Origin: an uncultured delta proteobacterium
GTDB lineage: Bacteria; Desulfobacterota; RBG-13-43-22
Length of the DNA stretch: 64,000 nt
Direction of reading: 5' to 3'
NCBI GenBank assembly: GCA_963711835.1
Contig: CAVQFQ010000005.1
Span: 64,001-128,000 of the forward strand
Of the stretch, positions 1 to 64,000 are shown piece after piece. A program made the position numbers and the translations under genes. Under the pieces are notes generated by a model that was not told where the DNA came from, did no database searches, and saw only the letters and a program-made list of their open reading frames with translations. The number at the start of each line of letters is the position of its first letter. Position 1 is the first letter of the stretch.

Positions 1-2
1 TC

Positions 3-302
3 TCGGTCCTGATTGAGGCAACGAATCCGGCGCAGGGCCGGCTCCGAGGCCGCACTTCGGAAGAACTCGTGACGCTCGGAATGGATAGATTCTACGTCCT
101 TGCTTCCGGCCGCCACAAGCTTTCGGTGCCTTTCCCCGAAAGCGGGTGGCCTCTGGCGAAGCGGGTAGCGCGGCATCTCGCGGGAGTCGCCGAATACGCC
201 GGCAGCCTTGGCGACCTGTTTCCCGATAGGCCGGTCGAACTGGTCGATGTACCAGAATACGAAGCCGTTGTCGCAAATGGATTCGGAAGATACCTGAGGT
301 GA
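3..302 (+). CDS. C-terminal part of a succinylglutamate desuccinylase/aspartoacylase-family deacylase (truncated by window start)
   Basis: Frame open from position 3: SVLIEATNPAQGRLRGRT...RVARHL, resembling the C-terminus of deacylases in DUF6305/TRAP/GGT clusters. Confidence 0.6.
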   Translation, partial: SVLIEATNPAQGRLRGRTSEELVTLGMDRFYVLASGRHKLSVPFPESGWPLAKRVARHLAGVAEYAGSLGDLFPDRPVELVDVPEYEAVVANGFGRYLR

Positions 303-305
303 TCA

Positions 306-2000
306 ATGCACAATCGAAAAAACCTGAATCGTAACGGCACGCTGTTCCATGGGAGCGCCCCTCTCTGGCTTCTCTGCGCCGCGATCCTTGTGGTCTTCAG
401 CGCATCTGCCTTCGCACCCGCGGATCAGGGCACGACCAGGAATGTCCAGGTTGTGGCCGAAAACGGCATGGTCGCCTCGGCTCATGCCCTGGCATCGCAG
501 GCCGGCGTGGAAATCATGAAGGCGGGAGGCAACGCAATTGACGGCGCGGTCGCCGCGGGATTCGCCATCGGTGTCGTGGAACCGAATGCGAACGGCATCG
601 GTGGCGAGGGCGTGATCGTTATCTACAAGGCGGATAAAAAGACGGCGATTGCCGTTGACTACCGATCCGCGGCGCCTGCGGCGGCAAAATTCGCATCTGC
701 AATTCCATCAACCGGCCATGCCGCGGTCGCGATTCCTGGGACGGTTGCCGGGCTGACGGCTGCTCTTCAGCAGTACGGCACGATGAAACTCGACAGGGTG
801 CTGGCGCCCGCAATCAGGCTGGCCGAACAGGGATTCACGATCAGCCCGACCCTTGCCGGCGCGATCTCCGATAATTTCGAGGAGATCATGAAAAACGACT
901 CGTTGGCCTCCATTGTCTGTCCGGAAGGACTCCCGCTCGAAGCGGGCGCGACTCTGAAAAATCCCAACCTCGCCCGCAGCCTGCGCAAAATCGCTGCAGG
1001 AGGCCCGGATGTGTTTTACCGGGGCGAACTGGCCGAGGCCATCACGACGGAAATGGCGGCGCGCGGCGGCTTCATTGCCAAATCGGACCTGGCGGATTAC
1101 CGGGCCATAAGCCGTGAACCCGTGCGCGGAACCTATCGCGACTGCTCGCTTATTTCGGCGCCGCCTCCGGTCGGCGGAACTTCGGTTATCGAAATCCTGC
1201 AGATCCTGGACCACTTCGATCTTGCCAGGAATCCGCCTTTTTCGGCGGCCAACGTGCATCTGATGGCCGAAGCCATGAAAAGGGGCTTTTCCGATTTCAG
1301 CGCCTACATCGCCGATCCAGGTTTCGTAAAGGTACCTTTACCCGGCCTGCTCTCCCGGTCTTATGCGAAAGCGAGGGCAGCGGAAATTCAACCGGGCATG
1401 ATCACTCCAAAAATCACGGCCGGAGAACCGGATAAACCCGGAAGCGGCAGCACGACCTCCCTTTGTGCCATCGACAGGCAGGGCAATGTGGTCGCGATCA
1501 CGCAGACGATCTCCGATTTCTTCGGCGCGAAGGTTGCGATCGCAGGCACCGGAATTATCCTGAACAATGAAATGAAGAACTTTTCATCCAGGGGCATCAA
1601 CGCGATGGCGCCGGGAAAGAGAATGCGGACTACGATCGCCCCGACAATCCTGCTCAGAGACGGAAAGCCGTTGGCGGCAATCGGCACCCCGGGGGCCGCC
1701 CGCATCATCTCCACCATGGTGATCCTGATCTCCAACCTGATCGATCACAAGATGGGGATCCAGGAAGCCATCGAGGCGCCGAGATTCTACGCCCGCGACA
1801 CTGATAAATCGCTATATGTGGAAACCCGATTGCCGCAGGAGACTTTGGCCGAACTGACCAAGCTTGGTTATGCAATCCAGAAACAGGGCGAGTATGATCT
1901 GTTTTTTGGCGGCGCGCAGGGGATTGTCATCGATCCCGCGACCGGGAAGAAGATCGGAGGCGCGGACCCACGCCGGGACGGTGTTGTGGCGGGATTCTGA
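306..2000 (+). CDS. ggt: Secreted gamma-glutamyltransferase-family Ntn hydrolase
   Basis: GGNAIDGAVA, EPNANGIGG, AVAIPGTVAG, catalytic Thr in GSTTSL, terminal GGADPRRDG; hydrophobic N-terminal signal. Confidence 0.92.
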   Translation: MHNRKNLNRNGTLFHGSAPLWLLCAAILVVFSASAFAPADQGTTRNVQVVAENGMVASAHALASQAGVEIMKAGGNAIDGAVAAGFAIGVVEPNANGIGGEGVIVIYKADKKTAIAVDYRSAAPAAAKFASAIPSTGHAAVAIPGTVAGLTAALQQYGTMKLDRVLAPAIRLAEQGFTISPTLAGAISDNFEEIMKNDSLASIVCPEGLPLEAGATLKNPNLARSLRKIAAGGPDVFYRGELAEAITTEMAARGGFIAKSDLADYRAISREPVRGTYRDCSLISAPPPVGGTSVIEILQILDHFDLARNPPFSAANVHLMAEAMKRGFSDFSAYIADPGFVKVPLPGLLSRSYAKARAAEIQPGMITPKITAGEPDKPGSGSTTSLCAIDRQGNVVAITQTISDFFGAKVAIAGTGIILNNEMKNFSSRGINAMAPGKRMRTTIAPTILLRDGKPLAAIGTPGAARIISTMVILISNLIDHKMGIQEAIEAPRFYARDTDKSLYVETRLPQETLAELTKLGYAIQKQGEYDLFFGGAQGIVIDPATGKKIGGADPRRDGVVAGF

Positions 2001-2074
2001 CTCGCCGCCGGCCGCGATCGTGAGACGCGGTAATCATGAATAGACGAATCGGCATTTCCGAAGGGACGCTTTCT

Positions 2075-2626
2075 ATGCATGGATTCCACAGACTGTTTTT
2101 TCTTATTGTCGTGATCTCGCTGGTGCCGGCGGCCGGTACCGCCCAGAACTTTTCAACGCCGGGATTGATCACCTCGATCGGCCAGAGTTCGGATCTGGCC
2201 ATTGTCAAGGCTCTGCTCAATACCAGGCTGAAGCTTGGTTTCGAAGTGAACGCGCTCGCCAAGACACCTGATCTCGGTAATGCCAAAACGCTCATCATGG
2301 TCATGGGCGCCAGCACCAAAGGCCTGGGCAGCGCGGGTATCAACATGGATCAGGAAATGGAGCGCACGAAGGCATTGCTGAAAGCCGCAAAGGAAAAAGG
2401 CATTCGCATTCTGACCATGCATGTCGGCGGGGAAGCGCGGCGCGGAAAATCCAGCAACGACCTGATCGAGGTTGTCGTCCCGGAATCGAATCACGTCGTC
2501 GTCGTGGCCGCAGGCAACAAGGACAAGTTGTTCAACACGCTTGCATCCAGGCGCAACATCCCGGTCATCGAGGCGGCGAACCTGGCGAGTGCGGGAGACG
2601 TCGTCAAGTCCCTCTTCGGCAGATAG
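2075..2626 (+). CDS. Secreted DUF6305-like protein
   Basis: Signal peptide; LITSIGQS, GASTKGLGSAGI, HVGGEARRG motifs; cluster context. Confidence 0.7.
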   Translation: MHGFHRLFFLIVVISLVPAAGTAQNFSTPGLITSIGQSSDLAIVKALLNTRLKLGFEVNALAKTPDLGNAKTLIMVMGASTKGLGSAGINMDQEMERTKALLKAAKEKGIRILTMHVGGEARRGKSSNDLIEVVVPESNHVVVVAAGNKDKLFNTLASRRNIPVIEAANLASAGDVVKSLFGR

Positions 2627-2643
2627 TTCGGTTGTGTTTCGCA

Positions 2644-3967
2644 ATGGTCAATCCGATGGGATCGCTGGCCGGCAACTGGGCGGAACCGCTGACGTTCGGC
2701 CTGATGCTGGCATGCTTCGGGCTGCTTGCGACCATCACGCGCTGGCCGATCGGCCTGGCGCTCCTGATTGCCGCCTGGCTGGGAGCTGCCGTCAACGGCG
2801 AATTTCTTCCGCTCCGGCATCTGGTCGAAGGCGGCTTTTCCTACATCGACCCGATCCTGGTGATCGCATCGGCGATGATTTTCATGCGCATTCTCGCTGA
2901 TGGAGGGGCTTTAAACGCCATCGGCCAGGCCGTTGAGCGGCGCTTCGGGGCACGTCCCTGGTTGCTGCTCCCCGTCCTGATGCTGATCGTGATGTTTCCC
3001 GGAATGATCACGGGGTCCTCGACCGCGTCGGTCATCACCACAGGCGCGATGGCCGCCTCCATCACGTCAGGCCTGGGACTCTCGCGCGAGCGCACGGCCG
3101 CGATCATAGCACTCGGTGGCGTGCTGGGCATGGTTGCGCCCCCGGTGAATATTCCCGCCATGATCATCGGGGGCGGCATTGATCTGCCCTATTCGGGATT
3201 CGACGCCCCGCTCGCAATCGCTTCGTTTCCGCTCGCAATTGTCATTGTGTACGCCCTTGCCTGGCCGGTCCTGCGCCGCCGTGGGATGAACGGTCGGATT
3301 TCAGGAAAATCCGTCGTCGTCGCGGATGAGCCGCCGCACACCCGGAAGGTTTCGCTGGTGCGTGCGCTTGCGGCGCCTGCGGCTGCAGGTCTGCTGATGC
3401 TGGCTCCTCGCCTGGATCCCCATCGCCTGCCGGACTTGGGGCTTCCCTTGATGTTTCTGGCCGCCGCCATTCTCGCGGTCGCGCTTCTTCCGAAGTTCCG
3501 GGTTTTTCCTTCAATGCTTCAGGCCACGGAAGAAGCTCTCCCCGTGCTGGGGATTCTCTGCGGAGTAGGCGCATTCATCCAGGTCATGACTCTGACCGGA
3601 GCCCGCGGGTGGCTGGTCTCCTTGATGACCGGGGCTCCGCCCTGGGCGCTCTATGCCTCGGCAGGCATCAGCATCCCGCTCTTCGGAGCCGTCTCCGCGT
3701 TCGGATCGGCCTCAGTCCTTGGAGTGCCTTTTCTGCTTGCTCTGCTTGGCCGTGATGAGACTGTCACGACAGCCGCGCTTTCGCCTGGCAGGATTGGGCG
3801 ATCTGATGCTCCCGGCGGCGTTGGCTGCCACTCTTGCATCTCAGGTCGCGGGGGTGCGGGATCGCATGCGGGTGCTGCGCCTGTGCGTTATTCCGGCGCT
3901 GTTGATCGTTGCCTTTGCAATCATAATGCTGATTTATGCTCCCGTTCTAGGGAGATGGCTGAGATAG
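2644..3967 (+). CDS. TRAP/IT-superfamily large permease (frameshift near 3783)
   Basis: Polytopic membrane protein with GMVAPPVNIPAMII; hydrophobic C-terminus (GDLMLPAALAA) continues in ORF 3653..3967. Confidence 0.75.
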
Positions 3968-4034
3968 AAGCTGAACTGAAATCGGCTCCGGGGAGGTCAT
4001 TCCCTCCGGCTGACGGCCCCGGCCAGGATCGAGG

Positions 4035-4185
4035 ATGAAGACGATGCTGCCAGTCTGTCGGTCTGACCGGATTGATCGCCACGCTTGTTGCCGCGGTGAC
4101 CGTGCGCGAGCGCAACCTCGGGCGCCAGATTACCGGCGGTACGGTCCTCGTCCTGCTTCTATTGCGGTTATTTCTGGTAAAGTGA
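4035..4185 (+). CDS. Small two-helix membrane protein (one frameshift near 4055)
   Basis: ATG after GAGG; shifted frame reads LTGLIATLVAAVTVRERNLGRQITGGTVLVLLLLRLFLVK*; absent from ORF track. Confidence 0.45.
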
Positions 4186-4210
4186 AACCTGCAAGGAACT
4201 GGATGGTTCT

Positions 4211-5100
4211 ATGAAGATCGTTCGATGGTGGCCGTATACGGTTCTACTGTGTTTCTGGTATTTTTGCAGCGCCATGGCTCAGGAGCTTACGCATGACGTC
4301 CGGCCGGGATCCGGAGTGACCTCGGTAAAGCGCCTGTCGGACTATTTTCCTTCTCTGGCAAAGACGCCTGGCGACACCGCTGTATACGTCATGGATGGTG
4401 ATCAGAAAGGTGGAACCGTCTTTGTCGCCGCCGGTACCCACGGCAACGAAATTGCCGGGATCATGGCCGCAACGGTGCTGGTCGAGCACGCGCGAGTGAG
4501 CAAGGGACGGCTGATCGTAGTCCCACACGCGAACAACTCGGCCGTGAGCTATGTCGATCCAAAAAGGCAGGGCCCATCCTCGATCACTCTCGAAACCTCG
4601 AGCGGCAAACGGGAATTCAGATATGGCTCGCGCCTCACAAAACCGGAGCACCAGGGTGAAGGCGACCCGCCGGAGTACCGCCACCCGAATTCCAGCGAGG
4701 AGCTTGATGGCTCGGAAGCGCGCGACCTCGACCGCGCATATCCCGGAAAAGCCGAAGGGGAATCTCACCGAGAGAGTTGCTTACGCCATCCTTCAGCTTC
4801 TCAAGAAGGAGTCGGTGAACATCGCGTTTGGCCTCCCACGAATCCGGCCCTGATTCGCACCTGGCCTGGATGGTAGTGGCAAATCCAAAGAACATCGATG
4901 TGGCCGCCGCCGCGATCCTCAGCCTGGACGAGGCAGGAATTTCGATGAAGCTCGAGCCCTCCTCGGATTTCGTTTCGGGGACTGTCACACCGGGAATGGG
5001 GAGATGCAACCAAGGCGCAGGCATTCCTGTTAGACGCCAAACCCGGGTATGGGAGAAAAAGACAGGGCGTGGACCTCGGTGAATGACGCGAGGTTCCCTC
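4211..5100 (+). CDS. Secreted succinylglutamate desuccinylase/aspartoacylase (M14-like) deacylase, multiply frameshifted and degraded at 3' end
   Basis: Zn motif GTHGNE, RDLDRAYPG, then LTERVAYAI and HESGP in shifted frames. Confidence 0.75.
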
Positions 5101-5811
5101 TTGCCAGGCGGGTCGGCGTGCATCTGTCGACGCTGCTTGCCATTCTTGAGTCTTACAATGAAGGAGCAGCAACATCATCGGTTAAACTGTGGGATGTCCG
5201 GGATTGACGCAGGTGCTGGAGGATGGGGTCGGCCGGTTCCTGAAATGAGGGAAGCATCCCGGGTCGACAGATTGTAAAGGCAGGGCAGCCACACCGGTGG
5301 CTTATTGGTCTGAACTATGGTCCCTGACATCGGTCAAGTCGTGAAAAAGCTGGCGGCAGGCGATGCGTCAAGCCTGGACAAGAGCATCGTGGAAAGGATT
5401 CCCACGTGGGTATCGCGGTTTAATATCCTACGTGACGGCAATGACTTGTGGCTTTACTGCGAACCACTGCAACGTTTGACGATGGCACTGTGAACAGCCA
5501 GTTGACCTGCCGAATTCCATCCGGACGGTACCTGGTCGACACTTTCGATACGCGCTCGCTTATCTGCATCAGCCGTGAATCGGCTGCCGGCGGGCTCATG
5601 GTGGTGGGAGTGAGTTACACCGGCAATCCGGTGCTCCTGTGGATCCGGCCGATCGGGGGGCAGGCCGGGCCAGGGACCCGGACTGAAGGGCAAATCTAGC
5701 CTTTCTTACGCAACTCCTCTTCTGTGCGCAGATCGTTGACAAACCCAAAATACAGCGCCGACACCCGAGCAATCGATTCAGCCAGCTGTTTGTCCATTTG
5801 CGTCTGTCCGC

Positions 5812-6117
5812 ATGGTGGAGTTCCCGCCCGATGCCAATCGGCCGCAGGGCGGCGACAGCCGCGAGGGCTTCGAAGCCATCGGCGCCGGCCACGTCAAGGA
5901 CGCCGCCCACTCCGACCCGATGATGCACAGGACCGCGACCGTCGACTACGCGGTCGTGGTCAAGGGCGAAATCTGCGCGGTCATGGAAAAAGGCGAGACG
6001 CTCCTGCGAGCGGGAGATGTACTGGTGCAGCGAGGCACGAATCACTCCTGGAGCGTGCGCGGCAGGGAGCCGTGCCTGGTCGCCTTCGTTCTGGTCGACG
6101 CGGAGCCGCTGAAATGA
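5812..6117 (+). CDS. Cupin domain protein (probably 5'-truncated)
   Basis: MHRTATVDY...VQRGTNHSW cupin motifs. Confidence 0.8.
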   Translation: MVEFPPDANRPQGGDSREGFEAIGAGHVKDAAHSDPMMHRTATVDYAVVVKGEICAVMEKGETLLRAGDVLVQRGTNHSWSVRGREPCLVAFVLVDAEPLK

Positions 6118-6535
6118 AGAAATCCCCCGTCGGCGTCATCGGCCTGGGCATCATGGGCTCGGCGATGTCGGCCAACCTGGCGAGGAGGAGCTTCAAGGTC
6201 CGCGGCTACGACATCGCGGCCAGGGCGAAGAGCGCCCTCAAGCGCGCCGGCGGCTTGCCGGTGGATTCGATTTCCGAGATCAAAGCCGGAATCATCATCA
6301 CGTCGCTGCCGAGCGCTGCGGCGCTGCATTCCGTCTGCAAGGAATTGAACGGCAAAGGCGCCATCGTCATCGAGACCAGCACCTTGCCGATCGAGGAAAA
6401 GATGAAGGCGCGCGACACGCTGAAGAGGAAGGGCATCACCCTCCTCGACTGCCCGCTCTCCGGCACCGGCGCGCAGGCGAAGGTCGGCGACCTGGTGGTG
6501 TTCGGTAGCGGTGACAGGAATGCTTTTTCAAAGGT
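6114..6535 (+). pseudogene. N-terminal part of a beta-hydroxyacid dehydrogenase (3-hydroxyisobutyrate/6PGDH family)
   Basis: GVIGLGIMGSAM Rossmann motif, LDCPLSG; ATGA overlap with the cupin; breaks off before the catalytic Lys region. Confidence 0.75.
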
Positions 6536-7859
6536 GAGAATTGTTTTCAGCCGGGAGGGCTACCGCATTCTGTCCGCCGCCAGCGGGACGGAGGCCCTGG
6601 AAATTTTTCGGAAAGAAACCTTTCCGGTTGTCCTGACCGATATCCGCATGCGCCCTATGGATGGTTTGGCCCTGCTGAAAGCCATCAAGAGCCTCCAGCC
6701 CCAAACCGAGGTTATCATGATCTCGGCCTATGCCAGTCCCGAGACAGCGGTAGAGGCCATGAACGAGGGGGCCTACGATTTCTTTCCCAAGCCCTTCGAC
6801 AACCAGGAATTGAAGGCCGTTATTCAAAACGCCCTGACCCGTTATTACGGCCAACCGGATGGGACAGTAGAAACCCCTGCCCTGCCCACCAGCAGACGGC
6901 CCATCATCGGAAATAGTCCCCAGATGAAGCGGGTTTATGATTTAATTTTGAAGGCTTCCCAGGTAATCAGCAATGTCCTGATCACCGGGGAAAGCGGTAC
7001 GGGAAAGGAATTGGTGGCCCGGTCCATTCACGAAAACGGCCCGCGCCAGGACAAGCCCTTCGTGACCATATCTTGCGCCGGGATCCCGGAATCGTTGGTT
7101 GAAAGCGAACTCTTCGGTTATCGCAAAGGGGCCTTTACCGGCGCCTTGACCCATAAAACCGGCCTGGTGGAAACCGCCAATAAGGGGACTCTTTTCCTTG
7201 ACGAGATCGGCGAATTGTCCGCCATCATGCAGGTCAAGCTCCTCAGACTGGTCCAGGAAAGGACCTTCATCCCCTTGGGCGATACCCGGGAGCAATCCGT
7301 AGATGTCCGGTTTATCCTGGCCACCAATCGGGACCTTGAAAAAGAGGTCATGGAGGGGCGCTTCCGCTACGACCTTTATTACCGCATTAATGTCATCACC
7401 ATCCCCTTACCGCCTCTCCGGGAACGCGCTGAGGATATTCCTTTGCTGGCCCATCATTTCATGGAGAAGTATTCCAGGCTGTTGGGTAAGGAGATCCGAA
7501 AGATCTCCTCCTATGCCTTTAAGATCCTTTCCCAATACCATTTTCCCGGGAATGTCAGGGAGCTGGAAAATATTATTGAGCGGTCGGTGGCCATGGAGCG
7601 CTCCACCATCATTCTGCCGGAGAGTCTGGCCCTGGCCCATTATAAAGACGTCCCGGCCGCTCCGAAAGAAGGCCCGGTTTTTACCCTTCCCGGGGAGGGC
7701 ATGGACCTGGACCAAACCCTTGACCAGGTGGAAAAAAATTTACTTCTCCAGGCCTTGCAAAAAACCATGGGGAACAAACAGCGGGCCGCCGATTTATTAA
7801 AGATCAACCTGCGATCTCTTCGTTATCGCTTGCTGAAGCACGGCCTGGATGCCGAATAG
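6536..7859 (+). CDS. Sigma54-dependent response regulator (NtrC/PilR-like), first ~15 residues missing
   Basis: Receiver LTDIRM...MDG, Walker A GESGTGKE, GAFTGA, LDEIGEL, Fis-type HTH. Confidence 0.9.
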
Positions 7860-7877
7860 ATGCTTTTACAGCCAATT

Positions 7878-8048
7878 TTGAAAATTTATCTCACCCTTTC
7901 AACTTTCAGGTATTAGGGGGTCTTATTTTTGTTGATTAGGAGCAGGGCATTCATCCCGCCGAGGCGGGACTCATGGCCAAGGGGTGGACAACTCAAAAAA
8001 CAAGACCCCCTAATACCAAATTTAACAAGAGGGAGAGAAAAATTTCAA
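7878..8048. repeat. Nested palindromic element copy A (frame in minus orientation, internally shortened core 7909..8017)
   Basis: Arms GGTATTAGGGGGTCTT / AAGACCCCCTAATACC; core GCAGGGCATTCA...GGTGGACAAC shared with copies at 12874, 51564, 60433. Confidence 0.85.
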
Positions 8049-8065
8049 ATCTCTTTGGTTAGGCT

Positions 8066-8632
8066 TTGATACGGAAAAATCACAAAATTATTTGGGTCGT
8101 CCTGGCGGTTGGAGCAGCCTTTGCTTTGGGCCTGGGCTGGCATTGGGTCCAGGGGACCCCTTATTTTTCCCTCTATAAAATCGGGGCCGGTTTAAAGAAT
8201 CGGGATGTCAACGGCTTTCTGACCTATGTGGATCTGGAAGCGATTCTAAGCCGGCAGGCCTCGGAATCCCTATCCGACTTATTAAAATCAATCCCCTCTT
8301 CCAACCCGATCAGTCAATGGATCGCCCCCCTGGGAGAAATCAAGATCCAGCTCTCTCCGGAAACCAATCAGGGCCTGAGCCGGCTGGCCATCCAAACCTT
8401 GCGGGAGTACCTTGAAAATCATGAAAATCCAACCCTGCCCTCCTCGTTCGGGGTTCTTTTTATCGCCCGAGTAAAGGCCAAGGGAGATTATGCCTTGGTG
8501 ACCTTGAAAATGGACCGGGATCAACTTCGGATGGGACTGCGAAAAAACGCCGGAATTTGGCGGGTGGTGGAACTCAATCCGGAAGACACCCAGCGTTTTA
8601 TCAAGACTTATCTGTTGCCCTCCAAATCATAG
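8066..8632 (+). CDS. DUF2939-like membrane-anchored protein
   Basis: N-terminal TM followed by TPYFSLY...YVD; C-terminal WRVVEL. Confidence 0.6.
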   Translation: MIRKNHKIIWVVLAVGAAFALGLGWHWVQGTPYFSLYKIGAGLKNRDVNGFLTYVDLEAILSRQASESLSDLLKSIPSSNPISQWIAPLGEIKIQLSPETNQGLSRLAIQTLREYLENHENPTLPSSFGVLFIARVKAKGDYALVTLKMDRDQLRMGLRKNAGIWRVVELNPEDTQRFIKTYLLPSKS

Positions 8633-8744
8633 ACCAGCGCCCCAAATTGCCCTTGACAGATTCGGCTAAAAACTGCTTTAATAACCAAGAGACAGGTTTA
8701 TAGTGACCTATTCATTGGTTTGGAAGAACGAAAAGAGGTTTTAG

Positions 8745-9906
8745 ATGAGCAAGACCATAGCTGAAATTAATGAAAAACTCAAAAAAGGCAAAGCCGTCGT
8801 CGTGACGGCTGAGGAGATTATTGAACTGACCCGGAAAAAAGGGGTTAAAAAAGTGGCCCAGGAGGTTGATGTGGTTACGACCGGGACTTTTTCTCCCATG
8901 TGTTCCTCCGGGGCCTACCTCAATATCAAACAGCCCCAGCAAAAAATGAAGTTGGGCGGCGGCCGGGCCACCTTAAACGGGGTTCCCGTCTATACCGGTT
9001 TTGCAGCCGCCGATGTCTATATTGGGGCTGCCGCCCTGCCCGACGACGACCCCAGAAATGCCGTTTATCCGGGCCAATTTCTCTATGGGGGCGCCCAGGT
9101 CATAGAAGAGTTGGTCGCCGGGAAAAAGGTGCTCTTGACGGCTACGGCCTACGGGACAGACTGCTATCCCCTGAAAAAGCGTGAGACGGTTTTAACCCTT
9201 AAGGACCTTAATGACGCTGTTCTTTTTAACCCCCGCAACGGGTATCAGAATTATAACGTGGCGGTCAACCTGTCCGACAAGGTCATTTATACCTATATGG
9301 GGGTATTGCGTCCCCGAATGGGCAATGCCAATTACTGCAGTGCCGGCCAGCTTTCGCCCTTGCTGAACGACCCCATCTACCGAACCATCGGTATAGGCAC
9401 TAAGATTTTTTTAGGGGGGGGGGATCGGCTATGTCTGCTGGCACGGCACCCAGCACAATCCTTCGGTTCTCAGGGGTGAGAATAAAGTGCCGCGAGGACC
9501 GGCCGGAACCCTGGCGGTTATCGGAGATTTAAAAGGAATGAGCGCCCAATGGTTGAGAGGGGTTTCGTTTACCGGATACGGAACTACGCTGGCCGTCAGC
9601 ATCGGGGTTCCCATTCCCATCCTGGATGAAGAGATGGCGGCCTTTACCAGTGTCCGGGATGAAGACCTTTGGACCAAGATCATCGACTACAGCCATGATT
9701 ATCCTCAAGGGACGGGCAAGGTTTTGGGTGAGGTTAATTATGCCGAACTGAAGTCGGGGAAAATGGTTTTTAAGAACAAAGAGATTCCCACCGGCGGTCT
9801 TTCCAGTTATTTAAAGGCCAGGGAAGTTGCCGAGACCTTAAAAAAATGGTTATTGAAGGGTAATTTCCTTTTAACCGAACCGGTGGCCCCTCTCCCCGGG
9901 GTCTGA
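8745..9906 (+). CDS. DUF39 homocysteine biosynthesis protein (MA1821-like aspartate semialdehyde sulfurtransferase), frameshift in G run 9414..9423
   Basis: KTIAEINEK, DVVTTGTFSPMCSSG, YGTDCYP, NPRNGYQNY, LNDP; adjacent NIL-ferredoxin. Confidence 0.88.
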
Positions 9907-9944
9907 ACCAAGCGGAATTAAATCTGGTTTAACAGGAGTCAGCC

Positions 9945-10352
9945 ATGGCCAAGAAAAAAGTGATCCTAACCTTTCCTCCGGCTCTCATTGAAGAGCCGGT
10001 CACCTATAATTTAATCAAAAACTACGACTGCAAAATCAACATACTCAAAGCCACGGTTCGACCAAAAGAAAAAGGCCGGTTGGTTATTGAATTGAACGGC
10101 AGCCGGGAGGCGGTGGCCAAGGGACTGGGCTATTTAAAACAAATCGGGGTTCAGGTCGAACCCCTGGCCCAGGAAGTCAGATACCTGAAAGAGCGCTGCA
10201 GCCACTGCAGCGCCTGCATCCCCCACTGCCCCACGGAGGCCCTCTCGATCGACCGGGAGGACATGAGGGTTACCTTTCGCGGAGAACGATGCATCATTTG
10301 CGAGGCCTGCCTGCCGGTCTGTGCTTATAAGGCCATGGAGATCCAGTTTTAA
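9945..10352 (+). CDS. NIL domain + 2x[4Fe-4S] ferredoxin (MA1822-like)
   Basis: INILKA NIL motif, two CxxCxxCxxxC motifs. Confidence 0.9.
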   Translation: MAKKKVILTFPPALIEEPVTYNLIKNYDCKINILKATVRPKEKGRLVIELNGSREAVAKGLGYLKQIGVQVEPLAQEVRYLKERCSHCSACIPHCPTEALSIDREDMRVTFRGERCIICEACLPVCAYKAMEIQF

Positions 10353-10412
10353 CTTCTTGCCGGTTTTTTTTGGAAAATTGTTACCCATTTTACAAGAGGG
10401 ATTGGCACCATC

Positions 10413-10551
10413 AAATTCGAAGCACGAAATCCGAAACTCGAAGTAAAACCTAATTTTCAAATTCCAAAACAAATAGACAAATCGGTTTTGAACATTTACG
10501 ACTTAGAAAATTTAGATTTGTTTCGGATTTCGATATTCGGATTTCGAATTT
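10413..10551. repeat. Imperfect palindrome built of 7-nt units (CGAAATC/CGAAATT type)
   Basis: AAATTCGAAGCACGAAATCCGAAAC ... GTTTCGGATTTCGATATTCGGATTTCGAATTT between convergent genes. Confidence 0.75.
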
Positions 10552-10560
10552 AAAATCTGA

Positions 10561-11367
10561 TTAGGCCAGCTCCAATCGAATAGGACGCCCTAAAAATTCT
10601 TGGGCGATTAGTTCGAAATTCGGGGTCAAATCGGAGACGAAAAAACGATGGCCGGCCTGAGCAACCGCCGGTTCCAGGGATCGCATCAATTCCGGATTTT
10701 TTCCCAGATACTCTTTAACCCACAGGGCCACCTCTTGCGAAGAGTCGATGATTTGGCATTTCCGGCCCATCTTGGCCTGGATCACGGATTTGAGTAAGGG
10801 ATAGTGGGTACAGCCCAATACCAGGGTATCGACCTGTTTGGTCTTGATAGGCTGGAGGTACTTGCGGACGATCCGCTTGGTTTCAGGTCTTTTAAGCCAG
10901 TTCTCCTCCACCAAGGGGACCAGCAAAGGGCAGGCCTGCGAAAAAACCTGGATGTCCGGCCGGCTCTCTTTAAGCAGCCTTTTATAAATATGGCTTCCTA
11001 CGGTAGCCCTGGTCCCGATAATCCCGATACGATGGTTTCGGGTTACCTGGAGGGTCTTTTTTACAGCCGGGCCGATGACCTCAAATAGAGGGATGGCAAA
11101 GCGTTCCCGCAAGACCTCTATGGCCACGGAAGACACCGAGTTACAGGCCACGACAATAATTTTGGCCCCCTGGTCAATGAGGAATTGGGTGTCTTCGACG
11201 GCGTAGTCGATAATGGTTTTGGGGCTTTTGGTCCCATAGGGGGTGCGGGCCGTATCCCCGAAATAGACGATCCGGTAGTTGGGGAGTTTATCCAACACCT
11301 CGCGCACAACCGTCAATCCGCCGATTCCGGAATCAAAAATACCGATCATGCTCTTCACTTTACTCAT
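10561..11367 (-). CDS. murI: Glutamate racemase
   Basis: FDSGIGG, PYGTKS, VACNS, LGCTHYP. Confidence 0.96.
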   Translation of the reverse strand: MSKVKSMIGIFDSGIGGLTVVREVLDKLPNYRIVYFGDTARTPYGTKSPKTIIDYAVEDTQFLIDQGAKIIVVACNSVSSVAIEVLRERFAIPLFEVIGPAVKKTLQVTRNHRIGIIGTRATVGSHIYKRLLKESRPDIQVFSQACPLLVPLVEENWLKRPETKRIVRKYLQPIKTKQVDTLVLGCTHYPLLKSVIQAKMGRKCQIIDSSQEVALWVKEYLGKNPELMRSLEPAVAQAGHRFFVSDLTPNFELIAQEFLGRPIRLELA

Positions 11368-11520
11368 TCCGGTTCCGGACTGTCAAACAGTTATTTTGAC
11401 ACTCTGCCCCTTGTGAATCCTTTCAAGCCTGACCCTTACTGCCGCCTTTATCCTTGACATCCCCCCACCCCGCTTGATAATTTGAAACCTGAAACAGGAA
11501 ATTTTAGGGGGGGGCGTGCC

Positions 11521-12555
11521 TTGCTGACCGGCATTGTAACGGATCCTATTTATCTGGAACACCTGAAGGATTTCGGCCATGTGGAAAGCCCGCATCGGCT
11601 GGAGGTCATTTACGAGACCTTGAACCATTCTGTTAAAGACCGGGTCCGGATCATTTCCCCCCGGCCGGCCGCCCACGATGAACTGGCTTATATCCATTCT
11701 CAGGACCATATCAGGCGGGTGGCGGCCACTGCCGGGAAGGCCTGTGTCTCTCTGGACCCGGATACCCAAACCTCCCCCTTGTCTTATGAGGCCGCCACAA
11801 TGGCCGCGGGGGGCCTTTTTGTTCTTATCGATGCCTTAATGAACCGGACCATAGGCAACGGTTTTGCCTTGGTGCGTCCTCCGGGACACCATGCCGAATC
11901 CAATCGGGCTATGGGCTTTTGCCTCTTCAACAACGTCGCCCTGGGAGCCGCTTACTCCCGGATCAAACACGGGTTGGACAAAATCCTGATTATCGACTGG
12001 GATCTTCACCACGGCAACGGCACCCAGCATTCCTTTTGGGATTCGGACCGGGTCCTTTATTTTTCCACCCACCAATATCCCTATTATCCCGGTACCGGGG
12101 CCGTCCATGAAATTGGTGGGAAAATGGCCCCTGGATTTACGGTAAATGTCCCCCTTTCCAGCGGCTATCTCGACGAAGACTTCGCCCAGATCTTTGAGCG
12201 GGTGCTCCTGCCGATCGGGCGCCAATTCCAACCGGACCTGCTGCTGGTTTCAGCCGGATTTGATACCTATTTCGAAGACCCTCTGGGCGCCATGCTGGTC
12301 AGCCCCAAGGGATTTGCCCGCCAGACCCGCCTCCTCCTGCAGTTAGCCGAAGAAGTCTGCCAGGGTCGTTTACTGCTCACTCTCGAAGGAGGCTATCACC
12401 TTGAGGGCTTACGCCTGTCCGTACTGGCGGTAATTAACGAACTCATGGGAAACTCCGTTCTTAGGCCGGAAGAAAGGCAGCCTGATGGAAGGCCTAATCT
12501 GGCGATTGTAGACAAGGTCTGGTCGATTCAAAAAAATTACTGGAAAAAGGATTAG
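11521..12555 (+). CDS. Histone deacetylase-family amidohydrolase
   Basis: HVESPHRL, RPPGHHA, GFCLFNN, DWDLHHGNGTQ, LEGGY; start codon uncertain. Confidence 0.92.
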   Translation: MLTGIVTDPIYLEHLKDFGHVESPHRLEVIYETLNHSVKDRVRIISPRPAAHDELAYIHSQDHIRRVAATAGKACVSLDPDTQTSPLSYEAATMAAGGLFVLIDALMNRTIGNGFALVRPPGHHAESNRAMGFCLFNNVALGAAYSRIKHGLDKILIIDWDLHHGNGTQHSFWDSDRVLYFSTHQYPYYPGTGAVHEIGGKMAPGFTVNVPLSSGYLDEDFAQIFERVLLPIGRQFQPDLLLVSAGFDTYFEDPLGAMLVSPKGFARQTRLLLQLAEEVCQGRLLLTLEGGYHLEGLRLSVLAVINELMGNSVLRPEERQPDGRPNLAIVDKVWSIQKNYWKKD

Positions 12556-12561
12556 GCCCAT

Positions 12562-12846
12562 ATGAAATTAGGCCCCCAGGAAATAGAGCACGTAGCCCTT
12601 CTGGCCCGGGTCCGGGTCAGCCCGGAAGAAATCGATCTTTTTACCCAGCAACTGAATGATATCCTGATCTACATGGAAAAACTGGCGGAAGTGGACACCA
12701 CCGGGATCGAACCCGCCCCCCAGGCCCGGCATCTCTCCAATGCTTTTCGTGAAGACCTGGTCCTGCCCTCTTTGCCGGCGGAAGAGGCCTTGGCCCTGGC
12801 GCCCCGGCAGGCTCGTTCTTCCTTTGTGGTCCCCAAAGTGATTTAA
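12562..12846 (+). CDS. gatC: Asp/Glu-tRNA amidotransferase subunit C
   Basis: IEHVALLAR...FREDL...FVVPKVI. Confidence 0.93.
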   Translation: MKLGPQEIEHVALLARVRVSPEEIDLFTQQLNDILIYMEKLAEVDTTGIEPAPQARHLSNAFREDLVLPSLPAEEALALAPRQARSSFVVPKVI

Positions 12847-12873
12847 TAAGGTCTCAAAGTATAGTGACCAACC

Positions 12874-13074
12874 GGGACCGGGGGTCTTCTTTTCTGGGGT
12901 TGTCCAAAGGGTAACTCATCGCCCTATCGGCCGAACGGCTAGTGGGTTAGGTGCAGGGCATTCACCCGAGTCCGTCTCGGGCATTAGTGTCGGCCTGTCT
13001 CTGGATTAGTTCGATTGGCCGGAAAGAAGCTTTGGGCTTGAAGGTGGACAACCCAAAAGAAGACCCCCGGTCCC
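12874..13074. repeat. Nested palindromic element copy B (diverged core, different flanks) between gatC and gatA
   Basis: Arms GGGACCGGGGGTCTTCTTTT..GTTGTCCA / TGGACAACCCAAAAGAAGACCCCCGGTCCC; core motif GCAGGGCATTCA. Confidence 0.85.
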
Positions 13075-13292
13075 ATTTAAGACAAGCTCCTCAATTTCAG
13101 GTCACGACTATTAGGAGACCCTTAATAACTGGAACCAGGAGACAAGTTCGCTCCTCTTTCAATCGGGATGCCGCTATCCCCCGGCATCATGGTCTGAGAA
13201 TCCCTCTTCTCTCCCCCTCCCCCGGCTCTGCTGAGCGCATTGCAGTCTCAGAGGGGCTAAGAAAGAAGTTGGGATAAGGAATTTAAGAGACT

Positions 13293-14750
13293 ATGGAACT
13301 CTATGAATTATCCATCGCCCAGGCCCATAATAAATTAAAGAGCCGGGAAATCAGTTCGCTGGAATTAACCCGATCGGTAATTCGCCGGATCGAAGAGGTG
13401 GAGGCGAAAATCGGGGCCTACATCACCCTGACGCCGGAAAAGGCCCTCCAACAAGCCCAGGAGGCCGATGCCCGGATCAGGCAGGGACAAATACGAACCC
13501 TGACCGGCATTCCTCTGGCCGTTAAAGATCTGATTTCAACCAAAGGATTACGGACAACCTGCGCCTCCCGAATTCTTGCAGGCTATGACCCGCCCTATGA
13601 TGCCCAGGTTATGACCCGTCTGCAGGCGGAAGGCCTGGTCCTGCTGGGAAAGCTGAATATGGACGAATTTGCCATGGGCTCATCCACGGAAAATTCGGCC
13701 TTACAAGTAACCCGTAATCCCTGGAAGCTGAGTCATGTGCCGGGAGGATCCAGCGGGGGTTCGGCTGCGGCGGTGGCCGCCGGGGAATGCCTGGGGGCCT
13801 TGGGCTCCGATACCGGAGGATCCATCCGGCAACCGGCCTCCCATTGCGGGGTGGTGGGTCTGAAACCAACCTATGGAAGGGTTTCCCGGTTCGGGTTGGT
13901 GGCCTATGCTTCCTCATTGGACCAAATCGGCCCTCTGGCCCGGGATGTCACCGATTGCGCCCTCCTGTTGCAGATCATAGCCGGTTACGACCCCCAAGAC
14001 TCGACCTCCGTCTCTCGGGCGGTGCCGAATTACCTGGCCTCCCTGGGAAAAGAGATTTCCGGTTTACGGGTCGGCATCCCGAAAGAATATTTTCAAAAAG
14101 GAATGGATCAGGAGGTCGAATCCTGTATCCGCCGGGCCGTCTCGGTCTTGGAAGGCTTGGGTGTATCCTGCCTGGAAATCTCCCTGCCTCATACCGAGTA
14201 TGCCATCGCGGTTTACTATATCCTGGCCATGGCCGAAGCCAGCTCCAACCTAGCCCGTTACGACGGGGTGAAATACGGCTTCCGAGATCAGGAGAGCCGG
14301 ACTTTAATGGAGATGGTTCAAAAAACCCGCTCCCTGGGTTTCGGAGCGGAAGTCAGGCGCCGGATCATGTTGGGAACCTATGTCCTCTCGGCCGGTTATT
14401 ATGACGCCTATTACCGGAAGGCCTCCCAGGTGCGCTCCCTGATCCGGGAGGATTTTGAACAGGCTTTTAAAAAATGCGATTTGATGGTGACCCCGGTGAG
14501 CCCCACCCCGGCCTTCCGCTTTGGGGAGAAAACCGCCGATCCCCTGCAGATGTACCTGACCGACATCTGCACCATCTCTGCCAACCTGGCCGGAATTCCA
14601 GGCCTGTCCCTGCCCTGCGGTTTCAGCGCCGGGGGTCTTCCCATCGGGCTCCAGCTTCTGGGAAATCATTTTGAAGAAGAACAAATCCTCCAGGCCGCCT
14701 TTGCCTTTGAGCAGGCCACCGATCACCACCTCCGTCGCCCGCCCCTCTAA
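13293..14750 (+). CDS. gatA: Asp/Glu-tRNA amidotransferase subunit A
   Basis: Amidase signature [35 protein letters not shown]. Confidence 0.97.
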
Positions 14751-14770
14751 CCCGCATCCGTAGGGGGCGT

Positions 14771-14850
14771 TCAGCCGTCAGCACACGGCAATCAGCTTAC
14801 CTCGGTTTTTTAACTGCTTTTGCTGATCGCTGAAAGCTAATCACTGATCG
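14771..14850. repeat. 7-nt-periodic palindrome (TCAGC.. / ..GCTGA)
   Basis: TCAGCCGTCAGCACACGGCAATCAGC ... GCTGATCGCTGAAAGCTAATCACTGA between convergent genes. Confidence 0.6.
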
Positions 14851-14913
14851 TTCTCAGCCGAAAAAAATCCTTTCCAGATAGATCATCACCAAACGCGATC
14901 CCGGAGAGGTTCT

Positions 14914-16482
14914 TTAAAAGAAGGGCAACAGCTTTTTCCCCCTAAGGGTTTTTATCATTTCCAGGGCCTCCTCTTTTCGCTCAAAACTCCCGGCTTCAAC
15001 ACGATACCAGGTATGCGTCGGAGAGATTTTACGGGGTTGGATTGTAATTTCTTTACCTTTTAAATCGAGTTCGTTTTTAAATTTATGGGCTTGGGTATGA
15101 GTCATAAAGGTTCCTAAATGGATACCAAAGGGCTTATCAGGAGGATGAAGAAGTAAGGCCTCTTCCTTTATTTCCGGGAGTTGAATTTTTTGATCCACAC
15201 GGATGTAGTCGGCATTTATTATGGAAGGATTAGCCATTAATATTAAATCAACTAAAGAGGCATTGGACTTACCATAATAACGCATACTTAATTTAGATAA
15301 ACTCTCCCCTTTTTTTGCCTGGATTCTACGGATTGAAGTCAAACCGGGTCGCTGAATACCTTGCTCGAAGGATCCTTTTGGGGGAATTTTCTGATGATCG
15401 CCGGCAATAGAAAGGTTGCCTTTTGGATGGACGTGATTTTCTTGGCGAGAAACGCTTGCGCTGATAAGTTGTTGTCCCTTGTTAAACAAGCTTTTAATCT
15501 CTTTCAAAACCTCTAAACTTACTAGTCGGTTCTTAATTTCGCCTCCCCAGAAAAAGATGCCGATTCCCAGGGCCAAAACCGATAAGATAATCAACCCTTT
15601 TCTAAGAGACCAGCCGGAAGAAAAGGGAGAAGAACCGGTTTCCTCGGGAGTCCTGATAGGGGTTTTTGGTTTATAACCCGGGCCATCAAGGTTGCCGATG
15701 ACCTTTTCAACGATTTCCAGGTCGATTTTTTGCTGTGATTTGCTGTAGCCGTTGAGGAGTGCATTATCACAAACGATATTGATCAGCCTGGGAATCCCCT
15801 GGGAAAACTCGCAGATTAACGACAAGGCCTGGGGAGAAAACAATCGAGCCGAAGAACTGCCGACCAATTGCAGTCGGTGCTCGATATAGGCGGATGATTC
15901 GGTTCGGGTCAATGGGTAAATTTTTAGTTGCAGGCCCAGTTTCCTCTGAGGATTTTTTAGAATCTCAGGTTTCAGCAGGGAATCCAATTCGGGTTGTCCG
16001 GCTAATACCAATTGGAGAGAATCCCTTATCCAAGATTCCAAACGGAGCAGAGAAAACAGTTCACGGATTACCTCCCGGGAAAGCTTTTGGGCTTCATCGA
16101 TCAGAATGACCAGGACCCTCCCCTGTTCCCTTGCCGTTCGTAGAACCTCGAGGAATTGCGCTTTGAGTTCCTCGAGTGCCTCCGCCGGGTTCGGCAGGCC
16201 CCATTCAACCCATACCTGCTTCAGCAATTCCTGGAAATTGTAAGTCGAATGGAAAACAAGGGCGGTTTTTACCTCGTTGGAAAGCCTCCCCAGGGCGCTA
16301 TAGAGTAGGACCGTTTTCCCGGTTCCTACCTCACCCGTCAGGATAATAACGCCTGTTCGTTCCTCTATTCCCCTCAATAAGGCCTCCAAAGAGTCCTTGT
16401 GGCCGGGCGTGAGAAAAAGAAATTTCGGGTCCGGGGTTATTTCAAAAGGCTTATCCGAAAGACCGTAATAATTCAAATACAT
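14914..16482 (-). CDS. ExeA/GspA-type AAA ATPase with TM segment, LysM and SPOR domains
   Basis: MYLNYYGL..PFEITPDP, GEVGTGKT, IDEAQ, GIPRLIN; GESLSKLS..YYG..ANP (LysM); WYRVEAGSF (SPOR). Confidence 0.85.
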   Translation of the reverse strand: MYLNYYGLSDKPFEITPDPKFLFLTPGHKDSLEALLRGIEERTGVIILTGEVGTGKTVLLYSALGRLSNEVKTALVFHSTYNFQELLKQVWVEWGLPNPAEALEELKAQFLEVLRTAREQGRVLVILIDEAQKLSREVIRELFSLLRLESWIRDSLQLVLAGQPELDSLLKPEILKNPQRKLGLQLKIYPLTRTESSAYIEHRLQLVGSSSARLFSPQALSLICEFSQGIPRLINIVCDNALLNGYSKSQQKIDLEIVEKVIGNLDGPGYKPKTPIRTPEETGSSPFSSGWSLRKGLIILSVLALGIGIFFWGGEIKNRLVSLEVLKEIKSLFNKGQQLISASVSRQENHVHPKGNLSIAGDHQKIPPKGSFEQGIQRPGLTSIRRIQAKKGESLSKLSMRYYGKSNASLVDLILMANPSIINADYIRVDQKIQLPEIKEEALLLHPPDKPFGIHLGTFMTHTQAHKFKNELDLKGKEITIQPRKISPTHTWYRVEAGSFERKEEALEMIKTLRGKKLLPFF

Positions 16483-16573
16483 TAGAAAACTTTAACTATT
16501 GTTGCTCATGGTTTACCTGAACGTTGGAAAAGTTACGGATGCTGCAGAATCAATTATTATACAACTATTAGGT

Positions 16574-17050
16574 TTATTTGGTTTCCTTATCCGCCTGATC
16601 CAATATCTCTCCCAAAGCATAGGCCGTCTCTCCGACCAACTGGATGCAGTGTTTGCGGCGGCCTTCCGGGTTGGTATAGAATTCCTTGGTCTGTTCCCTG
16701 TCCGACCAGTTCACCTGGGCGATGTCGCGGCAGTCCACCCCGCCAAATTCCCGGGTCAACCCTTCAAATTTTTTGCTCAACTTATAGCTCAGGCGCCACA
16801 TGCGGGGATCTTCCTTATCGCCCAAGTTCCCCCGGCTGTAAAGGCTTGAGATAAAACCCACCCCGCCAAGCAGGGCCCCGCAGACCCGGCCGGTGCTGGC
16901 AATCCCTCCACCGAAGGCCCCCATGGCCTTGACGACGTTTTCATCATGCAGGTTCATCTTCTCCTGACCCACGGCCAGGACCGCCTGGCTTCAATGAAAT
17001 TTGTCCAAAAATAACTCGATGGCCCTTTTCCGCATCTCTTCCGGTGTCAT
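16574..17050 (-). CDS. C-GCAxxG-C-C family redox protein with selenocysteine at codon 20 (158 aa)
   Basis: AGGAGG RBS, ATG at 17050, MTPEEMRKRAIELFLDKFH-TGA(16993..16991)-SQAVL, in frame with ORF 16574..16972 containing VCGALLGG, DCRDI, KHC. Confidence 0.85.
16962..16980 (-). promoter_or_regulatory. Candidate bacterial SECIS hairpin
   Basis: UCCUGGCC-GUG-GGUCAGGA begins 11 nt after the UGA; apical loop starts with G. Confidence 0.65.
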
Positions 17051-17160
17051 CTTCAACCTCCTGTCATAGTAGTGTAGCCGTCAGCGATCACTTGTCAGCT
17101 TTCATTATTCCCTATTCATCTTTTTTGATGTGTTGGACTTGCCGGGAACGGCGTTACCAT

Positions 17161-17955
17161 TCATCCGTTTCGGTTTCGCTCAAAAATAATCCTCAACCCT
17201 TCCAGGGTCAAAAAACCGTCCACCTCTTCAATGGTCTTGGCCTCAGTGGCTATCAAGGGGGCCAGCCCCCCGGTGGCAATCACCTTGGGTTTTCTGGAGA
17301 CCGAAGCGATGATTCGGTTCACCAGTCCGTCCACCAGTCCGGCGTAGCCGAAAATAATGCCGACATTCATACTGCTGATCGTATCCTTGGCCAGCACCGT
17401 TTTGGGTTTGGTAAAAATTTCAACCCGGGGGAGTTTGGAGGCCTTTTGAAAGAGGGCCTCACAGGAAATCAGGATTCCGGGGGCGATGGCCCCTCCCATG
17501 TATTCCCCTTTTTCGGAAACATAGTCAAAGGTGGTAGCCGTCCCAAAATCAACTACGATGAGATTGGTATTATATTTCTCATAAGCGGCTACGGCATTGA
17601 CGATCCGATCCGCTCCGACCTCCTTGGGATTATCATAAAAGATCGGCATGCCGGTCTTGATTCCCGGACCGACAAAAAGCGGCCGCAGGTTGAAATAGCG
17701 CTTTCCGAATTCTTCCAGGGTATTGAGCATCGGGGGTACCACACAGGAGACAATCAGATGGCTCACCTGTCCCAGCTCCAATTCCCGGGTTAAAAAAAGA
17801 TTCCGGATCAGGACCCCCCATTCATCCAGAGTGGCATCCTTCTCGGTTCGGATCCGCCAATCACAGATCCGCTGCCTTTCCTGATAGACACCCAGCACGG
17901 TATTGGTGTTGCCCACATCCATGACTAAAAGCAGGTTTTCGGTCTCCTTAGACAT
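17161..17955 (-). CDS. coaX: Type III pantothenate kinase
   Basis: [31 protein letters not shown]. Confidence 0.95.
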
Positions 17956-19300
17956 TAAATTCCCTCTCAATAACCTGGGCCGTTTCTTCGGCCAATAAAT
18001 GAATCAGGCCTTCGTTTTCCCCTTCGACCATAACCCGGACCAGGGGTTCGGTGCCTGAAAAACGGATCAGGAGGCGGCCTTTATCGCCCAACTTTTTTTC
18101 CACCTTCCTGATCTGCTGGGATAGCGCAGGCAGATCTTCCAGCCGTTTACGCTCCTTGATCCGCACATTAATCAATTTTTGAGGGAAGCGATCCATGACA
18201 TCCGAGAGATCGGAAAGGCTTTTCCCCTCTTTCCGTATAATGGCCAGGACCTGCAAGGCGCTCAGGATCCCGTCGCCGGTGGGATTGTGATCCAGGAAGA
18301 CCAGATGGCCGGATTGTTCCCCTCCCAAATTGCACCCCCGGCGGACCATCTCCTCCACCACATAGCGGTCACCGACCTGGGTCCGGATCAGGCGGATCCC
18401 TTTTTCCCGCATGGCCACTTCCAATCCCATGTTGCTCATGACCGTGGTCACCAGGGTATTCTTTTTTAAACGCTTTTCCTTGGACATCCGGGAAGCACAA
18501 ATGGCCATGATCTGATCCCCATTGACGGTCTCGCCGTTTTCATCCACCAGGACCACCCGATCCCCGTCGCCGTCGAAACTGATCCCCAGATCGGCTTTCC
18601 TTTTCCTGACCGCCGTACTGACCACGCTGGGATACAAGGCCCCGCAATTTTTGTTGATGTTTTCTCCATTGGGTTTGGCCCCCAAAAGAGTAACCTTGGC
18701 TCCCAACTCTTCAAAGACGGTCGGGGCTACTTTATAGGTGGCCCCGTTGGCGCAGTCGAGGACGAGGTGCAGGCCGTCCAGGGTCAGATCCTGGGGAAAG
18801 GTATTTTTCAAAAAAACAATATACCGGCCGATGGCATCGTCTATCCGGAAGGCTTTGCCGACTTTGCCGGCGGTAATGGTGGGGGAGGAGAGATCTTCCG
18901 AAAACATTAAACTCTCGATCTTTTCCTCCATCTTGTCCGGCAGCTTGAAACCGTTCCCGGAAAAGATTTTAATGCCGTTGTCCTGATAGGGATTGTGCGA
19001 GGCGGAAATGACGATCCCGGCATCGGCCCGCATACTCACCGTTAAAAAGGCGATGCCCGGGGTGGGCAAGGGGCCGACCAGAAGGACATCCCCGCCCATG
19101 GAACAGATGCCGGCGGTTAAAGCGGTCTCGATCATATACCCTGAGAGGCGGGTATCTTTACCGACGACGATTTTATGCCGCCGGTCTTTATCTCTGAAGA
19201 GATGGGCGCAGCCTTTGCCCAACTGCAGGGCCACCTCGACCGTCATGGGGTAGACGTTGGCCACCCCCCTGATCCCGTCGGTGCCGAAAAGTTTTCTCAT
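17948..19300 (-). CDS. glmM: Phosphoglucosamine mutase
   Basis: [29 protein letters not shown]. Confidence 0.97.
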
Positions 19301-19309
19301 AGCCGCTCC

Positions 19310-19948
19310 TTAATCGGAATTTATTTTTTTGAGGACGACCTCGACCTCGACCGGGACCTCTTTGGTTAAATAGATTTGAAGATTCCGGAAGTCCAGGCTG
19401 GTCCGTTGCTTCAGATTGGCTTTGGTCCCCTGAAGGTCAACGGGTTTGGTCCAGAGGCTCTCAATCTCATCCACCACGTTGTCCGGCCCGGCAATTTCCA
19501 CCTGCTCCGGGCTGATTTTTACGGCTGCCAGTTCATATCCGAAGGCCGGTTTCCCGATAATCCGGGGCTTTATCTGGACTTTTCGGATGTGCAGTTTCTG
19601 AAGAACGACCACCACCGTGGTGGGATGAATCCGGGTGATCTTGACTCCCCGGGAAAGAGGAATCCCTTCCGAGGAAATCGAAAAGGTCACCGTTCCCGGT
19701 TTGGTATTGGACAGGTCCAGGCTCTTGCTCAGGTTTTCGGTGGACAGGGCCCGCACCAGACTTCTGGGTCCGTTGATTCGGATCTCGATGCCATGGGTAA
19801 CGGTATTAACCACGATCAGGTCCCGGGGGATATTGACCAGTTCCAGGGGAATCGTCAAACCGACTTCAGCCCGTTCCTCCCCTACCACAAAATACCAGAG
19901 GATGACGGCCAGGGCCAGGGCCAGTATTTTATAGGGGAGGTTTTTCAC
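19310..19948 (-). CDS. cdaR: YbbR/CdaR family diadenylate cyclase regulator
   Basis: N-terminal TM (KILALALAVILW), YbbR-type repeats, position between cdaA and glmM. Confidence 0.88.
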   Translation of the reverse strand: MKNLPYKILALALAVILWYFVVGEERAEVGLTIPLELVNIPRDLIVVNTVTHGIEIRINGPRSLVRALSTENLSKSLDLSNTKPGTVTFSISSEGIPLSRGVKITRIHPTTVVVVLQKLHIRKVQIKPRIIGKPAFGYELAAVKISPEQVEIAGPDNVVDEIESLWTKPVDLQGTKANLKQRTSLDFRNLQIYLTKEVPVEVEVVLKKINSD

Positions 19949-20769
19949 GGCTTTTTATCCTTATGAGCCGCCGATCGTCTGGGTCCGAATACCCAATAGC
20001 GGCGGAGGGGTCTCTCCTGAGAGAACAAGGTCTGCAGGACCCTCTTCAAGGTGGTGGAATCCAAGCCCCGGGTAAAACGCCCGTTGATGGCTACCGAGAT
20101 TCTGCCGGTTTCCTCGGAAACCACGACAACGGCGGCATCGGATTCCTCGCTCAATCCCAGGGCGGCCCGGTGGCGGGACCCGTAACTCCGGCTGACCTTG
20201 GTACTTTTAGTCAGGGGCAGATAGCATCCGGCGGCTTTAATGCGGCTGTTCTGAATGATCACCGCCCCGTCATGAAGCGGGGATTGAGGATGGAAAAGGC
20301 TGATCAGGAGTTCCCAGCTCACCTGGGCGTCCATGACCGTGGCGGTCCGCAAATAGTCCTTCAGTCCGGTTTGTCTTTCCAGGACCATCAGGGCCCCGGT
20401 CTTATGGCTTGAAAGATAGACGGCGGCCCGGATGACCTCTTCAATGGTCTGCAAAGTCTCGGCCGAGGATTTTACAAAAGGGCTCCGACCCACCTGGGCC
20501 AACACCCTACGGATCTCGGATTTAAATAGAATAATGATGACCAGGATGATGGAGGTCAGGAAACTGTTCAGAATCCAATGCAAGGTCAGCAGTTCCACCT
20601 TCCGGGCAATCAGAAAAGCCAAAAAAATGACCATCATGCCGATCAGGATCTCGACGGCCCGGGTCCCCTTGATCAGGAGAAAGATCTGATAAATCAAGAA
20701 GGCCACGATCAGGATGTCGACACCATCCTGCCAGCGGATATTTTGGAAAATAAGCAGGAAATTGTTCAT
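19945..20769 (-). CDS. cdaA: Membrane diadenylate cyclase
   Basis: Three TM helices, PLHDGA, GSRHRAA, VSEETG. Confidence 0.94.
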   Translation of the reverse strand: MNNFLLIFQNIRWQDGVDILIVAFLIYQIFLLIKGTRAVEILIGMMVIFLAFLIARKVELLTLHWILNSFLTSIILVIIILFKSEIRRVLAQVGRSPFVKSSAETLQTIEEVIRAAVYLSSHKTGALMVLERQTGLKDYLRTATVMDAQVSWELLISLFHPQSPLHDGAVIIQNSRIKAAGCYLPLTKSTKVSRSYGSRHRAALGLSEESDAAVVVVSEETGRISVAINGRFTRGLDSTTLKRVLQTLFSQERPLRRYWVFGPRRSAAHKDKKP

Positions 20770-21626
20770 TGGGCAGCAGACTGATAAAGGGCGTCGGTTA
20801 CGGCCAGGCAATCCCTGGCGGCGGCTACATTATGGACCCGGACCAGGTGGGCTCCCTGTCCCACCCCGACCGTCAAGGTAGCGGCGGTTCCCCAATCCCG
20901 GTCCGGCGGTTCCTGGCCGGTAATTTTTCCGATGAAGGACTTCCGCGAGGTCCCCAGAACCAGGGGCCGATTGAGCTTTTTGAAAAAGTCGAGACGGCGG
21001 ATCAAGGTCAGATTATGAGCCGGGTTTTTCCCGAAGCCGATTCCCGGGTCGAGCAGAACCATCTCTCGGGGAATGCCGGCCCGGCCGGCGGCTTTCAGGC
21101 GTTCCTGAAAAAAAAGGTGGACTTCCTCCAGGAGATTTTGGTAATGGGGTCGGCGCTGCATGTCCCGGGGGGTTCCCTGCATATGCATCAGGATAACCGG
21201 GACCTGATGGGCGGCTATCACCCGTCCCATTTCGGGATCAAAACTGAGGGCACTGATATCGTTGACTATCGAGGCCCCGGCTCCCAAAGCGGCTTTAGCT
21301 ACCTCGGCCTTACAGGTATCGATGGAGATGGGGATCGAAATCCTTTTCACCAATTCCGCGATAACCGGGATAACCCTGCTGATCTCTTCAGCGCTTGATA
21401 CGGCTTCGGAAAAAGGCCGGGTGGATTCTCCGCCGATGTCCAGGATGTCAGCGCCTTGGGCAGCCATAAGCTCCCCCTGGGCCACGGCCTGATCCCTTTG
21501 ATAAAAAGATCCCCCATCGGAAAAAGAATCAGGGGTCACATTCAGGATCCCGATGATCCGGGTTTTTTCGCCCAGTCCGAGGGAGTGATTTTTCCATTTA
21601 AGTTCGAACTTTTTTCGTTGAATCAT
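20766..21626 (-). CDS. folP: Dihydropteroate synthase
   Basis: GILNVTPDSFSDGG, GGESTRP, DPGIGFGK, SRKSF, RVHNV. Confidence 0.97.
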   Translation of the reverse strand: MIQRKKFELKWKNHSLGLGEKTRIIGILNVTPDSFSDGGSFYQRDQAVAQGELMAAQGADILDIGGESTRPFSEAVSSAEEISRVIPVIAELVKRISIPISIDTCKAEVAKAALGAGASIVNDISALSFDPEMGRVIAAHQVPVILMHMQGTPRDMQRRPHYQNLLEEVHLFFQERLKAAGRAGIPREMVLLDPGIGFGKNPAHNLTLIRRLDFFKKLNRPLVLGTSRKSFIGKITGQEPPDRDWGTAATLTVGVGQGAHLVRVHNVAAARDCLAVTDALYQSAAQ

Positions 21627-21682
21627 GGACCAATAGTCTAACCATTTTTGGATTCTTAGGCTACGCAGGCCGCCCCCAGGAG

Positions 21683-23497
21683 CTACGCTGCCGAAGCGCC
21701 CTCCTCTTGGGGCGCCCCATGGATCAGGATATCGATGGTATGGCCGTCCAGGGTTTCCTTCTCAAGCAGGGATTGAGCCAGCCGGTGCAAGATATCCATA
21801 TGGTCCGTCAAAAGGGTCTGGGCCTTTTGATAAGCCTCCAGGACCAGACGTTTGACCTCCATATCAATTTTTCGGGCCGTTTCTTCGCTGTAATCCCGGT
21901 GCTGCGAAATCTCCCGGCCTAGAAAGATCTGCTCTTCCTTTTTTCCGAAGGTCAAGGGGCCTAATTCGGGGCTCATCCCCCAATCGCAGACCATCTTGCG
22001 GGCCAACTCGGTAGCCCGCTCCAGGTCATTGCCGGCTCCGGTGGTCAGCTGCTTGAGGACCAGCTCCTCCGCCGCCCGTCCTCCCATAAAGATGACCAGG
22101 TTATTGATCAGAAAATCCTTGGGATAGGTATGCTTTTCATCAATCGGTAATTGCTGGGTTAAACCCAGTGCCCGTCCCCGGGGGATGATGGTGACCTTAT
22201 GGATCGGATCGGTGCCCGGCAATAATTTGGCCACCAGGGTGTGACCGGCTTCATGATAGGCGGTGTTTTTCCGTTCCTCTTCACTGATGATCATGCTGCG
22301 CCGCTCCGTACCCATCATGACCTTGTCCTTGGCGGTTTCGAAATCCTCCATGCGGATCTGGTCTTTTCCCAGCCGGGCCGCCAACAAAGCCGCCTCATTG
22401 ACCAGGTTCTCCAGATCGGCCCCGGAAAACCCGGGCGTCCCCCGGGCCAGGACATTCAAGTTGACCCCTTCCCCCAAGGGAGTTTTTCGGGTATGGACCT
22501 TGAGGATTTCCTCCCGGCCTTTGACGTCGGGGACCGGGACCACCACCTGGCGGTCAAAACGCCCGGATCGCAACAGGGCCGGGTCCAAGACATCGGGCCG
22601 GTTGGTCGCGGAAATCAGGATGACCCCTTCATTCGACTCGAAGCCGTCCATCTCCACCAAAAGCTGATTCAGGGTTTGTTCCCGCTCGTCGTGCCCGCCG
22701 CCCAAACCGGCCCCGCGGTGACGCCCTACGGCATCAATTTCATCAATAAAAATGATACAGGGGGCATTCCGTTTTCCCTGGATAAAAAGATCCCGGACCC
22801 GGGAAGCTCCGACCCCGACAAACATCTCCACAAAGTCCGAACCGCTGATACTGAAAAAAGGCACTCCGGCCTCTCCGGCAATGGCCTTGGCCAGCAGGGT
22901 CTTTCCGGTTCCCGGTGCGCCCATCAAGAGGACCCCTTTGGGAATACGGCCTCCAAGACGGGTAAATTTCTTGGGGTCCTTTAGGAATTCAATGATCTCA
23001 CTCAGTTCCTCTTTGGCTTCTTCTATGCCGGCCACATCCTTAAAGGTGACCTTGGGCCCTTGATCCGACTGGAGCCTGGCCCGGCTTTTCCCAAAGGCCA
23101 TGGCCTTGCCGCCCCCGGACTGCATCTGGCGCATAAAAAAGATCCAGACCCCGATCAAAAGGAGCATGGGAAACCAGGAGATCAGAAGGCTCAGGTACCA
23201 GGGAGAATCATCGGCAGGTTTGGCGGTGATCCGCACCCCTTTATCCCGGAGGTTTTTGATCAGGTCGGTATCCCGGGGGGCATAGGTTTTAAATTTTTTC
23301 CCACCCACCTGGAAACCCTGAATATCATCCCCCTGGATGGTTACACTCAGGACTTCCCCTTTTTCGACCATCCCCAGGAAGTCGGTATAACTTAAAGGCT
23401 CTTTGGTGGTTTGAGGTTTGTTGAACAGGTTAAAAAGGGCGATCATCACCAGGCTGATGACCAACCAGAGGCCTAAATTCTTATAAAAAGGATTCAA
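21683..23497 (-). CDS. ftsH: ATP-dependent Zn metalloprotease FtsH
   Basis: Two TMs, [19 protein letters not shown]. Confidence 0.98.
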
Positions 23498-23685
23498 AGG
23501 GTTTCCTCAAGGAGCTAACACGGTATTTTTGTTATGAAACAGACAGTTAAAGCTTTCCGGCCAATGAACCGGTATCTGCTTAAATTATCACAAACTCCTT
23601 AAAATTTCAAAGGATTCCTTACCATTTCTCTTCGAAAACCAGGCCTTAAAGTTTTTTTTGTGGTATATTCTTTAGACGGGAACCT

Positions 23686-23830
23686 CGCTGTTGCAAAAGT
23701 TTCGGAGGTTGCAGATCCGAGACGTCCAGGGTGACGCTGTATACGCATACTGCGAGCCCTGGACAATCCCGCCGCGGCGGGACGGCTCCCAGATTTTCCC
23801 GAAGGGTAAAAATTGATCGATAATTTTTTG
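23686..23830. repeat. Degenerate MITE/REP-like structured element
   Basis: Hairpin GTCCAGGG...CCCTGGAC followed by mini-palindrome ATCCCGCCGCGGCGGGAC. Confidence 0.45.
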
Positions 23831-23977
23831 AATGCCTAACTTCACCCGGGGTGAATTTTGACCCTTATTCCAAAATCGTCAGAACAAGCTGCTATGATTG
23901 ATAAAAAATATTTATCGATCAATTTTTATGCAACTTCGAGGGAAGACAGGTGTGAAAAAATTGGCGAAGGAGAGCCC

Positions 23978-25219
23978 ATGTCCGCAGCGACTTTGACCGT
24001 CTATGGGACCCATTGGTGCCCTGACTGCCGGCGCAGCAAGCAATTCCTTGGGGAACAGCAGATCCCCTACCGCTGGATTGATATCGAAGAGAATCCGGAG
24101 GCCGAGCAGTTGATCATGGAAATGAATCAGGGCAAGCGTCTTATCCCGACCGTCGTTTTCGAAGACGGCTCCTTCCTTCCTGAGCCGACCAATACGGATC
24201 TGGCGGTCAAGTTAGGGCTCAAGACCGTGGCCAGCCGACGCCATTATCAAGTGATCATTATCGGCGGCGGACCGGCCGGATTGACGGCGGCGATCTACAC
24301 GGCCCGGGAAGGGATCGACACCCTGCTGATGGAATCGGCTTCTTTCGGCGGGCAGATTGCCGCCACGGAGCGATTGGATAATTTCCCGGGTTTCCCGGAG
24401 GGCATCACCGGCCTTGATTTCGCCGGCCGTCTGCGCCTTCAGGCCCTCCGCTTCGGCGTCGAGATGCTGGAGGCCCAGAAGGCGGCGGTCCTTCAGAGCC
24501 GGGATCCTTACTTAACGATCCGGACTAGTGAAGGCACACCTTACAGCGCCGAGGCCGTGCTTCTGGCCCTGGGGGGTAAATACAAGCGGCTCGATATCCC
24601 CGGAGAAGACGAGTACCTGGGCGCCGGCGTCCATTTTTGTTCCACCTGCGACGGGCCTTTCTATAAGGGCAAAAAAGTGGCGGTAATCGGGGGCGGTAAC
24701 AGCGCCGCCCAGGAAAGTCTTTTCTTGACCCAGTTCGCCGATCAGGTCACGGTTCTGATGCGGGGGGAGGCCTTTAAGGCCAGCAAAATACTCCAGGAAA
24801 AAGTCCTGGGACACCCTAAGATCGCCGTACGCCGGCGCACGGAAGTCCGGGAGTTTGTGGGCCGGAAATCCAAATTGGAAAAACTCCGGCTGGTCAATAA
24901 TGCCAGCGGGGCGGAGGAGGAAATGGCTCTGGACGGGGCCTTCATCTTTATCGGCCTGACACCCCAGACCGCCTTTCTTCAGGAGACTTCCATACGGCTC
25001 GATCCGGGTGGATTTGTAATCACCGGTCACGAGCTTATGCACGGCAACGGCCGTCCCCCGGGCTACGAGAATCGGGATCCCCTGCTTCTGGAAACCAGCC
25101 TGCCCGGGGTTTTTGCCGCCGGGGATGTTCGCCGGGGCAGCACCAAGCAAGTCGCCAGCGCCGCCGGCGAGGGGGCCAGCGCCGCCCTGGAAATACGGGA
25201 GTATCTTAAAATGAAGTAG
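23978..25219 (+). CDS. Glutaredoxin/NrdH-like domain fused to thioredoxin reductase
   Basis: WCPDC and IPTV in N-terminal domain; GGGPAG, CSTC, GGGNSA, FAAGDV; RBS GGAG before ATG 23978. Confidence 0.9.
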   Translation: MSAATLTVYGTHWCPDCRRSKQFLGEQQIPYRWIDIEENPEAEQLIMEMNQGKRLIPTVVFEDGSFLPEPTNTDLAVKLGLKTVASRRHYQVIIIGGGPAGLTAAIYTAREGIDTLLMESASFGGQIAATERLDNFPGFPEGITGLDFAGRLRLQALRFGVEMLEAQKAAVLQSRDPYLTIRTSEGTPYSAEAVLLALGGKYKRLDIPGEDEYLGAGVHFCSTCDGPFYKGKKVAVIGGGNSAAQESLFLTQFADQVTVLMRGEAFKASKILQEKVLGHPKIAVRRRTEVREFVGRKSKLEKLRLVNNASGAEEEMALDGAFIFIGLTPQTAFLQETSIRLDPGGFVITGHELMHGNGRPPGYENRDPLLLETSLPGVFAAGDVRRGSTKQVASAAGEGASAALEIREYLKMK

Positions 25220-25298
25220 CTTTGCCCAGCTCTTTTGAAAAAGGAAGAACCGGCCGCAACCGCCCGGAATACCTTATTTCCCCTTGGGCTTGAAGCCT

Positions 25299-25899
25299 AT
25301 GAAAATCAGATGCGCATGGTGCGGATCGGATCCGCTGTATGTGAAATACCACGACGAAGAATGGGGAACGCCTCTTCATGACGATCACGGTCTTTTCGAG
25401 TTGCTGATTCTCGAGGGCGCGCAAGCAGGTCTGAGCTGGCTGACCATACTCAAGAAACGGGACAACTATCGAAAGGCTTTCCGCGGATTTGATGCGCAGG
25501 AGATCGCCGGCTATACCGGAGACGGATGTTCAGCGCCTGCTGGCAGACCCCGGCATCGTCCGGAATCGCCTGAAGATCGAATCGACCATTAGAAATGCCC
25601 GCGGGGTTCTGGCCATCAGAGAAGAGTTCGGCTCCTTCGACTCTTTCCTCTGGGGTTATGTCGGCCATCGCCCTATACAGAATGCCTGGCGATCGCAGGC
25701 CGAGCTGCCGGCCAGAACCGCCCTATCCGACACGCTAAGCCAAGATCTGAAGAAACGGGGATTTAACTTCGTCGGATCGACTATTTGCTATGCCTTCATG
25801 CAGGCCGTCGGGATGGTGAATGACCACGTCGTTGATTGCTTCCGCTATGAAGAATTAAGTGAGGAGATCGGGCATGGGGAAAGTGACTATCTATCTTGA
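25299..25899 (+). CDS. tag: DNA-3-methyladenine glycosylase I (frameshift near 25517)
   Basis: RCAW, YHDEEWG, LEGAQAGLSW; continues GIVRNRLKI, FVGSTICYAFMQAVG, NDHVVDC. Confidence 0.92.
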
Positions 25900-26104
25900 T
25901 CAGGATACAGAAACCAAAATGAAAACCATGATCAAAAAAAACGGCCTATCCAAAAGCAAATGGATAGCCGATCTGATCCGTGAAAAGACCGCTAATGTCT
26001 GGCCGGACCATATACGAAAAATGGCTGGGGCTTGGAAGGATATGCCGACTGCCGAGGAAATCCGAAAAAATATGGGGGCGGATAGCGAAAGGGAACCTGT
26101 CTGA
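25874..26104 (+). CDS. CopG/RHH-type VapB antitoxin
   Basis: VTIYLD...SKSKWIA, AGAWKD; TGATG-coupled to a PIN-like start. Confidence 0.75.
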   Translation: MGKVTIYLDQDTETKMKTMIKKNGLSKSKWIADLIREKTANVWPDHIRKMAGAWKDMPTAEEIRKNMGADSEREPV

Positions 26105-26130
26105 TGTATGTTTTGGATACCAACACCATC
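26104..26130 (+). pseudogene. VapC/PIN toxin remnant (first ~9 codons)
   Basis: MYVLDTNTI, the LDTN start of PIN toxins, followed by unrelated sequence. Confidence 0.7.
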
Positions 26131-26184
26131 CGCAAAGCTCGGTCGAGGTGTTCGATTTTGGGCGGCGGCAGGGTCCCGATGAAA

Positions 26185-26205
26185 TTAGTTAAAACCGCGT
26201 TTCAT
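26185..26205 (-). pseudogene. MazF/PemK-like toxin remnant (MKRGFN*)
   Basis: ATGA overlap with antitoxin stop; MKRG is a typical PemK/MazF N-terminus; stop after 6 codons. Confidence 0.5.
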
Positions 26206-26435
26206 AACGGGACTTGATAGGTGAGGACTTCGGCCGCTTCCCGATTTAAGTAATCCGCGCGTCGGTTGATAATCTCCAGGTCGTTGGCGTTCTGCTCTTC
26301 CCGCTCCAGTTGTTGGATAAATGTCCGAACAGCGGTTTCAATGAAATCGGACCGGTTTCTTTGCGATTGCCTGGCCCGAACGTCAATAACCTCAAGCAGT
26401 TCCTGGGATACGGTGATAGATGTCTTAACTTTCAT
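26202..26435 (-). CDS. Ribbon-helix-helix antitoxin (MazE-like role)
   Basis: MKVKTSITVS...NRSDFIE RHH pattern, acidic C-terminus. Confidence 0.75.
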   Translation of the reverse strand: MKVKTSITVSQELLEVIDVRARQSQRNRSDFIETAVRTFIQQLEREEQNANDLEIINRRADYLNREAAEVLTYQVPL

Positions 26436-26644
26436 ACTACCTTTATACTCCAATAAGAAGATAGGATCAAGTTGTTTTTTTAACGGGTAACTCCCACCAT
26501 GACCGGCAATAAAAAGTGACTCCTGCTACCCATTCCCATTTTATTGACATCCCAAAAAAGTTGTGCTATTCACAGGCTATCTAATTAATTTTCCATCTTT
26601 TTTCCCCTAACTCTAACCGGAGGAGAATCGGACGGACCAAAAGG

Positions 26645-26684
26645 CCCTATCTCAAATTCAAAAAGGATAGGGGTTTTTTATTTT
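26645..26684 (+). terminator. Intrinsic terminator-like hairpin
   Basis: CCCTATC...GATAGGG followed by a T-rich tract. Confidence 0.5.
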
Positions 26685-26835
26685 AAGGCAAAAATCCTTT
26701 TTGTTCGGATTGGATAGCCGGCTTCACCGGGATGAGGCAAAGGATCATGCCCGAACACGTAGCGGTGTAATCGAAGCCAAGCCTCCGTCTGAAGATGTCC
26801 GCCGGGTGGCCGGGACCGAGCAGGTGGAACGATAG

Positions 26836-26985
26836 AAATGGTTGTCGTACCGCGGAAAGCCCATCCTTGGCCGTGGAGTTACTCCTGACGAAGTCCGTTA
26901 TGTCACGGAAATGGCTCGCGGACTGTCGGCCCTGATTGCCTGCAGACCTCCTTGGACGCCAACTACCGGGAAATGATCAAGAGAC
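26836..26985 (+). pseudogene. C-terminal remnant of a type ISP restriction-modification enzyme
   Basis: KWLSYRGKPILGRGVTPDEVRYVTEMAR then LDANYR in a shifted frame. Confidence 0.6.
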
Positions 26986-27166
26986 TCAAGGGAAACCGGG
27001 GTCAAGGGAACTGGGTAACTTACTCCAATGACCTCCCGACTTCTTTTCCCAATCTGTCCAAATTGCGGAGTTGAGCCTGGGAACTAGCCCAGTTGACAAT
27101 GATCTGATTTAATGACAAAATCATAAATAAAAGCTTATTATGGAACATTTTGAGGGGGCTTTAACC

Positions 27167-27375
27167 ATGCCTATTACCTTTCAAGAAGCATTGGATACGA
27201 TCGAATCCCTGCCGGAATACCAGCAGGAAGACCTTATCGATATCATTCGTCGTAAGATTAATTGAGCAAAAAAGGGACACCTTGGTCCTCCGTGTCCAGG
27301 AGGCCAGGGCCGAATACGCCCAGGGAAAGACAAAAGAAGGAACCGTGCAAGATCTAATGAATGATCTTTCCAAAC
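27167..27375 (+). CDS. Putative antitoxin (frameshift near 27256)
   Basis: MPITFQEALDTIESLPEYQQEDLIDIIRR / LIEQKR...EARAEYAQGKTKEGTVQDLMNDL; resembles partners of RelE/YafQ toxins. Confidence 0.6.
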
Positions 27376-27426
27376 GAAGATCATATCTTGCTTCTCGAAC
27401 TGGGATCCCACGAGGAGGCTTATTAG
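27376..27426 (+). pseudogene. C-terminal 16 codons of a YafQ/RelE-superfamily toxin
   Basis: EDHILLLELGSHEEAY* fits the ..IG(S/T)HDEVY* ending; remainder of the toxin absent. Confidence 0.65.
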
Positions 27427-27638
27427 ATCCTGGTTGGTTGCCGGGATTAAGGGGACATCATTTCATTCCACCGCAATCCTGTTCAGTGCCGAGGCCACTC
27501 CGATTTCCTCTCAACTCCTGCAATGGGGGGTCGGACCCAATGCCGTTAATTTAAGAAGAACTGTTACAATCGGAAGGTAAATTTTCAGGTGTTTGAGCCC
27601 GAAGGGCGAGTTCCTGAAAATGCCTGTAGCTCGCCCTG

Positions 27639-28159
27639 TTAGGCGTCGCCGGATTCTACGGATTTTGGTGATCCTTCCAGAAGGAGATCCAGTGGGCTTT
27701 TCGGTGCTGTCGTAATGTCCCGCATGACATGGGTGTAGATCATGGTCGTTTCGACATTCTGGTGTCCCAGAAGGGTCTGGATTTCACGGATGTTGACGCC
27801 GTTCATGAGGAGATGCGTGGCGAAACTGTGACGCAAGGTGTGAACGGACGCCTGCTTCGCAATGCCCGCCTTCCTTGTGGCTGTACCCACAGCCTTCTGG
27901 ATGGACGTTTCATCCAGGTGATGACGCCTGACTATTCCGCTTCTGGGATCCACGGACAGCTTCGAAGAGGGGAAAACATACTGCCAGGCCCAATCCTTTA
28001 TTGCAGCTCCTCCAGAAATAGCCGGAGCGCCTCTTCCGCATCAGCATCCTTCAGGCGTTTCGAGAACGTGCCCAATAGGCGTGTTACGCTTTTTCCCGGC
28101 ACGAGCTTTCGTGAGGGCAGATATTGCTGAAAATCGGGAAGGGTTTGTGAAATTGACAT
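27639..28159 (-). pseudogene. intI: Integron integrase with a large internal deletion
   Basis: WQYVFPS...DPRSG..RRHH integron-specific insert, [24 protein letters not shown] (27639..27998); short N-terminal piece from ATG 28159. Confidence 0.85.
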
Positions 28160-28309
28160 TTTCTCTCTCATATAAAGTTCCTGTCTACGATATCCGGATT
28201 CTGTATAATATGATATTAGGGATTATTTACGGCAGTCAAGGAGATTTTTCTTCATAACTTATTTGTTTCTTTGGTAAAAAATAGTATGGTTAAGCATAAA
28301 TCGAAGAAA

Positions 28310-28390
28310 TAAACCGATCCAGTATAATAATTGCAAGGTCTGCTTCGCAGCCCAGCAGGTTCGTGCCTCCGCTTAGCTTCGCCGTTGGGC
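28310..28390 (+). mobile_element. Degenerate attI/attC region with core site GTTGGGC (28384..28390)
   Basis: CCGCTTAGCTTCGCC-GTTGGGC resembles the right half of an attC (GTTRRRY), divergent from intI and just before an ORF. Confidence 0.5.
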
Positions 28391-28419
28391 CTATCATTTA
28401 TTACGAGAAAGGAGGATAT

Positions 28420-29328
28420 ATGAACAATTTTGTGTGCAGGGTTTTACAGTCGTCTGTGTGGGTTTTTGTCATTATCTTTCCGGTCGTTACCGGCGCTATG
28501 GCCGGGGAACCGACCTATAAACAGGGCGAGACCATTTTCATTGAGACGGGAGTGGAAGCGCCGGACCGCAATCCGACCTGGTATGCCTCCATGGTTGCCA
28601 AGCCGTACGCGCCCGTGTTCGAGATGCTGGCCACGCAGGGAACGCAGGGCCGCTATTATCCCTACACCTATCCCGTGACATTGAAAGACCTCGTGCGCTT
28701 CCACGGTCATGACTGCGAGGGCACGACGACTGCAGCGAGTGCTGCCTGGGTGGCTTTCAAGATACTCTTCCCGGACGGCATTATCGACCGGAGCGTGTTA
28801 TGGGGAATAAGCGGAGAATCGCCATGCTGGTCGGATGCCGTAGCTTTTCTGACGGGTGCGCGCCTGCAATACGGCAATCTTGGCATCTTTAAGGACAAGC
28901 GGTACAGTCACGCCATTATCCTCTATCGGGAAGACACAAAAGTCGCCGTGCTGGCTACCTGGAAAGAGGGCATCAACAATATTCCCGGCGAGCCTGTCAT
29001 GTTGCCCGGCAAGATCACCTGGAAGCCCAAGGTCACTATGAAAGAAGTGGAGGCGCTCAAGGCGGTCGTGAAGAAATCGGGCGGCAAGCCGACGCCCTAT
29101 CAGGTTGATCTCATGCGTTACCAGCAATGGCTGCATGTCAATGATATCTTGGAACACCCTCTGGAGGAGAGTTACCAAGCCGAGGTTATAGAGAACTTCA
29201 AATGGGAAGACTGGATCGACCCTGCAAAGACGATCGCCAAGACCCATGAGCGCACCGATACGCGCCTGAAAAACTATCCCTATCGAAGCAAACCGATCGA
29301 GTCACCCGCGGAAAGCGGTAAGCGTTGA
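28420..29328 (+). CDS. Secreted FmdE-domain protein (probable gene cassette)
   Basis: AGGAGG RBS, signal peptide, RFHGHDCEG, SPCWSDA..LTGAR. Confidence 0.75.
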   Translation: MNNFVCRVLQSSVWVFVIIFPVVTGAMAGEPTYKQGETIFIETGVEAPDRNPTWYASMVAKPYAPVFEMLATQGTQGRYYPYTYPVTLKDLVRFHGHDCEGTTTAASAAWVAFKILFPDGIIDRSVLWGISGESPCWSDAVAFLTGARLQYGNLGIFKDKRYSHAIILYREDTKVAVLATWKEGINNIPGEPVMLPGKITWKPKVTMKEVEALKAVVKKSGGKPTPYQVDLMRYQQWLHVNDILEHPLEESYQAEVIENFKWEDWIDPAKTIAKTHERTDTRLKNYPYRSKPIESPAESGKR

Positions 29329-29436
29329 GGAGGAGAAGCAACCTTGGAGGCGAGAGGGTTAAAACTGCTGAAAATCGTGACTTTTGACGACTTGGTGGAG
29401 CAGGATGAGTAGGATAGCAAATTTGAGACTAAGAAT

Positions 29437-29566
29437 CCTGATTCAAAGAAGTTGAAGGCAGCATTTGATCAGGTCTCGGACATAAGGAAATTTGAGATCG
29501 AGCTCTATTGGAAACGAGTAGGCTACTTCTGGGCCCTTATTGCAGTCGCCTTTGCGGGTTACTTCG
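29437..29566 (+). pseudogene. Fragment of a RipA-like small membrane protein
   Basis: AFDQVSDIRKFEIELYWKRVGYFWALIAVAFAGYF, then truncated. Confidence 0.6.
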
Positions 29567-29771
29567 TGAACCCGGGATGCTGTTTAAAAACTTAAAAACT
29601 TCTGATAGCAAAGATGAATTATTAAGTTATTAAAGAGCGTCCCCCGGCATGAACTTCTTGCCGATGAAAGTGCCCAAGCGAATTGTCGAAGCTCTTCGCG
29701 AGAAGGGTTATCTCGTTGGCTACATGTTTGAAGGGGTTGCCGGTTGGACGAGGGTCGAATAAGGACCAGAT

Positions 29772-30188
29772 ATGATCGAAACCGGCTATACAATCAAACC
29801 AATTGGGGTCATCCGCTCCGCCTTGACCAGCCGCGAGGCGGCACCCTTCCAGGGATATGAAGGCGCGCCCGATGCCTGGCTTGAAATGGATTCGACGCTT
29901 GTTGAGGGACTTGAAGGTATTACTGCGGGCGATGAAATTGTCGTGATCACCTGGTTTCACCAGGCTCATCGCGACCTATTGAAGGTGCACCCGCGCCGGG
30001 ACAAGAACAGGCCTCTGACCGGTGTCTTTGCAACGCGCTCCCCCGATAGACCAAATCCAGTCGGCTTACACCGGGTTACGGTTCTGGAAATCAACGGGAA
30101 TAGATTAAAAGTGGGACCGATAGAGGCGATTGACGGAACGCCGATAGTCGATATCAAACCGGTGCTCCCGCAATCGCCAGTCTCATAG
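29772..30188 (+). CDS. tsaA: TsaA/TrmO-like SAM-binding methyltransferase
   Basis: KPIGVIRS, GVFATRSPDRPNPVGL, DGTPIVDIKP. Confidence 0.88.
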   Translation: MIETGYTIKPIGVIRSALTSREAAPFQGYEGAPDAWLEMDSTLVEGLEGITAGDEIVVITWFHQAHRDLLKVHPRRDKNRPLTGVFATRSPDRPNPVGLHRVTVLEINGNRLKVGPIEAIDGTPIVDIKPVLPQSPVS

Positions 30189-30389
30189 TGATGCAGTCTG
30201 ACCTATCAAAGCGGACGGGGAATAAGCGGATCGTGATGGGGCTGACGAAGTTCTAAAAGAATCTTGTTGCCCAGGTCGTCGACCGGGAAGAACGCCGGCC
30301 CCTTCCCTGGCTCTATTTTCCTACCACTTCGGGAAAATTTTGTGATAAAAAGGGCGTAAGGTTATTTTTCAGTATACCAGGAGGACAAC

Positions 30390-30593
30390 ATGTTGGATCG
30401 AGAGGGTTTGTTAAATATTTTTAAGTTGGCCGCGGAAAAGGAACGGGAGGCCCAGGAATTTTACCTGAAGGCCGCCGCCGATACCTCGGATCCGGAAGCT
30501 CAAAAAATATTTGAGGAATTTGCGCAAATAGAACGCCACCATGAGCAGGTCCTTATAGAAAAATACCGAAAGTTAAGAGAGACTGTAATTTAA
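30390..30593 (+). CDS. Short rubrerythrin/ferritin-like protein (one helix pair)
   Basis: AAEKEREAQEFY...ERHH; AGGAGG RBS. Confidence 0.75.
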   Translation: MLDREGLLNIFKLAAEKEREAQEFYLKAAADTSDPEAQKIFEEFAQIERHHEQVLIEKYRKLRETVI

Positions 30594-30621
30594 CGCTTTT
30601 GTTGAAAACGGGGGCGCTTCC

Positions 30622-31032
30622 TTATAATTCACCTCCCCAAATTTCCAAAAATTCTGCAGGGGAAACGATTTTTAATTCCTTATAGCTTTTTTTGGGGAAA
30701 TGCCGCTTATTGCCGGTTACCAGGCAGATAGCCCCGGCAGATAAGGCCGCTTCCAGGAAGGGTTCATCCTCAGGGTCCTGCAGGTGGAAAGGCAGGGGCT
30801 TGGCTGAGATGGCGATCCCCTCCCCTTCCAGTTGTGCCAAAAACCCTTCAACTTGGTTCTCTGAAAACCCAAATTTGGGACGGCTTAACACGTCCCGGTA
30901 TTCGGAGATAATCCGTAGATCGTAAGCCAATCGGATTAGTCCCGAGGCGGCAAAACGGAGAATGGTTGCCGACTTGCTGTAGGGCCTTAGAATTCCAGAA
31001 ACGATGACATTGGTGTCCAAAACTATGATCAT
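30622..31032 (-). CDS. PIN-domain toxin (intact)
   Basis: VLDTNV, DPEDEPFLE, VTGNKRHF. Confidence 0.88.
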   Translation of the reverse strand: MIIVLDTNVIVSGILRPYSKSATILRFAASGLIRLAYDLRIISEYRDVLSRPKFGFSENQVEGFLAQLEGEGIAISAKPLPFHLQDPEDEPFLEAALSAGAICLVTGNKRHFPKKSYKELKIVSPAEFLEIWGGEL

Positions 31033-31313
31033 CGTTTGCGGGTCTTCCGAACGGCTTGAATCTCGCCATTAATCTCGAGGTCGCTCACCTTGTCCAACCC
31101 TGCTTCCAGAGCTTTTTTCTGCATTTCTTCCAAGGCCAGGATCGCCCGACTGCGCCTTATGGCCTGAAGGGTCTTTTCCAGCGTTTTTTCCGTAACCCCG
31201 GAAAGCAAAGCAATCGGTTTTCCATTGGAGGTGATGATAATCTCCTCTTCTTGGACCGTGCTCCAAACCTGCTTGGGCTTGGTGCTCAATTCCCTTACTG
31301 ATATAAATCGCAT
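31029..31313 (-). CDS. Phd/YefM-family antitoxin
   Basis: MRFISVREL...IITSNGKPIALL; overlaps toxin start. Confidence 0.88.
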   Translation of the reverse strand: MRFISVRELSTKPKQVWSTVQEEEIIITSNGKPIALLSGVTEKTLEKTLQAIRRSRAILALEEMQKKALEAGLDKVSDLEINGEIQAVRKTRKR

Positions 31314-31404
31314 GGCCGCCCTCTCAAATAATTGTTAAACTATTCATTATCATTTTATCTGATAATTGTCAATCAATATAACTTAAAAATTCCTTCAAAT
31401 TGAA

Positions 31405-32340
31405 TTACCCTTCAAGGGAGTTGCCTTGATCGCATCCGGGTAAACAGTTCGGACGATCTAAGGGACAACACTGTTCAGCCGGGTCCCGTTCGATCTGAAT
31501 GGTTGCATGATCAATCCCGAATTGTTCATGCAGGGTACGCTGGATGGCCGGCGTCAAATCCTGATCGGCCGGATCGCCGGGCACTACCAGATGAACGGTC
31601 AGGGCCGTCTCCGTTACGCTGAGCGGCCAGACATGCAGATCATGGATTTTCGTGCCGCTTCTCAACCCGGTCAAGTAATCCCGGATGCCGGACATATCAA
31701 CCCCCCTGGGAACGGCGTCGAGAGAAAGATTAATGGAATCCCGCAGCAATCCCCAGGTTCCGGCCAGAATGACGATAATAATGGCCAGGCTGATCAACGG
31801 GTCCAGCCAGACCCAGCCGGTTATCAGGATGGCCGCACCGATCCCGACCACGCCGAGCGAAACCCCGGCATCGGCGGCCAGGTGGAGGAAGGCCGCCTTG
31901 ATATTCAGGTCCTGCTTCTGACCGGAGAAAAAAAGCAAGGCGCTCAAGGAATTGATCACCACGCCTACTCCCGCAACCAGGATGATGATCCCGCCCTCGG
32001 CCGGTTGCGGGTTGTAAAATCTCCGGATCGCTTCCCAGCCGATTCCGCCCATGGCGGCCAGCAGCAGAACGGAGCTGACCACCGGGGCCAGAATGGTCAC
32101 CCTTCGAAAACCATAGGTCCTGGCCGGCGACGGACCTCTGGCGGCCAGCCAGCCGGCGCCCCAGGCCAGGAGCAGGCTTAAGACATCGCTCAGGTTATGG
32201 CCGGCGTCGGCCAGCAGCGCCAGTGACCCCCTCAGTATCCCATACCCCGCTTCAATCGTCACAAAAACAACATTCAGCAGGATCGCCGCCGCAAAGGCCC
32301 GGTTATAATTTAGATTTTTTTGTGTATGATTGTGAGCCAT
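31405..32340 (-). CDS. Cation diffusion facilitator (ZitB/CzcD-like)
   Basis: ALLADAGHNLSD, TYGFRR, AFLHLAADA, HDLHVW. Confidence 0.92.
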   Translation of the reverse strand: MAHNHTQKNLNYNRAFAAAILLNVVFVTIEAGYGILRGSLALLADAGHNLSDVLSLLLAWGAGWLAARGPSPARTYGFRRVTILAPVVSSVLLLAAMGGIGWEAIRRFYNPQPAEGGIIILVAGVGVVINSLSALLFFSGQKQDLNIKAAFLHLAADAGVSLGVVGIGAAILITGWVWLDPLISLAIIIVILAGTWGLLRDSINLSLDAVPRGVDMSGIRDYLTGLRSGTKIHDLHVWPLSVTETALTVHLVVPGDPADQDLTPAIQRTLHEQFGIDHATIQIERDPAEQCCPLDRPNCLPGCDQGNSLEG

Positions 32341-32394
32341 CCCTCGGGGTCAAAGTGTTACGGTTTTCTATACAAGGTATAGAAAAAATCCTTT

Positions 32395-35093
32395 TTAGTC
32401 AAACAGGGATGAAGTCTTTTTAAACCGACGCTTAAAAAATTTTTCAATTTCCACGGCCCAAAAAACCGTACTGGAAAGACCAAACACCAGGAACAACTCC
32501 CCGGCGGTCAGCGGTTCGGTTTTAAACACGGGGTTCAGGGCCGGGATATAAATGGTCGCCATCTGGAGCAGTATGCGTCAGCAGGACGCTGGCCAACAGC
32601 GGTTTATTGGAAAAAAGACCTTGCTTAAAAAGTGACTCCCGTTCCGACCGGATAGCCATCACATGGCCGAGTTGGAGAAGACAGAGCGTGGTAAAGACCA
32701 TGGTTTGCCAATGGGTATCGCCCTGGTGGATGGCCCCGGCCTGCAGTCCGAGAACCACCCCGGCCATGAGGAGCCCGACCCAGATGGCATGAACGCCCAA
32801 TCCCTGGGCGAAGATGCTCTCCCGGGGGTTCCGCGGCGGCCTGTTCATCACGTCCTTCTCAGCCTTTTCAGCCGAAAGGGCCAGGGCCGGCAGACCATCG
32901 GTCACGAGATTAACCCAGAGGATGTGAATAGGCAGCAAGGGGATCGGTAACCCCAGAAATGGGGCCAGAAAGAGGGTCCAGATTTCCCCGGAATTCGTGG
33001 TCAGGAGATAGCGGATGAACTTGCGAATATTGTCATAGATCTTGCGTCCTTCCCGCACGGCCTTGACGATGGTGGCGAAGTTATCGTCCATCAGGATCAT
33101 ATGGGAGGCCTCTTTGGACACATCGGTGCCGGTTATGCCCATGGCAATACCGATATCCGCCCGCTTCAGCGCCGGCGCGTCGTTGACCCCGTCCCCGGTC
33201 ATGGCCACGAATTGCCCTTTATCCTGCAGGGCCTTGACGATCTTCAGCTTCTGCTCCGGCGCGACCCGGGCGTAAACCTGTATCTTCTCTACCCGGTTTT
33301 CAAATTCCTCCAGAGAAAGCTGATCGAGTTCCCGACCGGTCAACACGGCTTTCCCGTCCCCCTCGAGGATCCCGATCCGTTTGGCGATTACCCGGGCCGT
33401 CAGCGGGTGGTCCCCGGTGATCATCACCGGCCGGATGCCGGCGGACCGGCACATGGCCACGGCCTCTCCCGCCTCCGGCCGCGGCGGATCCATCATCCCG
33501 ACGATCCCGATTAGAGTGAGTCCCGTTTCGACTCCTTCCGAGATCAACGGGTCCGGAATTTCGTCCCAGATCCGCAGGCCGAACCCCAGGGCCCGCAGGC
33601 CGTCTCCGGCAATCCGGTCGGCGATCTTCAGGATCTGCGGCCGATCGAGATCCTCCGGACCCCGACTGGTGATCGCCTTTTCGGAGCGCTCTACTATTTC
33701 CTCCACCGCCCCTTTGGTGAAGGAAATCACCCGGCCGTTTTCCCAGGGATGGAAGGTGGTCATCAACTTCCGGTCCGAATCGAAAGGGATCTCGGCCAGC
33801 CGAGGGAATTTTTCATCGAGTTTTTCCCTGAGCAAGCCCTTTTCCCGGGCCAGGTTGAACAGGGCCACCTCGGTCGGATCGCCTATGACTTTCCCGGAGG
33901 TATCCAATCGGGCGTCATTGGAGAGGGCCAGGGCCGTAAGCAGCATCCCCAGGGGGTTCCTGCCTGAAAGAGGCACCTCCGCGCTTTCAGGGCCGGCCGT
34001 CGGAAGTTCTTCGGACCGGAACAGACGGCCGTCGGCATAAATTTCTTCCACGGTCATCCGGTTTAAGGTCAGGGTTCCGGTCTTGTCGGAGCAGATATAG
34101 GTAACCGAGCCCAGGGTCTCGACCGCCGGCAGTTTCCTGATCAAAGCCTGTTGTTTGACCAGCTTTTTAGCCCCCAGGGCCAGGGAGATGGTAATGACCG
34201 CCGGCAGGGCCTCAGGGATGGCCGCCACCGCCAGAGAGATGGCCGTGAGCAGCATTAAAAGGGGCGGCTCGCCCCGGAGGAGGCCGGCGATAAAGACGAT
34301 GGCGCAGATGGCCAGAACCGCGTAGGCCAGCTTCTTACCGAAGGAAGTGAGCCGCTTCTGGAGCGGCGTCTTCCCCTCTTCCTGGGCCTGGAGCAGGGTG
34401 GCGATCCGGCCGAGTTCGGTTCGCATTCCGGTGGCCGTCACCAGGCCCTGGCCTCGGCCGTAAGTGACCAAGGTCCCTTTATAGGCCATGTTTCTCCGGT
34501 CCCCGATGGGCAGGTCCTCTTCCCTCAGCGACGTGGTTTCCTTCTCCACCGGCAGGGACTCGCCGGTCAAAGCCGCCTCTTCGGTCCGGAGCTGTATCGC
34601 TTCGATCAGCCGTATATCTGCCGGCACCACCTGGCCGGCCTCCAGGATAACCAGGTCTCCGGGAACGAGCCGGTCTGCGGTGATCTTCTCGGGCCGCCCG
34701 CCTCGAATAACGGTCGCCGAAGGGGCGGCCATCTTTTTCAGGGCGGCCATAGCCTTTTCGGCGCGGTATTCCTGAACGAACCCGAGTACGGCGTTCAGCA
34801 GCACGATAACGGCAATGGCGATGGTATCCGAAGGCTCGCCGATTATTCCGGCCACCACCGCAGCGGCGATCAAGACCAGGATCATGAAATCCTTGAACTG
34901 ATCCAGGAACATCATCCACAGCGATTTGCGTTTCTTCTCGATCAGTTCGTTGGGACCGAAGCGCTCCAGCCTGCTTCCGAACTTCCTCCTGAGTGAGACC
35001 GGTGCTTGCAGATTTAAGCCGATCCCTGACCTCGTCCGAATTAAGCTGATGCCAAACGGAATGGACTCTATTTTCTTCGGTCATTAAATCCAT
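32395..35093 (-). CDS. P-type IIA cation (Ca2+-like) ATPase, frameshifts near 34968 and 32577
   Basis: [32 protein letters not shown]; both termini continue in shifted frames. Confidence 0.92.
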
Positions 35094-35115
35094 TGAATTC
35101 TTTCTCACTTTTAGG

Positions 35116-35149
35116 AAAAAAAAGGGCTAACCGATACGGCTAACCCTTT
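35116..35149 (-). terminator. Intrinsic terminator after tRNA-Pro
   Basis: Minus strand AAAGGGTTAGCCG-TAT-CGGTTAGCCCTTT followed by a T run. Confidence 0.7.
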
Positions 35150-35158
35150 ATTTTTTAC

Positions 35159-35235
35159 TGGTCGGGACGACTGGATTTGAACCAGCGACCCCCTGAACCC
35201 CATTCAGGTGCGCTACCAAACTGCGCTACGTCCCG
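35159..35235 (-). tRNA. tRNA-Pro(GGG)
   Basis: CGGGACGTAGCGCAGTTTGGTAGCGCACCTGAATGGGGTTCAGGGGGTCGCTGGTTCAAATCCAGTCGTCCCGACCA; cloverleaf with encoded CCA. Confidence 0.96.
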
Positions 35236-35318
35236 TTAATCGAATAGTTACCATTTCCAACAGATTCTGTCAAGGATTCGATGGAATTTTTCTTATCATT
35301 GAAGATGGATTTAAGCGA

Positions 35319-36215
35319 TTATCCGGTGAGGATGCGCAGAGCCTCCTCATACTTGGCTTTGGTTTTGGCGATGATTTCCTGGGGCAATGAGGGAGCCGGC
35401 GGCTTTTTATCCCAGTGCAGGGACTCCAGATAGTCCCGCAAGAACTGCTTGTCGAAGCTCATTTGTGGGCCACCGGGTTTGTACTGGGCCTTGGGCCAGA
35501 AGCGGGAAGAATCCGGGGTCAGGACCTCGTCGATTAGGATCACCTTGCCGTTTAAAGCCCCGAATTCAAATTTGGTATCGGCAATGATGATCCCCTTTTC
35601 TTCGCCCAGCGAGCGGGCCTTTTCATAGATAGCCAGGCTGCTGTTGGCCAGATAATGGGCCAGATCCGCTCCCAGGATTTTTACCGCAGCCTTCAGGGTG
35701 ACGTTTTCATCATGGGTTCCCAGTTCCGCTTTGGTCGAGGGTGTAAAGATGGGCTCAACCAGACGGTCGGACTCCTTCAAGCCGGACGGCAATTTGATTC
35801 CGCAGATTTCCCCGGTCTCCTGATAATCCTTCCAGCCCGATCCTGATAGATAACCGCGCACGATGCATTCCACCGGCAGGGGTTTGGTCTTTTTGACCAG
35901 CATGGTGCGGTCCTTGAGGTCTTCTTCGTAGAGCCAACATTCCTTGGGAAAATCCTTGACCTCGGTAGAAACAAGATGGTTGGGAATCAGGGGTTCCATA
36001 ACCTTAAACCAAAATTTGGAAATCCGGGTTAGCAGGATACCCTTTCCGGGGATCGGATTAGGCATGATCACATCGAAGGCTGAAATCCGGTCGCTGGCGA
36101 CGATCAAAAGATTCTCCCCCAGGTCGTAAATATCCCTAACCTTGCCTCGGTTGAACAACTTCAATTTCGGGAAGTTGGTCTCCATCAGTCCTTTCCGCTG
36201 CCATAATCCCTCCAT
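35319..36215 (-). CDS. purC: SAICAR synthetase
   Basis: [37 protein letters not shown]. Confidence 0.96.
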
Positions 36216-36229
36216 CTAAAGACGCTTTC

Positions 36230-36395
36230 TCACCGCCCGCTCGTCACGCCCATGGCGTGACGAGCTCAAGACGCAAAGACCCCCAAGAGAGATATTTTTC
36301 CTTTGCCTGTGCTTGACAGGCAAAGGGGAAAGAAGCTCGTTTTGCTTTCCGCCCTCTCAGCGGAAAACAAAGACTACTCCTCTTTGCGTCCTTCG
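36230..36395. repeat. TCACCGC...GCGGTGA palindromic repeat (left part; right end continues at 38387..38400)
   Basis: TCACCGC and GACGCAAAGA pair with TCTTTGCGTC and GCGGTGA once the intron is removed; internal hairpins. Confidence 0.65.
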
Positions 36396-38386
36396 GTTGG
36401 AGTAGGAATCAGGGTTGCCCCTGACCCCCTCCACAGATCCCAGCGTGCGGGACTACCGCACTGGGCTCCTACCTTGGGTAATGACGTACCGGCCCAAGTC
36501 GGGATAAGGATGATAGATTCGCGGACGGGGTAACCATCGGGATATGAATCGGTTCATACGCTCCCAGTTCAGGCGGTGTCGTTGGCTTCGTCTCTGGAGC
36601 GTTTTGTACCACAGATGACTGACATGATACCTAAAGGCCTCCATTTTATCGCTGTTCCCCGGTACACCATAGTACCGGTAGTGGCCCAGCAGTACCACTC
36701 GAAGCCATTGCCCGACCTCCGGTATGGGGTCGTGAAGCCTTCGTCTGAGTTCCTCCTTCAACTGCCTTCAGCTTTCCTCGGATTCGTTTCCCCATACTTC
36801 GGCGGTTCACGACAAACTTACCGTTTCGGGTCCGTCCGCAGCTATGGGTGAACCCCAGAAAATCAAAGGTCTCCGGCTTCCCTTGGCCCCGCTTGGCCCG
36901 GTTTTCCGCCGCAAACCGCCCAAACTCCAGAAGGCGGGTCTTGTCGGCGTTCAGTTCCAGTCCAAATCGGTGAAAACGTTCTCGCAGCGCTTCCAGAAAC
37001 CGGATGGCCTCTTCCCGATACTGAAAGCCAATAATGAAGTCGTCGGCAAATCGCACGATGATCATCTCCCCGTGGGCTTGCTTTCGTCTCCATTGGTCGG
37101 CCCAAAGATCCAGCACATAGTGCAGGTAGATGTTGGCCAGCAGAGGGCTGATACTCCCCCCTTGCGGCACTCCTTCTTCCGGCAGGGATTTCTTCCCCTC
37201 TTCCATTACACCGGCCTGCAACCACTTCCGTATGTGCCGGATTACCCGTTTGTCCGCTATCCGGTGCTCGACGAACTTCACCAGCCATTCGTGGTCGATG
37301 GAGTCAAAATAACCCCGAATGTCGGCGTCCAGCACCCAGCTTACCTTTCTCGTCATGATCCCGGCCATCAGGGCGTTCAGCGCCTCATGGGGACTGCGCC
37401 CCGGTCGGAATCCATACGAGAAGCCGAGGAAATCCGTTTCGTAGATGCCGTTCAATACCTCCACCAGTGCCCGCTGGACGATCTTGTCCTCCAGGACCGT
37501 CACCCCCAGCGGCCGCTGTCTTCCCATCCGGTTTCGGTATGTAGGCCCTACGAACCGGCTTGGCTCGGTACGCTCCGCGTTTCAGCCGTTCGGAGAGATC
37601 TCTGGAGGTTCTTCTCCCGATCTTCCCCGTAGTGCCGCCACGTCTCCCCGTCTATCCCCGGTGCGGCTTCCCGTTTCAGTTCCCAAGTAGGCCTCCCGGA
37701 GTCGGTCCAGGTCATAGACATGGTGCCAGAGCGCGGTAAACTGCATCCTTCCTATCCCGGCAGGCAGCCTGCCGTATCCGTTCCACCGCACTGGGCAAGC
37801 CATTCAGTTCGAGTTGGTCTTCCTTCCGGATCAATGGTCCTTCAGTGATTCCCATCCCGTCCTCTTCTCCGGCCCTGGGTCCGGTGCTTGTTTTGGTGGA
37901 ACGTCTTCCCCTTGGTCAGGCCCCTTCCCTCCACCTCCTCCGCCAGTCGGATTCTCACCGACTCTTGTTCGGAGGCTTCTCCGGTACCTATGGGCCTGTC
38001 CGACTTCCCCGGTTCGTTCATCGCTGTCGTGTCCCCTTGGGGTTCACAGCGCGTCCCCTGGTTCCATCTCCCAAGGGCAAACCAGGGATCTCCCGGTTCC
38101 CGTGCAGAAAGCTTCCAGACGTGCGCAGGGTCTCCGACCACGCGGGGCCAATACACTTCTCGCCTTAGCGAAGTGCATCGTGTTGCCTTCCGTGCACGTC
38201 GACGCCGTCGGCACCCCGATCTTGAGCCACCTTTCGCGGCTCAATACCTGGCCCGCCTTTTCCCCTGTCAACGCTTCGCCTATGCCCTTACGGACATCTG
38301 CGCATGACTCGGGGCCGATGTGGCTGGCTATGCCTTCATCGTATGGAACTTTCATCCACTACTTTCTGCCGGTCTCCCGGCGCAAC
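36396..38386 (-). mobile_element. Group II intron (En-minus; 5' boundary +/-1 nt)
   Basis: 5' end (G)TTGCGCC; domain V GAGCCCAGTGCGGTAGTCCCGCACGCTGGGATC; domain VI with bulged A ending CTCCAAC; RT ORF inside. Confidence 0.92.
36453..38021 (-). CDS. ltrA: Group II intron RT/maturase (several frameshifts)
   Basis: SYGFRPGRS, VLDADI, PQGGSISPLLANIYLH, RFADD, FDFLGF, maturase GHYRYYGVPGN. Confidence 0.9.
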
Positions 38387-38482
38387 CGTCTCTGCGGTGA
38401 AAAAAATGCCTTCGCTTTATTAGTTCCCTCAGCACTTGAACTTTACCATTTTCTTGACCGAATAATCCGGGTGCCTCTTGAA

Positions 38483-39178
38483 TCAGGTAACAACCTCTTC
38501 CTGATAGAAATCGGAAAAGCTCCCAGCCCCGGCCTGTTCGAACTCGCGAATCCAGCTTTGGACCCTCTCTTTGCCGTAGGCCTTTTCCCAACCGGCGATA
38601 ATGATGTCCACAGGGATGTCGGCATAGGTTCCAGAGAACCCCACATACTCCATAAATTTCCTGTTTTCAAGATTAAAGGGTTGGAAGATGGAATCCTCCA
38701 GACCGTTGAATTCCAGGGGTTGCACCTTGTGTCGTTCACACAACTCCTTATTAAAGGCCGGGGTGGCCTTGACCCATATCCCATTCAGATAAAAGTCCAC
38801 ATAGCCATGATAGACAAACAGGTCCGAGGCCATCCTTTCCTGCAATTGACGGGTAAGCAAATGATTGCGGACCGTTGCGAAACCCACCCTGGAGGGAATT
38901 TCCAGGGCCCGTCCCAGGGCGCAAAGCAGGGAAGCTTTGCAGACACAATAACCCTGCCCGCTCTTGAGGACATTGCTGGCCCGGTAATGCTCCGGGAGGT
39001 AAAAGGGATAATAAGGGGTGTAGCGGATGCCGTCCCGGACGGCATAATAGATCTTCACTGCTTTCTCAACAGGGTCCAGGCTATGGTCGGCTGCTTTCCT
39101 GGCATAAGCAATTATGCTGGGATGGTCGCTGTCGATAATTGAGGTGGGCTCAAGATAAGCCGGGTCTATGGTATTCAT
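38483..39178 (-). CDS. Transglutaminase-like protein
   Basis: GYCVCKA, HGY, WVKATPAF. Confidence 0.85.
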   Translation of the reverse strand: MNTIDPAYLEPTSIIDSDHPSIIAYARKAADHSLDPVEKAVKIYYAVRDGIRYTPYYPFYLPEHYRASNVLKSGQGYCVCKASLLCALGRALEIPSRVGFATVRNHLLTRQLQERMASDLFVYHGYVDFYLNGIWVKATPAFNKELCERHKVQPLEFNGLEDSIFQPFNLENRKFMEYVGFSGTYADIPVDIIIAGWEKAYGKERVQSWIREFEQAGAGSFSDFYQEEVVT

Positions 39179-39232
39179 TCCTGTTTTATCCTTAACGGCG
39201 TTGGTCTGGGTCGGTGGCTAAAATAGGGAAAT

Positions 39233-40324
39233 TTAATCTCCGAAGCCGATGCCGATGGCCCGGGCGGTTTTGACCCAGGGAGAGTCCAATGGGACGAAGC
39301 GGGTTTTTCCTCCTACGGTCTCCAGAGGAACCGATGTGATCTGGTTGCCCTTAAGGGCTACCATGCGGCCATATTTTTTTTGGGCTGCCATTCTGACGGC
39401 AACCACCCCCAATCGGGTGGCAAAATTCCGGTCAAAGGCGGTCGGGGTGCCGCCCCGTTGCAGATGTCCCAGGACCGACACCCGGCTTTCAATGCCGGTT
39501 TTTCCCTCGATCCGTTCGGTCAACCAGTTCCCGATCCCCCCCAGGCGAATGGGATCCGGACTGCCTAATATCCTTTTTTTGACCATGGCCTTTCTGCCTT
39601 TTGCCCGGGCCCCTTCGGCCACGACGATGATGCTGAAGCGGTGGCCGACCTGAGTCCGCCTATTAACCTGACGGACTATCCGGGAAAGATCAAAAGGAAT
39701 TTCCGGGATTAAAATCACATCGCCCCCGGAGGCCAAACCGGCCATTAAGGCCAGCCAGCCGGCGTAGCGTCCCATGGTTTCCACCACCATGATCCGGTGA
39801 TGGGATTGGGCGGTGGAATGGATCTTGTCGATGGCTTCGGCGGCGTTGGCCACGGCGGTATCAAAACCGAAAGAGAGATCGGTGCCCATCAAATCGTTGT
39901 CAATGGTCTTGGGAATGCCGATCAGGGGCAGTCCTTGGTCCACTAATTTGGAAGCAATGGCCAGGGTGCCGTCCCCGCCGGCGCAGAGCAAGGCATCCAA
40001 TTTAAGCCTTTCGAAATTCCGGATCACCTCCGCCGAGTAATCTCTTGGATTTTCTTTCGGCTGATTCGGATCCGAAAAATGAAAAGGATCGGTCCGGTTG
40101 GAGGTCCCCAGGATGGTCCCTCCCTGATCCAAAATTCCGGCCACATCTTCACCGGACAAGGGGCGGGTTTTATTGAGCAGAAGGCCAAGGAAGCCATCCT
40201 GGATGCCGATTACCTCCAGGCCGTAGCCAAGGATGGCCGTCCGGGTCACCGCCCGGATAAGGGCATTTAATCCGGGACAGTCGCCGCCGCCGGTCAGAAT
40301 TCCGATGCGTTTATTCAAAACCAT
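39233..40324 (-). CDS. pfkA: 6-phosphofructokinase (group III type)
   Basis: TGGGDCPGLN, GGDGT, PKTIDND, METMGR-like ETMGR, GHLQRGG. Confidence 0.93.
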   Translation of the reverse strand: MVLNKRIGILTGGGDCPGLNALIRAVTRTAILGYGLEVIGIQDGFLGLLLNKTRPLSGEDVAGILDQGGTILGTSNRTDPFHFSDPNQPKENPRDYSAEVIRNFERLKLDALLCAGGDGTLAIASKLVDQGLPLIGIPKTIDNDLMGTDLSFGFDTAVANAAEAIDKIHSTAQSHHRIMVVETMGRYAGWLALMAGLASGGDVILIPEIPFDLSRIVRQVNRRTQVGHRFSIIVVAEGARAKGRKAMVKKRILGSPDPIRLGGIGNWLTERIEGKTGIESRVSVLGHLQRGGTPTAFDRNFATRLGVVAVRMAAQKKYGRMVALKGNQITSVPLETVGGKTRFVPLDSPWVKTARAIGIGFGD

Positions 40325-40370
40325 GGAGGGAAGCCTTTTGCTGAAGGATCCTGAGTTGCCGGGCAGATCA

Positions 40371-40712
40371 TCAATCCCGGCCGAAGTCATCGGCCAGCCG
40401 CTCGATATCATCCTCTCCGAAATAGTCCCCGGTCTGGATCTCGATAAAAGCCAGGTCCTTTGAACCCGGATTTTGAATCCGGTGCAGAACCCCCTTCGGG
40501 ATATCGACGGCCTCCCCGGCCTTGAGGTCGAGTTGATCTTCATCCCGGGTGACCAGGGCCCGTCCAAAAAGGATATACCAATGTTCGGAACGCCTTTGAT
40601 GCCTCTGGAGGCTTAAACGTTTTCCCGGGTAAACGACGATTCTTTTTACCTTATGATCCGGTTCGTCCGATAGGACCTGATAGAAACCCCAGGGGCGGTG
40701 ATCTTCTTCCAT
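40371..40712 (-). CDS. Type II mannose-6-phosphate isomerase C-terminal cupin
   Basis: RPWG, LSLQRH.RRSEHW, GEDDIER. Confidence 0.9.
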   Translation of the reverse strand: MEEDHRPWGFYQVLSDEPDHKVKRIVVYPGKRLSLQRHQRRSEHWYILFGRALVTRDEDQLDLKAGEAVDIPKGVLHRIQNPGSKDLAFIEIQTGDYFGEDDIERLADDFGRD

Positions 40713-40785
40713 ATTTTTCTCCTTGAATACCTTATACCACCAGTCCCGGGGTTTTTCCAAATCAAAAAGGGAACGGGCACCCAAT

Positions 40786-40890
40786 AGATTCTTACATCTT
40801 TTAGTCTGAGAATTTATCTCTAACTTTCCAAAATAAGGTGTTGGGGGGACCCCCCAACACCATTTCTTCAAGATGTGAAAAAAATTTAAA
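40786..40890 (-). repeat. Nested element copy E: empty outer frame
   Basis: Minus strand GAAGAAAT-GGTGTTGGGGGG-T-CCCCCCAACACC-TTATTTTGGAAAGTTAGAGATAAATT; same flanks as copies C and D but no core. Confidence 0.8.
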
Positions 40891-40907
40891 ACATCTTTGT
40901 TTGGGCT

Positions 40908-41918
40908 TCAGGAATCGCTCTGAAAGGCCGCCATCGCCTCCTGGTAGATACGTTTAAGGTCCCGGCTGTATTTAGGGGAAAAATGGCAGGGAATGAGTTC
41001 CTTGACCCCTCCCTCCCGGCCCAGCCTTCCGGCCTGCCTGGCGGTTAGGTGATGTTTTTCTTCGGCTTTTGACGCGTCTTCCTCTAGGAAGGCCGCTTCG
41101 ATAAAAAGCCGGTCCGAGCCCTGAATCAGATTTTTGATGACGGGGTGGGTCGTTGGGTTTAATTGGGTGTCCACGACATAACTGATCTTTTGCCCGGGTG
41201 TGATCCGGACTACCTTTTTTCTCAACTCCCCCAGGGGAATGGTTCTTTCCCGCCTTCCCCCCTGCCCTGCTTCCGGAATCGGGATTGGAAATGCATCCTT
41301 CTCCCCTCTCCATAGGGCTTCCTTTAGGTCCCTTAACCAGGGCCCTTTGGGAAATCCCAATTTCACCAATTCCGGCTCCAGGATATTGATATGGAACCTC
41401 TCCTCCAGACTGAAGCCCAGACAAGGGATCTTATGGTCCAAAAAGGCGGCTTTAACCCTGAAGGAGTCCTCTTCATGGAGGGTTTCCTGAAAAAAAGGTT
41501 CTTCCTCGAGCCGCTCTCTTTTAAAAGCCCGGGAGGAGCGGAAAAGGGCTTTTCTGAGGAACCCGGGATGGACTTCGATGGTCAATAAATCCAAGGACGA
41601 GGGGAAATTTTCGATGAGATTCCAGGTATAGGCGGAGAGCCGGTTTTCCAACTGGTCGATGAAATGAGGCGGGCCGAAAAGGCGGAGCAGTTTCTCTCTC
41701 CCCAGACAGAGGCGCAGGAGACGATCAAACCCGATAAAATGATCCATGTGGGTGTGGCTGATAAAGATGTGGGAAAGGCGCAGGATTTTGCGGGGAGGCA
41801 CCGTCCCTATTTCACCAAGATCAAAGAGCACGGCCCTGCGGGCAAATTTCATATCAATATAAAGGGTGGGATCGCCCTCCGGCCCGTTTACCAGATAGGG
41901 ATGGAAAAGAGGATTCAT
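40908..41918 (-). CDS. RNase Z-like metallo-beta-lactamase
   Basis: SHTHMDH, LDH.IPCL, HLTA, HFSPKY. Confidence 0.85.
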   Translation of the reverse strand: MNPLFHPYLVNGPEGDPTLYIDMKFARRAVLFDLGEIGTVPPRKILRLSHIFISHTHMDHFIGFDRLLRLCLGREKLLRLFGPPHFIDQLENRLSAYTWNLIENFPSSLDLLTIEVHPGFLRKALFRSSRAFKRERLEEEPFFQETLHEEDSFRVKAAFLDHKIPCLGFSLEERFHINILEPELVKLGFPKGPWLRDLKEALWRGEKDAFPIPIPEAGQGGRRERTIPLGELRKKVVRITPGQKISYVVDTQLNPTTHPVIKNLIQGSDRLFIEAAFLEEDASKAEEKHHLTARQAGRLGREGGVKELIPCHFSPKYSRDLKRIYQEAMAAFQSDS

Positions 41919-42147
41919 GGCCATCCAGTATAAGGCATCCATCCGAATAATTCCAGATCCCAACGGTGAAATCATTTCGGCCCTTAGATGGTTATTGCAT
42001 TTAATCCCGGGAATCGAATATAATCAGTCCTCATCCGGAAACAATCCTTTCCGGATGAGAGGCCTCAGCCATCAGCACTAAATGGCCCCTTCCCCCCGGG
42101 CGGGGAAAGGGTGGGATGGGAGGAAACGGGAGAGGAGAACAACAACC

Positions 42148-42621
42148 ATGAAACATCTTTCAATCCTTTTTATGGTTTTTTTCCTGGGCCCCTTTTGGAA
42201 CCCAGCCTCCGCCACGAACGTGAACCCTCCGGCGGCCGGCCCGCAAAAACCGGAGACGGCAGTGGAAGAACCCAAATTCAAATCCGGAACGATTCAGAAA
42301 AAAGATAATGCCGAATCTCCCAAGGAAGAAATCAAAGAAGGCGGAAAGGCCGTCGGCCAGGGGGTAAAAGGGATCGGAAAAGGAATCGGTAAAGGGGTTA
42401 CGAATACCGGGAAAGGCGTTAAAAAAGCCTGGACCGGTGAGGAACAGAAAAAATCCGATTCCTCCCCCAAAGAAGATATCAAGGAAGGGGGAAAATCGGT
42501 CGGTCACGGTGTGAAGGATATTGGAAAGGGCATCGGCCAGGGTTTTAAAAATATGGGTAAGGGTGTCAAAAAAGCCTGGACCGGCGATAAAAAAGAAGGG
42601 TCTCCCCCGAAAAAGGAATGA
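42148..42621 (+). CDS. Secreted Gly/Lys-rich protein with two 49-aa repeats
   Basis: AGGAG RBS, signal peptide, duplicated SPKE.IKEGGK.VG.GVK.IGKGIG.G..N.GKGVKKAWTG. Confidence 0.7.
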   Translation: MKHLSILFMVFFLGPFWNPASATNVNPPAAGPQKPETAVEEPKFKSGTIQKKDNAESPKEEIKEGGKAVGQGVKGIGKGIGKGVTNTGKGVKKAWTGEEQKKSDSSPKEDIKEGGKSVGHGVKDIGKGIGQGFKNMGKGVKKAWTGDKKEGSPPKKE

Positions 42622-42795
42622 GGTCTGCCGTGTCCCGACTGCGTCAACTTTTTATGCTTCTGCTGGTATTGCTGCTGGCTTATCTTATCGGCCGGGGTTG
42701 CAGTACGCAACCCTGACCGACTGCTATCCGGGCGGCCAGGGACTGGCCCCCAGGTCAACTGCTGGAACCGGCATCCCAGACAAGGGAAAGAATAA

Positions 42796-43890
42796 ATGAG
42801 CTCGCCTTATCTTAGGAAAAAAGGGGACCAGGTAAGTCCCTTTTCCAATTACTTCTTCCTGGCTTTTCTGGCCGGGGTCCTTTATGTTTTTTATCTGGTG
42901 ATTCGTCCCTTCCTTAAAGATATTTTTATTGCCATTATGATCGCCATGGTTTTTTACCCGGTTTACCATGTGCTGCAAAAATGGCTTTGGGGAAGGCGGA
43001 TTCCGGCCGCCCTGGCGACCGTCTTGCTCATCGTCGTTGTTTTTCTGGTCCCCTTTACCCTTATCTCGGGCATTGTCGCCGGTCAGTCCCTGGATCTCTA
43101 TAAAACCATCTCAGAAGGTCTTCAGGACGGCAGCCTGAAAAAGACCTTGAATGTAAAAATGATTTACTTTTCCAACCTTCTGGAAAATTGGAATATTGAT
43201 GCCGGCAGTCTCCAACTGGATGAAAAACTGTGGACCGGCCTGAAAAACCTGACGGAATTTATATATATCCAGATGACCTCTCTGGCCAAGGGGGTTCTGG
43301 GGATTCTTTTCGATTTCATCATTATCTTGTTTATCAGCTTCTTCCTCTTAATCGACGGGGAAAAATTTCTCCGGGAAATAAAGATCGTCAGCCCGCTTGA
43401 AAAACACCATCACGAGCGGATCTTAGATCAGGCCGGACGGACCATCAAGGCCACCTTAAAAGGCTCCATTATTGTCGCCTTTGTCCAGGGCCTCCTGGGA
43501 GGCATCGGTTTCTGGATCTTCCAAATCCCATCGGCCGCTTTTTGGGGGTCCCTGATGGTCTTCAGTTCGGTCATCCCCCTGGTGGGCACCAGCATTATCT
43601 GGGTCCCGGCGGTTCTTTACCTGGCCTTCACCTCTTCATTCTGGATGGCTCTGGGGATGGCCTTATGGGGGATGTTGATCGTAGCCGGGGCCGATAATGT
43701 CTTGCGCCCTCTTTTGTTGCGCGGGGAGGCCAATCTTCATCCGTTGTTTACTTTTTTAAGTATCCTGGGCGGGCTCAGCTATTTTGGATTTCTGGGTTTT
43801 ATTTTAGGCCCGGTGGTTCTTTCTTTTCTGATGACCCTCTTTGAGATCTATAAACGGGATTTTTTGTCCGAATCGGTCAAGCCTGATTAA
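42796..43890 (+). CDS. AI-2E family transporter
   Basis: Multi-TM, FFLLIDG, IPLVGT, DNVLRP, GFILGP. Confidence 0.9.
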   Translation: MSSPYLRKKGDQVSPFSNYFFLAFLAGVLYVFYLVIRPFLKDIFIAIMIAMVFYPVYHVLQKWLWGRRIPAALATVLLIVVVFLVPFTLISGIVAGQSLDLYKTISEGLQDGSLKKTLNVKMIYFSNLLENWNIDAGSLQLDEKLWTGLKNLTEFIYIQMTSLAKGVLGILFDFIIILFISFFLLIDGEKFLREIKIVSPLEKHHHERILDQAGRTIKATLKGSIIVAFVQGLLGGIGFWIFQIPSAAFWGSLMVFSSVIPLVGTSIIWVPAVLYLAFTSSFWMALGMALWGMLIVAGADNVLRPLLLRGEANLHPLFTFLSILGGLSYFGFLGFILGPVVLSFLMTLFEIYKRDFLSESVKPD

Positions 43891-43916
43891 CAGGATGCGG
43901 GAAAACTCATTTTTTA

Positions 43917-44106
43917 CAGGTTGCTCAAAAAGGTCCAGATACAAGGCGCCCGAAACTGGGTCCCGCCCCGAAGGGGTGGGAGTGAGCGTTGCCGTGGACG
44001 CGAACAAATTCATTGGAATGAGGCGTACATAGAGGTACGTCGCAATGACGAGGGATGAGGGCAATCACGCGAAGCGCGTGATAGATGGGCCTTTTTCAGC
44101 AACCTG
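43917..44106. mobile_element. MITE (190 bp)
   Basis: TIRs CAGGTTGCTCAAAAAGGTCC / GGGCCTTTTTCAGCAACCTG, TA-rich flanks, no ORF. Confidence 0.8.
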
Positions 44107-44132
44107 TTAATTTATTGAAGGGAGCAAGACCT

Positions 44133-44969
44133 ATGGAAAGAAAAATACCGATAGGCTTTATCGGGGGAGGCCACATGGCCGAAGCCCTGATTCAGGGACT
44201 TTTAACCAGCAGAACGATTGCACCGGGCGAATGCTGGGTATGCGACATACTCGAAGAACGTCTCATTCATCTCAAGAAAAAATTTGGCATTAAAGCCATA
44301 AAGGAAGCCTCGCAGCTCCTGGTTTCCTCCAAGGCCATTATCCTGGCCGTGAAACCCCAGAACGTGGCCAAGGCCCTCCAGGCCCTGGCCCCCCACTGGT
44401 CACAGGATAGACTGCTCATTTCCATTGCGGCCGGGATCCCCATGAGTTACCTGGCCCAATTTTTTATGAAAACCCCGCGCCTTATCCGGGTCATGCCCAA
44501 TACCCCGGCCCTGGTTTTGGCCGGTATGAGCGCCCTGGCTAAGAATTCTGCGGCCAAGGAGGAGGATCTGGAGTTGGCGGAAAGGCTGTTCAAGGCCGTG
44601 GGAGAGACAGTGCGTGTGGATGAAGGCCAGATGGATGCTGTTACCGGCCTTTCGGGAAGCGGGCCGGCCTACGTCTTTACCTTTCTGGAGGGACTGGCCG
44701 ATGCCGGCGTCAAAATGGGCCTGCCCAGGGCCCTGGCCCTGAAACTGGCCCTTCAAACCGTCTGGGGCTCGGCGCAGATGGCCCGCTCCCTGGATATCAG
44801 GCTGGGTCAGTTGAAGGAAATGGTGACTTCCCCGGGAGGGACCACCATTGCCGGTCTCCATACCCTGGAAAAGGCAGGTTTCCGAGGCATTCTGATGGAT
44901 GCCGTGGAAGCTGCCACCCAGCGTTCCAGGGAATTACGGGAGCTGCTTGTTAAAGAAACCCGGTCCTGA
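44133..44969 (+). CDS. proC: Pyrroline-5-carboxylate reductase
   Basis: GFIGGGHMA, AVKPQ, RVMPNTP, SGSGPAY, VTSPGGTT. Confidence 0.96.
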   Translation: MERKIPIGFIGGGHMAEALIQGLLTSRTIAPGECWVCDILEERLIHLKKKFGIKAIKEASQLLVSSKAIILAVKPQNVAKALQALAPHWSQDRLLISIAAGIPMSYLAQFFMKTPRLIRVMPNTPALVLAGMSALAKNSAAKEEDLELAERLFKAVGETVRVDEGQMDAVTGLSGSGPAYVFTFLEGLADAGVKMGLPRALALKLALQTVWGSAQMARSLDIRLGQLKEMVTSPGGTTIAGLHTLEKAGFRGILMDAVEAATQRSRELRELLVKETRS

Positions 44970-45076
44970 AAAAAAGCGAAAAACACAAATGAATTAGATT
45001 GCTGTTTTCTCTGGCGAGTATCATCTTGCTTGTTTCTTTTAATACATATTTTTAACAGAGAGAACAGGAGGCGGAT

Positions 45077-47653
45077 TTGCTAAAAATCATATCCCGTTTT
45101 TTGGCCATTCTATTCGTCATCTTTTTTTAGTCAATAATGCCAACTCTCAATGTCTTTCTTACATTAGGGCCGATTTTCTTAATCCTGAAGGCGTCGAAAT
45201 AGGGAGTATAAGCCCCCTTTGGGTGGTTTACGGGAATAACGTAATTGTCCCGACCCAAACCGGTTTTACTAATTGGATCTTTCAGGCAGCCGCAGCCGAC
45301 ATTAACTATCCCCAAGTTTATCTTGCCTTTGGTTATGAAACCTCCCCGGACAAAACAATTCTATCTCCCCCTTTAATTAACACCTCTCCTCCGCATTTGT
45401 TCTATGCTGAAAAAGCAAATTCCTTACCCATCACTAATATTGGGTGGTTCTTAACGGTTTTTGCATCAATAAATTTAAATACTTCTGTTCAAAATCCTGG
45501 TCCTGTGTCTGATCAAAAAACCTTCAATAGTAATTTAAAATTCATAAAGTTTTCCTCAGTCCCCTTTGGGGTTGATAATGATGGATTGATCCTTAATAAT
45601 CCCCCGGTCGCCCATTTTACCTTTTCACCTCAGATAATTGTCCCTTTTGATAATATTACCTTTGACGGGTCGTATTCCTATGATACCGACGGAACAATCG
45701 TTAAATACATTTGGGATTTCGGAGACGGGACAGTTATTGAAGGAACCGGACCGACTATAACCCACCAATATACCCAAACTGGGGCTTATCCGGTTAAGCT
45801 GACCGTAGTTGATGATAAAGGGGCAGTCGGGATCTATGTTATCTCCTCTTCACTTGTGGATATCTCATTTCGTGATAAAGAAAGGCCCTATACAGATGTG
45901 GTCGGAGCTGTTGGAGACTGGGGCCGCTGAAGTAATAATTCAAATTAACAGAGTCCCTTCGGGTACCAATATCAACGATATACTAATAACCCTTGATCCA
46001 TCAGATGGTACCTTGGAAGGTTCTCCGACCCTTGCGGGTGGGGTTTATAAAAGGACATATAAAGCCCCTCTTAATTATGTTCGAAATGGCAATTCCGATG
46101 ATCTCACCCAAGGTCAGCGGGAAATCACCAGCCTCCAGGTTACGATCAATGGCAAGGAAATTCCTCATCCCACTTTTACTTTAAAAAAGCCGCCAGTTGT
46201 CCTTTTACATGGGATTTGGGACTACCCCTCAACTTGGAGAATACTTGAATCCAGATTAAGATCTAATTACGGATATGAAGATATCATAAATATAGGATAT
46301 TTCAATTCAGCCTCCTTTTCACAGATAAGCGCTGAAGTTCAAAAAAGAATTATAAATGCTATTGTACAGATCAATAAAAAGAACTTTGCCTGCAAAAAAG
46401 CTGATATTGTCGGACATAGCATGGGGGGATTGATCGCCAAATTGCTAAACAATGAAAAGAATATCAGGTCTATTGTTACGGTTGGGACTCCACATTACGG
46501 GAGTCCGCTTGCGGATTTTCTCTGGGGTTTGGTTGATGATGCTGAAAATGACGGAAATGAAAAACTCATCGCAGATATTCTTTCAAATATTGGCCATTCG
46601 GCTACAGATGGAGCGATAAAAGATTTAAGAGTTACCGGTGGGCAACATTGTTCCTATAATCCATGTTTAAATCAGGTTCCCCATCTCGCCCTTGCTGGGA
46701 TCTCAAATCCATTAGATCCTTTTTATTTTGCTTTTCGCCAAGCTTTGTTATTTATTGCCAAAATACGTGGATTTCTAAATTGGTCTGACGACTACTCGAA
46801 ATTAAATGAACTGCTTTTTGATGAACCCAATGACTGGATAGTTTCAATAACCAGCCAATACGGAGATTCTGGGAACAGGAAAGACGAGATGGTTGAGTGG
46901 CATATTAAAGAGCCCCAGAATAGTCTGATAATTTCCGACATTATTAATTTTTTGCACGGGAAACCGCTTTCGTCCGAAAATTTATTGAATAAGTTTAATA
47001 ATTCTTTTTATAAGTTTTCACATAGAGGAAAACCTTCTCTCCCATCAAAAAGAATATCTAATCCAGAAGATTTCCAAATCACCACTCCAATGGAAGGACA
47101 ATTGTTTTCCCCTGGCGATACGGTAACTGTCTCCTTTAGCATAAATTCATTAAATCCCAAGGTGTTAATTGGGGCCTCAACAGGGGAAACTGGATTATTA
47201 AATTCTGTTCCTTATACTTTTTCTTTTCAGGTCAAAAATGATGCCATTGGTCCTCTTGCAATAATTGCGGGGGCTGAAGATAATCAGGGGTTTATTGGGG
47301 AAGCAAAAGTCACCATAAATATTCAAACCACAGCCACTTTGAATGATTTAATTATTTATCCCAACTCAAATCCCTTATATCTCTTAAGCGACATGGAAAT
47401 TCCGTTAGAGGTTTTCGGGCTTTATAGTGATTCGATTGAACGCAATATAACTTCTCCCAACCTTGGGACCCAATATAATTCTTCGGATCCAAACATTGTT
47501 GAGATATCCCCTGAGGGGAAATTAAAAACCAAATCAATTGGAGAAGCCCTCATAACCGTTAGCAGTTCAGGAGTTGCCAAAGAGTTTCAAGTCATAGTAA
47601 TAAACGAGTTTTCTCCAAATAAATTATATTTGCCGCTTATTCTTAGGAATTGA
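45077..47653 (+). CDS. Large secreted protein: PKD domain, alpha/beta hydrolase (lipase-like), Ig-like domains (frameshifts near 45125 and 45919)
   Basis: AGGAGG RBS + TTG, signal peptide; WDFGDG; VLLHGIW, GHSMGG, GTPHYGS; AT-rich; ends KLYLPLILRN. Confidence 0.75.
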
Positions 47654-47711
47654 TATTTTGTTGGACATTAGGGGTACTAACTGGTTAAATTCGGGTTTTA
47701 CTATTTGATCA

Positions 47712-47752
47712 TTTGGATTTGTTTCGAATTTCGAAATTCGGATTTCGAGTTT
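47712..47752. repeat. Half copy of the 7-nt-periodic CGAAAT repeat
   Basis: GATTTGTTTCGAATTTCGAAATTCGGATTTCGAGTTT, close match to 10515..10551. Confidence 0.7.
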
Positions 47753-47759
47753 TGTTCAT

Positions 47760-50417
47760 TTAAGCCATCATCTCCCTGATCTTCCGGGCCTGATTCGATA
47801 GCTTTTCCATCTTCTTCCCCAAGACAGCTATCTTGTCTTTTTCTTTGGCCACAATCTCCGCAGGGGCCTTCCGTAAGAAATCTTCGTTGGCCAGTTTTTT
47901 CTCCGATTGAGAGGACTCCTTTTGAAGCTTGGCCAGCTCCTTTTCCAAACGCTCCAATTCCTCATCAAATTGAATAATACCTTTTAAGGGCAGGAAGACC
48001 TCGTGGGCCTCGAATACTCCGGCAACCGCATTGGCAGGATTTTGGGCATCCGGCAGGTAATGGATGGCCGACGCTTTGGCCAGGATTAAAATAGGCTCCC
48101 GGTGTTCCTCGATCAAGTCCCTGACCGCAGGTTCGGCAATTCGAAGAAAAATTTCGACTTCCTTGGAGGGCGGAATATTCATTTCTCCCCGCAGATTTCG
48201 GACCTCGGAAATCAATCCTTGAACGGTGGCCATTTCTTTTTCAGCCCCTGGATCTTGGGAAAAGGCGGCTGCCTCAGGAAAGGCTTCCAGCAGGATGCTT
48301 TCCCGGGTATGGGGCAGGGATCGATGAATCTTTTCAGTCACGAAGGGTATGAAAGGGTGGGCTAGCTTTAATATGGCCGACAGGGTGCGGTAGAGCGAGA
48401 CCTGGGTTTCCTCTTTCAGGGACCCGTCCTCCGAACTATACAGAATGGGCTTAATCAGCTCCAGATACCAGTCGCAGAATTCATGCCAGACGAAGTGATA
48501 CAGCTCGTGGGCGGCTTCATTAAAACGGTATTCCCGAAGGCCCTGTTCCACGGCCAGAATAACCCGACCCAGACGGCTCAGCATCCAGCGATTAAGACGG
48601 TTTTCAACTCGGCCGGGCTCCCGGCCGAGATCCGCCGCTCCTTCAAAATGGGACAGGCTGAACCGGGCGGCATTCCAGATCTTGTTGACAAAATGACGAT
48701 AGCCCTCGATCCGCTCCTCGGAGAGCTTGACATCCCGGCCCTGGGCGGCCAGCGCAGCCAGGGTGAAACGGAAGGCATCGGTGCCGTAGCGGTCCATAAC
48801 GATCAGGGGATCTATGACGTTGCCTTTGGACTTGCTCATTTTCTGTCCTTCGGCATCACGGACCAGGGCGTGGATATAGACCTGGCGAAAAGGCACCCTG
48901 CCCATAAAATGAAGGCCCATCATCATCATCCGGGCCACCCAGAAAAAGAGTATGTCAAAACCGGTCACCAGGACCGAGGTCGGATAATAGAAGCTTAAGG
49001 ATTCGGTTTCCTCCGGCCAGCCCAGGGTAGAAAAAGGCCAGAGGGCGGAACTGAACCAGGTGTCCAGGACATCGGTTTCCCGGCGCAGATCAGCCGAACC
49101 GCACTTGGGGCAGGAGGCCGGGGTATGGAGCGAAACGACCACCTCGGCGCAGGCCTCGCAATACCAGGCCGGGATCTGATGACCCCACCAGATCTGGCGG
49201 GAGATGCACCAATCCCGGATCTGGGTCATCCATTCGTAGTAGGTCTTTTCCCAGTTTTTGGGAAAAATTTCGGTTTCCCCGTCCTGGACCGCCTTCAGGG
49301 CTTTTTCAGCTAAAGGCCCTACTTTGACGAACCATTGTTTGGAGAGGAAGGGTTCGATCATGGTCTTACAGCGGTAACAATGTCCGATATTGAGTTGATA
49401 GGGCTCGGTCTTTTCCAGGAGTTCCTCACGGGTCAGGTCCTCGAGCACCTGCCGTCGGCAGGCCATCCGGTCCAAACCCTGATAAGGGCCGGCCTCCTGA
49501 TTCATGCGGGCCTCGGAATCCATGACCTTGACGATCGCCAGGCCGTGACGGCGGCCGATTTCAAAGTCGTTTACATCATGGGCCGGCGTTATCTTGAGTG
49601 CCCCGGTTCCGAAGGCGATATCCACATAGGAATCAAAAATAATCGGGATTTTTCGCCGGGTCAGGGGCAGGTGAACCTCCTGACCGGCCAGGTGCCGGTA
49701 GCGCGCATCTTCCGGGTTGACGGCCACCGCGGTGTCTCCCAGCATGGTTTCAGGACGGGTGGTGGCCACCAGGACATAACCCGAACCCTGAACCAGGGGA
49801 TAGCGGATAAAATAGAGCTTCCCATCATGGGTATCATGTTCGACTTCCAGATCGGAGAGGGCGGTATGACAGCGCGGGCACCAGTTAATGATATAGTCCC
49901 CCCGGTAAATCAATCCTTCCTGATAGAGCCGGACAAAGACTTCCCGGACGGCCCGGGATAAACCCTCGTCCATAGTGAACCGTTCCCGGCTCCAGTCACA
50001 GGAGGCCCCCAGCCGCTTAAGCTGGTTGATGATCATCCCGCCGTATTTGGAGCGCCATTCCCAGACCTTTTCTATAAATTTTTCACGGCCCAGTTGATGG
50101 CGGTCCAGACCTTCCTGGGCCAGCATCCTTTCCACTACGTTCTGAGTGGCGATTCCGGCATGGTCCGTTCCGGGAAGCCAAAGGGCATTATGCCCCTTCA
50201 TTTTGTGATAACGCCAAAGGATATCCTGGAGGGTGGTATTCAGGGCATGGCCCATGTGCAGGGTCCCGGTTACATTGGGGGGCGGAATGACCATAGCAAA
50301 AGGAATCCCTTTGGCGGCCGGTTGGGCTTGAAAGAGATTTTGTTCTTCCCAAAAACCCAGCAACTCCTCTTCCACCTGCCGGGGTTCGTATCCCTTGGGT
50401 AATGGTGTTTCTTTCAT
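47760..50417 (-). CDS. valS: Valyl-tRNA synthetase
   Basis: PPPNVTG.LHMGH, KMSKS, C-terminal coiled coil. Confidence 0.98.
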   Translation of the reverse strand: MKETPLPKGYEPRQVEEELLGFWEEQNLFQAQPAAKGIPFAMVIPPPNVTGTLHMGHALNTTLQDILWRYHKMKGHNALWLPGTDHAGIATQNVVERMLAQEGLDRHQLGREKFIEKVWEWRSKYGGMIINQLKRLGASCDWSRERFTMDEGLSRAVREVFVRLYQEGLIYRGDYIINWCPRCHTALSDLEVEHDTHDGKLYFIRYPLVQGSGYVLVATTRPETMLGDTAVAVNPEDARYRHLAGQEVHLPLTRRKIPIIFDSYVDIAFGTGALKITPAHDVNDFEIGRRHGLAIVKVMDSEARMNQEAGPYQGLDRMACRRQVLEDLTREELLEKTEPYQLNIGHCYRCKTMIEPFLSKQWFVKVGPLAEKALKAVQDGETEIFPKNWEKTYYEWMTQIRDWCISRQIWWGHQIPAWYCEACAEVVVSLHTPASCPKCGSADLRRETDVLDTWFSSALWPFSTLGWPEETESLSFYYPTSVLVTGFDILFFWVARMMMMGLHFMGRVPFRQVYIHALVRDAEGQKMSKSKGNVIDPLIVMDRYGTDAFRFTLAALAAQGRDVKLSEERIEGYRHFVNKIWNAARFSLSHFEGAADLGREPGRVENRLNRWMLSRLGRVILAVEQGLREYRFNEAAHELYHFVWHEFCDWYLELIKPILYSSEDGSLKEETQVSLYRTLSAILKLAHPFIPFVTEKIHRSLPHTRESILLEAFPEAAAFSQDPGAEKEMATVQGLISEVRNLRGEMNIPPSKEVEIFLRIAEPAVRDLIEEHREPILILAKASAIHYLPDAQNPANAVAGVFEAHEVFLPLKGIIQFDEELERLEKELAKLQKESSQSEKKLANEDFLRKAPAEIVAKEKDKIAVLGKKMEKLSNQARKIREMMA

Positions 50418-50487
50418 CGTTCTTACTCCGAAATAAACTGCGTCCAAGTCGTCTTAGGAACCGGGCCGTCGATCAGGATCATCCTAT

Positions 50488-50521
50488 AAAAAAAGGGGAT
50501 TAAACACCTTAACCCCCTTTT
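50488..50521 (-). terminator. Terminator-like hairpin upstream of valS
   Basis: Minus strand GGGGGTTAA-GGTGT-TTAATCCCC followed by T7. Confidence 0.5.
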
Positions 50522-50540
50522 AAACTTAATAGGCCGGGAA

Positions 50541-50825
50541 TTAATTTCCGGTTCCCTTAAGGGCCTCGATCTCCCGTTGGAGGGCCTTTTCAACTTCGTC
50601 TATCAGTATCTCTCTGATCTGCCCCTTGATTTCTTCCTGGGCGCTGGAACGGATGATCCGTTCCACTTCCTTTCTGACCCATACTTCCAATTTCTTTTCC
50701 ATCTCAGGGGTCAAGCCTAAGACATTGGGATACTCGGCCTGCGCCGAAGATTCCGTCGTTACAGGATTCTCCGGCTCGGCGACCACATCCACTAAATCAA
50801 TTATTTTTGCAGCTGTTTCTTCCAT
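50541..50825 (-). CDS. Small acidic protein, PopZ/RomR-C-terminus-like
   Basis: IIDLVDVV motif, Pro/Glu linker, helical C-terminus; GGAGG RBS; upstream of valS. Confidence 0.55.
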   Translation of the reverse strand: MEETAAKIIDLVDVVAEPENPVTTESSAQAEYPNVLGLTPEMEKKLEVWVRKEVERIIRSSAQEEIKGQIREILIDEVEKALQREIEALKGTGN

Positions 50826-50964
50826 GGAGGCCCTCCACCCGGGAACTCCCGGATCCGTCCGTCTTTTTAGATGACTTCAGGAGGATCATATAGTATGTTT
50901 CCCCTGACATGTCAATATCTATTGGATTCCAAAGCACTAAGCGGATTCCGGGCCACAACCTGCC

Positions 50965-51540
50965 ATGGACCTCCTGAGCCTCGACACCAGGTTGTTTTAT
51001 TGGATTAACCAGGGGCATCGCAACGCCCTCTTTGACTGGATCATGCCTTGGGTTACCGAATTTGACCACTGGAAATGGTTCCTATTATCGGCCTGGATTA
51101 TTCTTTTTTTCCTGGGAGACCGGAAGGTAAAAATCAGATTAGGCGTATTGGTTCTTCTAGTGGGGGTTCTGGACTATTCCAATAGTTTTTTCTTTAAACA
51201 CCTTTTCGCCCGCCCCCGGCCCTGTAATTTCCTGACCGGAGTTCATAGCTTCTGGCCCTGCCCCCGCTCCTTTTCCTTCCCCTCCAATCATGCCGCCAAT
51301 ATCTTTGGGGCGGCCTTTTTTCTCGGCTATCTCTACCGGCCTTGGTCCCCACCCTTGCTTTTTACAGCAGCCCTGGTAGGTTATTCCCGGGTTTATGTGG
51401 GGGAGCATTATCCTTTTGATGTCCTGGCCGGAGCCGTACTGGGGGCCATAGGGGCCGGTGCCGCACTGGTCGTTTATATCTGGATGGGGACTTTCCTTAA
51501 GAAAAACCGTAAGGGAAAAATTCTAAACAAAGAACCTTGA
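50965..51540 (+). CDS. PAP2-family membrane phosphatase
   Basis: K...RPRP, SFPSNH, SRVYVGEHYPFD. Confidence 0.92.
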   Translation: MDLLSLDTRLFYWINQGHRNALFDWIMPWVTEFDHWKWFLLSAWIILFFLGDRKVKIRLGVLVLLVGVLDYSNSFFFKHLFARPRPCNFLTGVHSFWPCPRSFSFPSNHAANIFGAAFFLGYLYRPWSPPLLFTAALVGYSRVYVGEHYPFDVLAGAVLGAIGAGAALVVYIWMGTFLKKNRKGKILNKEP

Positions 51541-51563
51541 AAATTTTGGTATCGTGATGAAAT

Positions 51564-51806
51564 GCTGTAGGGGTGCCCTATTTTTTAAGTTGTCCACCCC
51601 CAAGCCATGAATCCCGCCTGGCGGGACAGGCCTTCACCCGAGCGGGAAATGGGCTGGAGTAAATGCCCTGCTATAAAATAAACTTAGTTATTCGGGCCGG
51701 ATTAGGGGCTCTTGGTCACCCTTTGGACAACATAAAAAATAGGGCACCCCTACAGCTAATTTTGGTAAGTTAGAGATAAATTCCCAAACTAAAAGATGGT
51801 AGAATC
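51564..51806. repeat. Nested element copy C (frame +, core inverted)
   Basis: 33-bp arms GCTGTAGGGGTGCCCTATTTTTTAAGTTGTCCA / TGGACAACATAAAAAATAGGGCACCCCTACAGC, then frame motif AAGTTAGAGATAAATTCCCA. Confidence 0.88.
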
Positions 51807-52285
51807 TATTCCGGTGGGAGTTCCCCTGGGCTGATTTTTTTACCCACGTGGGTATCCTTTTCCAGATCAGGGCGCGGGGTTTCCTTTTTCTCCTCTTTTT
51901 TCAAGACATAACCCACATGGCGGATAAGGCCGTCAAAGTCTTCTTTTTGTTTTTTATAGACCTCTTTTACGGCCTCGTCAAAAGAAGCGGCTCTTTTCTC
52001 CAGGTCCTCCAATCTCTTCTTATATTTTAAGAACAAAAAGGCGGCCGCCCCCACCAGGGCCAAAAGGAGCAGGATAAGAAAAATAATAAAAAAAAGGCCG
52101 GCCGGAGTAATGCGGTAATAGGTCACCAGAGGTTGGGTCTGCCAATAGGGAGACCTCCCCGGCCATTGCATCTCCGGCAGGATTCCTCCCTGGGAAAAGA
52201 CCCGGCCCGCTGCCGCCGGGATCAGGGAAATCGCCAAGAAGATAAGGGCCGTCACAGGCACCGGGGTCTTTTTATTTTTTCCCAT
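51806..52285 (-). CDS. Hypothetical membrane protein with coiled-coil tail
   Basis: Signal-like segment, one TM, overlaps the end of the CoA ligase. Confidence 0.55.
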   Translation of the reverse strand: MGKNKKTPVPVTALIFLAISLIPAAAGRVFSQGGILPEMQWPGRSPYWQTQPLVTYYRITPAGLFFIIFLILLLLALVGAAAFLFLKYKKRLEDLEKRAASFDEAVKEVYKKQKEDFDGLIRHVGYVLKKEEKKETPRPDLEKDTHVGKKISPGELPPE

Positions 52286-53963
52286 GCGCCTCCCCCCCCG
52301 GTTCCGGGTTCTTTTGTTTGACCAGTCTCCTTTTTTCTTCATCCCTAATTTCCCGCCGGAGCAGTTTCCCTACCTTGGATTTGGGGAGCATATCCCTGAA
52401 TTCGATATACTGGGGGATCTTATAAGCAGCCAGCCGTTCCCGGCACCATTTGATCAGCTCTATTCCACCGACCCCTTTGGCATCGCTTTTCATGACCACG
52501 ATGGCCTTAATCCGCTCCCCCACCTTGAGATCCGGAATGCCCACGACACAGGCGCCGATGACCGTTGGATGGTCCTGCAAAACCGCCTCGATCTCCGAAG
52601 CCGAAACCCGGTAACCCTTGTGCTTGATGATGTCGGCCAGACGCTCCACATAGACCAGTTCTCCTTCCGGGGTTCGGCGGACAAAATCTCCCATGCGGTA
52701 ATAGACCTTTTCGTCCCGGTTCATATAGGCCCGGGCCGTTTCATCGGGCTTGTTCCAGTACTGCTTGATGGTGAATTCGGACGTCACGATCAGTTCGCCC
52801 ACCTCCCCGTCCTGGACCGGTTCCAGTGTTTCCGGATCGACTACAAGGCACTCCCTGGATTTCAGGGGCAGGCCGATGGACTGGGGATCCGTCTCCCGGT
52901 TTAGAGGGCTGTAGGTGATATGGCCGGCCTCGGTGGAGCCGTAGACCTGATAAATGGAGACGCCGAAATTTTCCTTCCAGCGGTTGTAGACCTCCAGCGG
53001 CAGGACGTCCCCCCCGCAATAGCAGTATTTCAGGCTGCCGAGGTCGTACCATTCCAGGCGGTCGTTTTCCAAGATCATCCGGTAGAGGGTCGGAACGCCC
53101 AGCAGCCAACGGACCCGGTAGCGGTGGATCGCCTCCAGGATGGCGTCCACCTGGGGAACAGGCATTAAAATGGTGGTGTTCCCCTGGTTGAGCCCTACGG
53201 CCATAAAAAAACCCAAGGCCATGATGTGGAAAAGGGGGTTTACGGCAATATAGGTATCCTGCCCTTCCTGGATGGTTCCCCCCACCACATCCTCCATGAT
53301 GTCCTGGATATAGGAGGTCATCCCAATATGATTACCGGGCACCCCCTTAGGGAACCCGGTGGTCCCGCCGGTGTACAGGATGTAGGATAGGTCGTTCCAG
53401 GGATCGATGGTAACTGTCGGAGGGTTGGGCGGAAATTTCAGCAGGTCTTTGAAGGGGACGACCTTGCTGTCCCGTCCGATTTTGCCGCCGGGGATTTTAT
53501 CAAACAGGGTCCCGATGATCCGCTTCCAAACCGGGAGCAGGTCGGCCAGGTTGGTGACAATGGCCCGTTTCAGATTGGTGTTACCCAGGACCTCTTTCAC
53601 ATACCCGAAATTGGTGTCGTGGCATATGATAGTTTCCGCCCCGGCATCCCGGACCATGTACTCAATCTCATGAGAGGTATAGATGGGGGATACGGGAACA
53701 ACGACGGCCCCAGCTTTTTGAATACCCAGAAAGGCCACCACCCACTGGATGCAGTTGGAAATATAGAGGATGACTTTGTCGCCCGGCTTTACGCCCATCT
53801 CGGCCAGGCCGGCAGCGAAGCGGTCCGCCAGGTCCTTGAGCCGCCGATAGGAAAATTTCTCCCCCAAATAGACCACGGCGGTTTTCCCCGGATACTGCTT
53901 CACTATGGCTTCGAAGCGTGCAAAGACCGGTTCGGCTGGATAATGTTCAGCAGGTATAGGCAT
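52272..53963 (-). CDS. Acyl-CoA synthetase (AMP-forming)
   Basis: YTGGTTGFPKG, YGSTE, MGD, LPKSKVGK. Confidence 0.92.
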   Translation of the reverse strand: MPIPAEHYPAEPVFARFEAIVKQYPGKTAVVYLGEKFSYRRLKDLADRFAAGLAEMGVKPGDKVILYISNCIQWVVAFLGIQKAGAVVVPVSPIYTSHEIEYMVRDAGAETIICHDTNFGYVKEVLGNTNLKRAIVTNLADLLPVWKRIIGTLFDKIPGGKIGRDSKVVPFKDLLKFPPNPPTVTIDPWNDLSYILYTGGTTGFPKGVPGNHIGMTSYIQDIMEDVVGGTIQEGQDTYIAVNPLFHIMALGFFMAVGLNQGNTTILMPVPQVDAILEAIHRYRVRWLLGVPTLYRMILENDRLEWYDLGSLKYCYCGGDVLPLEVYNRWKENFGVSIYQVYGSTEAGHITYSPLNRETDPQSIGLPLKSRECLVVDPETLEPVQDGEVGELIVTSEFTIKQYWNKPDETARAYMNRDEKVYYRMGDFVRRTPEGELVYVERLADIIKHKGYRVSASEIEAVLQDHPTVIGACVVGIPDLKVGERIKAIVVMKSDAKGVGGIELIKWCRERLAAYKIPQYIEFRDMLPKSKVGKLLRREIRDEEKRRLVKQKNPEPGGEAHGKK

Positions 53964-54065
53964 TTGGGTTTTTGTTCAGTTCAAAAGTTTTGATAAAAAG
54001 AGAATATTAAATGCCGAAGCTTTTGATCTCCTTCTCCTTCGATATTCATTATTCGTCGTCATGCC

Positions 54066-54812
54066 CTACACCCCGAAATAGGCCGAGCGCACGTCCGGAT
54101 TGTCGAGCAGTACCTGGCGCGTCCCCTCCAGGACGGCCGCCCCGTTTTCCAGGATGTAACCGTAATCGATGATCGGGATGATCGGCCGCGCATACTGCTC
54201 GGTCACCAGGATGGTGATCCCCCGCTCCTTATGAATCTCCCGGATGGCCCGGACCAGCATGGCCTGGACCAGGGGACTCAACCCCATCAGCGGCTCATCC
54301 AGCATAAGGATCTTGGGCTGGGCCATGAGGGCCCGGCCGACGGCCAGCATCTGCTGCTCGCCGCCGCTCAGGAACCCGCCCTCCCGGTCTTTCAAGGGGA
54401 CCAGGGCTGGGAAGATCTTGAATACGTATTCCAGGGTTTCCTTCTTCTGCCGGCCCGAGGCCAGGTAGCCGCCGATCATCAAGTTTTCCAGGACCGTGCT
54501 CTCCGGGAAGATACGCCGCCGTTCCGGGCAGAGGACGATCCCCAGTCGTGCCCGCTGGCTGGGCTTGAGTGGCATGATGTCCCGGCCCTGGTAATGGACT
54601 TGGCCCAAGACCGTAATACGCTCCCCGCCGGCCATTTCCTCCTTGCGCTTAATGTCCAGGATGATTCCGGAAATAGTGTACATCAGCGTGGACTTACCGG
54701 CGCTGTTGGCCCCGAAAATCCCGACGATCTGGCCTTCGTCCACCTTCAGGCTGACATTGTTCAAGGCCAGCATATTCTCGTAAAAGACCATCAATCCCTG
54801 GGCTTCAAACAT
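54066..54812 (-). CDS. Branched-chain-type ABC ATPase (LivF-like)
   Basis: GANSAGKS, LSGGEQQM, LDEP. Confidence 0.9.
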   Translation of the reverse strand: MFEAQGLMVFYENMLALNNVSLKVDEGQIVGIFGANSAGKSTLMYTISGIILDIKRKEEMAGGERITVLGQVHYQGRDIMPLKPSQRARLGIVLCPERRRIFPESTVLENLMIGGYLASGRQKKETLEYVFKIFPALVPLKDREGGFLSGGEQQMLAVGRALMAQPKILMLDEPLMGLSPLVQAMLVRAIREIHKERGITILVTEQYARPIIPIIDYGYILENGAAVLEGTRQVLLDNPDVRSAYFGV

Positions 54813-55587
54813 AATCGGAAAGGTCCTCTGACCCCAGATAGGCTTCTTTGACTTTTTTATCAGCCATGACTTCATCCGGGGAACCTTCGATCAATTTTTG
54901 CCCGAAGTTGAGCACCATCACACGGTTGGCCACCCGGAACAATTCTTTCAACCGGTGCTCGATCATGATCAGGGTAATCCCCTCCATCTGCAGGCGCTCG
55001 ATAAGGGGGAGCATGCTGGCGATCTCACTCATGCTCAACCCCGAAAAGACCTCGTCACATAGGATCAGCTCCGGCCGCAGGGCCAGGCATCGGGCCAGTT
55101 CCAGCCTTTTCAGGTACCCGGTGGGCAGGGTCGAGGCCAGCTTGTAGGGCACCTGCGAATCCCTCTCAAAACCGATTTCCTCCAGGATGTCGATCCCGAC
55201 CGTGTCCCGGTCCCCCAGTTTTCCGCCCCCTCGCCAGCCACCCTGGCGTCGGGCCCGGGGGGAAAAAAGAGGGACGATCAAATTCTTATAAGCCGGCAGG
55301 CTGTAATAGGGGCGCATGATCTGGAAAGTCCGGGTGACCCCGAGGTCGGCGATTTTATGGGGAGCCCAGTTGGTGATCTCCCTTCCTTTAAAGAAAACCT
55401 TTCCCGAATCCGTCCTGACAAAACCGGTAATACAATTAATCAAGGTGGTTTTCCCTGACCCGTTCGGTCCGATGATCCCCAGGATCTCTCCACGGTTGAG
55501 TTTAAAGCTTACCCTGGACAAGGCCTGGATCCCGCCGAAGGCCTTGCTGACCTCCCGGACTTCGAGAAGGGCCGTTTCCGGATTCAT
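54805..55587 (-). CDS. Branched-chain-type ABC ATPase (LivG-like)
   Basis: FGGIQAL, GPNGSGKT, RTFQ, EAYLG. Confidence 0.9.
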   Translation of the reverse strand: MNPETALLEVREVSKAFGGIQALSRVSFKLNRGEILGIIGPNGSGKTTLINCITGFVRTDSGKVFFKGREITNWAPHKIADLGVTRTFQIMRPYYSLPAYKNLIVPLFSPRARRQGGWRGGGKLGDRDTVGIDILEEIGFERDSQVPYKLASTLPTGYLKRLELARCLALRPELILCDEVFSGLSMSEIASMLPLIERLQMEGITLIMIEHRLKELFRVANRVMVLNFGQKLIEGSPDEVMADKKVKEAYLGSEDLSDYV

Positions 55588-56597
55588 ACCTTCACCCACT
55601 TTTCAAACTGGTGGTATTTCCGCTGGGCATAGACCATGATCCCTTCGCTGCGGAAAACGATAAAGGCCATGAGAATCAACGCGTAAAAAACAATCCGCAG
55701 GGTGCCGAAGGCCCGGAGCAGCTCGGAAACGGGTACCAGGATGAGGCTGCCAAGGACCGGACCGACCAGCGTCCCGCCCCCGCCAATGACGGTGGCGGCG
55801 ATAGGAATGATGGAAAAATCCAGGGCCAGGGTGGAGATGCCGGCCCACATATAGATGTGCACCAGATAGGCCCCACCGAGGCAGGCCAAAGCGGAGGAAA
55901 TAAACACGGCCAGGGTCTTGTAGCGGGTGATGTTGATCCCGGAGGCCTTTACAGCCTGGTCGTTGTCCTTGACGGCCCGGAAAACCAAACCCAGGTCGGT
56001 ATTCACCAGGCGACGTAAACCGAACATGGCCACCAGCACGACCAGGATCAGGGAATACTGTTCCACCCAGCGGTTGGGGAAGCTGGAAACGCCCAGGATC
56101 CCGTCGGTGCCCCCGAAAATGTTCAGGGCCTCGATAACCCGCATGGCCAATAAGGGATACATGAGGGTCACGATGGAAAAATAGACCCCCCGCAGCGGCA
56201 AACAGGGCAGGATGGCCAGCGTGCAGAAAACCCCTCCGCCTATGGTGGCCAGGGGAATGGAATAGAGGGGTGACAGGCCGAGTTTGGTGTTCAGCAGGGC
56301 CGCTATATAGCCGCCCACCCCGACAAAAAAAGCCCCCCCCAGGGAAACCAGGCCGACAAAATGGGTCAGGAAATCAAAACTCAGGGCCAGCAGGGCGTAG
56401 ATGCCGACAATGGAGATCACCCGCTGCCAGTAGGGATTGGTAATGACCAGCGGCAGGAGGAGAAGTCCCACGATCAAGACCAGGCGGGGCAGGATCAGGT
56501 AGCCGATCTCCTTGCCGCCGGAAATGGCGTAAATGCCGCTGGTCCGGACTTTGATCCCCCGGTCCAACCGTTCTTTGCGGACATCGGTGCCGGCCAT
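55584..56597 (-). CDS. ABC permease (LivM-like)
   Basis: LRGVYF, GGTDG, GG.GTLVGP. Confidence 0.88.
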   Translation of the reverse strand: MAGTDVRKERLDRGIKVRTSGIYAISGGKEIGYLILPRLVLIVGLLLLPLVITNPYWQRVISIVGIYALLALSFDFLTHFVGLVSLGGAFFVGVGGYIAALLNTKLGLSPLYSIPLATIGGGVFCTLAILPCLPLRGVYFSIVTLMYPLLAMRVIEALNIFGGTDGILGVSSFPNRWVEQYSLILVVLVAMFGLRRLVNTDLGLVFRAVKDNDQAVKASGINITRYKTLAVFISSALACLGGAYLVHIYMWAGISTLALDFSIIPIAATVIGGGGTLVGPVLGSLILVPVSELLRAFGTLRIVFYALILMAFIVFRSEGIMVYAQRKYHQFEKWVKV

Positions 56598-56599
56598 GA

Positions 56600-57466
56600 T
56601 CAGACGCGCTCCTCCAGTTCCTTCTGGCGGCCAAAGAGTCCCGAAGGTTTGAGAATTAAGGTGATGATGATGGCCAGGATGGCCACCACCATTTGAAAGT
56701 GGGGCTCGAGGTAGACCACGGTCAGGATCTGGGCGAAACCGATGACAAAAGCGGCCAGCACCGCCCCCACCCAGCTTCCCAGTCCGCCGACGATGCACAC
56801 GGCAATGGCCATGATCAGCACGTTGTACCCGGCTTCGACGACGATGTTCCCCAGGGGCAGCAGGGCCACTGCAGCCAGTCCGGCCAGCACCGAACCCAGG
56901 AACATGGACAGGATGGCCATGCGGTCGGAGTCGATCCCCAGCATCATGGCCGCCCGTTCGTCCTGGGCCATGCCGCGCAGGGCCAGGCCGACCCGGTTAT
57001 AATGGGTAAACAGCCAGAGCAGGCCCATGACAACCGCCCCGATGACCACCACAAAAATCCGCTGGTAATCGATCATCACCCCCAGGAGATTGAAACTTCC
57101 GGGGATGAAAGCCGGGAGGGTGTAGGTCATGCCCTTGAACCCTCCCCAGCGCAGGCCCTCCAGGATCGCCAGCCCGATGGCGTAGGAAGCGATGATCTCG
57201 GAAGTTACCATGCCCCTGATGCGGATCAGGATGAAATAATAGATGGCCGCCCCGATCAATCCGATAATGAACAAACCCAGGAGGATGGAAAGGAAGTAAT
57301 TCAGATTCAGGGTGTGAATCAGGCTCCAGACGATAAAGCCGGTGACGATATACAAGGCCCCGTGGGCGAAATTCGGCAGGCCGCTGATACCGTAGACCAG
57401 GGTAAACCCCAGGGCCATCAGGGCCAGGGTGACACTGTTGACGATCCCGTAGACCAGTATTTCCAT
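56600..57466 (-). CDS. ABC permease (LivH-like)
   Basis: ALGFTLVYG...NFAHG, GGLGS, PSGLFG. Confidence 0.9.
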   Translation of the reverse strand: MEILVYGIVNSVTLALMALGFTLVYGISGLPNFAHGALYIVTGFIVWSLIHTLNLNYFLSILLGLFIIGLIGAAIYYFILIRIRGMVTSEIIASYAIGLAILEGLRWGGFKGMTYTLPAFIPGSFNLLGVMIDYQRIFVVVIGAVVMGLLWLFTHYNRVGLALRGMAQDERAAMMLGIDSDRMAILSMFLGSVLAGLAAVALLPLGNIVVEAGYNVLIMAIAVCIVGGLGSWVGAVLAAFVIGFAQILTVVYLEPHFQMVVAILAIIITLILKPSGLFGRQKELEERV

Positions 57467-57642
57467 AGCCGCCCTAACCGGACTAATCTTGGTTTAAATC
57501 CGAAATCCGAATTTCGATCCGCATATTCCCCCCCCCTTGGACCCGCCTGCGGCGGGATTAGGGAGGGGGAGGTGTTCAGATCATCCTTTTTTATCCAGTA
57601 TCCAGTATCGTTGTTAGTCTTTATCCAGTATCAGTTTTTACT

Positions 57643-58923
57643 CTACTTCTTCATCCAGGGCGGAAGTAAAATCTGCCCGGTGGCGATGGACTCCGGGAAG
57701 ACCACGACCCGTTTGCCCTTTTGCCACTGAAAGATGGTCCCGACAGCCCCTTCCTTGGGATTCAGGCTGGGGATCACCTGGTGGGACTTGGGATCAAAGC
57801 GGATCCGTCCGTAAACCCCCATCAGGTCGGTCTTTTCCAGGGCGGCGATCACCGCGTCGGCCTCCAGGGACCCGGCCCTTTCGATGGCGTCCTTCAAGGT
57901 GTAGACCGCCATGTAGCTGCTGGACGTCCCGTACCCCTCCGGTTCGATCTTCCAGCGCTTGGTGTAGGCGTCATAAAATTTCATGGTCCAGGGCGTGGCT
58001 TTGGAGGGAGCATTCCCGGCGTTGACCACATTGGCCAGGGCGAATTCCCCCTTCCCTTCCGTAGCTTTCCAAAATCCGGGCTGCTCGGCGGGGGCGATGA
58101 TGGAGCCGAAAGGCAAGGCTGCAATTTTGAGATCATACCATTGTTTTAACAGGATAGAACTTTCGGGCATGTCCATCCAGATTAGTATTATCTGGGCCCC
58201 TTCCTTCTTGGCCTTGAGCAGTCCCATGGAAAAATCCGTGGTGCCGGTGGGGTAGATCTCCGGGTTGCCTATCACCGTCCAGCCTTTTTCGGCCATGACC
58301 TTGGCTATCAATCCCCCGCCCCATCGGGCATGGGCCACATCCTGGATCATAATGAACAATTTATTGATATTGTATTTTTTCCCGATCTCAAGCAGGCTGG
58401 GGATCATCTCCCCGTTCACCATCCATACGGCCTCTCCGCTGATCCGGAAGCAGTATTTGTACTTGTCGTATTCTTTCGCCACCCGGGCATGATAGGCCGG
58501 GGTCAGGGCCCCGGTGGTCAGGATGGAAACCTTCTTATATTTGGAAAGCAGGTCCATGGCGGCCAGGGCAGCCTCGGAGCGGACCGGCCCGCCGACGATG
58601 AAATCCGCCTTTTTTTCCAAAATAAGCTTCTCGACCGTCAGCAGGGCGTCACTGACCGGTACCCCCGGTTCCAAGTCGCGGGTGTCGATCACCTCCACGG
58701 CAAAGGGCCGTTTGGTCCCCCCCACCTTCACGCCGCCCTGGGCGTTGATTTCTTCGACGGCCAGCCGGATGGCCCGCTCAGCGTCCCAACCATAAAGAAA
58801 GGCCGTCGCCAGCGGGGCGCCGATGACAATAGGTTCGGCCGCAGCGCTGCCGGCGGCCGGAAGAAATAATCCGGCCAGAAAAAATGCCAGCCATACCCAT
58901 AGGGTGAAACCTTTTGCTTTCAT
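57643..58923 (-). CDS. ABC substrate-binding protein (LivK/aromatic acid family)
   Basis: Signal peptide, LAVEEINAQGG, AIERAGS, QWQKGK. Confidence 0.9.
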   Translation of the reverse strand: MKAKGFTLWVWLAFFLAGLFLPAAGSAAAEPIVIGAPLATAFLYGWDAERAIRLAVEEINAQGGVKVGGTKRPFAVEVIDTRDLEPGVPVSDALLTVEKLILEKKADFIVGGPVRSEAALAAMDLLSKYKKVSILTTGALTPAYHARVAKEYDKYKYCFRISGEAVWMVNGEMIPSLLEIGKKYNINKLFIMIQDVAHARWGGGLIAKVMAEKGWTVIGNPEIYPTGTTDFSMGLLKAKKEGAQIILIWMDMPESSILLKQWYDLKIAALPFGSIIAPAEQPGFWKATEGKGEFALANVVNAGNAPSKATPWTMKFYDAYTKRWKIEPEGYGTSSSYMAVYTLKDAIERAGSLEADAVIAALEKTDLMGVYGRIRFDPKSHQVIPSLNPKEGAVGTIFQWQKGKRVVVFPESIATGQILLPPWMKK

Positions 58924-59129
58924 ACCGTTCCTCCTTATTTGGATTGATTAACTCCACCTAAATAGTAATATTACTGCGGGGCCATCCCGAAAAATGGGAG
59001 GACCTTATCTTTGGATCGTGCTTTGGTGTCGGGTATGATTGGAGCTAAAGGCAACCGCCTCGGTCTTTACCTGACCGGGGTTCTTTTTTTGTATGGTATC
59101 CGGAGCCCCTTTATTTATCAAGCAAATTT

Positions 59130-60173
59130 CTACAGAACGGCCCAGGGTTTGGGCAGAAAGATCTTTTCATAAAGGTTCAGGGCATAACGGTCGGTCATGC
59201 CGGCGATGAAATCGGTCACCTTTTGGACGATGGTTTCCGGCTGTTCCCCGCCACCACTCCAGCCGGTTTCCATCAGAGCGGGTTTGGCCAAGAGGGCCTG
59301 ATACAACTCGCTGATGATCTTCCGGGCTTTTATGAAGTCCTCATGGACCCGTCCGATTTCATAAACCCGTTCATAGAGAAATTCCCTCAAGTGGACCATG
59401 GCCTGGAGGACTTCCTCCCCCAGGGTCAGGCCTGAGAACGGTTCTTCGAGGCTGTGATAGACCAGGTCATGGACCATGGTGTTGATACGCTGGGAACTTC
59501 GATCACCCAGGACCTTCAAACAAAAGGGGGGGATTTCTTCTTCAGCAATGAGGCCGCCCCGAATGGCGTCATCCAGATCATGGCAGATATAGGCGATGAT
59601 GTCGGCCACCCGAACCACCTGCCCTTCCAGGGTCAGGGGTTTTTCAGAGGATTTTTCGGGCAGGATATCGCCCTTGCCTTTGGAATGTTTTAGAATGCCG
59701 TCTCTCACTTCCAAGGTCAGGTTCAAGCCCTGCCCCCCCTTTTCGAGGTGGTCGACAATCCGTAGGCTCTGCACGTGATGCACAAAACCTCCGGGAACAA
59801 TTTGGTTCAGGACCTCTTCCCCGGCATGGCCGAAGGGTGTATGACCCAAATCATGCCCCAGGGCGATGGCCTCGGTCAGGTCTTCGTTGAGACTCAAGGC
59901 CCGGGCTATGGTGCGGGCAATCTGAGAGACTTCCAGGGTGTGGGTCAGGCGGGTCCGGTAATGATCCCCGGTCGGAGCTAAGAAGACCTGAGTCTTATGC
60001 TTCAGGCGCCGGAAGGCTTTGGAATGGATAATCCGGTCTCGGTCCCGCTGAAAGGCGGTCCGGATCGGGCAGGCCTCCTCAGGCCGGAGCCTCCCCCGGC
60101 TGGCGGAACTCCGGGCCGCCAAAGGAGATAACTGATCCTGTTCTTTTTTTTCTATGGTTACTCGGATATCCAT
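59130..60173 (-). CDS. dgt: dGTP triphosphohydrolase
   Basis: [39 protein letters not shown]. Confidence 0.93.
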
Positions 60174-60399
60174 ACCAGGAGGTCCATGGGTTTTCATTTT
60201 TACCAAGAATTTAAAAAAAAACAAGTCTATTTCCTATCTGGTTATTTTTGTTTACAAAAAAGGCGTCCTGGGCTACTCTTAGCCCAAAGCAGTTCACAGG
60301 CAGCCCCCTGATTTTTAGCCGCGGGAATCCGCTTCCGGATCCCCTTACCCCTTCTATTGGAAATCAGAGGAAAAATGCTCAGAAATTACCAAGCAAAGC

Positions 60400-60645
60400 T
60401 ATTTGAAATTTTTTCTAAAGTTCTGAAGAAATGGTGGCGGTGAGTCTTATTTTTTTAAGTTGTCCGAAGGGTGACTAAGAACCCCTAATCCGGCCCGAAT
60501 AACTAAGTTTATGTTAGAGCAGGGCATTCATCCCGCCGAGGCGGGACTTATGGCTTTGGGGTGGACAACTCAAAAAATAAGACCCCCCACCACCTGATAT
60601 TGGAAAGTTAGAGATAAATTCCCAGAATTAAGAGGGATAGAATTT
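60400..60645. repeat. Nested element copy D (frame +, core +; core 60433..60594)
   Basis: GTCTTATTTTTTTAAGTTGTCC / GGACAACTCAAAAAATAAGAC arms; frame GAAGAAAT ... TTGGAAAGTTAGAGATAAATTCCCA. Confidence 0.88.
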
Positions 60646-60667
60646 CTTCAAAAATCAAACCGTTTCC

Positions 60668-61747
60668 ATGAGAATCGTCAGCCATTACATTTCGAGGGAG
60701 TTCCTGAAGATGACCGGGCTTTGTCTGGCCATTTTCGTTTTTATCTATTTTCTGGTTGATTTAATGGAAAAATTGAATGATTTTAATCAGGCCGGGGTTT
60801 CCCCCCGTCTCATTATCTGGTATTTTTTATTTACCCTGCCCGCCATCTTTAAACAAATGGTCCCGGTGGCGATTCTGATGGGGACCCAATTGACCTTCGG
60901 ATTCTTATCAAAGAACAACCAGCTCATTGCCTTTAAGTCCAGCGGGCTTAACATGGTCCGTCTCTCCTTTCCAATTATCCTGTTCTCCTTGGCCGCCTCC
61001 CTGATTCTTCTTATCATAGGAGAAGGATTGATCCCTTTTACCAATGCCCGGGCAGCCGAGATTTGGAACATTCAGGTCAAAAAAAAGGAACTCCGGGCCG
61101 TTTTAATTCAAGAGCGAATCTGGTATAAAGGAGATCAGGGCATTTATTCCTTTAACCGGTTCAATTTTAGGGATCAGGTCGCCGAAGGGGTGACCTTCTA
61201 TTTTTTCGACTCCCAGTTCAACCTGACCTTGCGCCTGGATGCCGAGAAGGTGCAATGGAAAAACGGGATGTGGTTTTTTTACAACGGCCTGTCCCAGTCC
61301 TTTCAGGGAGAGGGTAATTACACCAGTCAGCCTTTTGCCGAAAAGACCCTCGTTCTACCTGAAACCCCGGAAGACTTTCGGGTTCAGGAAAAAGGAAGCG
61401 AGGAAATGACCTACGCTGAATTACGATCGCATATCCGGAAAATTGAAAAGGAAGGCTATGAAGCCACCCGCTATCGAGTGGAAAAAGAAATCCGGCTGGC
61501 CTTTCCTTTCGTCTGCCTGATCATGGCCCTGATTGGAATTTCCATGGCTTTACGAAAGGAAAAAGGGATCGGCGTTGCCCAGGGAATCGTGGGCAGCCTG
61601 GCCGTCACCTTTATTTATTGGATCTTTTTCGGCTTCTCCCGCTCCCTGGGAATTTCCGGTATTTTTCCCCCGCTCTGGGCGGCCTGGGCCTCGAACCTCC
61701 TTTTCTTAATGATCGGCGGCTATCTTCTTTTGACCATCCGGCAATGA
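60668..61747 (+). CDS. lptG: LPS export permease LptG
   Basis: YISREFL, NQLIAFKSSG, LPETPEDF, LAFPF, WAAWASN. Confidence 0.85.
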   Translation: MRIVSHYISREFLKMTGLCLAIFVFIYFLVDLMEKLNDFNQAGVSPRLIIWYFLFTLPAIFKQMVPVAILMGTQLTFGFLSKNNQLIAFKSSGLNMVRLSFPIILFSLAASLILLIIGEGLIPFTNARAAEIWNIQVKKKELRAVLIQERIWYKGDQGIYSFNRFNFRDQVAEGVTFYFFDSQFNLTLRLDAEKVQWKNGMWFFYNGLSQSFQGEGNYTSQPFAEKTLVLPETPEDFRVQEKGSEEMTYAELRSHIRKIEKEGYEATRYRVEKEIRLAFPFVCLIMALIGISMALRKEKGIGVAQGIVGSLAVTFIYWIFFGFSRSLGISGIFPPLWAAWASNLLFLMIGGYLLLTIRQ

Positions 61748-63549
61748 AAGAACAAACCTTTTCTATGATCTTAAGAAGGTCCTTGCCGGCCGTCTATGTC
61801 CTGGCCGCCTTGTTGACCCTGGTTGTTATCTATACCGGCTACTCTACCACGAAAAAGATCCAGGAGACCATCAGCCATCAATTCAATCAGCAACAATTGA
61901 TCCTGGCCCGAAAAATCTCCGATCAGATTCAAAATCAGATCTCCCACCTTCAGATTTCCCTCCTGGGACTAAAAAATATTTCTAAACTGGAAGGGGCAGG
62001 AATCGAGACTCTGGCGGATAAAATATTCCTGCCCAATAAGAAGCTGTTGGGCGGTGATGTCCTGGCCATCCTTTATCTGGATCAGGAGGGAAAGATTATC
62101 GGTCGCATTCAGGATCCTGGCTGGAATCCCGAAGAAATTCCCCTGGCCAAACCCGAAGCGCTCGCTCCTTATTTGCTAACCCCCTTGCTGAGCAATCGGG
62201 TCTGGATGGGATCCACTTTGCTTTTGGATGGCAGGTGGGTTCTGCCTCTGGGGGTGCCTGTGTCCAGGAAAATAAAGGGAAGGGTAGTCGTTCGGGGGGC
62301 CCTGTTCTTTATACTGGATGCCATTCACATTGCCCAAAAAGCTACCGGAGGGGTAATTTCAGGGAGGACCGGCTACGCCTGGATCATCAACCGCGAGGGC
62401 ATCCTCCTGGATCATCACGAAAAGGACTTTATTGGCAAAAGTATTTTTGTCGTCCGCAAGGTCAGAAATCCAAAGCTGTCCTATCAAAAAATCGATGATC
62501 TGACACGCAATGAATTACTTAAGGGAAAGGAAGGCACTTCCACCTACATCAGCGGCTGGCATCGTTCCCAGAAAACAGCCGTAGAAAAGTTAATCGCCTA
62601 TACACCCATTCCTTTCTATGAGACGCCGGAGCGGGCCGGGCGCCCCCAGCCGATACGGAGCTCTGAGCTCTGGTCGGTCGCCCTGGTTGCCCCGGTGGCG
62701 GAAATCTCAGGGCTGGTTCGCAGCCTTAATTTCCAGCAGTTTATCCTGATCGGCATCTTTCAGATCCTAATCATCATGGGAACAGGGTTTTTTGTATTGA
62801 TCTCCAGCCGCTGGTCCCGATATTTATCCCTTGAAGTGGAACAAAAAACCGAGGAGCTGAAAAAATCCCAAGAAAAGCTGGTTCATTCGGAAAGGCTGGC
62901 AGCCGTTGGATCCATGGCCAGCCACGTCTCCCATGAAATAAAAAATCCCTTGATTGCCATCGGGGGTCTGGCCCAACAACTGAAGCGCTCCCCCCATTTA
63001 GATGAAAAAGAAAAGGGGAAACTGGAACTGATTACCACCGAGGTAAGCCGTCTGGAAAAAATCCTGATCGAGGTCAGGGATTTTACCCGTCCGACAACAC
63101 CCAGTAAGGTCAAGGCCGATATAAACCAGGTTTTTAGAGAATTAATACAATTGTCAAGCCCTGTCCTTCAGGAGAACGGCATACAAATACAGGCCAGTCT
63201 GGATGACAGCCTGCCGGCCTTTTGCTTTGATCCGGGGCAAATGAAACAGGTCTTTATTAACCTGATGAAAAATGCGGCTGAAGCCATGCCTGAAGGAGGC
63301 ACCCTCTCTGTTATGACCCGGAAAGAACGCCAGGGCGTCATGATTCAGATAGCGGATACCGGCACAGGTATCGATGCCAAGGTCAAAGAAAATCTCTTCC
63401 GGCCCTTTATGACTACCAAGAAAAAGGGAACCGGCTTGGGCCTGGCCGTATCTTCTAAGCTGATCCAAGACCACAATGGGGATATCAAATTAGAATCCGA
63501 GGTCGACTTTGGTACCACCGTTATCATTCGGTTGCCCCTGGAAGAATAA
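61744..63549 (+). CDS. Membrane sensor histidine kinase with Cache-like periplasmic domain
   Basis: Two TMs, SHEIKNPL, NLMKNA, DTGTG, GTGLGL. Confidence 0.92.
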   Translation: MKEQTFSMILRRSLPAVYVLAALLTLVVIYTGYSTTKKIQETISHQFNQQQLILARKISDQIQNQISHLQISLLGLKNISKLEGAGIETLADKIFLPNKKLLGGDVLAILYLDQEGKIIGRIQDPGWNPEEIPLAKPEALAPYLLTPLLSNRVWMGSTLLLDGRWVLPLGVPVSRKIKGRVVVRGALFFILDAIHIAQKATGGVISGRTGYAWIINREGILLDHHEKDFIGKSIFVVRKVRNPKLSYQKIDDLTRNELLKGKEGTSTYISGWHRSQKTAVEKLIAYTPIPFYETPERAGRPQPIRSSELWSVALVAPVAEISGLVRSLNFQQFILIGIFQILIIMGTGFFVLISSRWSRYLSLEVEQKTEELKKSQEKLVHSERLAAVGSMASHVSHEIKNPLIAIGGLAQQLKRSPHLDEKEKGKLELITTEVSRLEKILIEVRDFTRPTTPSKVKADINQVFRELIQLSSPVLQENGIQIQASLDDSLPAFCFDPGQMKQVFINLMKNAAEAMPEGGTLSVMTRKERQGVMIQIADTGTGIDAKVKENLFRPFMTTKKKGTGLGLAVSSKLIQDHNGDIKLESEVDFGTTVIIRLPLEE

Positions 63550-63586
63550 TCACTCCAAAAGGTAAGAAAAAATTCGAAATCTGAAT

Positions 63587-64000
63587 ATGGGACTGAACCT
63601 TTTTGAAAAAATTATAGAAACTCATCAGGGGAAGAAAAAAGCCGGGCGGGGAGAATCCCTCTCCCTGACCGTGGACCAGGTCCTGACCCAGGACGCCACC
63701 GGAACCATGGTCTACCTGCAGTTCGAAGCCATTGGAATCGATCGGATTCAAATTCCCTTAGCGGTTTCCTATGTCGATCATAATACCCTCCAGGGTGATG
63801 CGAAAAACCCGGACGATCATCGCTATCTCCAAACCGCCGCCGCCCGCTACGGGGCCTACTTCTCCCCGCCGGGCAACGGTATCAGTCACCAGCTTCATCT
63901 GGAGCATTTCGCCAAACCAGGGCAGGTTCTCCTTGGCTCAGACAGCCACACCCCGACCTGCGGCGGTCTGGCCATGCTGGCCATGGGCTGCGGAGGCATT
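63587..64000 (+). CDS. Aconitase-family hydratase, N-terminal part (runs off window)
   Basis: DQVLTQDATGTM, YVDHN, GNGISHQ, GSDSHTPTCGG. Confidence 0.85.
   Translation, partial: MGLNLFEKIIETHQGKKKAGRGESLSLTVDQVLTQDATGTMVYLQFEAIGIDRIQIPLAVSYVDHNTLQGDAKNPDDHRYLQTAAARYGAYFSPPGNGISHQLHLEHFAKPGQVLLGSDSHTPTCGGLAMLAMGCGGI

Follow-up and report, generated by a model that had tools for sequence, protein, structure and literature searches.

Copies of the repeat in the window

The 64-kb window (the whole stretch of DNA analyzed here) contains several copies of a two-tier repeat in which an outer frame, or shell, encloses a core bounded by inverted repeats (Table 1). Copies C and D, neither of which contains an open reading frame of 100 aa or longer, share an asymmetric outer frame that lies on the plus strand in both (76% identity over 88 nt), and their cores are reverse complements of each other (92% over 78 aligned nt), as the first-pass annotation had recognized. 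That annotation also described copy A as being in the same relative state as C, with the frame on the minus strand and the core on the plus strand; this holds, with the qualification that most of one core arm of A has been lost. The bounding inverted repeats were correctly noticed as well, but at C they reach farther outward than had been described. The extents originally assigned to C and D were too short, and copies A, C and D did not exhaust the set in the window, from which a core-less frame (copy B) and a core residing in a different shell had been omitted. No invertase gene adjoins any copy in the window, in agreement with the initial remark that a cognate recombinase is not visible there.

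Table 1. Repeat copies and their constituent parts in the 64-kb window
Feature	Coordinates	Strand	Remarks
Copy C, whole F1 miniature element	51523..51808	+	CTA at both ends; core in M state
C inverted repeat, left arm bounding core	51564..51596	+	33 nt, 97% complementary to right arm
C core, 141 bp	51590..51730	-	small GC-rich hairpin replaces part of second arm
C inverted repeat, right arm	51724..51756	+	pairs with 51564..51596
Copy D, whole F1 element	about 60389..60647	+	core in P state; absent from the site in contigs of other runs
D inverted repeat, left arm	60433..60465	+	sequence
D core, 109-bp short form	60460..60568	+	
D inverted repeat, right arm	60563..60594	+	sequence
Copy A	7857..8062	F1 frame -, core +	truncated core; M state
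Copy B, F1 frame without core	40785..40904	-	short central palindrome is the only remnant
Same core, housed in shell F4	about 12843..13126	+	ends approximate

The core hairpin and its shells

A profile of the core arms produced 133 matches with E <= 0.01 in the 3.9-Mb assembly, a metagenome bin that is 89% complete and 6.4% contaminated, and C and D fold with z-scores of -6.35 and -4.63, respectively, with none of 200 shuffled sequences being as stable; together, the number of profile matches and the folding z-scores indicate that the core family is not a chance assemblage. Genome-wide, the core is housed in six outer shells, and its subtype tracks the shell type (21/21 for F1, 41/41 for F2 and 16/16 for F4), apart from one group of eight F3 shells with an F2-type core. 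Core sequences are about 69% identical across shells and across two genera, and within the repeat, conservation is highest in the innermost 6-7 bp of each arm. The inner loop has a short stem of its own and is inverted in one or two of the 119 listed cores. At the core borders, the flanking bases beyond the G/C runs form an inverted repeat, and no direct repeat is present at these borders.

The consensus fold of the core consists of an outer stem and an inner stem. The two-sided changes map almost entirely to the outer arm, where they are explained by copying of one arm onto the other, and for this reason we rejected the interpretation of the core as a structured RNA. A search of the whole window against Rfam identified only part of a group II intron and a tRNA; for five copies of the repeat searched at E <= 1, the single match covered 21 nt and scored 18.8 bits, the cut-off being 50, and none reached the gathering score.

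The core model was detected in all four genomes of the same family; among 141 genomes from elsewhere in the phylum, it was detected in none. Scoring covered only 16 candidates per genome. The sequence of copy C has matches in 10 of 20 same-family genomes, all of them from genus g4, and in 0 of 20 others. A strict core pattern had no matches in the genome-contig collection, and neither core nor frame was found at any of 76 orthologous loci in JGI metagenomes, where the best relative is 86% identical.

The F1 frame and an autonomous CTA-bounded family

Shells F2, F3 and F4 have terminal inverted repeats, and an 8-bp direct repeat accompanies 36 of 52 F2 and 34 of 44 F3 copies. F1 has no terminal inverted repeats, its two ends are unlike each other, and most copies carry CTA or a variant of it at both ends. 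The outer-frame family, which the first-pass annotation had not recognized, can now be placed. In locus G019:C51, an ORF for a 539-aa protein lies between both F1 ends (within 2.3 kb, the end profiles match with E values of 3.4e-7 on the left and 0.015 on the right). Among the readable autonomous loci, 67 of 79 have the left F1 motif on the upstream side, and 61 of 73 have the right motif on the downstream side; controls for the end motifs gave 0/80 and 1/400. Judging from these shared ends, the F1 frame is a non-autonomous derivative of a family of CTA-bounded elements without terminal inverted repeats. The family counts 6375 relatives among 7999 scored, and we found no paper on the family in the literature searched. 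No member of this partner family was found in the own assembly, at its 89% completeness. The core is present in 0 of 80 autonomous loci, which implies that unrelated shells acquired it at some point.

The 539-aa partner protein matched no Pfam or NCBIfam family at E <= 1, PF02486 included, and none of the sequences of solved structures, and an Atlas search returned hypothetical clusters only. A first fold (pLDDT 65.7) matched nothing but winged helices. With the partner model, Foldseek reported a weak match to 4CIJ (E 2.2e-3, probability 0.93, TM 0.33 on the target), with 4CIJ matches at ranks 3-7 after two unrelated entries; the model also gives matches to a TBP-like sheet (180 residues, rmsd 3.9, Z 9.1) and, at the C terminus, to a winged helix (Z 11.0). 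Residues Y328, K330, R336 and E338 are nearly invariant in 42 relatives, with Y328 as the candidate for the catalytic tyrosine by which Rep_trans initiators nick single-stranded DNA. The partner is a putative, model-predicted rolling-circle-initiator-like enzyme; the solved Rep_trans-like proteins are RepSTK1 (4CIJ), the entry with the weak fold match, and RepDE (4CWC/4CWE).

The gene-less form of F1 spans 120-320 bp. Of 36 paired F1 frames, 34 have 16-229 bp between the end profiles and 11 are core-less. Core-less F2, F3 and F4 frames show varied junctions, with the stem partly removed or a core arm partly kept, which suggests deletions. Empty sites are documented for D by the joints listed from contigs of other runs: in X1, X2 and X4, position 60390 is joined to 60647, in X5 the joint is shifted, and the empty site retains one CTA.

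We also searched the same 89% complete assembly for potential mobilizing enzymes and recombinases. There are seven tyrosine recombinase matches (PF00589), none tied to the repeat, and no matches to serine resolvase (PF00239) or Tn3 transposase (PF01526). Of the 12 Y1 transposase matches (PF01797), each is at least 3.5 kb from the nearest core and none of the genes is flanked by the repeats, and a REP/REPIN system with RAYT was accordingly rejected. Also discarded was IS110, with two matches whose ends are unlike F1 by eye, and Mutator showed no link to the repeats. A gene bounded by the core ends, which the first-pass annotation proposed to look for, is absent among the listed unpaired core arms.

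Orientation of the core and the point of exchange

Tabulated genome-wide, both orientations of the core are represented in four shells, at ratios of 8:13 in F1, 32:9 in F2, 23:3 in F3 and 13:3 in F4; these shells include 28 M-state copies, and lineage-specific markers shared by M-state copies are present. The sister genus also has both orientations (F1 7:3, F4 3:1, as read from one set of profile matches). The strong bias in three shells suggests inheritance with rare change. About six changes of orientation are counted on the F1 tree (bootstrap range 5-7), with single-change trees making up 0% of 200 bootstrap trees, and the starred branches force only two changes in F1, two in F3, one in F2 and one in F4. 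Inverted F2 copies are partly clustered (5 changes; shuffling gives a mean of 7.3, and 12-15 of 500 shuffles are as low). The earlier proposal that the core flips between its arms is supported as a repeated evolutionary event, seen in four shells and in the F1 tree; a dedicated recombinase was not found in the 89% complete assembly. In the comparison, which was by contigs only, no single locus displayed both orientations. Among the joints listed in contigs of X1, X3, X6 and X7, none changes strand at C; one X1 contig runs from the unique flank to 51604 in the orientation of C, which is only 14 bases into the core and below the bridging rule.

The copy nearest to D, C17:91043, has a core 96.8% identical to that of D in the opposite orientation, and in such nearest opposite-orientation pairs the cores are 96.7-96.8% identical versus 77-79% for the frames, a value that takes in about 10 flanking bases per side. 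In the D/C17:91043 pair, and in the majority of F1 copies, markers immediately outside the core are kept with the frame; the exchange thus maps to the innermost 7-8 bp, as expected for a site-specific enzyme. In F2, a single base adjacent to the core serves as a marker: of nine inverted copies, seven show it carried along with the core, and in two it remained part of the shell. A single fixed crossover site is a trait of invertons, and the F2 split of 7 versus 2 contradicts such a site; the split may also come from two-step conversion. The flipped segments are 109-225 bp long and the bounding inverted repeat is about 33 bp. The arms of F1 differ by 2.48 edits within a copy versus 5.15 between copies (0 of 2000 permutations), and F3 arms likewise match best within a copy (0/2000); within-copy matching is not significant in F2 (1211/2000) and F4 (163/2000). 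Longer arm-to-arm copying is apparent in two F2 copies, C25:34278 and C17:515047.

Probable in-place inversion and competing explanations

The reading that we favor, with a probability of roughly 0.58, is that the four F1 copies of the window (A-D) are gene-less derivatives of the CTA-bounded family, and that the core probably inverts in situ, as a rare and recurrent event, via template switching or homology-driven exchange across the approximately 33-bp repeat. Such a flip appears most likely because core type follows the shell, the exchange point varies and the paired arms are homogenized. Shell and core would travel as one unit, mobilized by the partner protein in trans; the flip would proceed without a dedicated invertase, and the same slips could overwrite one arm with the sequence of the other and remove the core, leaving empty frames. 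In the portion of PMC8794818 that we consulted, template switching is reported to mend stems and invert loops, mostly of 4-8 nt. The conservation of the core at about 69% across shells and genera is left unexplained by passive flipping.

A site-specific recombinase encoded elsewhere could instead invert the core by acting on the innermost conserved bases, so that each copy would be an inverton. The conservation of these bases, the F1 exchanges that fall on them and the tyrosine recombinases encoded in the genome all fit, as does a repeat length within the 10-40 nt given for invertons in the consulted part of PMC11892184; the F2 exchanges on both sides of the marker beside the site, the flipping in unrelated shells, with a strong orientation bias in three of them, and the long-tract copying between arms argue against it, and we consider it unlikely. 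Copying of the last kind is not known as a product of conservative site-specific recombination. Slightly less probable still is the swapping of cores between copies by gene conversion or recombination, with the inverted arms allowing copying in either direction: this would account for near-identical cores in diverged frames and for the eight F3 shells with F2-type cores, but the central stems of F3 and F4 are near-identical and yet an F4-type core is found in 0 of 26 F3 copies and a core of another type in 0 of 16 F4 copies, and arm-to-arm copying within one copy is not accounted for.

The first-pass annotation had also considered a free element that targets the central palindrome of the frame and can insert there in both orientations. 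Core-less frames exist and the core did enter unrelated shells, consistent with an independent element that invades several miniature elements; however, the type of core tracks that of the shell, the bases bordering the core form inverted rather than direct repeats, the junctions of core-less F2, F3 and F4 frames are varied and deletion-marked, and the listed unpaired arms bound no gene. We regard this scenario as improbable; independent insertion may fit a few ancient captures, not the present orientations. Assembly errors across the inverted repeat are a concern in a contaminated, incomplete bin with many repeat copies, but the 28 M-state copies in four shells, the lineage-specific markers shared by M-state copies, the two states in other genomes and the X1 contig that enters the core for 14 bases in the orientation of C make this source of the opposite orientations very improbable. 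More speculatively, and with little weight in our assessment, the core might be a working cis-acting module, such as a site of single-strand replication or strand exchange, captured by transposon families unrelated to each other (one of them rolling-circle-like, several others with terminal repeats) as an aid to spread and actively flipped by an enzyme at more than 100 sites in the genome.

Comparison with known systems

Like bacterial MITEs, F1 is short, gene-less, multi-copy and intergenic, and presumably depends on a partner in trans; it shares with the canonical MITE the ends of an autonomous element and the empty site with CTA, and lacks the terminal inverted repeats. According to an excerpt of a review (PMC10969869, citing Elbeyioglu 2017), Correia elements of Neisseria can invert; there, the whole repeat-enclosed element inverts, whereas here an inner module does so within a fixed frame, and bacterial MITEs and Correia elements also differ from the present repeats in that one core is common here to unrelated shells. 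The autonomous CTA elements share both ends and the CTA borders with F1; F1 differs from them in being gene-less and small and in carrying a hairpin passenger.

Inversions of hairpin loops and of plastid segments, as far as the consulted parts of the sources describe them, resemble the present case in the perfect stem that bounds the inverted segment and in the matching changes on both arms; they measure 4-50 nt and occur in rRNA, miRNA and plastid spacers (4-50 bp for plastid small inversions, PMC12371153), in contrast to 109-225 bp in mobile elements here. Invertons, described in part of PMC11892184 as segments between inverted repeats in two orientations, likewise have such repeats (33 nt at C); here, by contrast, no invertase lies beside the window copies, the exchange point is variable and there are more than 100 dispersed copies. 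In the core arms, a G run comes first, followed after about 38-40 bp by a conserved block, an arrangement that we take to resemble Tn3 ends. The 5-bp direct repeat generated by Tn3-derived TIMEs (PMC4133298, in the part consulted) is absent at the core borders.

Implications

What is new here is the link of core-bearing repeats to an autonomous family and the repeated flipping of the core; the flip itself is ordinary, if it is passive. The F1 repeats supply the non-autonomous form of a very large unannotated family of insertion elements, and the core-less copies of about 120 bp suggest the minimal ends for mobility and are a ready test substrate. Finally, the repeats amount to more than 100 natural replicates, within a single bacterial genome, in which hairpin inversion and arm homogenization can be studied.

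Nested elements and core orientation

The feature is real and consists of nested miniature transposons whose hairpin core, a module between inverted-repeat arms of ~33 bp inside an outer frame or shell, most likely flips in place. Sequence alignments bear out the first-pass annotation in that copies C and D share an outer frame on the plus strand and carry mutually reverse-complementary cores, and that copy A, from which most of one core arm is missing, has the same relative state of frame and core as C. This relative state is termed P in D and M in both C and A. The surroundings of the window copies are ordinary genes, with C located after a PAP2 phosphatase gene and D flanked by an HD-domain gene and lptF/G.

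Positions of repeat copies and other elements (contigs C4 to C25 belong to the same genome, G000)
Feature	Position	Strand	Remark
F1 copy A	window 7857-8062		state M
F1 copy B	window 40785-40904		core-less frame
F1 copy C	window 51523-51808	+ (frame)	state M
F1 copy D	window 60389-60647	+ (frame)	state P
Core in non-F1 shell	window near 12900
F2 elements within F1 or F4 frames	C16:105740-106147, C17:14286, C4:371093, C25:45072-45285
F2 cores with ~55-bp insert	C17:14516, C17:172051, C22:35045 and others
Group II intron remnant	window 36646-38352	-	Rfam D1-D4 match, 38128-38352
Second, unrelated family	window 10403-10568, 47704-47752, 57480-57517		short AT-rich repeats and inverted repeats

A profile search with the first core arm yielded 133 matches at E <= 0.01 across the 28 contigs of the assembly, 110 of which were paired with a second-arm match within 300 bp. 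We extracted 119 cores and placed 108 of these in six shell types (F1 to F6, F1 being the frame of A to D), leaving 11 unplaced. When orientation was tabulated over genomic copies, as the first-pass annotation had proposed, both states were present in F1, F2, F3 and F4 (P:M counts, including a few near-duplicates such as C1:80 and C21:25813, are 8:13 for F1, 32:9 for F2, 23:3 for F3, 13:3 for F4, 1:0 for F5 and 3:0 for F6). Near-identical loci on the contig pairs C1:80/C21:25813, C24:985/C5:104844 and C27/C17 suggest that the bin contains a second strain.

Terminal inverted repeats are present in shells F2, F3 and F4; the ends of F5 are those of F2, and the ends of F6 those of F3. Direct repeats of 8 bp, matching at 7 or 8 positions, border 36 of 52 F2 and 34 of 44 F3 copies, compared with 1/52 and 0/44 for a 9-bp register; the same border test detected a flanking direct repeat in none of the 21 F4 copies. 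The sister genus also possesses the core along with shells F1 and F4, again in both orientations (7 P and 3 M for F1, 3 P and 1 M for F4, from profile matches). No core was found outside the taxonomic family in the genomes searched.

Some elements form three-tier nests, with F2 elements inside F1 or F4 frames. One F3 copy (C10:53480-55975) is split by a 2.2-kb insertion sequence that has its own terminal repeats, a 9-bp duplication inside the small GC-rich hairpin described below and an ORF that seems to be divided over two frames. The group II intron remnant in the window carries a 293-aa reverse-transcriptase ORF.

Origin of the two orientations

The first-pass annotation had offered two explanations, namely that the core flips between its arms or that it inserts either way into a palindrome; core subtype, borders and trees favor the former and speak against the latter. 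The core subtype matches the shell in F1 (21/21), F2 (41/41), F4 (16/16) and F6 (3/3), with F3 divided 18 and 8. A freely inserting core would mix among shells, above all between F3 and F4, the central stems of which are nearly alike, so this correspondence favors flipping. The same conclusion follows from the core borders, where no direct repeat was found, and from the core-less frames (11 of 36 in F1), which, judging from their varied junctions, look like deletions. Furthermore, orientation is dispersed over the copy trees, which again favors flipping over insertion. The F1 tree (21 hand-listed copies, with C19:75661 included and C5:170322 left out) implies 6 orientation changes (bootstrap range 5-7, shuffled mean 6.7), 2 of them forced by starred branches; the weakly supported trees of F2 (37 of 41 rows, omitting two duplicates and two mosaics), F3 and F4 imply 5, 3 and 2, respectively. 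The nearest copy to D has the same short core, 96.8% identical, in the opposite orientation.

As to how the core flips, a one-base marker beside the F2 core moved with the core in 7 inverted copies and stayed with the shell in 2, and in the F1 sister pair of D and C17:91043 the markers just outside the core remained with the frame; judged by these markers, the exchange point is apparently not fixed. The arms of one copy change together: F1 arm substitutions comprise 29 mirrored on both arms versus 24 one-sided, and in both F1 and F3 the within-copy arm match surpassed every one of 2000 permutations, an outcome that F2 and F4 did not share. In one F2 copy, a whole arm has been overwritten from its partner arm; a second F2 copy is a mosaic in which the inner loop is reversed relative to the arms. 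The core would then flip by replication template switching, which is described as repairing stems, inverting loops and copying one arm onto the other (PMC8794818); small inversions bounded by hairpins are common in plastids (PMC12371153). Against this mechanism count the flipped core, far longer than the inverted segments in those two papers, the concentration of F1 exchange points in the innermost 7-8 bp, and the rarity of inner-loop inversion. No recombinase linked to the repeat was found in the incomplete assembly of this genome. We give somewhat better than even odds that the flip is a passive property of the long hairpin.

The F1 frame and its autonomous relatives

The F1 element lacks terminal inverted repeats, and each of its ends bears CTA or a variant of it. 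The empty site of D is seen in contigs from sequencing runs X1, X2 and X4, which join 60390 to 60647 with one CTA left; X5 gives nearly the same joint. Core-less F1 sequence has partial matches in 21/21 family genomes. In a relative's genome (G019, contig C51), the F1 left end lies upstream of an ORF of 539 aa, and ~42 bases past the stop of this ORF comes an F1-like right end. The encoded protein has thousands of relatives and no sequence match in Pfam, NCBIfam or PDB. Among 80 relatives' loci taken from genome contigs (79 with readable upstream sequence, 73 scored for the right motif), the F1 left motif is present upstream in 67/79 (versus 0/80 control stretches) and the right motif in 61/73 (versus 1/400); none of the 80 contains the core. 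In multi-copy genomes, the autonomous element stops at the F1-type motif, with flanks differing beyond. Because these ends are common to F1 and the autonomous relatives, they identify F1, at the sequence level, as a non-autonomous derivative of this family, by which it would be mobilised. An autonomous copy was not found in the 89% complete assembly of the same genome.

A model of the 539-aa protein built from 42 diverse relatives (pLDDT 84.7) contains a predicted TBP-like sheet and winged helix. Rep_trans proteins have a TBP-like fold, and the model weakly matches the rolling-circle initiator RepSTK1, by itself a weak indication of kinship to such initiators.

Ahead of the ORF, a near-identical GC-rich motif of ~50 bp, which may be a regulatory RNA or a passenger, occurs in two autonomous elements (L129:880-931 in G019 and L131 in another relative, G020) with proteins of only 26% identity. 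In many autonomous elements (L143-L221), the left end is separated from the main ORF by about 330-440 additional bases, which look like a small opposite-strand gene. By crude ORF calls, 12 of 35 F1 frames in our genome begin <=40 bases from the end of an upstream same-strand ORF, and several overlap its stop codon.

Conservation of the core

In 18 core copies, drawn from two genera and four shells, column identity averages 69%. Covariation in the core is mostly confined to the outer arm. The comparison with Rfam advocated earlier returned no match to the core, the ends of which we take to resemble Tn3 repeats. A GC-rich hairpin of about 15-19 bp (60540-60547 region in D, 51611-51625 in C, and many genome copies) replaces differing internal core segments at several positions in several shells, is found outside the core family as well, and gives the impression of a distinct insert-and-replace element. 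Some F2 cores form a group in which the first arm holds an additional hairpin-bearing insert of ~55 bp.

In the mainly non-subscription literature covered, we found no published work on the repeat, on inner-module flipping in bacterial MITEs or on the 539-aa protein family. The nearest precedent is the Correia elements, which can reportedly invert as a whole (PMC10969869), whereas here the inverted part is an inner module within a fixed frame. Interest in the feature is heightened by its conserved passenger and by its tie to an element family not yet described.
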